Positions 1 through 64,000 of a stretch of DNA of 64,000 bases are shown in pieces. This DNA comes from Octopus vulgaris (Eukaryota). A program made the translations under genes and the position numbers. The stretch is from the NCBI GenBank assembly GCA_951406725.2, contig OX597814.1:175150001-175214000 (forward strand), read 5' to 3'. The notes beneath the pieces are model-generated. The model did not search any database. It had not been told where the DNA came from and was given only the letters and a program-made list of their open reading frames with translations. Numbering within the stretch: the stretch's first letter is position 1; every line of letters starts with the position of its first letter.

Positions 1-82
1 ATATTGTCCTAGTACATAGGAATGACTATACATCATTTTATGTAATCTTCCTTTAATAAATTTATTTTTGCATTATTTGTAG

Positions 83-172
83 TCTATGTCTGCTGCCAGT
101 AAGAATGATTTTATGCAACTGTTCAAGAGTTCCAGTACATGTTCTCATTGATACAGGAAAATCACCAGAAAG
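83..172 (+). CDS. TRAPPC8: Trafficking protein particle complex subunit 8, penultimate coding exon
   Basis: Acceptor tttgtAG at 81-82 and donor GTtagt at 173. Phase-2 exon reading LCLLPVRMILCNCSRVPVHVLIDTGKSPE, which resembles the recalled TRAPPC8 C-terminal segment SLCLVPVTLLLSNCS. It splices in frame to 4284. Confidence 0.9.
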
Positions 173-3100
173 GTTAGTACTGTTAGTCATTCATAATGTT
201 TAATTTTCTTCTTTGTAGAACAGGATAGAAGTATTAGTCTAAATATATTTGTTCCATTTTTTTGCGCAGCATTTCGTGGTTGCATTCCACCCATCTTCTT
301 TTGATACTCCATTAACTTAAAGTGTTATTGTTTCTTAAGAACGCCTCAAAATTTTTCCAGTAGGTTTTCATTTGGAACCTGACAAAGGATTTCGTACATT
401 TTGTCAATCAGTTTTAACATCAGAATGTTAGATTTATTTATTTACATAGCTTTCTTTCATAGTAACATTATCCTTTGTCAAGATTCTGATATTTTGTGCC
501 TGCATTTCCTCAACCCTGTATGTTTGTTTTCAAGAAAATCTTTCTGTTAATTCCTACTCTAAGATGTTTTTGTATTTGTTGTATGGATTAAAAAGAAAAA
601 CATTTCTATTGAACTTTAAAATAGGTAAATTAATATCCATATATTTAAACAATTAATGCTACTATTGTTTATTAAGAGTAACCTTTGTTCTATCTATTAT
701 CTTTCATGTTAGTTTTCCATTTTATTAGTGCAATGTTTAAAAGAAGCTTACCTGTATTAAGCAGTTTTGCTATTACACTGGTCTATATTGATAAGGGTTA
801 AGTATTTGGTAATCAATTGTTGTTTGAAAAATGAATAGATTAAGAAAAACAAATTTTGTTTCTGATTTAACTTTTGTTACTTATATAATTGACATAGTTT
901 TTTTTTAAATTACTGATGCATTAAGAGTGTTTTTTGATGCTATGGTTTACTATAAAATAAACTTTTAGATGCTTTATACTACCTCACAATGGACAGAAAA
1001 GGAGGGATCAGTTGAATCAGTTTCAGTTTTTACTGAGATGTCATCAGCAACTGACTGTCTTTAACTGTTCGTGGTGACATTGTATTTATAGCCATTATTA
1101 TTAAGGGTTTTATTTAACTGGATATACTGATTTGCATAAATGTTGCCTTTCTTGGCAGTGAGTTTAATTAATAAATTAGGCATTAGTTTAATTAATTTAC
1201 ACATAAAATGTTGATTGAAATCTAGGTTTATTTTCATTTTTGCAGTCATATTAATACTATATCAATTTGCTCAAACACATCTTACTCAAATTTTTCAGTT
1301 AATTTCATTATCAAAATGTTTGTAAAACTTTAGTGTTTCTCTTTCCCCAAGTAGGGAAGAAATTGATTGCTTATTATTTATAAAGCAAAATAGATCTTCC
1401 TTGTGAGAAGTTTAAAATTTAAGTTTTATTATTTAAAGCTATATGGAATTCAACAAACTATTTTACCATTTTCAATGATATTTTATTTCAATTTCAACAA
1501 CCAAAAAAATTATCTTCACTCTATTCCCTTATTCTTTTATACTCTCATATGCATATTCCTGTTGGCATTGTTACTCCAAATTTCAGAATTTCCCTTTTTT
1601 TTTTATTGAAATGCCAAGATTAACACTGGTTATAGGGCTTTTTTTCTCTTATTTTTTAAACTGTGTATCGAAGTCCCTAAATGATTTAAAGATTATAATC
1701 ATTTGCATTTTGTGTGAGAAAGGCAGAGATAAAGAGAAAACGGGACACAGAATATATTTTGGATTTTATTTATTTAAAAAAATGTCTGATGGAATACAGA
1801 TTCATGTTATTCCACATGCTATTTTATTTGGCTTTTCACAACTACTTTGCTTTCTTTCACTAGTTTTGATCTGTTTCTGACATTTCGTTGCTTTAGTTCT
1901 GACCACTAGTTTTTGCTTTACATTTTATTGGGATGGAATATATTGGGATATTTTAGCATGGATTTGTTTTTTATACAGCTGCATTTTATCTTCCAAATCA
2001 CTGCTTTTTTTTTTTTTAACTGTTTCGGTTCTTATCTCACATTTCAAAAAATTTTCTTTGCTGATACTATATATTGCCACATTTTATAGTTAATGCAGCT
2101 ATTGGGAATAGTTTATAAATCCAGCCTCACAGATATTAAAATTATTCATTTTATCTGCATATGAGGCATTAGTATTTATAGTTCATAATATGTAAGAAAG
2201 GACAAAAATAATTTCACTTACCTCCTTAAGAAGAATAAATATTAATAACTTTATTTAGTCTAAGAGAACCATGTTCTTGATTTAACTTATGTAAATAATG
2301 CATATATGATATTTACTTGAATATAAGGTAATGTCAAATATGACTTCCACAGCTAAAAATTCATTTGTTTTATCCTTTTTTATATTGTTAAAATATTACA
2401 CTGTAAGCAATATCTCTTTTTCACATCCTTAGTTGTTTATAAAGGTATATACTCATGATTTTTTTTACTTTACTAGCATATATTGGTAATGTAACTTACT
2501 CATTTTAAACTGTCGTCTTTTAAACAATGGTGTGTAACTACACACCATTCTAACAGAATTACACATCATGCTAACAGAATTAACAATTGCCATTCAATTG
2601 TATATGCATCCAGTATTTCATAGCTGTAGGCAGTGATCTGTAGACTTAATTTAAATAGATATCTCAGGATTACTGCCTTTAGTATAGTTTTCATAGGTTT
2701 ATTGCATTAGTTATTTTAAATGGGTATAATGCCATCCCCATATTCCATTTTGCTTCTGATTTCATAAATTTTTCTTGATATACATAAATACAATATTTTG
2801 CTGGAGTGGGTGATGATTAAAAACGTTTAGCTTGCTTTTAGATGTGGGGATAAAACACAAATAGAGGTGAGGAGAGGTTAGCTACATTGAGTGGTTTTTA
2901 GCTAAGTTAATATGCAACATCTAGTTCTGAAGTGCAGAAACCATTGTAGTCGCAGTAAAATAGACATTGCTGATAAGGAAAGAAATTGTGATTAAAATTC
3001 TCAAGTGTTCTTAGACCAAGCTGGATGTTGTAAAGTTTGGTTCATAAAAGGATTCTTGGGTTTGTCTCACATAGTTTTTACAACAATGAAAAGCTGAGAC

Positions 3101-4283
3101 AGTTGATCTAAATTTTCCAAATCAATTTTTTTATTAAATAACGTAAAACCAGTTAGAATATCCAAAGCACTTCAAAAGCTCAATATGTTATAGAAATTAT
3201 GTAAAGCATAAAGAAAATCTTGTTTATTATAAACTTCACTTTAATTCTTTATATCCTCTATAGAAAACTCATATCTAAACATGCGAACTAAGAATTGGAG
3301 CAGTGAGGGTTAAAAGAAAAAGACACTTAAATGCCTATTGGCATTTTCTGTATTATAGATTAAAATTAGTTGCTGCTGCTGTTGTTGTTGATAGCCTAAG
3401 TTAGCTGTGTTTAAGACATACAGCATAGAGGTGGCTGATCTAATGTGGTAATAGTGTTGAATTTTGTCTGGTCAGGGTTTTAACTATAGCCATCCTGTCT
3501 TTTTGGTGAGCATGTTGTCCTTAGCTTTGAGGATTTAAATTATATAGTACTCATTTGAAAGTCTAGGAAAATTGGCTGGTACACTGTGTAATTACATATA
3601 GATATTTTTTCATTGTAATTCTTTAACATAGCATAAAGGATAGCCTCTGGCAAATCAAGAACAATTTTCAGTTGTTGTTCTCAGTACAACAACTGAAAGA
3701 TAGTTACATACATACATATATAATAATTATATACATATATAATAAGATAGTTATATACATATATAATTATTTTATACACATGCACACGTATACTACTATT
3801 ACTGTTACTACTGCTAACTAATAACTAAGTGTAAAAGGGGGACTAAGGCTAATGGTGAAAATATATCTTTTATCTAATTCATCTGAATTATTTAAGAAAG
3901 AAAAATTAAAATAGACTTCTAATGTATATATACATAAGGTATGAAATGTTTTGAAATCCTTTTACAATTTGAGAAGAAATAATTAACTGCCAAGACAATA
4001 GATTTTTAGCTTCAACTTTTTAATTTTTGTCTCAAATATATTTTATTCCTAAACACTAAAAATGTTAATTCAGTAAGTTGTTATTTCATTTTATTTAACC
4101 TTTAATATAAATGCTAAATATTTTGAATTGTTACATTTACTTTGTTGATATTGTGTTTTGTACATAGATAACTTGTAATTTTCTTAGTTATAAAGATTTT
4201 CTCAGTAATAAGTCTAGATAAATGAAAATTGTTTCTCAAAATAAAAATAAAAAACGCCTTCCAATTTTTACTATTATTTTTAG

Positions 4284-4623
4284 GCTGAGCAGTAGTGGTG
4301 ACCAGGTTTTTATCTCAGCAGAAACTACTACTTCATCTGGAATAGGGACACCTGCACCATGTGTTGGATTACCATCATATTTATCTTTGTACCAGCAAAG
4401 TCAGAGCAATGCTTTTGTATGGTGTGGTCATTCGCTGATTGATTTACATATAGGACCCCAGCACTCACAAACTGTTACCCTTACTGCATGCTTTTCCAAG
4501 CCTGGAGTCTATAATATTAATCAGCTCTCAGTATTTGTCACCTACACAACTGATTCCTCAGAGATGATCCTGCAGAAACAGAGTGCTCCCAGTCTTGTTG
4601 TTATAAGTGATATTTCTTCATGA
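4284..4623 (+). CDS. TRAPPC8: TRAPPC8 terminal coding exon
   Basis: Acceptor ttttttAG at 4282-4283, phase compatible (AG|G = Arg). Reads ...FVWCGHSLIDLHIGPQHSQTVTLTACFSKPGVYNINQLSVF...APSLVVISDISS*, matching the TRAPPC8 C-terminus pattern (FTWLG...LKACF..GVYNL...PALIIIS). Confidence 0.9.
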
Positions 4624-5854
4624 TGATCCACATTTTTCATAATGGAGAAGAAGACTAAAAAATTTTTTTCTTTTCCAGTTCATAAATTTAGCAACTTAAT
4701 TTTTTTCCCCCCTGAATGACGGTACTTAGCCTAACTAACCTTGGTGATTACTTTGACACCAAAATGACACTATTTCTGATTTTCCAAAAGTGCTAATATG
4801 AACAGTCTCCATTAATTGAAATCAAAGACACACATACAGAAGCTCACACAAACTTACACACACAAAGTAGCACTTCAAAATATTGGTTTGTTGTGTGCAC
4901 ATGAATGGAAACTTAAGATGACTGATTGATGAGAGATTTTATTAGATGAATGGATTGTTTCAAGGGACCTGATTACTATATAAAAAGCAGAAAAGAAAAT
5001 GGCAACTTTGTAATTGTGAAATATTTTGATTGTATTTACTATTCTGGTAAAGGAGCTTATTAAAGTTTTACTTTGCCTTTTCACTGACCTTTAAGTATAT
5101 TTCATTATTTATAATTTTTTTTTAATTGACCTTCAAATCTTTGTTGCATTAGATTTCTATTTTTTCCTCAAATTTAGCTTGTACTTGCAGATTTTGGGGG
5201 TTTCAGAAGAATTAATTGAGCAACAAATCTGGTGTGTATAAAATCTGGTTTCAATTCCAAAATGATAAGATTGTAAAACAAATTTTTTTTTTCTAAATAA
5301 AGTATTCATATTGTTAATTCTCCCATTATCTATGGAGATATATACAAACAATTTCTTAAAATATAAAAAAATGCTTTTCTAAATTCATTTCTTTAAGTTT
5401 TCACTTTCTTAGTGTTTACTTGTTATTCATTTAAATATCTTGAATCAAAACACTTGAGTTCTTAAGAAATTAATATTGACTCTCAATTGAAACCAGTGTA
5501 ACCAAAAAGAACATATTTGCTGGCATATAATGAGTACCAGAGTTAAAGACATACCAACAGCTTTAGAGTTGTGATTTAAGAGGAAAATGTATTGTCCAAG
5601 TTCACCCAAACATTTTCCATGACCTGCTCTATAAAAGGTTTTCAGGATACATAAAAAGCAACAAACAAATATATGCCAGCAACTATGTATTGAGGAGCCT
5701 GAATGCAAAATAGAGAGCATGTTATTGATCTCATTTTATTTTTGCCATGGAAAGTAGTTACTATGCAAATGTTTGATCAGCATTCTTGATGTGAACATCT
5801 CATTTATTCTTTTTTTTTTTCTGGCTTTTTTATTATTATTATTATTATTATTAA

Positions 5855-6070
5855 AGCAGTGAACTAGCAAAATCATTAGTGTGTTGGAAAAATGCTCTGC
5901 AGCATTGCTTCCATCTCTTTGTTTTCTGAGCTCAAATTCTGTTGAGTTTAACTTTGCCTTTCATCCATTCAGAAGTTAATAATATAAGTACCAGTTGAGC
6001 ACCGGATTCAATGTAATCAACTAACTCGCTCCTCTTTAAATTGCTAGCCTTGTGCTAAAATTTGAAACCA
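5855..6070 (+). mobile_element. Diverged tRNA-derived SINE (family B; gcctttcatcc...aagtaccag core)
   Basis: Colinear with the younger copies at 28343 and 37900; flanked by (ATT)n tracts. Confidence 0.7.
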
Positions 6071-7079
6071 TTATTATTATTGTTATTATTATTATTATTA
6101 TTATTATTTGTTTAAGAAAGCATCATGTCCTAAGTGTAGATCCAATTGTAGAGATTGCAGGGCAATTTTCGGGTGATTTTACTCCTACACTGAGCTGAAC
6201 AGGCAATTAAATAGAATTTCTCTTACTATATAAAATGCATGTTCTAAAAAAATAAAATGTTTTATATTAAATACACAAGTGATAGAAAGAAGAAAAAAAA
6301 AAAGGAAAATTAAAAGGTGCTCAAACAAGTTGTCTGTATGATTTATTTTGCCCTTCAGTAGGATCATGAGCTAGATTCTTTAGATATTAGAACCCCAGTG
6401 CCCTACCCACCCTGCCACCTATATTTCTGCTCTCAGGAGGTCTTCCCTACAGATTTTTCTGTAATTCTCGTGATAAATTATTTAAAAGAAAATTTTCCCT
6501 CTCCAATTTTCTCTGCCTCTTTCAGTGCATGAAAGGAATAGCTGGTTATGGGTTTTATACATGATAACACACCTCAGTATTGAGCAAACAAAATCTCTTG
6601 CCTAGGGTCTACCAGATACTGTAATATTTTAACAAGGAAACAAATCTGACAAAGACACACTTGTGTTGACTACAACTCCTCATGATATTATCTCCCCTGT
6701 GTTATTCCATTCTTTATTATACCTACACGTGTGCATGCACACACACAATTATCATCATTGAGCTGTAAAGCCACATAAGTGACTCAAGGGCATAGTTTTG
6801 TGCATGACACTCATCGAATTTATGTGAATTTAAGAGCCTTACATGAAATAGAAATCAATAAGCAAATTAGAGCATATATTCCTTTATCATTTAATTCTGT
6901 TTTGCCATATTGAATTTTTTTTTCCTAGTATGTACCACCAAGCATATATATATATATATATATATCTTTTTTGAAACAGTGGATCTCGAAGCACATAAAG
7001 CTATAAATATGTAAATATTGGATAGAAAAAATTGAAGGTGACCCATATCAACACATACACACACACACACACACACATA

Positions 7080-7270
7080 TGATGGGGTGTTGAAAAGTTC
7101 CTGGCATTAGGTAAAAGAAAATACAGGAGGATCAGTTAATTATGATTATTATTGAAAGTAATCCCCTCTCAGATTCACACACTTATTGCAGTGGTCCTTC
7201 AGTTTCTCTAAGCCCTGTAAAAGAACTTGAAAGATGGGGCCTCCAACCAGGCCTTTTCAGCACCCCATTT
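7080..7270. mobile_element. Mariner-derived MITE
   Basis: TIRs atggggtgttgaaaagttcctgg / ccaggccttttcagcaccccat. The antisense interior reads like a mariner transposase C-terminus (GLEKLKDHCNKCVNLRGDYF). Confidence 0.7.
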
Positions 7271-10200
7271 TATATGCTCATTAAAATTAATGTGCATAAA
7301 ATATTTTCAAAAGAAAAATATTTCGATCCTTTATGTGTGTGTATATGTGTGTACATGCATACATACCTTTTTCTACATTTATTTGTCATTTGTTAAAACA
7401 GTGAATTTTGTTTCTCTTAATATCATGTTTATTCTAAAGTTTATCTATGCAGTTGATTTACTATTTCCTTATTTTGAGTTTTATTATTTTTTTTTTAAAG
7501 AAACCAGTTCTGTACTTGTACATTATTCACTATCTATGGATGATCAATATACTATAAACATCCACTGTAAATTGTAATATCAATAACTTCTGTTCACCAC
7601 TATGTATAATTTATTAACATTGTAGACTTTGATTTTTGAAGTAGTACGTCGTGGAATCTGTTAGGAAACACTTGAATTAAGAAGGCAAATGTGAGATGGA
7701 AAAATGGGTTGGTGAATATGTGTATACACATGTGATATGCAAACACACACACAGCTAAAGTTGGCAGTCAATTCCTCCTGTCCATCATACATTGCTTCCA
7801 GTGCAACATAGGATGCTTTTGCACCTCTCTGAGTATTTAACCCTCATACGAACACTCATTTGTGTCAGTATATCTGATATATAGATCTGCACATGTGGGT
7901 TTAGAGGTTTACTTCTCAATCCTATTGCACAGCATCATGGGTGAATGTTTTTTTACTATAACTCTCTGCCAGCTAATGCCTTGTGAGGGAATTTAGTATA
8001 TCAAAACAGAAGTGTGTGTGTATGCTATGGCTACAAATGGTGACCTCGCTGTTTGTAGCTGGGCTGCAACTGGTGATGTTTGTCAGCACTTCTTGTTAAC
8101 AAACTGTCACTAGCTCTGTGTGTTTGAAATTCTTTCAAAAGAAGAATCTTTTCTTATTTGAAAAAACAGCTAAGGGTTAGTAAGAAGAAGAGCATCCAGC
8201 TGAAAATATCTTGCCTCAATATAACTCCAGTCTAAGCCATGCTAGCATGGAAAAACAAACATTAGAGGAACAAACATTCATACATATGAACTAAAAAAAA
8301 CTTTAGTGTAGAAATATAGTTATTAATAAAATTCAGATATCTACAAAAGCTGTATTAATTTATTAAAATACTATACTGCTGTGATGGGATAGTCTCTTTG
8401 TTTTGTTGACCACCTTTCTTTTATATATTTTATTAGCACCTAAACACATGTGAGTTAGTATTATATTTTACTTCTAACATTACAATTTTTTTTTTTCAAA
8501 AATGAAACTGAGAAATAAATACATAAAAATGATTTATTTGGGAAAAAAGTGATTATTTGTTTATAAATGGGATTTATTTACCTTCCAATTATAATTTTCA
8601 TTATAGAAATATTCTGAATAATACAAATTTGCTGTCTTCTTTAATGGAAAAAAAAGTCTCTAAGAAAGATATATTTTTCTTTAATTAAATTTACTTGTTC
8701 ACGTGGTGGTCTTGAATGAATAACGAATGTATAATATAAATATAGTTATAAATGAAGAATAATCAAATTTTCAAAAAAAAAAATTGTTTGAATGACATTC
8801 TAGTTGAACAATGGCATTCTAGTTTGTCATTTTGTTTTTGTGAAGTATTGATCTCCCATGGAAAGATTGAAAATAAAGTGTTATTTCTATTTACTAAAAT
8901 CCTCATCCTTTCACTATCATTCAAAGAATTATGTTTTATTTATTTCTCTATTTTATTTATTTTTATATTGCCGGGGCTACACAAATCTATGTAGAGTTCA
9001 GTGAACTTGACCATGGACACAGAGAAACGTTTTGCTGAGCTTGTGCTCATCTAAAAATTTGACCTTTTAACAAATTCACTTCTCGTATCACTCCCTCCCT
9101 CAGTCTCTATGTACTTCTGTTTTCCATTTCACATTACTATCAACACTATTACATAATGCGGAAGCTACTGTACATTAGTCAATCATCTAGAAATGGCAGC
9201 CAAATTCACTCAAATATAGTAAAACAGTAAAATTTGAGAAAACTAGTGATGTTCAAATACATCCTATTTTTAAAAAATAAAAACATGGACATTATGTCCC
9301 TAATATATGAAGGTACAAAATGGTTATGGTTGGAATACCTTTGATCATATATTGATTTAATTGTAGCATACCTGAGGCTAAGCAACAACAACAATCACCT
9401 ATCTGCCACCATTCAAATTCAGTATTATCTGCATTAAATTTCACCCAGCTATCATCTGAACCTCATTATCTGGTAATGTCTCAGAAGGCTACAAGATTTT
9501 CCCAACTCCATTGATGAAGAAATGTTTAAGAATCCTCCAACATTCCCATCTTCCTATTGTTTAGGAATGTTTAAAACTCCTACAGCACACATAATTACCA
9601 ACTCCTGCTTTCATGGAAGGTTTAAGATAACTTACCCTCCTTTTCCATTGTGTAGGAAGATTTAAGATGGCCACAGTATTCCCCAGTCTCGTCTGACATA
9701 TTACTCACATCACACCACCTCACAAAGTATTTTCTTTTTCCATGCAACACTAACCACTAAGCCTACTTCTTTCCCAGACTGACAGTCCTCTAGAATTTCC
9801 ATCCTGCTCATGTTTTTCTTCTGATGTTTTAGCAAGTTAAAATACAAGCTATCAATTTTACTAATCTCTCAGAACCTGCAAAAGTCTTGGACACTGCTAC
9901 ATTCTCCCTCTGACCAAACCATTAAAATAAGTACATCCACTATACAATGATGGATCTTGCATTAGTTTCAGTGATTATTCCAGTTGTTCAATAAATGAAA
10001 CTATTTATTTGTTGAATTAAAAACGAATGTGGTTGAGTATTCCACAGACAGTTATACCCTTAACATAATCCTTAGGAAGAATCAGTGTGTCGTATATGAT
10101 AAGGTTGGCTCTTTGAATCTCAGATTTACTATATGACAGGTTTTCATACTGTTTCTATTTAACCAATGTTAGTCACAAGGTATGAAGAGCAGGTAAGTTC

Positions 10201-10680
10201 AACCAGAGGTTATAATAGAAGTACTTGCCTAAGATGTGATGCAGTAGTCACCATATTTTTGTCGATGCAACATTAAGAACTTCAACTAAACTCTTTTCTA
10301 AAATGACTAAAAAATTATATTGGAGGCAAAGAACCTCTATAAACCAACAAGAAATTCTGCCATTTCTTTGTCTTTCCGTCCTCCCCAAATCCCTTTCTCT
10401 TAGGAGGGATGATAAAGTTAGTGGAAAGGAGCCAGAGAAGACATGAAAATACTCTTAATTGATGCCAACACTCACCATTACCAGTTTCCAATAAAGAAAG
10501 AAAAATGTTTCTGAAATACTTTAAAAAAAAATTATCAGTATGTTGGTTGTAAAAACCTTGCTTGCTCTTACTCTCCCTCTCTCTTTGTTTTTGATTACCA
10601 GCAAATGAATGAGTACTCAGTACATGTAGATTATATGAAACTTATAAGTTCTGGTAAAACACTGGTTTGTTTCTCATGAA

Positions 10681-10895
10681 CCCTTTAGCATTCACATTAT
10701 TCTGTCAAAAGTCATGCTTATTTATTCACAGTTTTAAATTAATCATATATTATCTTGTAGCGTTGAGATTTTGATGAGGTGATCACTTATTTTTTAGAAT
10801 GACATTGTAGAGTAGGTATAAGAGGCTGGATCTGGCCAGTTTGAATGTAAAACAGAATAGTTTGGACAGATATGGCCAGTTTGAATGCTAAAGGG
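10681..10895. mobile_element. piggyBac-type MITE (~215 bp)
   Basis: TIRs ccctttagcattca / tgaatgctaaaggg, flanked by TGAA on both sides. Same family as 23525, 52684 and 55209. Confidence 0.85.
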
Positions 10896-11039
10896 TGAAA
10901 GATCAATCTGGTGGTGGGTTGTACCTTAGCAGGATCTGTCAGTAATTTTATGTGACTTATTGTGTAGTGGAGATACAGCAGATTACTGATATGGGTAGGG
11001 AAAAGCCAACAATTTGAATAGAGAATTTTGGAAGTTTTC

Positions 11040-11570
11040 TGAAAGAAATGGCTCTCTGTGACAGCAGAGATAAGATCTGGGCTCTTTTGTTAAGTGATCA
11101 TGTTGCCTGTTTCAGAATTTGGAATTATTCAGTTAAGCATAATTCACAGTCCTTGCTCTCTAAATCCATTATATTGCAGGCAATTCCATAATTTTTTGGT
11201 ATATTGTGCTAAAGAAGTACAATTCACTCATTCATCTTCGATGAGTGTAAATGATGGTTGTATCTGATCTTAAAGTGGCTTGCAATAAGTCCTGGGTGTT
11301 ATTTTTGCTATATATACTGCTTCTCATAGAGGCAAGATTTTTCAAGTGGACAATTTTGGAGTTTTCTGTAATTAAAAGCTGGCTGTTGGGGTGGGATTGG
11401 CTTTGTGTGTCTGGGTAGTCCTACTGTCCAGACAGAAGGTTGCTTTCATTTATTGGGGTTGAAAAGTTTTTAATATTTGCATGTATTGTTGGTAAATGAA
11501 TTAATCAAGATAAGACATTCCTATCTATGCTGGTGTAGGGAAGTATCCAGTCATATAGGAATTTTTTTTT
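11040..11570 (-). pseudogene. Penelope-like element fossil (linker plus GIY-YIG endonuclease)
   Basis: Minus-strand fragments KLFNPNK, NYRKLQNCPLEKSCLYE, FKIRYNHH, SKDCELCLTE and LNKRAQI match the PLE (Neptune-type) order CNCR..CPL..CL / FK.RYNNH / C.LCL.E / LNKRSE. Confidence 0.75.
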
Positions 11571-11599
11571 AATTCAAGGTACTCTCAACAAATATCCCT

Positions 11600-11945
11600 A
11601 CACTAGAACCCTGAACTAGATAAAGATGGGAGTTTATCAATGTCCAACATGAACAGCTATACCAAAGAAAAGAACTGGTCTGAATAGTTAAGGAATACAG
11701 TTAGAGCATCAGTATTAAAACCAACCTTAGAATAGTTAGTTTTTAAACATGACACTAAATCTGTTTATCCAGGATAAAATAATTTTGGATACACTATAGC
11801 TTTAAAAAATTCAAGATAATCATTATTGGAAGAATTTATTAATGTGCAACTATCACAAACTCTTCAACACTAATAATGTAAAAGTAAGATAGTGTTGTCA
11901 GGGCAGCATTGCTTTCCAGATTTCATACCACAATCTAAGATGCGC
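11600..11945 (+). pseudogene. Second Penelope-like fragment, opposite orientation
   Basis: 11851-11939 reads YHKLFNTNNVKVR*CCQGSIAFQISYHNL, resembling the PLE linker LHKIFNRNTVKVSYSCM.N...ISSHN. The left boundary is approximate. Confidence 0.6.
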
Positions 11946-12143
11946 ACTTAACCGGCTAACACTCTAACAAAATGGGTATGATGCAGTCTTCCACTGAATG
12001 ATTCTAAACAAAGAATCAATCCACCAGCAGATTATATTCAACTTCACATCACCGGAAAGTCCTCATGTGATATAAAACTCTGAGTAAAGAGATAGTAAAG
12101 TCATCAGCAGTTTCCTAATAAATTAAAATATTATTAAAAATAT

Positions 12144-12357
12144 TTGTCTTTTTTTATTGTCTTTCTTTTATCTTTCATTTTATCACTTTTTTTCCTTTTA
12201 TTTCTCTCACTCATACACTCTCTTTTCTATTTCTATATATTTCTTTTCACTTTCTCTATTTTTCTTTATTTTTATCTCTTTTTTTTGTCTTTTTCTTTTA
12301 ATTTTCTTTCTCTCTTCCCTTTATCTACCTTTTTTTCTCCACTCTTTTTCTATTTTG
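12144..12357. repeat. T/C-rich low-complexity tract
   Basis: Almost purely pyrimidine with interspersed A; generates spurious F/L/S ORFs. Confidence 0.85.
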
Positions 12358-13289
12358 TAAACCTCCAGTAGGAAGAGCAGTACCTATGATCTCTCACAGG
12401 GTCTTGGAGGGAGAGAAATGGTGGTGGTGGTGGTGGTGGTGGGGCAGCAAGAAAATAAGGAGTGATCTGGTTTGAATGCTTTCAACTGAGTAGGATCCCT
12501 AAAGGCACCCAAGGGCCAGGTGGTGGTGCTTTACGAAACAACAGATTTCCTTTATCTCAGAAACATTTCACAAAGAGGAATATATCAGTTTGTTAAGAAG
12601 AGGAGCCTACTTGGTAAAACTTTTCTGAGTTATTTTCTCTCTCTTTCTCCCTCTCTTTTACTCTTCCCCTTCAACAACCAAATATACCTATACTCGTGTA
12701 CACACACACACACACTACTTACATGAAATATTAGTTACACTTGCTCCAGACCTGATTTAGAAAAATACATTAACATCAGCTCACATTTCTACTTTACGTC
12801 ACAACAACCTCCTTTCCTCTCTATGCCTGCCTCTGTGTGTGGGGGTGTCAGCCTCTGTGTGTTTGTGTGTACTGTATACGTGTTTCTTGCTGTGTACATG
12901 CATTTGTTTACTTTTCTTACGTATGAATGTGTATAATTGCATGCTTCTTTCTTGTTATGCGTTGTGTATGTGTGTGTCTGTGCATGCAGGCTAACTTGTG
13001 TATGTATAGGTTTGTTTATCGGTTGTTGTGTATATTTGTGCTTACTTTCATTTATATATGTATCAATGTATGTAAATGATTACGTATGGGGTGGGGCAGG
13101 GTATGTGGGATAAATAATGCACACGGTCATCTACTATATCAGAATTGAAACAATAAAATCAAACCTCTTAATTTCATCTATAAGATATATTGCTAATGTT
13201 ATATTAACTGCTAGAAATAGCAGTTAAAACTCCCTCAGTAGTAACACCATCTTCAAAAAAGAGATACAAAATCTGACTATATATATGGA

Positions 13290-13630
13290 AAAAAGATTGC
13301 TCCCCAAACACATGGTTCTGGGTTCAGTCCCACTGTGTGGCACCTTGGGCAAGTGTCTTCTATAGCCACGGGAGTGTATTTGATAGATTGAAACTAAAAG
13401 AAGGCTGTCATATATGTGTGTGTTTGTGTGTGTTTGTCCACACCACCAATTGACAACTGTTGCTGGTGTGTTTATATCCCCATAACCTAGTGCTTTGGCA
13501 AAAGAGTCCAATAGAATATGTACTAGGTTTAAAAAAAGGGACCTGGGATCGATTTGTTCAACTAAAACCCTTCAAGGCAGTGCCCCAAACTGGCTGCAAT
13601 CAGATAACAGAAGCAAGTAAGATAAAAGAC
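13290..13630 (+). mobile_element. SINE family A (tRNA head, ccttgggcaagtg core, internal TG tract), diverged
   Basis: Colinear with the young copies at 26008-26846. Confidence 0.8.
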
Positions 13631-13676
13631 ATACAGTTTTAACGTCAGTACCTAATTCAAAAGAATCTCAATTATT

Positions 13677-13681
<5 letters not shown>

Positions 13682-13712
<31 letters not shown>

Positions 13713-13975
13713 GCATATGTATATATATATGTATATATGTGTGTATGCATATATATGTATGTATGTATATATATATATATATGTATGTATGTATATATAT
13801 ATATATATGTGTGTATGCATATATATGTATGTATGTGTATATATATATATGTGTATATATATATATGTATGTGTATGTATATATGTATGTGTATATATGT
13901 ATGTGTATATATATATGTATGTGTATATATATATGTATATGTATGTGTATATATATATGTATGTGTATATATGTA
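13682..13975. repeat. (TA/TG)n compound microsatellite
   Basis: Directly visible. Confidence 0.95.
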
Positions 13976-14274
13976 TAATAATAATATTAGGAAATAAATC
14001 CAAACTTACAGGGAAAAATTAGATTTAGGATTAAATCCAATTTTATAGTATAAATATATTATATTAAATTAGAAATAAAACCACTATTAGGCAAATCAAA
14101 CAGTGAAAAACATAAGCCAATACATGAAATTAATTTTAAAATATAAAAGTTAAAAATTAAAAAATTATTTAAATAATTTAAACTTATAAATTTTAAATAT
14201 ATATGTATGTATTTTTTTTTTTTATATATAAATATCAAAAGTATTAAAAGTTTAATAAAAGATAAAGAGTAAAA

Positions 14275-14367
14275 CACTACGATCATTTCATGGCCGTACC
14301 AATTCGAATAACAATAATTTAAATTCAATTAATAATTCGAGTTATGGTTACAGTCAATCTTCAGGTT
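14275..14367 (-). ncRNA. Type I hammerhead ribozyme motif (slightly degenerate)
   Basis: Minus strand: aac-CUGAAGA-[u ugacuguaacc..ucgaau..auucga..gguacggcca u: long stem II]-GAAA-ugaucg-UA-gug. Stem III is a near-palindrome (acgaucgu with one CpG-type change). Confidence 0.65.
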
Positions 14368-14447
14368 AATTGAAATATTTTTAAAATAATCAGAAATATT
14401 TAAACAATACTTTTAAGATATAAATAATATAATAATTTTATTTATAT

Positions 14448-14580
14448 TAAACTCTATTATCAAACTAGAAACTTAAAACTTAACAATTATGATTGTATCA
14501 AAATCGATTATAATGTTAAATCGATTTTGATATAATCATAATTGTTAAGTTTTAAGTTTCTAGTTTGATAATAGAGTTTA
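14448..14580. repeat. Near-perfect palindrome, 62-bp arms with 9-nt spacer
   Basis: 14448-14509 is the reverse complement of 14519-14580 with one mismatch. Confidence 0.95.
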
Positions 14581-14683
14581 TTATATATATGTATGTGTAT
14601 ATGTATATATGTATGTGTATATGTATATATGTATGTGTATATGTATATATGTATGTATATATGTATGTGTATATGTATGTGTG

Positions 14684-14716
<33 letters not shown>

Positions 14717-14998
14717 GTATGTATATGTATATATATATGTATGTATATATATATATATATGTATGTATATGTATGTATATATATATATATATGTATGTAT
14801 ATGTATGTATATATATATATGTATATGTATGTATATGTATATATATATATATATATGTATGTATATGTATGTATATGTATATATATATGTATGTATATGT
14901 ATATATATATATATATGTATGTATATGTATGTATATATATATATATATGTATGTATATGTATGTATGTATATATATATTTATGTATATGTATGTATAT

Positions 14999-15029
<31 letters not shown>

Positions 15030-15062
15030 TACATATATGTGTGTATGTATATATATATATAT
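14581..15062. repeat. (TA/TATG)n microsatellite
   Basis: Directly visible. Confidence 0.95.
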
Positions 15063-15175
15063 AGTTATATAAATCAACTAGAATGAAAACCCCACTAGAA
15101 TGGGAGAAAGTGCTAATACATGATCTAAGTTATATGATATATAAAAAATGTAATATATATGATATATAAAAAATG

Positions 15176-17385
15176 AAAACAAATTGAGAAAGAGATCCTC
15201 AAACAAAACTGGCCTGAATGTCTCTTCTCGCCAGACATCGACATGAAACTTCAACAATTCATGTCTGTAATGCAAGCCATATGCTACAAATGTGTCCCAG
15301 AGAGAAAGGCCACTGTAGGAGAGAGGAAAATTCTAATGAGACGGTGTACAAAAGTTTCAAATCGCCTAAACAAACAAATTGAAAGAAGTGAAAAGTCCCG
15401 TCTGAAAATAAAACTGTTAGAAATTGAAAAATGTCTGCAACTCTCCCATGAAAAAGAAAGAGCAGACAAAGAAGCCTGGGCTATAGACAACATAAAATCT
15501 AACCCCAGAGCTTTCTACAGGTATGCCAAAGAAACAGCTACGGTGCACTGTAGGATAGGGCCACTCCTTGAAAAGGATGGCACACTCACAGGAAATCCAA
15601 TGAGGGTAAGTGAAATACTAAATGAGCAATTCAAGAGTATTTTCACTCCACCCCTAGGGCATTTTCAAGTCAGCAATCCAACTGACTTCTTTACCACAGC
15701 AGATATAAAATCAGAGGCAGCGATGATTGATTACATTAATATAAAGGAAGATGATGTAATAAAGGCTATTGATGAAATGAAAACAAACTCAGCTACTGGC
15801 CCCGATGGATTCCCAGCAATCCTTCTAAAAGTATGTAAGAGAATCCTAGCAAGACCACTGCAGTTCCTCTTTCAGAGCTTCCTTGCAAGTGGCAAACTCC
15901 CAAGAGCAGAGGCCAAGAACTACAGACCTCACACATGAGCAAGGTCATGGAACGAATAGTCAGAAGGAAACTAATCACCTTCCTTCAAGAAAATTACTTG
16001 CTGCCTGACACCCAACATGGTTTCTGACCAGGAAGAAGCTGCTTAACTCAGCTCCTACAACACTATGACTGGGTGCTGAAATGACTGCTCAACCACTCAA
16101 ATGTGGAAGTTATATATCTCGACTTTGCAAAGGCCTTTGATAAAGTCGATCATGGAATGATATGTCACAAACTGCGTGATCTTGGCATAGTTGGAAAATT
16201 GGGAGAATGGCTTCATGACTTTCTGAAGGATGGAAGTCAGGTGGTAGTAGCCAATGGGGCCACTTCCATTAACACGCAAATAGTGAGCGGTGTTCCGCAA
16301 GGCACTGTTTTGGGACCACTACTGTTCATAATGGCCTCTCAGACATGCCCTCAGCCACGCAGAGAGCCACGATCACAAGTTATGCAGATGATGCAAAAGT
16401 TTCACCGGCAATACAGAACTCTGAAGACACTATGCACCTGCAATGTGAGCTGAACAAAATATACAAGTGGGCTGAAAAGAATAGCATGCAGTTCAATGCT
16501 GAAAAGTTTCAAGTTTTATGCTATCAGCATGCAAAACTAAATGCAATACCCAATGAATACACTGGACCTGGAGGGATTGCAATCCCAGAGGCACAGTCAG
16601 TGCGAGACCTGGGTATTTACATGAGTGATGATGCACCCTTTCATGTGCATGTTGCTAAATTGGCAATGAAATGTAGGCAGCTGACCGGATGGATTCTTAG
16701 AACCTTTAGAACAAGAGACCAGGAAACCATGATGGTCCTCTGGAGGACACTTGTCCTAAGCCACTTTGACTATTGCTCTCAGCTCTGGTCACCATCCAGT
16801 GTCAAATTAATCACTGAACTTGAGGCGATCCAACGAAGCTACATGAAGAAGATAACCTCTGTGCAGCATATAAGCTATTGGGAAAGACTCAAGAGATTGA
16901 AACTCTATTCCTTAGAGCGTAGGCAAGAAAGATATGCCATAATATACATCTGGAAGATCCTAGAAGGACTTGTCCCAAACTTTGACATCGAGAGTTACAC
17001 AAATGCCAGAACTGGGCGCCTCTGCATAGTGCCAAGGACTCCAAATTTGCCATCAAGATGTAGGACAAGATACTGTGATAGCCTGGGCTTCCGAGGCCCA
17101 GAGCTCTTCAATATCCTCCCGAAGAACCTAAGAGACCTGCATGGGGTGGATGCAGATGTCTTTAAAATAAAACTGGATCTCTTCTTGTCAGGTGTCTCAG
17201 ATGAACCAACTTCACGGCAGGAGGTGCAGATGAGGGCAGCTGCATCAAACTCTCTCATGCACCAAATGGCAATTGCTAAAAAGCATTTGTGAAGTAAAAT
17301 CATGTTGCAACACCAAATGGCGGTGCCCCAGCATGGCCACAGCTTGTGAACTGAAACTAGATAAAAATAAAATAAAATAAAAAAT
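15176..17385 (+). mobile_element. 5'-truncated CR1-group non-LTR retrotransposon (RT ORF with frameshifts and stops)
   Basis: RT motifs ATGPDGFP, YLDFAKAFDKVDH, GVPQGTVLGPLLF, YADD, DLGI and YSLERRQERY across ORFs 15243-15938, 16103-16453 and 16345-17292; (TAAAA)n tail at 17362-17385. Confidence 0.93.
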
Positions 17386-17438
17386 ACAAATAAATATCTG
17401 TAAATACAAACCATCTGATTTTCTGAGTACCTCATTTC

Positions 17439-17442
<4 letters not shown>

Positions 17443-17482
<40 letters not shown>

Positions 17483-17533
17483 TATACATATATACATGCA
17501 TATACATATATACATGCATATACATATATACAT

Positions 17534-17572
<39 letters not shown>

Positions 17573-17701
17573 CATAAATACATATATATACATACATAAA
17601 TACATATATATACATACATAAATACATATATATACATATGCATACATATATATACATACATAAATACATATATATATACATATGCATACATAAATACATA
17701 T

Positions 17702-17743
<42 letters not shown>

Positions 17744-17842
17744 GTATGCATATGTATATATATATGTATTTATGTATGTATATATATGTATGCATATGTA
17801 TATATATGTATTTATGTATGTATATATATGTATTTATGTATG

Positions 17843-17877
<35 letters not shown>

Positions 17878-17967
17878 GTATATGCATGTATATGCATGTA
17901 TATGCATGTATATATGTATATGCATATATGCTTATATATATATATATGTATATGCATATATATATAT
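17443..17967. repeat. (TA/TACA/TGCA)n microsatellite with a strand switch near 17720
   Basis: C-rich units give way to G-rich units around a central (TA)n, so the tract is roughly self-complementary. Confidence 0.9.
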
Positions 17968-18244
17968 CACCGTGACCGACCAGGCTATCAGATTTTGCTA
18001 CACATCGCTGGTCACAATGCGCTAAAAGCCTTCAAATGACTCCACCCCGCTGGCTAAGCAGGCAGGCCAACAGAAGAGAGAGTGAGAGAAAGTTGTGGTG
18101 AAAGAGCACAGCAGGAATCGCCACTACCCCCTGCCGGAGCCTCGTGGAGCTTTAGGTGTTTTCGCTCAATAAACACTCACAATGCCCGGTCTAGGAATTG
18201 AAACCACGAGTCCGCTGCGCTAACCACTGGGCCATTGTGCCTCC
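17968..18244 (-). mobile_element. tRNA-derived SINE family C (core 1 plus tail C)
   Basis: Minus strand starts ggaggcacaatggcccagtggttag (A box), then gtttcaattcc (B box); shares its core with 23092. Confidence 0.85.
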
Positions 18245-18346
18245 TATATATATATATATGTATATATGCATATATATATATGCATATATATATATATGTA
18301 TATGCATATATATATATATGTATATATATATGATATATGTATATGC

Positions 18347-18397
<51 letters not shown>

Positions 18398-18496
18398 CGA
18401 CTTAATTCCTTTGTTTGTCCCCTCTATGTTTAGTCCCTTGTGGGTAGTAAATAAATATATATATATAAATATACATACATACATATATGAATATAC

Positions 18497-18800
18497 TATC
18501 TGTTGGACCCAGTGTTGCTCATGTTTTCCATGTTGAAGTTAAGCCCACCTCTGACCTTGTATTGAATAAGCATTTCCTTAGAGACCATTCTATCGATTTT
18601 GTTGAAATCAATGCCAACTGAGCATTATCGTGCTTTCAAAAAATTCCGGCCTTATTTGAACTTCAGGACATGTAATCTATCTATGTGTCAAAAATCATTA
18701 AAATCAGTTGGACGGTGTAGTAGGAGTTAGACTAACCTCAAACACACAGACAGACAGAGAGACAGACAGATACCATTACACATTTATGCATATATATATA
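18497..18800. mobile_element. Probable non-autonomous Helitron-like (Lep1-type) element
   Basis: Start actatctgttggacccagtgttgctc, subterminal aaaatcagttggacggtgtagtaggagtt, and (ACAG)n before a TA-rich end. This architecture is recalled for Lep1/HINE-type elements. Confidence 0.45.
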
Positions 18801-19284
18801 TAAACATGACTATCCTGTGTCATACAAAAAATGATGGGATGGTCATGCCTGGAACACTTTGATCATTATGTCAGTGTTAGAAATGAATGCTAATTACTCC
18901 ATAACATTATAAATAAATAAAATAAATATTTTAAAAACATGTAGTATCAATATTAATTATTCCATGGATGTAGAGTTTTTCATACATTACAACTTGAGAG
19001 CCAGTTAAGTAAAAGAGTGTGATGCTGAATGTAGAGTAAATATTAGCTTTATTCAACCAAAATTGCAGCTTTATTTAAAACCTGGTTATTGATTTTTAAC
19101 TTTGACACTGGGCCATAAATTTGTTGGAAAGTGAATAATCAATTGAATTAACTCCACATGGATGGAAACAACTCAATTGAGATGGGATTTGAAACCAGAA
19201 CACAACAAAGAGATGCATTGTAAGTGCTGCAAAGTATTTAGTTTTTTCATTTTAGCATTTCTGATACCCTACAATTCTGTTAGT

Positions 19285-19533
19285 GGAGGTGCGTGGCTTA
19301 GTGGTTAGGGTATCAGCATCATGATCGTAAGAGTGTGGTTTTGATTCCTGGACCAGGCAACGCGTTGTGTTCTTGAGCAAAACACTTCATTTCACATTGC
19401 TCCAGTCCACTCAGCTGGCAAAAATGAGTAACACTGCGATGGACTGGCGTCCTGTCCAGCTGGGGAACACATACACCATTGAAACCGAGAAACCGGGCCC
19501 ATGAGCCTGGATAGGCTTTAAAAGGGTGCATTT
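19285..19533 (+). mobile_element. SINE family C (core 2 plus tail B)
   Basis: tRNA-like head ggaggtgcgtggcttagtggttag; tail ctgcgatggactggcgtcctgtccag shared with 23092. Confidence 0.85.
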
Positions 19534-20449
19534 ATTTTTTATTATTACAATTCTGTTATAAAGCTAGTGAGTGAACTGAAAGGTATTCATTTGATTTACT
19601 GGAAATACTAGCTAAATCCTACTCAAATCACATTCTACTGTTCTAAAAAGTGGACACTGGAAATATGTTCCCTGGGTACACTCTCTGTCAAAAATGTAAG
19701 GATGGTAATGATTAGAATACCTTTGGATATAAGTCTACTCAGGTTCAACTGGGCCTAAACAACAACAATATCAAAAGCAAAAGACAAATTATCAGTTTTC
19801 ATGTTCATACTAGAAGACAAATTTGTTAGAGATGGAGGAAAAGATGTTAAATCCAAGAATTCTTTCTCATTTGAAGGTATTAAGCCTTAGTGTGTTTCAA
19901 AAAAACAAGACATAGGGAACTATTATTGACTATTAAGTAAATGAATACATGTAGAGTTATATAAGTGTTCTGATGAGAAACAAATTTTTTTGTTGGCTTT
20001 GCTAATAGACTCAAAATGTATGGCTCTTTCGAGGGCAAACCACCACCGGTTATGTCCACATGACAAAACAAAATAAACAGACACTAAAAGATAATTTCAA
20101 GGATGATAATGACGGTGGTGGTGGTGGTGGTGGTAATGATGATGATAGGTAAGATATCATTTTATTAATACATTATGGATATGTGATGTAAATGAATGGC
20201 ATATAAATAGTCATCTGAAGTCTGTGAAGAATAACTGCTACAGAAGAAGACACTGGAAGAAGTTTCTAGATTTTGGGCCTTACAAGCCAGATTGCATTCC
20301 AATTTAACATAACCAAATGGTCCTTGTATCCATTTGGGAGAGTTTATTCTATTGACCTGACATTCAACTTCACCTCACCATTTCGTTTCTCTCAAATATA
20401 ATATAATGGCATGCCCATTCTCTTTGATTAGAGAAATTTAATAAAAGTA

Positions 20450-21060
20450 TCAATGTCAAAGTTAGGGATGGGGTAGTATATCTGAGTGTGAAAAAAAAAT
20501 GGTAAGAGGATAAAATATATTATTGCATTTTAGGTTTTAAATTATTATAATTGAGATTGCATTGTGTTCAAGTAACAATAGTCTATGTAAAAATAAACCC
20601 TTTGCTATTAAGTCATGATCAAGAATCATGCAATATTTCAATTTTAATCTAATAATGCAGAATATTCTATAAGAACATATTTACTGTAACGAGCTTCTGG
20701 TCATTTGGTTTAAGGCTTGAGATATGTGAGCCTTCACTGGAGTTTGTGTGGGGAACCAGATTACTGTATTAAAAGATTGTTGGTTTTATTAAGAAGCTCA
20801 CCTGTAATTCATACAGTATTTCCCTAAAATATTATTTTTATGACTGAATATTCTTCCTAATAACAAATTATTGTATGATAACACATGGCTGTTATACTTC
20901 TACTTCAGCTAATAATTTCTATAATGAATAATTTTCTGTGCCTATGGATACAATTAAATGTTGGTAGCTAGGTTTAAACCTTTGATATAAACAAAGTATC
21001 CAGCAGAGTCTCTGATGTTATCATCTCTTCTATCTTTCATAATTATTTGGTAAATATTTC
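20450..21060 (-). pseudogene. Highly decayed non-LTR RT fragment
   Basis: Minus-strand pieces NKTNNLLIQ*SG, SALLD and LDHDLIAK resemble RT subdomains 2-3. Confidence 0.35.
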
Positions 21061-21459
21061 AGGAATTCCCTGTTTCATGTAGAGAGTAGATTTTAAAGGT
21101 AGCAGATAACATAAAAAATTTGTTGGGAGGGAATAGTCAATTATATTAACCACCAGCATTTGAGATAAATTAGCAAAAGAAACACACAAAAAAACGTAGG
21201 TTTCCCTACACAGTTCAAAATGTTTTCCTTTTACAAGGAATATACATTCAAATCCCACCCCCGTCAGGAGGGAGGTAGAGCTCAAAGAAACCTGAAACAG
21301 CTTTATTTGAACTTAGAAAGTAAAAGGATGTAGCTAAATACTAAAAGTATTTTTTTGGTGATAGTCTTACAATTCTTCCAATCCCCCATCCTTAGTTCAA
21401 TGATAATAATTTAAGTTCAATTTATACACACACATGTATATATATATATATATATCTTA

Positions 21460-21712
21460 AAACCAAGGTGCTACATAAAAGCATTGATGTAAGTGAGTGC
21501 TGGTTCCACATAAAAAGCACTGGTGATAGTGCCACATAAAAAGCATCAAGTAACTCTGTGGAGTAGTTGGTATTAGGAAGGGCATCCAGCCATAGAAACC
21601 AAGCCAAAACAGACTATGGAACCTGGTGCAGCTTGTGACCTTACCAGTTCCTGTCAAACCATCCAATCCATGCCTGCATGGATAATGGACATTAAATGAT
21701 GATGATGATGAC
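21460..21712 (+). mobile_element. RTE 3'-UTR/tail fragment (a second copy follows at 21735-21872)
   Basis: ttggtattaggaagggcatccagcc...catccaatccatgc...ttaaatgatgatgatg; the same unit terminates RTE ORF fragments elsewhere in the window. Confidence 0.7.
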
Positions 21713-21887
21713 AATGGTGATATACACACACATGCCCAGTACATGTTGTAAGGACATTGGCATTAGGAAGAGCATCCAGTCATAGAAACCATACCAAAGC
21801 AAACATTGGAACATGATGGGGTCCTTGATCCCATTGGATCCTCTTAAACCATCCAACCCATGCCAACATGAAGGTGATACATATATA

Positions 21888-22504
21888 CAGTGTGTTTGGG
21901 TTAAATTTGATAATTTTTTATGTCCCATTTTTTCTAAAAAAGCTTGATATATTGGTGAACAGTCAATGCCACAGGTGAGCATAAAGATTAAAGATGTAGC
22001 TGAGAAAAAGTTAGTTGACATGCAGGGATGGAACATTGGAAAATATTTACCTGTATCATGATGATTTGCACTGTGTATCAAAATGCTGACATCATAATTG
22101 CTGCCGAGTACTCTGTGAACACTGTAAAGGCTGTATGACATGACATGGACATCATGAAAACCAAGTTTCCCAAGACTGTGATGGTCTTTAGGTGTGTCTC
22201 CAGTGAAGGTGACATCATGCTATCCCATGTGGGGCATAATTGAGAAAGACATCAACCACTCTGCTTACAACATCAAGACCAAGCAGGCAGCCAAGATTAA
22301 GGTGCTTGAACGCAGTGAAAAATGCATGTGCCAGATTCTGGAGCCATCTTAAGACTGAGATGGAAGCTGAGGGAGGCTGCTTTGAGTAACCTGTTATTGC
22401 CACAACATAATTTAGCTGATATTTTTTGATTTTTAAAAGTACTTTTATTTTTGATGAGATATTGTATTTTCTTTTCCTTTGATACTGACTGTCAAATTTA
22501 GCCC

Positions 22505-22514
<10 letters not shown>
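21888..22514 (+). mobile_element. Internally deleted Tc1/mariner-superfamily (DD37D/maT-like) transposon
   Basis: TIRs cagtgtgtttgggttaaatttga / tcaaatttagcccaaatactctg after a TA. Coding remnants MKTKFPKTVMVL..SSEGDIM and ACARFWSHLKTEMEAEGGCFE*. Confidence 0.8.
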
Positions 22515-22554
<40 letters not shown>

Positions 22555-23091
22555 GTATGTACACACACATATACATTATTAGCATACCATTAACAATATA
22601 ATTTAATTTTTTTTCACATAGATTTGATTTTAATGAGTTTATTCTGTTGTTGGGTTAGTAAAAGAATAGTAACTTTTTCATCAGTAAGAATGGCAAGCTT
22701 GTCTAGTTACTTCCAACACTTTTGCTGTACCTTTCTTAGTATAGTTGCTTTTGCTTAGCCCCAGCTTATCTCTGATTAATTAGACCTATGGTCAAAGGCA
22801 GTCCATCCATGAGTATTTATCCTTTTCCCCAGACACAGTGTTTTCAGGACCACATTATCCTATGTGCTTTTCTTTTCTAAGACAGTAGGGTATGCGTTGA
22901 GGGAGTTTTTGCTGATATTTCAAGTAAATCAAGTAGCCATGTAAAGGGTTATTTCGTTGGCTTGTTACTGTCATAGTAATCATGTACCCAGTAAATTTAC
23001 TTTAAGCACTAATATGGCATTGGTATACACTGACACCTGATCAGATTCACCAATTAACAGGTTTTTTAAAATTCTTTATGAACTGTTGTGT

Positions 23092-23405
23092 GGAGGTGCA
23101 ATGGCCTAGTGGTTAGGGTAGTGGACTCACGGTCGGAGGATTGCGGTTTCGATTCCCAGTTTGTTGTGTGTGTTTATTGAGCGAAAACACCTAAAGCTCC
23201 ACGAGGCTCTGGCAGGGGGTGGGGGGTGGCAACCCCTGTTGTACTCTTTCGCTCCAACTTTCTCTCACTCTTTCTTCCTGTTTCTGGAGTAACACTGCAA
23301 TGGACTGGCATCCCGTCCAGCTGGGGGGAACACATATGCCACAGAAACTGGGAAACCACGTCCATGAACCTGGCTAAGCTTGAAAAGGGCGCATAAATAA
23401 ATAAA
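23092..23405 (+). mobile_element. SINE family C (core 1 plus tail B)
   Basis: A/B-box head; core shared with 17968 and tail shared with 19285; (TAAA)n end. Confidence 0.85.
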
Positions 23406-23524
23406 TGAACTGCTGTACACAAAAAAATACTTCATCAGCAGAAATTAAGCAAAAAGAGAAGTTCGTTATAAAGCTACCACAGTTGGGATTCATAAATAGT
23501 TCATCCTCTCTTCTACTCCTTTAA

Positions 23525-23947
23525 CCCTTTAGCATTTAAACCAGCCACACCCAGCCCAAATATCCTACTGTTTTATGTTCAGACTAGCCAAATTTGGCTT
23601 CTCACACATGTACAATCCCTTCTCTCTCTCTCTCAGAGAGGCACAAGCACCTACACACACATATACACACACAGCAGTAACCTCCACCTACCAAATTCAA
23701 TCACAAAGCTTCAGTCGACTCGGAGCTATAGCAGAAGACACTTGCCCAAAGTGCCACACAGTGGGACTGAACCCAAAACCATGTAGCTAGGAAGCAAGCT
23801 CCCTAACCATACAGGCATGCTCACCCCTACTATGTCTTTGTAAAAATAAGTAATCACATCATTGAAATCTCAAAGCTTAGAAATTTCAAAGATTGAGATA
23901 ATTCAAATAAGAATTACATTTGACAGAATAATCTGAATGCTTTAGGG
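23525..23947. mobile_element. piggyBac-type MITE with a nested SINE A 5' fragment (~23680-23828, minus)
   Basis: TTAA at 23521-24 and 23948-51; ccctttagcatt TIR. Confidence 0.85.
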
Positions 23948-24334
23948 TTAAACTTATACCTACTTACCTACCTACACAATCTTCTCATACTTCCACAAAA
24001 TATACATGCATATGCATATGGGATCACAGTCATGTCTTAGACTTTTAACTAAACAACTGCACAATTAACTGCAAACCTACACCAACTTCTTTGAAATCTG
24101 GCTTCAAACAAGTAGACAAAATAGAGCTGTCACCAAATCTGTCTCCATTCTAACAGTGGTACTATAGATCAAATACTGCTGACTATCACACTCAAACAAC
24201 AAAAAACATAGTGTATGTGTGAGTGAGTGTGTTACTGTCTCTATCTTGACATCATGGGAAAACTGTAACGTAGGCAGTGTTTTTTTTTTCCAATTTTTCA
24301 TGAAAACATATCTGGTCATCAAAGAATATTACTT

Positions 24335-24575
24335 TACTTGGAAACAGGTAAGGGCTGGAAATAGGAAGGGTATCCAACTGTAGAAAATCTAAAAAATTTG
24401 GACAACCCCATGAGCATAGATAAGCGGATGTTAAACAATGATGATGGTGGTAGTAATGGTGGTGGTGGTGGTGGTGGTGATGGTGACGACGATGATGATG
24501 GCGATGATGATGATAATGATGGCAATGGCAGTGGCAGTGATGGTTATGGTGATGATGTTGATGATAATGATGATG
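24335..24575 (+). repeat. RTE tail expanded into a (GAT/GGT)n microsatellite
   Basis: aggaagggtatccaactgtag...ggatgttaaacaatgatgatggtgg... Confidence 0.75.
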
Positions 24576-25309
24576 CTGTCAGATTATTCCACATTTAGTA
24601 TAATCCAAATTTGGGCCCCATTTCTGACATTCTTGCTGGTCTGTAAGAATTTTCTAATAGATTAATACTTAAAATTATCTAATTCAAAAATTTTCATTAG
24701 AATATTATTTTATGTTTCCCTTTCAAGAAATTTAAGAAATGAAGTAACCAAAATTTGTGTTCTGTTTTTTTCCCTCTACATATGTTTTTTAACTAAGAGA
24801 AGCAAATGACTAAAAAATGAGAGAGGGGAGGAAAAGCTCAGAGAGAGAGAGGTAGGATTTGGTTTCTGTCAGTTTGAAGGACAGCAATAAAATTAATTCC
24901 CATAGTCACTTAGAAAACAGGATAACCCTGTATGTGTGTAAGTATTTATGTATATATACATATAAGTGTGTATGTAAACATGTACATAAGCATGTATGCA
25001 TATAAGTAACTTAAGTGTGTACATATGTAAATTAAATGGGGATGCAACCACAAAGGAGATATGAAAGAGAATCTACAGTAATTATAAGATTGGAATCAAA
25101 TCAATGTCTCATTGCTAATGTTATAGTGCATTAACCACTATGCTAGTTCCACTGACCTAAATTCAACAGCTAAGCAAACCATCTTTTGCTTACGTATTCA
25201 AGTACACCATTTTAACCATTTGGCTAAAATAACTGACTGATGCTACTACATTTGATAAGGTGGTATGATTCTTATAAGAAACAAATAGAAAAGGGTGTTT
25301 TGGGCAGCA

Positions 25310-25463
25310 GGCATGGCTGTGTGGTTAAGAAGGTCACTTTGCAACCATGTGGTTTGACGTCTGGTCCCATTGCACAACTTGTGGCAAGTGTCTTCGACAA
25401 TAGCCCTGAGCTGACCAGTGCCTTGTGAGTGAATTTGTTGACCAAAAACTATGTAGAAAGGTG

Positions 25464-25505
<42 letters not shown>

Positions 25506-25695
25506 ATGTGCGCGCGCGCGTGTGTGTGTATGTGTGTGTGTGTGTGTGTGTTTGTGTATGTGTCTTGATGGTTGTCTCCCATCACTGCTTGATAACTGTT
25601 GTTGCTTTGCCTACAAGCCCATAACTTTGTAGTTCAGCAAAAGATACTGATAGTATAAGTACCAAATTTTTTAAAAAATAGGTACTGGGGTTGAT
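25310..25695 (+). mobile_element. SINE family A, diverged, with a long (TG)n
   Basis: Colinear with the family A copies. Confidence 0.75.
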
Positions 25696-25696
25696 T

Positions 25697-26591
25697 GTTA
25701 CCTAGGGGACCCAATTAGCAGTGGATGGGAGGATATACAGAGAGTGCAGTTGCTAGAATAAGAATAGGATGGAGAAAATCCAGAGAGCTTTTACCTCAGT
25801 TGGCAACCATAGGTCACTCTCTCCAAGTGAAAGGAAGATTGTATGATGTGTGTGTATGAACAGCAATGCTACATGGTAATGAGACATGGGCTCTGAATGC
25901 AGAGGAGATGCAAAGACTAGAAAGGAATGAGGATAGTATGCTCCACTGGATGTGCAATATCAGTGTACATGTGCAACAGAGTGTTAGAGTATTGAAAGAA
26001 AAGTTAAAGGAGTGACTGTGTGGTAAGTAGCTTGCTTACCAACCACATGGTTCCGGGTTCAGTTCCACTGCGTGGCATTTTGGGCAAGTGTCTTCTGCTA
26101 TAGCCCCGGGCCGACCATTGCCTTGTGAGTGGATTTGGTAGACGGAAACTGAAAGAAGCCTGTCGTATATATGTATATATATGTGTATGTGTGTGTGTGT
26201 ATATGTTTGTGTGTCTGTGTTTGTCCCCCCACCATCACTTGACAACCGATGCTGGTGTGTTTACGTCCCCGTCACTTAGCAGTTCGGCAAAAGAGACCGA
26301 TAGAATAAGTACTGGGCTTACAAAGAATAAGTCCCGGGGTCGATTTGCTCGACTAAAGGCGGTGCTCCAGCATGGCCGCAGTCAAATGACTGAAACAAGT
26401 AAAAGAGTAAAAGAGTAATAGGCGTAGGAGTGGCTGTGTGGTAAGTAGCTTGCTTATCAACCACATGGTTCTGGGTTCAGTCCCACTGCATGGCACCTTG
26501 GGCAAGTGTCTTCTACTATAACCTCGGGTCAACCAAAGCCTTGTGAGTGGATTTGGTAGACAGAAACTGAAAGAAGCCCGTTGTATATATG

Positions 26592-26654
<63 letters not shown>

Positions 26655-27170
26655 TTGTGTGTCTGTGTTTGTCCCCCCACCATCGATGCTGGTGTGTTTA
26701 CGTCCCCATCACTTAGCGGTTCAGCAAAAGAGACCGATAGAATAAGTACTAGGCTTACAAAGAATAAGTCCTGGGGTCGATTTGCTCGACTAAAGGTAGT
26801 GCTCCAGCATGGCCACAGTCAAATGACTGAAACAAGTAAAAGAGTATAAGAGGAATTAGATGCAGTGTGCAAGAGAGAAGACTGTGCTGAAGGGGATTTT
26901 GTCTTGTAAGTCATTCAGTAAGCCTGTCAGTGCCAGTGGCACATAAAAAGTTCTGCTACAGTTGCCTCATAAGAGGCACTGGTACTGGTGCCATGTGAAA
27001 AGCATCCAGTACACTCTGTAAAGTGGTTGGTATTAGGAAAGGCATCCAGCTATAAAAACCATGATAAAACAGACAAGGATCTTAGTATGGCCCTTAGCCA
27101 TACCAGCTCCTATCAAACTGTCCAATCCATGCTAGTATGGAAAATGATCATTAAATGATGATGATGATGA
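25697..27170 (+). mobile_element. RTE LINE 3' fragment interrupted by a tandem SINE dimer
   Basis: YLGD...KGRLYDVCV*TAMLHGNETWALNAEEMQRLERNE..MLHWMC..VLKEKL resumes at ~26847 (IRGIRCSVQERRL), followed by the 3' UTR and (GAT)n tail. Confidence 0.8.
26008..26846 (+). mobile_element. Head-to-tail dimer of young SINE A copies (26008-26418, 26420-26846)
   Basis: Two near-complete CpG-rich copies, each ending gactgaaacaagtaaaagag. Confidence 0.92.
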
Positions 27171-27352
27171 TTCTGGTGATTGTGATGGTGGTGGTGGTGG
27201 TGGTGGTGGTGGTAGTGGTGGTGGTGGTGGTGGTGGTGGTAGTGGTGGTGGTGGTGATGATGTGATGATGGTGATGATGATGATGATGATGACGATGACA
27301 ACGACAACTATGATGATGATGATGATGATGACGACGACGACAAATATGATGA
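27155..27352. repeat. (GAT/GGT/GAC)n microsatellite
   Basis: Directly visible; continuous with the RTE tail. Confidence 0.9.
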
Positions 27353-28342
27353 AGCAGATTTCTTCCAAGAATACCAAACATGTAAATGAATGTTAATATT
27401 TTTTTCCACACAAAATGATGGTGAAAGATGAGTGTACCAGTAGAGCACTTGACCAATGATACAAAGGATTTTAATTTTCTATTTTATTCCATTTCGGTTA
27501 ATTTTGCTTTTTCATTCACCATAGTCAATAAAATAAATTCGTTCAGTATACTTCCCTCAAGCAAAAAATAGTTTTCATCTCAGTCAATGAATGTATTTAA
27601 TGCCTTTCTGGGTAAGTTGTAACTGTTTACTATATTTCTCTCTTTACAGGGACATCGAATGTTTCGCTGGGTTTAAAAAGCATTTTTTGAGAGACTGAGT
27701 CATAAAAAAAAAATTATTGAAGATATTTGTAAAACATGTAAGAATTTTTAATTTGTCCACTTTAGAATGAGTTATAATTTAGGATAATATCAGTATTATA
27801 CTTCAACAAAAGAATGGATGGGACATTTGAAAATTTGTATGACTGTGAGGTGTAGTCATTCATTTTCCAGTTCATTATCTGTTTATTGTTAAAGGCTTGT
27901 TTAGGATGCAAATGTCCAAGGAAAAATAACAGAGCAGTGCTGGAGAGTTCTCTTTTCAATAATTGTAGTATATGAGTGTTAAGAGTGAAGCAATAATATT
28001 TCAGTGAAAGAGATGAATGTGCTAGAGTTAGTGTAGACAGTTCTTTTTACAGTTCATCAATCTTGACAGTTGTAATGGTGAAGACCTTGCCAAATACAGG
28101 AAAGGATAAATGGTTTGCAGAAAGAATGCAAAAAGCATAGCTTGTTTCCCTTACTGAAAATGTTATGAGAATACGGCAAATGATCTAGTCAAGTAAGCTG
28201 CATGATAAATTCAATAGCTGAAGGAAAGTAAAATAGTAGTGTGAGCTGTTACTAGATGCAACATCAGACAAATAATATTAGAATTATGACTTATAGTTGA
28301 CACAGGTCTAGAAACAATCACTGAAGGTGTTGAATGTACATA

Positions 28343-28762
28343 AGGCGGTGTGCTGGCAGAAATGTTAGCATGCCGGGCGAAATGCTTAGTGGTATTTCGT
28401 CTGCCGCTATGTTCTGAGTTCAAATTCCGCTGAGGTCAACTTTGCCTTTCATCCTTTCGGGGTCGATCAAATAAGTACCAGTTATGCACCGGGTTCGATG
28501 TAATCGACTTAATCTGTGTGCCTGTCCTTGTTTGTCCCCTCTGTGTTTAGCCCCTTGTGGGTAGTAAAGAAATAGGTATTTCGTCTGCTGCTATGTTCTG
28601 AGTTCAAATTCTGCCGAGGTCGACTTTGCCTTTCATTCTTTCGGGGTCGATTAAATAAGTACCAGTTATGCACTGGGGTCGATATAATCGGCTTAATCCG
28701 TTTGTCTGTCCTTGTTTGTCCCCTCTGTGTTTAGCCCCTTGTAGGTAGTAAAGAAATAGGTA
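28343..28762 (+). mobile_element. SINE family B with an internal tandem duplication of its 3' ~190 bp
   Basis: ggtatttcgtctg...gtagtaaagaaatagg occurs twice in tandem. Confidence 0.9.
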
Positions 28763-29489
28763 TTGAATTACACATGCTAGTGTGTTGCAACATCTCTTAA
28801 GCAAGAAAAAAAAAATTGCAGGAAACATTGAATACCCTGGGAAAATGAAAACATTCGTGCAAAAATACAGGTAAAGAAAACCAGAGAAAAGTGAAAAAAC
28901 AATGTGTGAGTGTATGATGGATGATGTGTAAACAAAAGAAGAGAATAAGACAACATGAAAATGTGTATCTACCTGAATTGAATGCTAGCTGCATATGACT
29001 CTGCAGATTGTGAATGAGTCATTATACAAAAAGTGGACAGCAGGAATTTGTAAGTTTTATATACATGCTACTATGAGGTTAAGATGAAGTTTACAGGGTG
29101 AAAACTATTGTCAATATGAAATGTAAAAACCAGCTGATGTTTTTGCATTTGAAGTGTGCAGGTGACAGTGAATAAAAAAAATGTACAAAAAAAAAAATAA
29201 TGTGAGGACAAGTTAACATTTGTATTGGTGTATGAAGTAAAGAGTATTTATGTTCATGACAAAAGGGGTGTGGTGCACCTTAGCACTGTATGCAATAATT
29301 TTATTATTATAGTAAAGTAGGTGCAATGCAAAAACGAAGCAAAATCTTAAATTGCAAAAGAAAATGACATGCAAGGTAAACAAATGAAAGAAATGGGAAT
29401 ATTTGATGCTAGGAATAGCAGTTACAAAAGAGAACCAAGTGTAAGCAGTAAAAAATATTGCAAGAAATAACAGTGTACTATCTGGGTTT

Positions 29490-29760
29490 CTCTTTTTCTT
29501 TCTCTTTTACTTGTTTCAGTCATTTGACTGCAGCCATGCTGGAGCACCGCCTTTTAATCGAGCAACTCGACCCCGGGACTTATTCTTTTGTAAGCCCAGT
29601 ACTTATTCTATCAGTCTCTTTTGCTGATCCGCTAAGTAACGGGGACATAAACACACCAGCATCGGTTGTCAAGCAATGCTAAGGGGACAAACAAAGATAC
29701 ACACATGCATATATATATATACATATATACGACGGGCTTCTTTCAGTTTCCGTCTACCAA
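29490..29760 (-). mobile_element. SINE A 3' portion
   Basis: Reverse complement of the 3' two-thirds of the 26008 copy. Confidence 0.88.
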
Positions 29761-30353
29761 AGACATTCTTTTTTTTTTTTTTTTTTTTTTTGCTTGGTAA
29801 AATAAGTCTTTTATTTTTTACAATGAAAAATTTCATTTTAGTAAAAAGCACTTGCAGGTAAAAGATTTGCAGGCAATTTATAGAATCAGTTACTTATTTT
29901 CTTTTGTATTTTCATTCTTTATCTTCTTTGTTATGCTTGCTTCATAACATCTAGCAAAAGGTTTCTGCGTGAAAAATATCAGGGGGGCATATTTTCCAGA
30001 TACTGGATGTCATAAAGCATTGGATGTCACAAGCTTTGTGTTGTGTATTTACAGGGATGTAAGGCAGCTGCACAACTGCTTTTCAGGGAAGGTCATCAGT
30101 TTAGACATTTTATATGTTGTCAGCTGCACATTTTTTTCTACATCAAGATCATGTGTTGGAAACAGGGCTGCATAGTTTATTTCATGGGTGTCACCAATTT
30201 AACAAATCAAATGAAAGGAGTGTTTGAAAAGCTGGATGAATGATTAAAGTAGTGATTCATTTTTGATTCATTACCCATTTTATTATTAAAAACTTGTATT
30301 GGATATGATGGTCTAAAGAAAAATGACAGAGTAATGTGAGAAAGTCCTATTTA

Positions 30354-30420
<67 letters not shown>

Positions 30421-30490
30421 GGTGGTGGTGGTGGTGGTGGTGGTGGTGGTGGTGGTGGTGGTGGTGGTAGTAGTGGTTATAGTAGTAGTG

Positions 30491-30531
<41 letters not shown>

Positions 30532-30634
30532 TATAGTAGTAGTGGTGGTAGTAGTAGTAGTGGTGGTAGTAGTAGTAGTGGTGGTAGTAGTAATGGTGGT
30601 TGTAGTAGTAGTGGTGTGGTGGTGGTGGTGGTAA

Positions 30635-30668
<34 letters not shown>

Positions 30669-30738
30669 AATAGTAGTAGTGGTGGTTGTAGTAGTAGTAG
30701 TAGTAGTGGTGGTGGTGGTAGTAGTAGTAGTAGTAGTA
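30354..30738. repeat. (AGT/GGT)n compound trinucleotide microsatellite
   Basis: Directly visible. Confidence 0.97.
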
Positions 30739-32664
30739 TGTGTATTAAAAGAGAAGTAAGAATATTCCTGCGCATGTGACGAGTGTGCTAGTGCCAGGGT
30801 AAACAATTCCTTTTACAATTCAGCATTTTGATAGTCACAATGGTGGAGACCCTGTCAAACACATGAACTTACCTGCCTTTACACTTCACTGCTCACATCA
30901 CTAAGCTCCTGTCTGTCTGCCTCTATAAATCTGGCCTCTTCTTATACTTTTCATAACAAATCTGACTAAATGAATCCACAGTGAAGTCATCCCTTGACAA
31001 TTTAAAAGATGTTTACGTTCGATTTTATAGGCCAAATTGTAGCTGGTATCATTACTCAATCTGCCCAAACTCTTGTTGTTTACAATGAATTTATCGGATT
31101 GAAAACAACAGATCTGGTATTTGAACCAACATGTAGACCTGTTACATTACATTGCATCACAATACTGCTATTTGATAATAACAGATACACTCTACTAATT
31201 TCCTACTTTTCATTTTTGCATGGCTTATGGTTATAAGAAGTGTGATATAATCAATCTGACAATACACAGTTCTTAAATGTTATTTGCAAATAGTTTAAAA
31301 TCTGTCAAAGCAGGGAAAGAATATGAACTGCTGAATGTACAGTTGTGATAAAGACTGAGCAATATAAATGACTGAAAGGATGGCATTTCTCTTAGATAGA
31401 GTAACTTACATATAAAGTTTCACTTTTCTCTATGAAATTAGTAGTTGAAGTCAGTGTTTCAAGTTGAGGAAACACTTTTCACTTTAGATATAAAAAAAAT
31501 ACTGACATTGTTTTTGTATTTAGTAAAGTTTACAAATAAATAAAAAATTCAATAAAAGTATTTTATATCTATGTTATTTGCTAAGGAAACATATACATCC
31601 TGCAACCAGTTTTGGTATCTGTTGCAGACTCTTGACCATAAATGCTTTATTCTCTTCTTTGCCCATGTATTGTAATTTTGTGTTGTTTTGTGTTCAAAAT
31701 AAAATTATATTGATTGAATTTAATTAAATTGTATCATACTTAATGGAAATTATGAAATATTACATTATTAGACAAATCAACTTCTGCAATAAACTACTTT
31801 AAAAGTGCACTGTATTTCTAGATATATCAATTAAGTAGATACATTTCAAACAAAAAGTTTATACTGCCTCTAAAATATTTTGAACTTCAGACCTCACAAA
31901 AGCAAAAAGCAGGTTTTATGAAAATGGATATCCAAGCTGTAAGGCATCAAGCATGAATTACATAAGAAATTGCCTAATTTATCTAGAAAGATGCATTTGA
32001 AGACAGAAGGATTGCTAAAGTGCCATAAACCAATGTTGAAGAGAGAATTAAGGACAATGAAGAATGTGTGGTGGCCCAGGATATCCTCTATCAGTGGTGG
32101 ACTGGGTCTAAAAACATTGGTTGCCAGGAGACTAAGGAGGTCACCCACAACAACAATGCTATCATTTAATTTTTTTTTTTTTTTTGTTAAAAGTACTCTT
32201 TTCAGCTGTCTACAAACACAGCCAGGTTGAAATAATTAATGCATTCTTCTAGGAGTGAATAAAAAATTCTCAAACTTGAGGGGATGGACTCCTTAAATAC
32301 TAACATGGGCCCCCATATATGGATTGTAATGGCGCAGGGGCCTACTTACCGTCAGGCAAGCTGGCAACTTGGCCACTCCACCACTGTCCCCCATATTGAA
32401 CTTACCTTCAATAAATAAGAATCCCAAACTATGTATAATTTGTTAAAATAAATAGTTGGTCCTCACCAATTAACTTTCACTCCCCCTTCAAAGAGAGAGA
32501 TTCATTTTGATCAGTGATGCTGAACATATTCTGAAGCATTGAATAGAGTATTTCACACACCTTTTTATAACCTACCCACAATAGAAGAGAATGTAGATTG
32601 TTATAGAAGACATTCTACAACACAGTGTATTGCAGAAAGAGGAAATGGATAGAAATTCTAACAT

Positions 32665-33080
32665 AGGCATAGGAGTGGCTGTGTGGTATGTAGCTTGCTT
32701 ACGAACCACATGGTTCCGGATTCAGTTCCACTGTGTGGCACCTTGGGCAAATGTCTTCTACTATAGCCTTGGGCCGACCAAAGACTTGTGAGTGGATTTG
32801 GTTGACGGAAACTGAAAGAAGCCCATTGTATATATGCATATATATATATGTATGTGTGTGTATATGTCTGTATGCCTGTGTTTGTCCCCTCAACATCGCT
32901 TGACAACTGATGCTGGTGTGTGTTTACGTTCCCCGTAACTTAGTGGTTTGGCAAAAGAGACCGATAAGTACAAGGCTTACAAAGAATAAGTCCTGGGGTT
33001 GATTTACTCACCTAAAGGCGGTGCTCCAGCATGGCCGCAGTCAAATGACTGAAACAAATAAAAGAATAAAGAGTAAAAGA
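32665..33080 (+). mobile_element. Full-length SINE A
   Basis: Head ggcataggagtggctgtgtgg through tail aaagagtaaaaga; 18-bp direct repeat atagaaattctaacatag at 32649 and 33101. Confidence 0.92.
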
Positions 33081-33124
33081 CTATACAAAATATCAAGCGA
33101 ATAGAAATTCTAACATAGAGAATA

Positions 33125-34430
33125 CCAAAATTACCATTAAACAGATCAACTCAAGAAAGACTCCAGAAATTGATGGTATACCAGCTGAAGTTAGTAAGAA
33201 TAATTGGGTTTGAAATTGATGATCTTGTTACTTTATAAATTGTCAATGTGTAGAATGTATCACCAGTTCCACAAAATTGCAGAAATGCAATAATGATTTT
33301 ATTGTTCAAGGGAAAGGTGTCAAGTCATAAACTATAGTAACTTTCATGGTATTTCCTGACTTGTAACTGTTGGAAAAATTTTTGCCTGATTTTTATTGAA
33401 GTTTGCAGACATAAGTGGCATCATTTCCACCAGAGACTCAGTGTGAATTCATATCTAGTAGAGACATTACACACATGAACTACAGAAGGGGACAGTTACA
33501 GAAGAATTGCATTGGAACTCTCTCTTTATTAAATTTTTGTTGAACAGAAATGGTGAGCAGAAATACACTGTGGAAAATCATGAAAAAGTATTTTTTTGTG
33601 TATATGGTGGGGTATCTATGTCAGATGATGGATTTATCCAACTTCATACTGGTATAAGGACCTACTTCATCTGTAAAAGTGTTCTGTCAGAACCAATCTT
33701 TATGGACAATGGTACAAGTAAGAGGATATATGCATATCAACTTAATTTTCCTCATGCTTTGTAGTTGTTTAGTTGTTATTGCCAATGCTTTTCTGGACCG
33801 ATTTAGGTATCTTTGTATACTACCATAATTGAACAAGTAAGCTGTTAATCTGAATTATTTCAAACTTAACTCAGTGACCTTTGTAGCTTTAATTTCTGAT
33901 TTATTGTTTGAAGTTGATTGTGACCTAGTGAGTCACTCAGAGTAAGATAATCAGAAAGTAATGAGCATCTGCTTTAGGGCTTACAATAAACCTTAAGAAA
34001 ACTAAGGGAATACTTACACCTGCTTCAGGTGAGCTGTATGGAGAACCAAATATACTTGTTCAAGGGACCAGATTTTTTTGTTCTTTGGAAGCTCTGTCTC
34101 AAGACATTTTTTGTGACTCTCAGCAGCTCTGTCTCTAAAGATAGATTCCTAGATTATGAGATCAACTTGAAGATTAAAGTTTCCACCAGGTTTTGCATCC
34201 ATGGTGCTTTCATTATCACATTCCTGCTATATTCATCTGCAACACGAAAGCCATATCGATCCCATGTTAAGGTCCTTGAAAGTTTCCACCAGAAGTGTTT
34301 AAGGAATATAAACATCAGTTGGAAATCTTTACAACTAACAATAAGGGTGAGCTGTCTTAGTATGGAAACTCACCTTACCAAGTTTCATGTGAAATGTGGT
34401 TTATGTCATCTGTCATGTTGAGTTTAGGTT
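33125..34430 (+). pseudogene. Decayed RTE reverse transcriptase
   Basis: IKQINSRKTPEIDGIPAEV; VPQNCRNAIMILLFKG; VTVGKIFA; PETQCEF; LLYSSAT..YRSHVKVLESFHQKCLRNI. Confidence 0.75.
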
Positions 34431-35114
34431 TCTGAAGTGAAGACCTCATGGGAAAATAGTTCTCAGTAAGTGTCTCCAGAACAAAACCCTAAGTCTTTAA
34501 AAATTAACACTTTAATGAGTTTGAGAAAAATTGAAATTCTCATCAAATAGAGTAATGTAACACCTGAAAACTGAAGGCTGTTGAAGTTCTGAATGGTAGA
34601 GGGTATAGAATGAGCTCATCTTCTCTGTCTATGATTGTATTACATTTTCAAAAAGGTTGCATATCCAAAGACCAACAATAAATGTTTATGTACACACAGT
34701 TCTATTAGATCTACCTGAGCACTGCTGTCACTTATGTTCAAAGGTGTGCTCATTTACTGCTGAGTCAAAAGTCTATTTAGGGTGAATGCACTAGCGTGGA
34801 GCTGCTGTTGATAAAGTTCTTGACCATATTCCAGGCTACATTTGTCATAGAAAATTTAAAACAAAGTGGGGACTATGTATCTATTTAGGGCTGATATCAG
34901 AAAAGCTAATATATCTGATACAAACTAATGATTGCAATTAAAAAGTGGTTAGACTTGAAGGTAAGTTGATAGCCATTATTGTAAGAGTAAAATTGATGTA
35001 CAACATTTCATATACTAGTAAATACAGTAATTCAAAACTCTAGTTTGAACTATCAAGAATGAATGTTTTACATCTTATACCTATTTTCAGACATTGTAGA
35101 GAAAGATCTCTACA

Positions 35115-35275
35115 AGATTGGTTTTAAATTTTGGCACAAGACCAGCAATTTGGGTGAGTGAGTAAGTTTATTACATTGACCCCAGTACACAATTGGTACT
35201 TATTTTACTGATTCCGAAAGTATGAAAGGCAAAGTAAACCTCAGTGCAATCTGAATTCAGAACATAAAGATGGAC
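35115..35275 (-). mobile_element. SINE family B, diverged
   Basis: Reverse complement of the family B core (tggtacttattttac...gaaaggcaaagt). Confidence 0.7.
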
Positions 35276-35499
35276 ACATTCTCATTACACATGTTTTTAA
35301 GTGTCAGCTACTTAAAAAGTAATTTGCTCGCAGGATGATTTATTATATAGGCTACATATTAAATCCTGACTTCATTGTTAAACAGACGATTGTGCTAACA
35401 TAGGATTCACTCTCCTTATTACATATCACTTTCAACTGGATGTTAGTAACAAGAACTATAATGTACTTATTGTTACTCTGGTTGTAACTCTCCTTTCTC

Positions 35500-36110
35500 T
35501 ATTCTTCTAAGTTCATCTACTGTCCATACTTTAATATTAATCAACACTAGTTTGGCTAATCTCTTGTGCCTCAACAAGTCAGTTATTTTAGTGTCTTTAG
35601 TCACTCCTGATCTATCTAAGACAACTAAGAAGATGAGGAAACCATCCACATAAATGTCTCCCCATATGCAAATGCAGTCTAGACCCAATAACCCACATGC
35701 TTTGTATATAACTGCACAATATTTACACTAGCAGAGAACACTGTCCTCAACAAAAGGTGGAAACTACCCACATCACCACCTGAGTGACACCTGTCCATTG
35801 TTGCAATGCATGCACAACATCCATAGAAAGAGTAAAGAATTCTTTTTACTTCCCACAACCTGCAAACTTTCTTAAATCCCCAAATTACAACTGATTAGTG
35901 TAGTCCCTTGCCAAGAAAGTCTCTACAAACATGGCAATTTTCAAACTACATACTAATTTTCAACCTAAATGTCCCTGTAAGCACTATACCTGCAGTTTTG
36001 TTTCCAACTCCATACTGCGTAAACCCAGAAATACTTCTTCCAAATTCTTCTTAATTCCTGACTGCCCCATTATTGTATGTACCTGTTTGCTATATGCATA
36101 AGCTTCTGCA
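35500..36110 (-). pseudogene. Possible LTR-retrotransposon integrase fossil
   Basis: Minus strand VHTIMGQSGIKK...ENCHVCR resembles an HHCC zinc finger; VDGFLIFLVV follows downstream. Confidence 0.3.
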
Positions 36111-36802
36111 GTCACGATCCAATAAGGGAGCATCTATGCAATTGTTTGACCAAGTAGAGATATCAGCCAAATCTCACTCAAACCACACCCAAGAAAAAGA
36201 ACCCATTAGATAATGTGGTCTTCAGTATACTGTACTAGAAAAAGAAAGAAAAAAAGATGAATGGTCTAGACAGGAATGACTTTCATCATAGGTTAGCAAC
36301 AAATTCTGTGGTCACTTTATATCTTAAAATTAACTGCTGTAATACTCTCTGCATCAAAATCAATGTTGTACTCTTGAGCTGGCGACCATTTGTACCAAAC
36401 TTTCTATCTTTTTCTTTCAATGAAGTGTATCCCACCAATAAAAAGAATGACATCTCTGACTCTGCCAACTACTTGTTTTCTTTTACTGTCAATATCTCAA
36501 AAAATATTTTTTTAAATGTTGTATGCAATAGAAGCAATATTTCATTAAAATAGTCATCTGTATATCATCACAGTTTTCTATTCTGCTAGGTAGCTGTTCA
36601 CAACACAAGTGACTCGTTATTTGCTGTTTTTCCCTTATTGATGGTAGCAAATTTCATTTAAGCATGTGGTTGGTTGTAAGTAGATGCTATTGACAACTCT
36701 TATTAAGGCAGAAATGTGCATCTAGCATTCTCACCAGTTGCTACTACTTGATTTTTATCTGTTTCTCATATAAATCTCTTCTAGCACTCCATCAGTTATG
36801 AT

Positions 36803-37058
36803 GACATTAATGTGCAAGTGGCTGAGCACTCCACAGACATATATATCCTTTGTGTAGTTCTCAGGGTGATTCAGTGTGACAAGGCTGGCCCTTTGAAATA
36901 CAGGTACTACTCATTTTTTTCATTTTTGCCAGCTGAATGGACTGGAGCAACATGAAATAAAGTGTCTTGCTCAAGGACACAATGTATCACGGAGAATTGA
37001 ACACACGTCCTTATGATCATGAGGTGAATACCTTAACCGCTAAGCCATGTGCCTTCAC
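36803..37058 (-). mobile_element. SINE family C (core 2 plus tail E)
   Basis: Head and core match 19285 (ctggactggagcaa..tgaaa..aagtgt.ttgctcaag), but the tail is different. Confidence 0.75.
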
Positions 37059-37259
37059 TGCTTCTGATATTTTTTGTTCTGATATATCTTGTTTTTAAAT
37101 GCAGTACATCCATAAGGGATATCTCTGGATGAATACTGCTGTAAATTTGCCTTTTCTGATGTATTTTATATTAAGTATGATACACAGATGTCTATTAAAA
37201 TTAAAATATTTGCAAATAGCCATTTCTATTACCACTTTAAGATTTCTTTCCTTCTTTCA

Positions 37260-37700
37260 GTACAACTCTTGTTTTGATAAATCTAATACATACCTGCCTT
37301 TCTATATCACACACATGTGGTTTCTCAGAATTTTGAACTTTGGTGGAAGAGATATTGCATCTAATGTCTGCAAAATGTTTGACAGCATCAAGTATGAGAA
37401 CTTCTTAGCCTGGCTAAATTTCCTATCCAAAACATTCTTGCTAGACTGTTTCAATGTAACATGTATCAACTAGTCAACATCCTATCAACTCTGATGCACC
37501 AAACATTTTACTTATACCTTATGCATTCTTCATCCCCTACATTTTTTGACTTGCTGGTTAATTCTAACCAAATACTTCAATACAAATGATATCTTCTTCC
37601 ACTATTCTGCTAACAGACATGCAACATACACACTCCATATAAATTTTCACTACTTTGGACATGTCTGGTAATAAATTTAAGGTAATCTTGTTTCTACCAA
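37260..37700 (+). pseudogene. Decayed CR1/L2-group RT fragment
   Basis: YITHMW..ILNFGGRDIASNVCKMFDSIKYENFL resembles VALDISKAFD.VWH..LL. Confidence 0.4.
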
Positions 37701-37899
37701 CAATCCACGACACACAAATGATATGTATAAAGGAATCATTCAATCACTAGTCATGAACAGTCATCATCGTCACTATCAGCCAGTTAGGTAACTTGCTTGA
37801 ACCAATTCAACTCTTCCATGCCAGATGTCATGATTTTGCATTGCAGTCTTCATATCCTCAGTCTAATATCCAGTGTTTTCCACAAGTTGATTGATATAT

Positions 37900-38132
37900 G
37901 CTCTTCTTATTTCTTTATTGCCCACAAGGAGCTAAACATAGAGGAGACAAACAAGGACAGACAAAGGGATTAAGTCGATTACATCAATCCCAGTGCGTAA
38001 CTGGTACTTTATTTATCGACCCGAAAGGATGAAAAGCAAAGTCGACCTTGGTGGAATTTGAACTCAGAACATAACGGCAGATGAAATACTGCTAAGCATT
38101 TTGCGCTAACGTTTCTGCCAGCTCGTTGCCTT
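37900..38132 (-). mobile_element. SINE family B, near full length
   Basis: Reverse complement of 28343-28575. Confidence 0.9.
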
Positions 38133-39399
38133 AAGTAGTCTTCTTAGTCTGATGATACCTCTATGTCCATGCATATATTTCATCCTTGCTTCTCCAGCAG
38201 TGTGATGAACTATTCACTACTAAAACCTTTACATTCCCTGAAAATGCTTTGGCTTACAACATCTGATAACCTTTCATGGTAGGTTTACATTTATAACAGA
38301 GCCAAACTTGCTTTCCAAAGATTAGACTCTTTCTCAGAGTCTGAAAGTACTCTAAATACTGTTCCCTTTAATTCTTGCTGTGGGGGTTACAGAAATTTGA
38401 TTGTGTGCAAGTTTTGTCTTTTTATGCAAAATATGTGCTCATTCACACAAGCAAACACCTACAATTAAATATAAAATCTAATTCCATCTCAAAAACCTTG
38501 TGTGCACACATTTTTTCCTTTGTGCACTAATGGTAAAACGTATGTGTGCATACAAAAGAATGCAGTTCAGAAGGAACTGAACTGCTTATTTTCTACAAGG
38601 CTCAAGAGCACCCTACCATTGGAGTTGTGTTGACATATTTGGATGGATGCAATTGTTGCCCACACAAACATGTTATAATGCATCCAATTAAAAATCAAGG
38701 CTGACTAATTAATCTTCATTCACCAACATGTGTTGTTACAACAACAATTTCTGTTCCTCCAAAATATCAAGTTGTCTACCAGTCTACCATAGCACATTCA
38801 GTCAACCCATCACTTATAATTTCCACTGTATCTCAGTTTCCAAATTTGATATTAAACACTTATTCTAGTACTTTCTCAGAAATATGACCCTCTAGAATTC
38901 TCACCCCCAATCCATTGCCTCCTGAGAGATATCAGTTTAGAATCAATTGCCCCAACCTCACTTATATTTGAGGACAAGTAAATGCTTTGAACATTGACTC
39001 TTCACAATGGTTAAAACAAAATCATTTATATTTTGATCCTAGTTTTAAAATATTTTGAAAGCAATTCTGTATGATGTCTTTAGTTTGTTTTTAAATTTTT
39101 ACATCATAAAACTGTAGAGGAAATTAAAGCAAGGCTGGCTAAGTACAGGACACTTTTCATACTTTTACTTTGAATGAACGTTAAATTCACATAAACTAGG
39201 TATGATTCATATTAAAGAGTGGAGCAAAATATCAAAAAGTAACTCTGTCTCAAACAAGTAATTTTCAATTTTCTAATTCAAAGTATGAAACAGATACCAA
39301 ACAAATCCTTGCGCACATACTTTTGAATCAAAACACTAACAAGACTACTGTTATATTAAATTACAATGAAAATCATTACTACTTTTTAAAACTATTTTT

Positions 39400-42300
39400 C
39401 TCTCATTAAGATCGTTTTCGCCGCATCTCTATTTAAAGCAATTGTTTAATTGGAAAATACTAATCCCGTACAAAACAGAGCTATTTAGTTGACGACAACA
39501 ATCGGTAGATTCTTATCAAATTACACACTAACAACATTCCTATGAACGTATTATTTTAGTTTATTGTAATTGTTTTCTCTTTTTATAAAGTATATACATA
39601 TCAACTCGTAGAGATTGTACTAACCTACTAGATCTAACGGAAAGTAGAAACTATATTATTATTCTAAAACATTCGGTGAGTGTTTTTTGTCCTTAAGGGA
39701 GGTAATATTTATTTGTTATTTTTACTAAGGAGTTATTTCTCTTGCAGCTATGGCAGTCTCCTTCCGACGAAATAAAATTGTTGAAAAAGTATTCGATGGA
39801 AAATAGAAGATCCACTTAGCGATAAACTGTTGATAAATAGTTTATTTTAATAATAAATTCTCAGAGGAAAATAATAATAACATATCTCACGAATCATTTC
39901 CATTACGAATCGATATTATTAAAAGTTGGGAAGATTTCGTAGTTCGCTGTCAATTCCTGAATTTAGATACAACCAAGCAGTACAGCTCCTTGTTCAGGAA
40001 AGTCAATATGGCTTCTACCAGCACCGTTGAAGGTAAGCATTTCAACTTTAATTCTTTTTCTCTTTCGTAAATTCTTGTTTTCCTTAAATATAGTACATAA
40101 AAACTAGTTTATTTTATTTCATTTATTATTCTCACATATGTTTCGAAAGCTGGCATATAACTCTCTTATTGTTGTCGTATTGTTTGTAGGCGCCATTTTC
40201 TCTATTATTTCAACTTGTATATTTTGTCTCTTATCATCATCATCATCACCCCCTTTACCGTATTGAAAATTACATTTTATTTACCAGTTTTTAGCTTTAA
40301 TTCTTTTTATATAGTAAATACGTAATAAAACGGACGTGTTTTTTTCCGTTTTCACCCTCGCAATCTTTTAAACATGGCTTTTAGTCCAGTACAAGCTCTT
40401 CAGGAACATTTTCTCCGAAAGGAACGTTTAAAAAATTCCTAATTGACAAAAGGGTAATCGTGTCTGTTACCCATTTCTTTTTAAACTACGTACTTAGCTC
40501 TTTATGATGTTTGTTTATTGAGTGACTAACACCAGTTCAATGTTTCACATGTTGCATTTAACAAAACACTATGCTCCGAGGTTTTACAAAATTTTTTTTT
40601 AACCTAATTGCTCATTATTGATTTTCGTATGACCAGTCTTCTAGTACATCTGTCATTTACAGAAGGCGACATTTCACCGTCGACAGTCCATCCTTAATTA
40701 TTTTCCTCATCTAGAAGACTTTCCGAACGTTGTTCTTCCTCTGCAGTATTGTGGGTGACGATATTATAGGAAAAAATTGTAATTTCAGTCTATTTGGTCG
40801 TTGTTATTTTTCCCCATTTCTCTGTATCTTGTGTGTAAATCAATGACCAACGTTCATGTTTTTTTTTTCCACCCCTTATTAATAGAAAATTGAGATATTT
40901 TAATATTCTCCAACTTCAACATCGGCAGTCCTTTTTTTGCCCGGGAGAAGGGATACATGTCATATTTCCTTGTTTTATTTGTTTAGTATCCTGAAACCCA
41001 TTGTTACATACCTTTGTTACTGTGTTTTTATTAAACTCTCTCCATCCATCCATCTATCTATACTCTTAGTTGTTTCTAATAGTTGTCAGTGATATAATGG
41101 TTTTAGTACCCTTTCGTTTTAGGACTACTTTACAAAGACATTTCTCTGAATTCTATTGTTTTTATCTATTTTCATACAACAACTCATTCTCTCTCTCACA
41201 CACACACAAGCTTTTTGGGAAATATCTACTCCGTTCTAAATGGCCTCGGCTGCCTTGATGAAACAACGTTGCTGAAAAACATTAACATTTCTGTGTCTGT
41301 CTACAAATCATCTCTTTCACAACAGTCGCTGTTTTCTAGAATGTTTCAGGCTTGGTGGGTCCACTTACTAGGGAACTTAATATTTTTTTACTTCACTCTC
41401 GAAAACGCATTAAACACACCAGCCTGGAAATTTATAAAACAGGGGGAAAACAGCAGAAACAAAAAAAAAAAAAAGCAAACCACACACAAAACAAAATATT
41501 ACTCACACACATGCACATATGTGTGTGTGTGTGTGTGTGTGTATGTGTGTTTGACTTTTTATTCGTAACAGTGAATGATCAGAATAAAAATTTGTGCAAA
41601 TTCGGAAATTGATAATGGCTCACATGATTTAGATAGGTTGTCAGTACAAAATATTAATCTAACTTGGTCTTAGCTTCACAAATTAAAAAAAAAAAAGTGT
41701 AACTGCGAAGAGAACTGGAAATGTAAAACATTTAAATATTTTCATATTCTCCTATAGCCTTGAAATAACTTTCAAGTATTTTAGAAACAATTCTTAAGAA
41801 CGGCTAATTCAGTGTAGTGTTTGTGTGTTTATACACATACGCATCTACGTATACAAACACTTCCTACTTTGTAAAATAATTTTATTAAAGTACGTAAGCA
41901 TTTTTTTTAAATGCGGTTATCATTTCTATATTCCCTACTTTGATTTTAGTTTTCGTTCTGTTTCTTAAATTTTGTATTGACATTTGCGTATTTTTCTAGT
42001 AATTTCGAAATAACAGCTTTCTCATAATTTCGATACACCGAATATTTTTACCACCTTGAAATTATTTAAAAAAAATAAGTATTTTTTTGAATTCTGTCTG
42101 TTTCCAGATGGAGGAAGATTTCATTAAAGAAATTATGCCTTATGTTTATAAACATCGCTTAAGTGACCTTCATTTATTTCCCAGTTCATCATTGTCTAAT
42201 GATTTGATTAAATAAATGTTCTCTAGATCATTCCGCTGTATTTCATTTATATTAAAAAGAGAAGGAAAAGAACGAATTGTGGCTAAACGGCTAAACAAAA

Positions 42301-43100
42301 TTGCTGTTTCGAATAGGAATGCTTTTCTCCGGTTCAAAATTTGGTTCGTTTAAAGTGATTATTCTGCTTTTTATTACATATTTTCGATTATTGAAATTTA
42401 CTGATAAAAAGATAAAGCAGACAAAACACGTCAGAGAATTATAATCAACGCTGTAACATTTGGGTTTGGGGTTCAACTCTTATACGTAGTTATCGTTTAG
42501 TTATTCCTTCTCGTGATATTTTAAAAACTAATTTGTTTTTGTTTTAAAATTTTTTATATATTTATCCTAATTAACGGGAGGTATCGTTAAGAGTTCTTTA
42601 CTTGCTGAAAACAAGTCGGTTCTTACGTTACTTAACTTTAAAATACAGTATTACTTATGGCTTATATATTAATTTTCATTGTTCACTTATATCTTAATTC
42701 ATTGGAGATTTCCTCACCCTCACTGACCCTCAAAGTTTTGTTTACGTCTTTTATAAATAAGTAGCATTCTTTGTAGTTTCACCTTGAATAAAGTCTTATT
42801 TCAGAATTAGAAACCACTTTCAGTTGTTAAATTAGTGCTAATAAAAGGGTTACAAAATAACTTGCTTTGTAACAAAATAACTTGCAAAAAGTAACAATAC
42901 ATTTGTCAACATGAGACTACAACATCCGAAGTTGGTTTACATCAAATGGCTAGGCTCTCGTGACAGTGTTTCAAACTTCAGTCGTTGAACGATAGGATGT
43001 AATCACCATATTTGCAAAATTATCCGCTTATGATTTAGCCAAAAGTGTCTTGGATCTATCTACTGTGTTCTGGCTCGGTTGCTGAAGCAACAGAATAATT
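39400..43100. promoter_or_regulatory. CpG-retaining promoter/first-exon region of UBE2V
   Basis: CG dinucleotides are visibly frequent in non-repeat sequence here and scarce in the flanks; the region is largely free of transposon insertions and contains exon 1. Confidence 0.6.
40008..40032 (+). CDS. UBE2V2: Ubiquitin-conjugating enzyme E2 variant (UBE2V1/UBE2V2, Uev1A/Mms2), first coding exon
   Basis: ATG GCT TCT ACC AGC ACC GTT GAA G|GTAAGC gives MASTSTVE, phase 1. It joins TT at 61499 to give V-PRNFRLL. Confidence 0.8.
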
Positions 43101-43284
43101 TGTACTTGAATTGTTTCTATCTGAATTACAAAACATGTCATTTCGTATTTTTTACCTGATCTACTTGTTTATTGATACTACCATCTTCTAAGTTCATTTC
43201 ATTCATTTTCTGAACCAATGCTTCATTAGATCAAAAGTTCATTTCTCCAGATAACCTTGAAAAGATTCAGTTTGTAGAGATATA

Positions 43285-43495
43285 TTGATTTAAAATTTTG
43301 GCACAAGGCCAGCAATTTCGCGGAAGGGGATAAGTTGAGTACATTGACCCCAGTGTTCGGTTGGTATATATTTTATTGACCTCAAAAGAATGAAAGGCAA
43401 AATCGACCTTGCTAGAATTTGAACTCAGAACTCAGACGGAATGGTGCTAAGCATTTTGGTCCGCCTGCTACCAATTCTGCTAGTTTGCTGCTTTA
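43285..43495 (-). mobile_element. SINE family B, diverged
   Basis: Colinear with 35115 and 5855. Confidence 0.75.
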
Positions 43496-45974
43496 TACTG
43501 CAATGTTTTTCTTTAGTAATTTGGTGGGTCTGTATCACAATAAGCTTCATTTCCATACCATTATTAAAAATTATCTTCAAATCTGTTATAATTGATTGAA
43601 ATTAGTGATATGAGATTTTTTTATGTGTAGATGTTTTTTTGCAAGTCCACTAGTAATTGTAGATGACATGGTGCAGGGAAAGGTAACTGATACTTTCTAG
43701 ATATTCTTTTCTTTTTACGAAATGCAGATTGCTGCTAAAAAAAATTTCTCAGATTGACCATTCTTGATGAATGTTTCAGCAGCAAATGCAGTGTGCCCTT
43801 GTCCAAACCATGATGGTAGCTGAAAAGCAATGGTATTATCATTAGCTACATTAAGGCAATTACCACTTGTCTAACTTCTAGCATCACATTAATAGCCATG
43901 TAAAATTTGAGAGGTTTTGCTTTCCCTCCTCCTTGCATAATCTGTCATTCAAAAAAGTAAAAGGAATACTTTTCTGTACTAAAAAGTTTGGTTAATACCG
44001 AATTTAAATGCAGAATTGGTGCAAAACTTTTCTAACCATTTAGAATAAAAAGAAAACAACAGTTAAAAGATTGTTTTCTTAGCTAAAGCATATCTGTATT
44101 GATCTCAGATCATCAGCTAACTGTTAGCAATTTCATTTTATTAGTTTTGTTGTTAAACACTGCCATAACCTAGATATGTTTCATGATAAAGCCAACAGAC
44201 GTCAGAATGTAAGTTTGTACTCTAGTAAGTGTAAATGTGATCTACTTTTTAAAGATGTATTCATTGACCTGAGGAGAAGCGACTGTTCATATATTGCGTT
44301 TCATCAGTCTTGGTTATGTAAACTACAAACTAGTGGGCCATTCAGCATTGACCATGAATGTTTGTGTGTGTATACACACACACACATGCTTACATGATAC
44401 ATTCATTGCATTTAATCAATCATCTGAGAGCTTTCTCTCTATCAAACTAACATTTAGCAAAGTTTGAAAGTTTTTTTAAAGTGGAAAAGAAAACCCTGTT
44501 GTAATACATCAGTTTGATACTAGTTGTAATGACTGGTACGTAATTCCCTTGATAAACCACCTCAACATTTCCTTAAATGCACTTATCTGTTTTGTTTCTC
44601 AGCTTGTGGGCTGACAAGCATTGTCTCAAGTGGTTGACTTGTTAGAAAAAAATCAGCCAAGTCTATTATCTTGAACAAGGAATACATTGGATAGTTTCTG
44701 GTATTCAAATAGACATGATGTTCACAACCTTCAATCACAAGTATGCTCAATCATGGATAAGTTGAGACTAAACAACAAAGAATCGTCTGGAATGGAATGC
44801 CTTTACTCATAGGTTTACTCAATAAGATTTGATCTAGATTTAAATAAATAAAAAAAAGTTGATTGTTTAGCTCTACTCAAGATCGAATTGTCCAATGTGT
44901 CTGACAAAGGAGATTTAGCTTCTATTTTATAGCAAGTCAGATGACCCTCCTTGTATATATGAACTAATATTATTCTGTCACTACAACTGGTGTGAGTAAA
45001 TTTTATAATCCATAGCTTGGGTTGAATTAATGTGGAAAAAATAAGCTAAAATAGTTGGGTATCTATTTCTGGAAAATCTTTGGTGTACTTGTATGTACAT
45101 GTTTGATTAAATTCTAAACACTTTTTAAAGTGTATAACTCTTAGTTTTGTAAAATTTTATGCAATTGCAAACTTTTTGGCTGTTGGTATAATTTGTCTTT
45201 TTCCTTGTAGATACATAAAATAATGCTTTCACTAGAAGATTAATTGAATGTGAAAAATGAGTTTTTTTTTTTTACGAGGAAGACATTGCATTGTAGAATA
45301 ATCCCTCTTATTTTACCTCAATGGACTTACAGCCAAGTGAATTTATAGAAGCATTGTGAGAATTTAGAACTACATAGAATGAGAAAATTTTGCAGATTTA
45401 TTAAATGGAAATTCTGAAACCTTGGGAGACAATTCTGTTGCATTAAAACATAAATATTGATGACAGCTAGAGAAAGAAGCATTTCGATTGATGAGTGAAG
45501 GCTTAACATATGGCTTTAAGATGCTGTATGGAAGAGAATATTGTTTTCAAGATGATTTAGTGAAGAAAATTCTAGACTAACACAGTACTTTAAACTTACT
45601 GAAAAAGAGCTGAAGGAAATGTCCACTAATGGCATTAAAAGTATCAGTAGTGAAAGGAGTTTGGTAAAGTTCAGAAATGAGGATTTTAATATTATAATGT
45701 AGTTCTGTTCAAATTGTTTAGCTTCCATATAAGAAAGCAAAACATTAGGAAATATCAAACACCTGATATACAGCTTATATCTGATGATCTGGTCATTCTT
45801 TGTATCATTGGTGAATGGAAAACTTGAGTGGCTGTGAGATTCCATCTGCAAAGTTCTGAAGTTATTAATAAAACTTTGCAAAAAAATGTTATTTACCAAT
45901 GAATTTACCTTTCAAAGTATAACCAGGCCCAGGTTGCAAGAGTTGCCAGAGTGTGTTATTTTGAGTGTACACCT

Positions 45975-46500
45975 AGTTGAACTCTTGTATAAGTGGTTGA
46001 TGTTAGGAAGGATATACTGCTGTAGAAACCATACCAAAGCAGACATTGGGACTTGATGCAGTCCTCAGGCTCGTCTATTCATGTTGAACTGCTCAACCCA
46101 TGTCAGGATGAAAAAAGTGAACATCTTTTACTTGTTTTTATCATTAGACTGCAGCCATGGTGGGGCAATTCTTTGAAGAACTTTAGGCAAATAAATTGAC
46201 CACTAGTACTTATTCTTTAAAGCCTGGTACTTGTTCTATCAGTTTCTTTTGCTGAACCACTAAGTTATAGGAATGTAAGCACTAACACTGGTTGTCAAGT
46301 GTTGGTGGGGGACAGATTTATATATTATGTCATCATTTAATGTCCATCTTGGATGGTTTGACAGGAGCTGGTAAGCCAGAGAACTATGCCAAGCTCCACT
46401 GTCTGCTTTGGCATGGTTTTACAGCTGGATACCCTTCCTAATGCCAACCACTGTACAGAGTAGACTTGGTGCATTCCACATGGCACTGATGAGGTGCTAT
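45975..46500. mobile_element. Cluster: RTE tail (+, 45975-46105), SINE A 3' part (-, 46105-46312), RTE tail (-, 46330-46490)
   Basis: Matches to the families defined elsewhere in the window. Confidence 0.7.
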
Positions 46501-46791
46501 GTGAAAAGTAATTTGCAACACAAAAATCCCTTAATTGAGAGAGGGAGGTGGCTTTGTGTTAGGTAATGATAGATTGGAATATGACAAAAGGACAAAAACA
46601 AGTGTCTTATTGTAAAAGAGATACATGGTTACTTGAGTTAGAGGAGAGAGAAGGAGATACATGACTAGTAAGAGATGGTGATGTGCCAGAGCATATTCTC
46701 GAGGTACAAGGATGTGAATATAAATGGACTGGTAGAGGAATGAGTTGGGGGGTTCATGAAAGTGCAAAAAAGAGAGGAGGGAATATATATA

Positions 46792-47989
46792 TTGGGTCAT
46801 CCCATAAATAATGCAGTTTTTTTAATACTAATTTTATTTTTCAAAATTAAGATAAAGTTCTTTTTTAATCTAAAATATACTCTCTTTCATTTTCTACATT
46901 GCTCTTCCATTTATCTGGTAGACTTGCAAGGCTCCTTCCAAAATTCACTTGTCCATCACGAAAAATACTCCTCCAGTACTGTTCTGATGTTGTCTACAGA
47001 ATTAATATTTTTCCCAGCCAAATGATTTTGAAGACTGGAATAAATAATAATCAAATGGTGAATATGGTAGGTGGGGCATCGTTTCCCATTCAAACTGCTC
47101 CAGCTTTTAGAATGTCATCCTTGCTGTATGTGGGTGAACATTATCCTGATGGAAGAATACCTTTGGTCTTGAAACCAAAGATGGTTGTTTTTCTTCTAGC
47201 AGCTGACTTAAGCTGCTCACAGATCTCCTTTGTTATCATATGGTTTGGCTTTAAAAGTTCAAAGTGGATTAATCATTTCATATCCCACCAAACACAGCAA
47301 CACCTTACTTGGGCAAAGACCTTCTTTACCCTGGGATGCTGGTGTTTTGCCTTTCCTTACCCACTGTCTTTGGTGCTTGACATTTTTATAGAGAACCCAT
47401 TTCTCATCACCAGTCATGATTCAGTCCAAAAACAGTTCATTTGTGAGACATGACAGCAAAAGAGAGCACACATTCACTCTCTGTACACGATTTGACTTGG
47501 GCAGTTTGTGAGGAACTCATTGACTCAATTTACTGACTTTTCCGATGGCACGCAGGTGTTGACGACTGGTTGAATGACCAAATCCAAGCTTCTCTGCTAG
47601 TTCCACCAAGGTTTGCAGGACATCCTCATCATACTCTACAGATTTTCCAGGATGAGGCTCATCTTTTAGGCTGTAGTTTCCGTCTAGGAATTTCTGGAAC
47701 CACCATTGACACCGGTTTACACTTATTGTCTGATCCCCATATACTGCATTAATATTCCTCACACTTTCCATTGCATTGTTGCCTTTATTGAACTCAAAGC
47801 AAATTATGCCAAATATGCTCCTTTGTCACTTCCATTATAGCTTTGAAAAAATAACTTTAAAATGAACTGCACTCTTCAAAACTTGCACTAAGAAATAACA
47901 AGGTAAAATTACTACCTGCTTTTATAGCAAGTTGATGCAATTTTCATGCAATTGAAAAAAAAAACTGCATTATTTATGGGATGACTCAA
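46792..47989 (-). mobile_element. Mariner (DD34D) transposon, degenerate
   Basis: TIRs ttgggtcatcccataaataatgcagttttt / aaaaactgcattatttatgggatgactcaa. Minus-strand HTH region (INAVYGDQTIS..CQWWFQKF..GNYSLKDEPHPG), VPHKL and TGDEKW. Confidence 0.9.
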
Positions 47990-48269
47990 TCTTATGAGTT
48001 TCTTGCAGTTTCTACCTATCAAATCCTCTCACAAGGCTTTGGTTAGCCCAAGGCTCTATTAGAAGATACTTGCCCTACATACCATGCAGTGGGACTGGAC
48101 CCAGAACCATGTGACTGAGAGAAATAAAACCATAAAATACAAAAAGAAGGAATTTTAGTAAATGTGTAAAATGTTAGATCAATATAAGACCCTGGGCAGT
48201 TTTTGTATTCCCTACTGATGAATTTTTGGTTAAAAAATTGTCATCATCATCGTTGTCCTTCTTAACACC

Positions 48270-48600
48270 AACCACTCTGTGAGTGTAGTGGGTGCTTTTT
48301 ATGTGCCACCGGCACAGGGGCTAGAGGAAGCTGGCAACGGTCACAATCGGTTGGTGCTTTTTATGTTCCACTGGCACAGACGCCAGTCAAGGCGGCACTG
48401 GCATCAGCCACATTTGGATGGTGCTTTTTATGTGCCACTGGCACGAGTATCACAACTGCAATTTCCATTTAATTTTTATTTTGATGTTGATGTACTTGAC
48501 TCAATAGGTCTCCTCAAGCACAGCAGGTCGCAGGGAGCCATGAACTCCATTTGTTGGGTCTTCGCAAGGTCAAAACTCAACCAGAAAGAACATTGAACAG
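48270..48600 (-). mobile_element. RTE 3'-UTR fragment with three tandem gtggcac-taaaaagcacc modules
   Basis: Matches 56968-57350. Confidence 0.75.
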
Positions 48601-49039
48601 TGTCTACTTTCTTTAGGCAACCTGTGTTCAAAGCAATTCATGTTAGGATCTGGGTCTGAAGAAACTCATAAGCTTGAAGAAGTAGTTGTAAAGATTAGGA
48701 CAAATTTCATGAGATTGTTGGATTTCTGTGTAAAAATATCTAAACAATTGTTTTAGACTTTTAAATTTTAATGGCAAATGCTCATCACTTAATGATAATT
48801 GTTATTGAGTCTAAGGAAAATATGTTCTAAAAATAAAGCAATATCTCTGAGGTAGTTCTGAAAAGCATACAAGCTCTCCCACTCCCAATACTTGAATATT
48901 TTAAATAATTGATAATAATATGCATAATAATATGATGCATTTACTGGAAATGGTGAAAATATCTTTTCACACACCATAAAGAAAAATAGTAAAACACTGA
49001 ATTAATAAAAAAAACCCAAACAAAATGCTAACATTGTAG

Positions 49040-49333
49040 AAAGTAGTCTTACAGTATATTTCCAATTTTAAAATGTATTTCATAAATACACTGGCTTTAT
49101 TTATAAATTGGTGTATATAGCTGGATGCCTTTCCTTAAAGCAATCTCTGAATTTATGGGGACAGAATTTTTATATTAGGTTGTTGTGAAAATAATGGCCA
49201 ATTTCAGAAACCTAATTTTATTCTGGAAAAATTAACAACAGAAATGTTTTGATTAGTCAAAGTATGAGCCGTGAACATCTATGCATCTCTGCCATCAATC
49301 AATGAAATTATTTATGCCTTGTTGATAAAAATT
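49040..49333 (+). repeat. Local duplication of 50111-50404 (flank plus mariner end)
   Basis: ~290 bp colinear, high-identity direct repeat. Confidence 0.92.
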
Positions 49334-50247
49334 GTTGAAGAGAAAAATGATGAATACATTTTTGCTCCACAGAAGGTTACAGTGAGGTCATTACAACCTG
49401 CTTGAGATAAATCTCTCTTGAATTACACTACAATAAGGAGAAGACACATTAGACAATGTAGTGCTACAAACTTTTGAAAATGACAGAAATCAGGGTTCAC
49501 TTAGTGCTAAACAACAATGACAGCTGGTCAATATAGAGAAGTATAATTTTGAATGTAATTAGGGAATCAACTCTACCTTACCTCTGTTGGCTTTGTGCCT
49601 GATTAAAAGGAGGAAATATATTGAATGCTTTTTTTTTTTGTTGCAAAAAACTTGTTTTGCTAAATATAAATTGTTTTTAATCTGCTTAGTCAAATGACCA
49701 TTAGAAAATAATTTTTGAGTTAATTAGTAAAATATCTATTTTTATATTTGAATTTATAAAATACATTTTTATTGTTTGGTTATTATATTTGTTTTAGAAC
49801 AACTTTTGTTTTCTATTTTATTTTATAATGATTTATCTTTATTTAATGTAGTAAACAGGAAAGTAATTAGCAGATGGAAAAACAACATGGGGTAGAGAAG
49901 ACCTTTTGGTCTTGTTGGAAACAAAAGTGCTGATGTCAATGAAATGCATCCATTTACACTCTGTAAAGTAAATTAAGTGATAGATAGAAAAGGCACTCAA
50001 CCATTAAAACCATGTCAAAAAAATGGAATATGCAAGCAAGATGGAGATCTGTGATGACCCATCCAATCCTTAACCAGCTTGGGAAGCAGATGTAAAATGA
50101 TGATGATGACAAAGTTTTGTCTTCAGTATATTTCTAATTTTAAAATGTATTTCATAAATACAGTGGCTTTATTTTATAAATTGGTGTATATAGCTGGATG
50201 CCTTTCTTTAAAGCAATCTCTTTGAATTTATGGGGACAATTTTTATA

Positions 50248-51499
50248 TTAAGTTGTTCTGAAAATAATGGCCAATTTCAGAAACAATTTTATTCTGGAAA
50301 AATTAACACTAGAAATGTTTTGATTACTCAAAGTATGAGCCGTGAACATCTATGCATCTCTGCCATCAATCAATGAGATTATTTATGTCTTGTTGATAAA
50401 AATTTATTGGCTTTGATGCTAAGAAATCTTTGAAAGCTGATTTCACCTCTGGTTTGGACCTGAAAGTTTTATCACTTAAAAACTTGTTTGAATGCTTAAA
50501 AAAATGGTAGTCATTGGGTGAAAGATCAGGAGAATATGGAGGATGTGTCTTGTATCCCAAGTCTGTGAGTTTCTGCAACGTCATTCTGGCAACATGTGAC
50601 TTTGCATTTTCGTGGAGCAGAATTGGGCCATACTGATTCACCATTGCATTTTTTTAAAGTGAGCATGCATTTCAGCAGATTGCAATAAAACTCTGTTGTA
50701 ATGCTCTGATTGGCTTCCAGAAAATTGTAATGGACAACACCAATTGCAGACCACCAGACAGTTACCATAATCTTTTGCTGATGCAACTTTGGCTTTGGGA
50801 AATGCTTAGGGGGACTCATTACAGTCAACCCATTGAAATGATTGTTTGTGGTTATCATAAAGGATCCACTTTTCATCGCAAGTGACTATTCGGTCAAGAA
50901 TAGGATCATTGGTGTTTCGGAGAGAGAGCATCAAGCACATTTCAAAACGCGGAACTTTATTTTCATTGAGCTCATGTGGTACCCATTTATCAAGCTTTTT
51001 CACCTTACCAATCTTCTGCAGATTGCGTGAGACCGTTGCAATACCGATACCAAGTGCCTGAGACATTTCTCTGACACTTTGATGTGGGTTTGGTTCAACA
51101 ATTGCTTTCAATTGTTCATTGTCAAGACTGCATGACCATCCTATATCTTCTTCATCTTCAAGGCTCTCATCACAACTTTGGAATTTCTGAAACCACCTTT
51201 ATACTGTGCGATCACTTGTGGATCCCTCTTCCTATGCTCTGGCAGCAGTTTTGGAGGCATTGTGCACAAGCTTGAACTCATGCAAGAAAATAAGCGAAGG
51301 TCCTTATTTGCCATGTTCATAATTAAGGGCGCTTATGCTTCAAGTATGTTTTCTGTTTGAAATAAGTAGAAAATTGTTGAAGAGCATACATCAATTATTA
51401 AGTATGTTGAAATTCACCTAAAATATAATTAAAATACTATGATAAAATTGTGTTTCAAACACAATACTTACAGCAGCCATTATTTTCAGAACAATCTAA
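50248..51499 (-). mobile_element. Full-length mariner (DD34D) with frameshifted transposase
   Basis: TA-flanked TIRs ttaagttgttctgaaaataatggc / gccattattttcagaacaatctaa; motifs KWVPHEL, VTCDEKW, LLHENAKSH and PPYSPDLSPNDY. Confidence 0.95.
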
Positions 51500-52683
51500 T
51501 AATAAAACAGTTCTGTCATTTAAAGTCATTATATGAACCTAGCACCCAGTACTCTAACTTGCAGACAAAACGTATTAGTGTGGCTACTGTTTTCAAATCT
51601 TTTTGTGGCATGCAATTTTTTTGTCCTGTAAAAAAAGCAAGCAACCATTCCTTTGTTTTAGTCAGTAATTCTAATATTTGGCAATTGGTTTCATCTCTAC
51701 TGAACCAATTTAATTCATTTAGGATTTTGCCTGGATTACATATTTTACACTAACTGCATGTTTTAAAATTAATTTTATTTGAATTGAAACACACTGCTCC
51801 TGCATATGCAGAATTAAATGCTATACAAACCTTTTGTGGGTGTTAATATTGTGGTATTGTAGTTTTCAAATAAAACACAGAAAACATATCTCTCTCACTC
51901 TCTCTCTCTCTATATATATATATAACAATTTATGGAATACACTCAAAGATAACTAGTATTTCAAACAAAAGAACTGTAACACTTATTGATAAAGTTTTGC
52001 CGATTAATTGAGTTTATGTTTTAATTCAGGAAATGTTTTTCACTGTGTATACAAAGCTTTGAGAAACAACATAAATTTTTTCAAGTTAAAATAAGAGAGA
52101 ATTTTATAGTGACCATTATTGAGTTACATTCAGTGTGTTCAACCTGTGGGCAATAAAAACAGGACTATTTTATTCCAAGATCATCATTTCTTACTATAAT
52201 AGTGTTTAGTAAATTCATTGAGAGGAATTTCATCATGAAGTAATTATATCGTGAGCTCATGCAAGTACATCATCAGGTGTTTTGTCTGCAGAGTGAATGA
52301 ATCTCTTGACCTTAAAGCTTTTATTCACAGGGAAAATAAGTTACATTTCATTAGCAATAGAAAAAGTCATTCAAAGATTAAAACTGGTTCAATTTATTCA
52401 ATATAACCTCATTTAACATCCACTTGTCCATGCCTGCATGAGTTAGAATTTGTTGAGGCAAATTTTATATGGTTGGATGCTCTTCCTGTCACCAAGCAGA
52501 GTAATATTTTCCATGGCCAGACATGTTTTCTGCAGAAGATTGGAAACAAACATCATTGTTAGTGTGACAGTGATGTTCACTTAAAACTATCCACTGATGG
52601 CAATGCAATGGTATACACACACACACATACATAGCAGGCTTTTTTTCAGTTTCTGCCTAATAAGTCTACTCACTAGACTTTAA

Positions 52684-52903
52684 CCCTTTAGCATTCAGAT
52701 TACTTTGCCAAATGCAATGCTTATGCATTCACATTGTTTTGAATTGATTATGCACTATCTCATAGTTTTGGGACTTTGATGATGTGATTATTTATTTTTA
52801 AAATGACATTGTAGGATACCTGTGAGAGGCCAGATCTGGCTGATTTGAAGATAAAACAGGTAAAATATTTTGGCTGGATATTGCTGGTTTGAATGCTAAA
52901 GGG
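52684..52903. mobile_element. piggyBac-type MITE inserted into a minus-strand SINE A
   Basis: TTAA at 52680-83 and 52904-07; SINE A sequence on both sides (52630-52680, 52908-53000). Confidence 0.9.
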
Positions 52904-53025
52904 TTAAATCAGTCTAGGGCTACAATGTGTCACAAGGTGGGACTGAATGGTGAACCATGTGATTAGGAAGCAAGCTTTTAAGCCACATAACTATGCCTGC
53001 ATTTACACATTAAAAATGTCAGTTC

Positions 53026-54700
53026 ATCATCATTATTCAATGTCTGTTTTTCATGCTGGCATGGGTCAGATGGTTTGACAGGAGCTGGCAAGGCTGGGAG
53101 TCACAGCATGTACCATTGCCAGCTTTGGCATTGTTTCTACAGCTGGATGTCCTTCCTAATACCAACCACTTTACAGAGTGTATTCGGTGCCTTTCATGTG
53201 GCACAGCACCAGTGTTTCTTAAGTGGCACCATCACTACAGCTTTTTATGTAGCATCAGCACCGACTGGGCATTGAGGGTGATAGCAGGAAGCAAGGTGTT
53301 GATGATGGAGGGCCATACAGGGAGGTAAGAGAAGGCACTCAGAGACAGTAGGTGGAGGTAGAAGTAACTGAAAAAACCAGGGGATGTAGTATGTGCCTAT
53401 TCTGCTTTCAGATAAAGTGATGGGTGTTAGGAGATGAAATGTGGGAGAGGAAGAAGGTTGACAGGTGGTTTTAGGATATCAGTTTTGCTGTGGTGGACAG
53501 GTTTTGACAAGGCACCAGATATCTTGCTCCTTTGTCATCTCCTTTGTAAGGCACAGTGTCTTGAGATTGGCTTTCAGTACTTCAACCCATGTCTTTCTGG
53601 GTCTCCCTTTTCCATGAGTTCTATCCACTTCAAGATTGACGCTTTATGCAGTTGTCCACATCCATACGCATTACATGACTAAACCATTGCATTCTTGTCT
53701 TGCACACTGCATCTAATTCTACTTATGCCTCACTTCCCTCTCAATACTCTAGCACTCTCTTGGACATGTATACTGACATTGCACTTCCAGCAGAGCATAT
53801 CAGCTTCATGCTTCTCTAATCTTTGCATGTCCTCTGTATGCAGAGCCCACATCTCATTACTATGTAGCATTGCTGTTCATACACACACCTCATGCAATCT
53901 TCCTTTCACTCTCAGGAGAGAGAGACCTTTGGTTGCCAACTGAGGTAAAATCTCTCTTGAAATTTTTCCATCCTATTCTTAATCTAGCAATTACACTTTC
54001 AATACATCTTTCATTGCTAATTAGGTTACCTAGGTAGCAAAAATTATCTACTACTAGAGAACCTCTGGAGCATTTGAGGAAATCAGTTTCCCATGTATCT
54101 GGAGACTTTATGGTTCCACATACAAATACTGCTTTCTCTGTTAACCTTCCAACTATTCCACTTCACCTCTTGTGTATCCATAGTTTGCACTGGGTACACT
54201 GAATAGAATTCCTGCCTACACCTTTCGTACATATCAGGCAGGGCCATTTACCTGAAGAGGGTAGTCTTGTCCGATTTCTTGCTTACTAGGACCTTAGTCT
54301 TTGCTAAGTTAACTTTAAGGCCATTTGATTCCAGGTTTTGTTTCCACACCTGGAATTTCTTTTCTAATTCTATTACAGAATCTGGTATGAGAACAAGATC
54401 ATCAGCATATAATAGTTCTCTTGGGCTTCCAGTTTTAAAATTCCTGTTATGGTCTGAAGGTTGATGAATAAGGGGGGTGTTGAGGATTGTGCCTTGGTGA
54501 ACACTTACCTGTGCATTAAATTCATCAATATACTCATGGCAAATTCTTACCTTACTAACATCACCCCTGTGCATGGCCTGTTCTGCTTTCACAAGCCTTT
54601 CATTTTCCTCTTCTTCAGAGACCACCATGTCAATGGCTTTCCTCAGATCAACAAATGCCATGTACAATGGCTTATTCTTAGCTAAATACTTTTTGTAAAT
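53026..54700 (-). mobile_element. RTE LINE 3' ~1.7 kb (RT with Cys/His insert, 3' UTR, GAT tail)
   Basis: YMAFVDLRKA, VHQGTIL, ELLYADDLVL, GLKVNLAKTKVL, WPCLICTKGVGRNSIQCTQCKLWIHKR, FCYLG. Confidence 0.9.
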
Positions 54701-55208
54701 GTAAAAGTATTTTGTTTGAAGGAAAAGAAGAAACATTCTAAAAATCATTATGAACAATGCATCTTAAATAATCTAGTATTTCATGATTTTGAAATTCATG
54801 ATATGTTGAACTTTCATCACTGCACTTTCCACAACACTATTTTTGTGTTGCAGAAAAATCTGCACTAGTGACATATTGTTTCTTTTTCAAGATTTCTAAG
54901 AATTTCCAATTCATAGGATGAAATTTTCTTTGTCTTTGAATTCTTCTCATTTTTAATGAAATACCATGTATTCACTTTGTGAATAAAAAGCACAATGAAT
55001 TTACTTATGTATTGTCTTATCTGACAGTGATGGATGTATCTACAGCAAACTTTATATTAGAGCATGATATTGAAACTAATAGAAGTTATCCGTACTGGAG
55101 ATTTTCTATCATTTAGTTTGTTGCTTCTCTAGTTTTTAGTTCACATGCTGTCTTGTCATTGGCCATACTCAATTGAAAAAATAAAATGAGCTAAAAGAAA
55201 TGATTTAA

Positions 55209-55428
55209 CTCTTTAGTGTTTAAACCGGCCATACCCGGCCAAAATATTCTACCTATTTTATGTTCAAACTAGTCAGATATGGTCATTCATAGCTACCTTA
55301 TTGTGTCATTTTAAAAATAAACAATCACATCATTGAAATCTCAAAGCTATGAAATGATGCAAGATTAATTTTACATGGTGTGAATACATAAGCTTTACAT
55401 TTGACAGAATAATCTGAATGCTAAAGGG
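55209..55428. mobile_element. piggyBac-type MITE
   Basis: TTAA at 55205-08 and 55429-32; family TIRs. Confidence 0.88.
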
Positions 55429-55666
55429 TTAAATAACTGATTGACCTGATCCTGGATAAGTTAAGGGTTGATGTAATGAATGCCAAGCTGAAGAGATTTT
55501 TAATTTAAATTTTGTTTTTAGTTGGTGAAAGAAAAAGGTGAACAAAAAAAATCTAACACCAATTATTAAGGACTTTTAAAAGGGAAGCCAGTTTCAAAAA
55601 ATTGAGAATTTCTCTCTCATTTAATGCCAAGTTTGAATACTAATGGAAAAGTCTGATTTTTGTATG

Positions 55667-55989
55667 CAGTGAGGATAGTAGCTGACAGCTATTTATACTA
55701 TACATAAATTCAGAAGTAAATTGACTTGATCTAATTTGCATAACAGCACAATCATTAGCAATGAGTATTAATTAATAGGAGCACAATATGGTGTTGGGGT
55801 AAATAGAGATGTGTGATAGACTTACACTGTATTATAATTGTGCTCCTATAATTGATACACTGCCAATGATTGCACTATTATGTGAAAGAACTAAACTGGT
55901 CTGCCCAAATTTGTAAATTATGGCAGACTAATTTAAGTTTATTCCAGTTTGTGTGTATCATAACTAGCTAGAAGCTACTATTCTCCCTG
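55667..55989. mobile_element. Old fold-back MITE with long imperfect TIRs
   Basis: Ends cagtgaggatagtagct / agctactattctccctg-TA. Inner arms caatcattagca..ataggagcacaat / attgtgctcctat..tgccaatgattg. Confidence 0.7.
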
Positions 55990-56967
55990 TAGTTAGGAAA
56001 ATGATTAACAGACCTGATGATATAGTAAAACACACTGAAACCTGTCAGAGAAAAATGGTTTATTAAAGCATATTATCACAAGTTTATCTTAAATCCCTAT
56101 TAAAGTAACATTACCCTTAGAGAAAGTAGTCTTGTACATGAAGTAATCAATATGTTGAATTAATTTCTTAGTTTTGTGAATTAAGTTGAATTTGCTTTGA
56201 TATGCTTATCTGCATAGGCAAGAGCTCAATCTCTTGGGTCATTCGCAAAGTATAAGTTTTCTTGTTTTATGAGCAATTTTCATAGTTCATAGAGTGTAAC
56301 TTGTTTCTTAAGTGAAATTATGTAGTTTTCTATGTTAATATGAAATAATATATATTGACGTGATATGCTCTAACAAAAATATTTTATAAAATAGTATAGT
56401 ATAGGAAGGACAACACCTGAGACAAGTCCTCTACCATAGCCTTGAGTAAACCAAAGTTTTGCAAGTGAATTTATCTAGACAGAAACTATGTAGAAGACTG
56501 TCTGATGAATAATATTTGTTCTTAATCCTACAATCATTTTAATACTATCACCTGACCCTTGAGTGTCCACTAATAGTAAGATCCATGTGCACTAACAGTG
56601 AGAAGCGAGCTAATTTTTTTCTTGTATTCATTGCATATCCTTCATATTCAATACCCTTGTTTTACTACTATGCTGTATCTTATATTGTACATGAGCATCA
56701 TGAAATCTGCTCTTTAATCGAAGAGGAAAGTCATTTGTTGCTAACAGAAATAATATTTCTCTGTCCTTACTCTGTGCAGCATCCACCTCCACTGTTGAGA
56801 TAAAAAGCTGTCAACTATTTCTAGTGAGCCTTCTGGGCAGTTGAAAGAATTCATGGGTGCTGTTACTACTAATTACTTCTATGTATTTGCCCTATATGAA
56901 GTCTGTTTCTGCCAGCCTGCCTGTGATCCTACTGCATCTTTTATTCATCTTTAAATTACATTTGCTA

Positions 56968-57350
56968 CATCATCATCGTTTAGCGTCCGTTTTCCATGCT
57001 AGCATGGGTTGGACGGTTCTACTGGGGTCTGTGAAGCCAGAAGGCTTCATCAGGCCCAGTCAAATCTGGCAGTGTTTCTACGGCTGGATGCCCTTCCTAA
57101 CGCCAACCACTCCGAGAGTGTAGTGGGTGCTTTTTACGTGCCACCCGCACAGGTGCCAGACAGAGCTGGCAAACGGCCACAAACGGATGGTGCTTTTTAT
57201 GTGCCACTGGCACGAGGGCCAGGCGAGGCTGGCAACGGACACGAAACGGGGCGGTGCTGGCAACGGTTGCGAAACGGAAGGTTCTCTTACATGCCACCGG
57301 CACTGGTAACACATCTGCAATTTCCATTGATCGATTTCAATTCTGATTGC
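56968..57350 (-). mobile_element. Young CpG-rich RTE 3'-UTR copy with tandem structured modules
   Basis: catcatcatcgtttagcgtccg...ggatgcccttcctaacgccaacc...; three gtgcc-ggt-ggcac modules. Confidence 0.85.
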
Positions 57351-58080
57351 TACACAGTATAGAATTCCTACTGGTTCCTTTTCTGTGCATTGAGCATATC
57401 CAATCTCTGTATTCTTTCTTGCTTACTGAAACTTTTGTCTTTGCTAGGTTTACTTTTAGGTTTTTTAATTTTAGTTCTATGGTTCAATCTTTTTGTCTAA
57501 TTCTTCAACTGATTCAACAAGATGAACTAAATTGTCAGCACACAGGAAATCCCATGGACAATTGGTCTTGAACTTTTAAAATTCCTCTGTTATGGTCTGG
57601 AGGTTGATGAATAAGGGAGTGCTGAGGACTGTGCCTTGGTGAACACTTACATGTGCATTAAATTTATCAATATACTCATGGCAAACTCTTACCTTACTAA
57701 CAACACCCCTGTGCATGGCCTGGAGTAAGCTCAGAACTGTACTCTGATGGACATTTATCTGCACACTAAATGCCTCATTGAACTTGTAACTCTCACCTTG
57801 CTAACAACACTCTAATATGTGGCTTACTCCCAGAAGTCATTCATCTGCATTCAATTTTTTATATCAAATCTCTCTCTCTCTCTCTCTCTGAAAGGCTTCA
57901 CTGGGTTAAAGAGTGCTAGGTATAGTAGCTTGCTTTTGGCTATGAAATTCTCTTATAACTGCCTTTATATGAAAAGGGCATCAATGGTTTTCCATCCTGG
58001 CATAAACCCAAACTGTATCTCACCTAAGCAAGTTATCCTAATTATTTGTGCAAATTAGTTGCTCCTTTCTGGAGCATACT
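57350..58080 (-). pseudogene. Older RTE RT fragment containing a patch closely matching 54433-54580
   Basis: LGEIQFGFMPG..TIDALFI*RQL*EXFIAKSK; VVSKVRV occurs twice; KVNLAKTKV. Confidence 0.75.
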
Positions 58081-60027
58081 TTTGTAACAATTAATGCTAC
58101 TGCTGTGTTGCCAGACAATTTTAATAGTTGTTTCTTTGTTGGGTTATTTACACTGACCTATTGCTTCATAGTCTTGGACACTTCTCATTTTTGATTCTTA
58201 CAATGCAGAAGGGTATACTTGTCATCTCGCTACCTGGTATTGTTCTTTGATAAACACTATTACATCTCACAACTTCTCCAACCTTAAAGACCATAGAATA
58301 AACCAATTTCTTATGTAGTAGAAAGGGCTGGAGCTCTTTCTGTAATAGTATTTATGGTTATGATGAGGTTACAAAGAATGAAGGCGTATCAAGTTTCTTG
58401 GAATTCGGTGACAGATTCAGAGTATGGCTCCATTTTCTTCCTTATCTAATAAATGTTGCCTAGTATTGTATTCATTTGCATTTACACACAAGAGAGATTT
58501 TTCAGCTCTATACCTTCCTTTTTTTTTCTATTTTATTTTTGAGATTCTTTAGCACTTATCCTGAAGTCACTAATCATAAGTCAGTACTGAAGGGTACATT
58601 CTTTATGTTTAGTGTTCATAATCTGTTGTTTATCTGACTTGCATATTCACCGGAGTGGTTGGTGATCAAGTGGTTGTCCATTTAAAAAAAAATAAAAATT
58701 GCTACAGATGGTTAGGCCATACTGTATTGCACAATTCAAGGAAACTTGACTTCCCTCTATTCTTTGCATCTTGTCTATAGTTATAAACAAACATATTAAA
58801 GAAACTGCTGAGTTTCACTCTGTTGAGTGAAAAAGAAACAGGTTGATTTCTATTGTCTTTGAAGTTGTGAAAGCTTGGAAATGTGATACAGCATGTGATC
58901 AACAGTTAGGAATGCTGCTGAAGTTAAGCAGAAATGGATGTGTGTGTGTGATGAGTGTATTCTGGGTTGGCAGGAAAAACAATTTGGAAGTTCATAAAAT
59001 TTATGTGTAGAATGTGAAAAAGATTTAAATGGTACTTTTACCTCTTTCAAAGATAATGAGTGCTCCAGTTGGTGTTCATTAATGAGGTATTTGTATTTTA
59101 ACTTTTTTTTCATACTTCAGAGTCTTTATATCATGGACTATAAAATTGCTTTTGTCATATGAAGCAATTTTATTTATATAAATTTGATGTAGAAACTAGT
59201 TGAAAAATCCTGAATATGTTCAACGAAAGGCATATCTAAATGGCATGGTTGTGGCTACATTGTTATTGAAATACTCTGGACATCTTAATTTGAAGTTTTG
59301 AGGTTAATGTGCTACATTATCAAGTAAAATGTTCATGAACTTAAGTATAATTACAGCATTTTCTTGTGCTTAAGTCTTCAGAGTTGGTCGTTTCATGGAA
59401 GGAAAATTTTTCTCTGTAGGATAAAAAAAAAATCAGTCCTGAACTATTGCTATGGATTAATGATTCTGAATTATACTACTCAATTGTTTACTGCTCATAC
59501 ATATATGAGGTGTACATATATACACATTACACCCAAGGAGAAACTACTTGATAAGCAAGTTCCCATTTGTCTCTCAAAATGACCCACATTTGAACAGTGT
59601 TCCTATTTTACTCCTCAAATTGGTCTGTATGACTGGATCTCTTCCTATCACCAAGTACTTCATAGAGTGTACTGGGTGCATTTTCTTGTGACACCAACAC
59701 TAGAGAAGTTAAGTCCTCATTGTGACAGAACTAAAAGGCTTCACAGTCCTTAACTTTCTCTTCTCATTTATGTACTGGGTACATATTTCATGGTGTCAGC
59801 ATTACAGAGGTTGTCTTATTCAAAAGGAAGCACAATAGTGGTGGGTGTCTTAATGTGATTGCACCAGCACAAGAGGAGTATGCCTTGTACACAATAAATG
59901 TGAAATCTGCTGGGGAGTGGTTGGAAAAAGCAGAGATGGATAAAGTAAGAGTTAGCAGTGGGTGGCTAACTATCCAAATTAGAGCTACGTATGCATTTCT
60001 TGCAAACTTGTACACTTCCATTTAAAC

Positions 60028-60380
60028 CAGGAGTTCTCAAACTAGGGTGCATAAATCCCTAGAGGTATACAAAAGAAATTACATAGGTGTATGAGATTTG
60101 TTAAAACTGAAATTTTCAAGGAATCTCCTACAACTATATTTCATTGTTGCAACCTCAGGTTTAGTAAATAGTATCATGAAGAATACATTGACAAATGTGT
60201 TGTTTGAAGGTCTTGACTTCCAGATATATTTAATAGCAAATAATACATTGTTTTATGGTATCTATAAAATCATAGCTACTATTGTTGGTTTTATAGCATC
60301 CAGCTTTTTAACTTATTCTTCACAAAGGGTACTCCATTACTGCCAGGTGTGATGAATGGAGAAAAGTTTAAGAACCTCTG
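60028..60380. mobile_element. hAT (Charlie-like) MITE
   Basis: TIRs caggagttctcaaact / agtttaagaacctctg; 8-bp TSD atttaaac / atttaaat. Confidence 0.8.
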
Positions 60381-61170
60381 ATTTAAATGAAACCTCTTGA
60401 CATTTTAAATTATTTTTCTAAACTTTTTATTGTAAAGAATAATTCAGAATACCACTATAATCCATTATTTAACTGTACAATTTTTCTCTCATCTATCTTG
60501 CTTGAAAGATTAGCCTTAGGGATAAAAGATGATAATCTGGAAATTTTCAGAGTTTGGTTTTTTTCTTAATAAAATCATGCATATCTTTGTAAAACATATT
60601 TTACTCCTAAAGTTACAGTTAGTAACTGATATTGCAATGTTTGGATTAAATAACCTATATAAATACTACATTTTAATATGCCAAATTTATGAAAGACTTG
60701 TTTGGCTCTTTTTTTTTTTTTTTTTAAATATCCAAGAATGTCTGTTTCCCATGCTGGCATGGTCAGGACAGTTTAACAGCATCTGATGAATCTGGGAGTA
60801 GTGTGGAATTCCTGTCTACTCTGCCACGCTTTTCTATGGCTGAATGCTGTTCCTAATGCCAACCACTTTACTGTGTACTGAATACTTTTTCATGGCACCA
60901 GCTTTAGTGAGGTAACCCTAACCACTTTAGTATTACTACAGTGCAGAACTAGAGGATGATTATGTTGGCAGGGGATGTCAATAAACATCAGTTTTTAGCT
61001 CATCACTTTTCATGTAAAGCAAGATATATAAACATTTACACATATGACTGGCTTCCTTACAGTTTCTGTTTATCAGTTTCACTTGTAAGGCATCAACTGA
61101 CTTGGGGCTTTGTGTATACATGTATTCATATAAATGTGAAACCATATGCACATGTAGTAAATCAAGTTTT

Positions 61171-61313
61171 AGTTACTCATTTTAAAATTTCTCTGTATTT
61201 TGGAAGCCATTTTTCTTAGATAGGAATGCTTTTCATTTTTGAACTTTGGTAGTTTCTCATTTTAAAATTTCTCTGTATTTTCGAAGCCTTTTTACTTTTG
61301 ATTTTTGAACTTG
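61171..61313. repeat. ~80-bp tandem duplication
   Basis: agtt.ctcattttaaaatttctctgtatttt.gaagcc at 61171 and 61251. Confidence 0.85.
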
Positions 61314-61498
61314 GATATATTTTCATTTAAATCTTTTGAATTGCTTCACTAAAATGTTCCATTACAGTCAGTACTTTTTTTTGCTTGGTATACAAATTAT
61401 TAAAAAAATATCTTTTAATGTATATATATATATATATTCCATCTCTTTGTTTTGAATTTAATGAGTACAATTTGATAATTGTTCTTATTGTTATTTAG

Positions 61499-61635
61499 TT
61501 CCTAGAAATTTCCGGCTACTTGAGGAATATGAAGAAGGCCAGTCAGGTGTAGGTGAGGGAATAAGCTGGGGATTGGAATCAGATGATGATCTTTTATTTG
61601 TCCATTGGAACGGGACCATTGTAGGTCCAGCTAAG
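61499..61635 (+). CDS. UBE2V2: Ubiquitin-conjugating enzyme E2 variant, coding exon 2; the gene continues beyond the window
   Basis: Acceptor ttatttAG and donor GTgagc. Reads (V)[45 protein letters not shown], the UEV/Mms2 N-terminal signature [15 protein letters not shown]...SWGL. Confidence 0.95.
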
Positions 61636-61779
61636 GTGAGCTAATATGTTCATTTCTGTATTAATAATTGATTACTTGTTTTTAGAGTAATTTAAAATCT
61701 TTTTTCTAATATGTAATATTTTTATTTGGAAAAATTAATCAATGTGATTTCACATACACACACGTTATTATTTTTATAA

Positions 61780-61940
61780 AGGCAACAAGCTGGCAGAATT
61801 GTTAGTGTGCCAGGCAAAATGCTTAGTGGCATTTCATTTGTCTTTATGTTCTGAGTTCAAATTCCACTGGGGTCGATGTAATCAACTATCCCCCTCCCCA
61901 AAATTTCAGGCCTTGTAGAGAGGATTGTTATTATTATTAT
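61780..61940 (+). mobile_element. SINE family B with an internal deletion
   Basis: The head joins directly to cactggggtcgatgtaatc; the core is missing. Confidence 0.75.
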
Positions 61941-62547
61941 TTCTTTCATTATTTTCTTTGGATAAATTACTGAAATCTTACCATTTAAAGTCAGAAAATG
62001 GGTTCTTGTTTTTAGATAAATGAAAATTATTAAGAAATCTGTCTTCGTATTATTCATTAGAAAGTCTAATATAACTCTACATTGAAAGCCTTTGTGGTTA
62101 ATTCATGCATAATCCTTCAAAATTTAAGGTAAAATGGAAAAAAAAAAATACAGGAGCAATAACTTTTGCATATTTTTAAGAAGTTTTCTCTCTCTAAATG
62201 TCTCCATTATGAGAGCTCTCTCTTGCATTGCAAGCTGCAAGGTAAACCCACTAGTGATGATGCCACAAATAGCACTCAGTAGGCATATGTTATGTTTTTA
62301 TGCATGTTTTTCCATGATTGTATGGACTAGGTGAATATATTATTATGGAATTGTTTTCCTGTTGCCAACACCTTTATCTCTTTTTCAAGTAATAAATTTT
62401 ATTTTTCACACTTTCGAAAGTACAAAGCAAGGTAATTTGATAGTTACAACACCACCACCACTTGTAGCTTGTGACTTGTATAGAATGCAAATGTAAACAA
62501 CATGGATAGGGGAAACACACATGTTATGTATATGTGTGTGTCAAATT

Positions 62548-63001
62548 TCTCTTTTACTTGTTTCAGTCACTTGACCGTGACCATCCTGGAGCACCACCTT
62601 TAGTCGAGCAAATCGACCCCAGGACTTATTCCTTGTAAGCCTAGTACTTATTCTATCAGTCTCTTTTGCCAGACTGCTAAATTACGGGGATGTAAACACA
62701 CCAGCATCGGTTGTCAAGCAATGTTGGGGGGATACAGATACTCAAACATATACACACACGTACATATATATACATGCATAAATATATACGACGGGCTTCT
62801 TTCAGTTTCCGTCTACCAAATACACTCACAAGGCTTTGGTCGGCTCGAGGCTATAGTAGAAGACACTTGCCCAAGATGCTGTGCACTAGGACTTGAAACA
62901 AGACTTGTTTCAAGTCCTAGTGCACAGCATCTTGGGCAAGTGTCTTCTACTATAGCCTCGGGCCAACCAAAGCCTTGTGAGTGGATTTGGTAGACGGAAA
63001 C
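62548..63001. mobile_element. SINE A (minus) ending in a 98-bp-arm fold-back palindrome centred at 62903
   Basis: 62805-62902 is the reverse complement of 62904-63001 with 3 mismatches. Confidence 0.93.
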
Positions 63002-64000
63002 ACTAATCTACCTTCATGAACTTTACAATTTTTGCATTATATGTGTGAGACACATCAGGACTCGGTTTCATATCTAGGGGTCTAGGATTTTGAAATATCA
63101 AAAACACCTATGAATTGTTTTCTTATGAAGTTTTTAGTATTGCATTCTGCATTTGAAGATCTGATAAGAAACGTAACTCATTACATATCGATTTTTTCAT
63201 TGTTTGAAGTAAGTTATTTCCCTTAGGTTGATTAAAATATATTTCAAGTTAGACTTACAAAGTATGGCAAGGTTAAGGGAGGTGTTTCTGTAACTGCGAT
63301 GTAGTAAAAAGTAAGAAATATAATGAACTACAAGATAAATGAATTGCTGGCAAGGATTGACACTATAAGACTATAGGTAAAGTAAATGAGATAACAATAT
63401 GTGGGTATAATTGAAGAAAATTTGAACAAAGATTTGTCAACTATACTTTTTCCTTCAGAAATTTAGCAAAGAGAAATGCAAGCAAACTATCCTATTACAT
63501 CTGTTGTTTGAATGGAGTAGCGTTCTACTCCATTCTTCAAGAGCTGCAGACAAAACAAATAGTACAAAAAGCTGTGTGTTATGCACTGCTTAAAAGAGCC
63601 TCAGGATATGTGGATTTAAGATTCTTGAATATCTGTCAGCTCAGAGATCATCACCAAATGTTGCCACTTTAGTAAATATTTTATCACAAGGCTTTGGTTG
63701 GCCCAGCATTATAGTAAAAGATACTTGCTCAAGGTTCTGTGCAGTAGGACTGAACTTGAAATATCTACACTATCGTATATACAATACTGAAAAGAATTGG
63801 AATTTTGCATATTGATGGAGGATAAGGGACTATGAAATTCTGTTTTCTGCTTATCAAATATTGTGAAGAGGTATTACTACATTTATAGTTATTGTTATCT
63901 GAGTTCCAGTATATGTGCAATAAGGCTTGTTTATGTAATTTTATATCCGCAGCTGGTGAACAGTGCTTATTGGACCTCCAGGAGATCAAACACCAGTACT

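Follow-up and report, generated by a model that had tools for sequence, protein, structure and literature searches.

A long-armed hammerhead motif in an Octopus vulgaris TA microsatellite as the putative 3′ end of a Penelope-like retrotransposon

A 64-kb stretch of the Octopus vulgaris genome (the window) contains a short AT-rich unit that lies in a TA microsatellite and combines a hammerhead motif with a long palindrome, which raises the question of what kind of mobile element left it there. An earlier note on this DNA had proposed a self-cleaving, non-autonomous retroelement, a candidate retrozyme or Penelope family. We consider, with moderate confidence, that an autonomous Penelope-like retrotransposon, in all likelihood a member of the Hydra clade, left the unit as a passive and fairly young copy of its 3′ end, the pseudo-LTR region. 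The unit measures 605 bp (13976-14580), has a G+C content of 17% and holds no credible open reading frame (ORF) in six-frame translation, in agreement with the roughly 600-bp AT-rich non-coding unit described in the note. It is bordered by microsatellites at 13682-13977 and 14582-15071, the presumed target. The note had described these as (TA)n tracts; the TA context stands, but both tracts are mixed (TA)n/(TATG)n rather than pure, and insertion in a TA repeat is seen at this one locus.

The minus strand carries a minimal type I hammerhead motif at 14276-14366, whose layout we matched by eye to File S2 of PMC8557442. CUGANGA, GAAA and UH are ordered around three helices in its core (14364-14278), as in the minimal form found in Penelope-like elements (PLEs). 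A stem I of 2 bp is followed by CUGAAGA (14364-14358), U.U, stem II, GAAA (14289-14286) and an 8-nt, palindrome-like stem III, with 68 nt separating the first two boxes and with UGAUCG, UA (14279-14278) and GUG downstream of GAAA. All of these boxes, as well as the 2-bp stem I, had been claimed previously and were located, and the layout bears out the assignment to Penelope-type minimal hammerheads. Cleavage is predicted 3′ of A14278. Stem III is palindromic and could pair between two molecules over eight base pairs, two of them wobbles (-6.4 kcal/mol). The stem III change that had been thought to impair the ribozyme is present and leaves a U-G wobble, but it need not inactivate the motif since the dimer helix keeps all eight pairs.

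Several features are common to the unit and the minimal hammerheads of metazoan PLEs as described in PMC4209133, including an extra, unpaired nucleotide after CUGANGA, an enlarged and stable helix II, a short helix I, a palindromic helix III and a mostly single, dispersed occurrence. Helix I of the PLE minimal form has 4-5 bp, against 2 bp in this copy, and the best longer helix among the flanking 36 + 33 nt reaches only -3.0 kcal/mol; a 2-bp helix I is also given for D. virilis (PMC4209133). The published helix II has 6-8 bp and a G10.1-C11.1 pair, whereas that of the unit starts with U-A followed by G-C (PMC4209133). Canonical type I hammerheads, by comparison, are described with a helix I of about 6 bp, a helix II of about 4 bp and a loop contact (PMC4209133, PMC7229834).

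Stem II (14290-14357, minus strand) is the most unusual part of the motif, and at 68 nt is close to the approximately 65 nt noted earlier. Its predicted structure is a stack of three helices, interrupted by internal loops and a single A.C mismatch (-13.9 kcal/mol), a fold that beats shuffled sequences with z -2.9 (2/200 as good) and, in a second run, z -2.75 (11/1000). The 124-nt region as a whole is no better folded than its shuffles (z -0.74), and Rfam hammerhead models, a check suggested in the note, gave no match to the unit at E values up to 10. Together with the 2-bp stem I, these two results speak for a chance motif in an AT-rich repeat of some other kind, devoid of ribozyme function. 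A descriptor that required the core, closure of stem II, a pair in stem III and a 2-bp stem I nonetheless matched only the unit's motif in the window and found nothing in 3000 dinucleotide-shuffled versions of the unit or in 60 shuffled windows, a significance that is overstated as the descriptor was composed after the motif had been seen. The motif also has Hydra-type details beyond what the descriptor demands, a palindromic stem III and a CpG observed/expected ratio of 1.96 against 0.26 in the window (from four CpG only), and we regard a chance origin as very improbable. Rfam microRNA models matched below their gathering scores and reflect microsatellite and palindrome noise.

Little or no cleavage is to be expected from this lone copy. 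Speaking against the favoured reading, the active fold lies 9-15 kcal/mol above the favoured one (10.4-14.7 as a monomer, 9.1 with stem III free), and none of 111 single transitions tried lowers this cost by more than 1.5 kcal/mol. The hammerhead of the parent element would probably also cleave weakly, either as a dimer via the palindromic stem III or aided by protein. Weak cleavage, restricted to dimers, has been reported for minimal hammerheads in vitro (PMC4209133), and in an anole element cleavage needed protein and was dispensable for insertion in vitro (PMC11167929). By analogy, the mode of action would resemble that of the pseudo-LTR ribozyme of a PLE.

Sequence details of the motif point to the Hydra clade of PLEs, which is defined by an ORF encoding a reverse transcriptase (RT) plus, at the C terminus, an endonuclease of the GIY-YIG type, with a CxCX5C linker, upstream of the ribozyme. 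By our hand counts in PMC8557442, 14 of 25 Hydra-clade hammerheads have U.U where stem II begins, and in 10 of the 25 it is combined with the UG/CA closing stem II seen in the unit (U-A as first pair, then G-C). Stem I of Hydra-1_Crog opens with AC/GU, as does that of the unit, and families such as Hydra-1_Crog, Penelope-1 to -8_HM and Hydra-1_Obim have a hammerhead near the 3′ end, a short palindromic stem III and an AT-rich 3′ region, all as in the unit (PMC8557442). Furthermore, (TA)n is listed as the target of 26 of 27 Hydra families in the same source, in keeping with the TA tract around the unit. This agreement is good without being diagnostic: the U.U is not Hydra-specific, having been reported in an axolotl retrozyme too (PMC7229834).

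Other traits set the unit apart from the described Hydra families. The 68 nt between its core boxes compare with at most 26 nt in the 25 families listed in PMC8557442, which upholds the earlier claim of an unusually long stem II, and some 300 nt follow its cleavage site, whereas by hand arithmetic on that source the corresponding stretch is roughly 30-155 nt long in 23 of 24 families. This copy further differs from them in its 2-bp stem I and in having no ORF. The ribozyme sequence of Hydra-1_Obim, the sole published octopus Hydra family, also differs from that of the unit (PMC8557442). Since this copy lacks the ORF that defines the clade, we keep Hydra membership at likely. An origin from Naiad elements was rejected, as the 3′ ends of three octopus Naiad consensus sequences in PMC8557442 differ from the unit, and three short motifs compared with the supplement of that paper, in which line breaks can hide matches, gave only one Hydra match and one chance match. 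In PLE-X1 of spike mosses the core boxes are about 50 nt apart in two elements that are marked as deviant from the canonical structure (PMC8557442 File S2). Unlike the unit, PLE-X1 belongs to an unrelated lineage that is plant-borne, endonuclease-less, targeted to 28S rDNA and richer in G+C (PMC8557442 File S2).

The non-LTR retrozymes of animals resemble the unit in being non-coding and low in G+C, in carrying a type I hammerhead and in their proposed dependence on Penelope-like elements, but they are tandem and have a canonical ribozyme (PMC7229834; bioRxiv 10.64898/2026.07.22.740005). The two features of this class that we tested gave the opposite result: the unit is single in the window rather than one of at least two consecutive, tandem ribozyme-bearing units, and its hammerhead layout is minimal, not canonical. 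The retrozyme label given to the unit earlier is thus not sustained in its strict sense, namely a tandem-repeat monomer that carries a canonical hammerhead and is processed to circular RNA. The size of the unit fits imperfectly, since it exceeds the invertebrate monomers of about 170-400 nt given in PMC7229834, although solo monomers and families as long as 972 bp have been reported (bioRxiv 10.64898/2026.07.22.740005). With a single ribozyme in 64 kb, we find this explanation scarcely credible despite the hammerhead type, the base composition and the lack of coding capacity.

A 5′-truncated copy of an autonomous element would account for the missing ORF more simply than a non-autonomous family does. 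Strong 5′ truncation has been described for Penelope-like insertions (PMC8557442), and most minimal hammerheads are single and probably derive from truncated elements (PMC4209133). Upstream of the ribozyme, the AT-rich, ORF-less segment 14367-14509 (minus strand) occupies the position next to the ribozyme that it has in Hydra consensus sequences and would represent a 3′ untranslated region whose 5′ side was cut short. Downstream of the ribozyme, the AT-rich segment 13976-14275 (minus strand) contains an internal TA/A tract near 14195-14230 and is either the long 3′ end of the element or a second repeat remnant. The latter would suit a composite locus, in which one microsatellite has collected a Penelope-like tail of just the ribozyme and some 50 nt more, the remnant of an unrelated repeat (13976-14195) and perhaps a small fold-back element of separate origin (14449-14579). 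The cleavage site is followed at 45-80 nt by the internal tract, where Hydra elements usually end (PMC8557442), and a reading of the palindrome with TA at either side is feasible. The pieces are, however, uniformly AT-rich, a context in which TA flanks are expected by chance, and we judge a composite origin to be quite improbable.

Three minor features of the unit are recorded here. A degenerate and older inverted repeat (14119-14213, 72% over 97 nt) lies within the 3′ segment and may be a chance product of its AT-richness. Four of the unit's six CpG are concentrated in the ribozyme region (14271-14370). A consensus splice-donor hexamer (14009-14004, minus strand) is situated about 28 nt before the 3′ end of the unit and may likewise be due to chance; an intron near the pseudo-LTR is retained by some Penelope-like elements.

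The end of the unit opposite to its 3′ segment is a fold-back palindrome (14448-14580), identified by self-comparison, with 62-bp arms at 14448-14509 and 14519-14580, a 9-nt loop and a single mismatch (14495/14533), confirming the arm length and mismatch count reported earlier. With the minus strand as sense, it forms the 5′ end of the unit: the second arm mirrors the 5′-most 62 nt and then enters the TA tract. The note had set this structure beside the inverted truncated ends of PLE insertions. In the classical case, the inverted copy is 5′-truncated and includes the 3′ end of the element (PMC8557442); the palindrome is not of that classical kind, because it is the 5′ end that is mirrored, and the 3′ end of the element is missing from it. 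An assembly fold-back artefact is possible but disfavoured by the mismatch between the arms. Both inner ends of the arms are self-complementary 8-mers, which suits a fold-back during synthesis.

Based on these features, we propose the following course of insertion for the favoured truncated Hydra-type element. The autonomous element would have been transcribed, and its GIY-YIG endonuclease would have nicked the TA microsatellite. Reverse transcription would then have started at the 3′ end (the 13976 side), passed the ribozyme and halted about 150 nt upstream of it. At this point the new strand could have folded back at the self-complementary 8-mer and served as its own template for some 55-60 nt before being joined to the TA tract on the opposite side.

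Self-comparison of the window revealed only two long palindromes. The second (62805-63001) is almost loopless, has 98-bp arms with three mismatches and is derived from a common dispersed repeat. None of the eight further loci of this repeat in the window is palindromic, and a fold-back at one of nine loci favours, without proving, a junction accident over a family trait for the palindrome of the unit as well.

The unit is present once in the window, and none of its 575 31-mers recurs elsewhere in it, so that matches to these words are not matches to microsatellite. Among 54 sampled words of the unit, 26-59% are contained in public runs X1-X14 (six studies, four organisms), a list that shows only runs containing the words and of which one run may be the source of the window itself. 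No RNA run is among those listed, and rows presumed to be RNA, with shares of 0.17-0.20, are given no weight. Three contig sets of 43-69 million letters contain 26-33% of the sampled words. As such sets correspond to about 2% of the O. vulgaris genome, which is near 2.8 Gb (PMC13282606), many copies can be inferred and the unit is probably a repeat. The word shares equal a divergence of 2-4% if the differences are evenly spread, which together with the arms differing at 1 of 62 positions makes the copy look young.

Such a repeat might instead belong to a family of dispersed, non-autonomous units, each about 600 bp long, that descends from a Hydra-type pseudo-LTR and is copied whole, with or without the palindrome, by the proteins of an autonomous partner. 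Consistent with such a family are the lack of any ORF remnant, the long 3′ segment and the probable repeat status in four organisms, and both monomeric retrozyme derivatives and descent from pseudo-LTRs have been described (bioRxiv 10.64898/2026.07.22.740005). Yet truncation by itself explains the missing ORF, and the other repeat of the window is folded back at a single locus. We therefore consider a non-autonomous family unlikely, and continue to favour the truncated end of an autonomous element, with the long stem II probably being a trait of its family.

Short-stem Hydra-type hammerhead motifs were not found in the 64-kb window. In pattern scans, the exact long-stem motif had no match in metagenome contigs and the long-stem pattern none in viral contigs. 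A looser long-stem pattern gave three matches, all within long ORFs and lacking both the matching fold and a palindromic stem III, and these were dismissed as chance. When the region spanning the ribozyme was translated conceptually, the product had no relatives.

Hammerheads are common in Penelope-like tails, and O. vulgaris is rich in such families, with 190 making up 6.83% of the genome (PMC13282606); the locus itself is ordinary in this respect. What may be new is the 68-nt stem II. The open-licence literature contained no report of the unit's family or of a long-armed cephalopod hammerhead, although the element may already sit unremarked in the O. vulgaris consensus library (PMC13282606) or in Repbase. 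A core-only hammerhead search in PMC8557442 used spacers of 7-17 nt between the core boxes. Given such short spacers and the failure of Rfam models to match the unit, a long-armed class could be undercounted. It is conceivable, though rather unlikely, that the unit represents an abundant family of cephalopods that was active recently, whether non-autonomous or of a Hydra type not yet described, and in which the 68-nt stem II of the hammerhead is conserved and has its own function, such as binding the reverse transcriptase or marking its start site. If so, some Penelope-like families listed without a hammerhead, or with half a core, may carry a long-armed one missed by the usual descriptors. 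Selection on the fold could be tested by covariation in any long-stem II family of high copy number.

A second Penelope-like trace lies 2.4-2.9 kb from the unit. The stretch 11050-11600 (minus strand) contains four motifs in Hydra order and in one frame, and is likely the Hydra-like remnant of a linker and GIY-YIG endonuclease, judging from a by-eye match to the Hydra linker/endonuclease alignment. The motif order occurred in 0 of 100 shuffles with a pattern composed afterwards, and the remnant is heavily decayed, full of stops and frameshifts. Protein searches with this fossil gave no confirmation and no Pfam family, and a match to a cadherin-repeat protein was spurious. The nearby Penelope-like fossil mentioned in the note is thus present as a decayed remnant labelled by eye, but the suggestion that its family mobilised the unit finds no backing at the DNA level, where the two share no likeness. 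A further candidate, at 15177-17292 (plus strand), was rejected as Penelope-like since it is a LINE-type RT remnant with frameshifts (Pfam RVT_1); it begins directly after the right-hand microsatellite. Elsewhere in the window, broken frames at 50366-51198 (minus strand) had no Pfam match at E 0.01, and we take them to resemble a mariner-type transposase. The second half of the frame at 4222-4623 (plus strand) may be a host gene's final coding exon, with a likeness to a TRAPP complex subunit.
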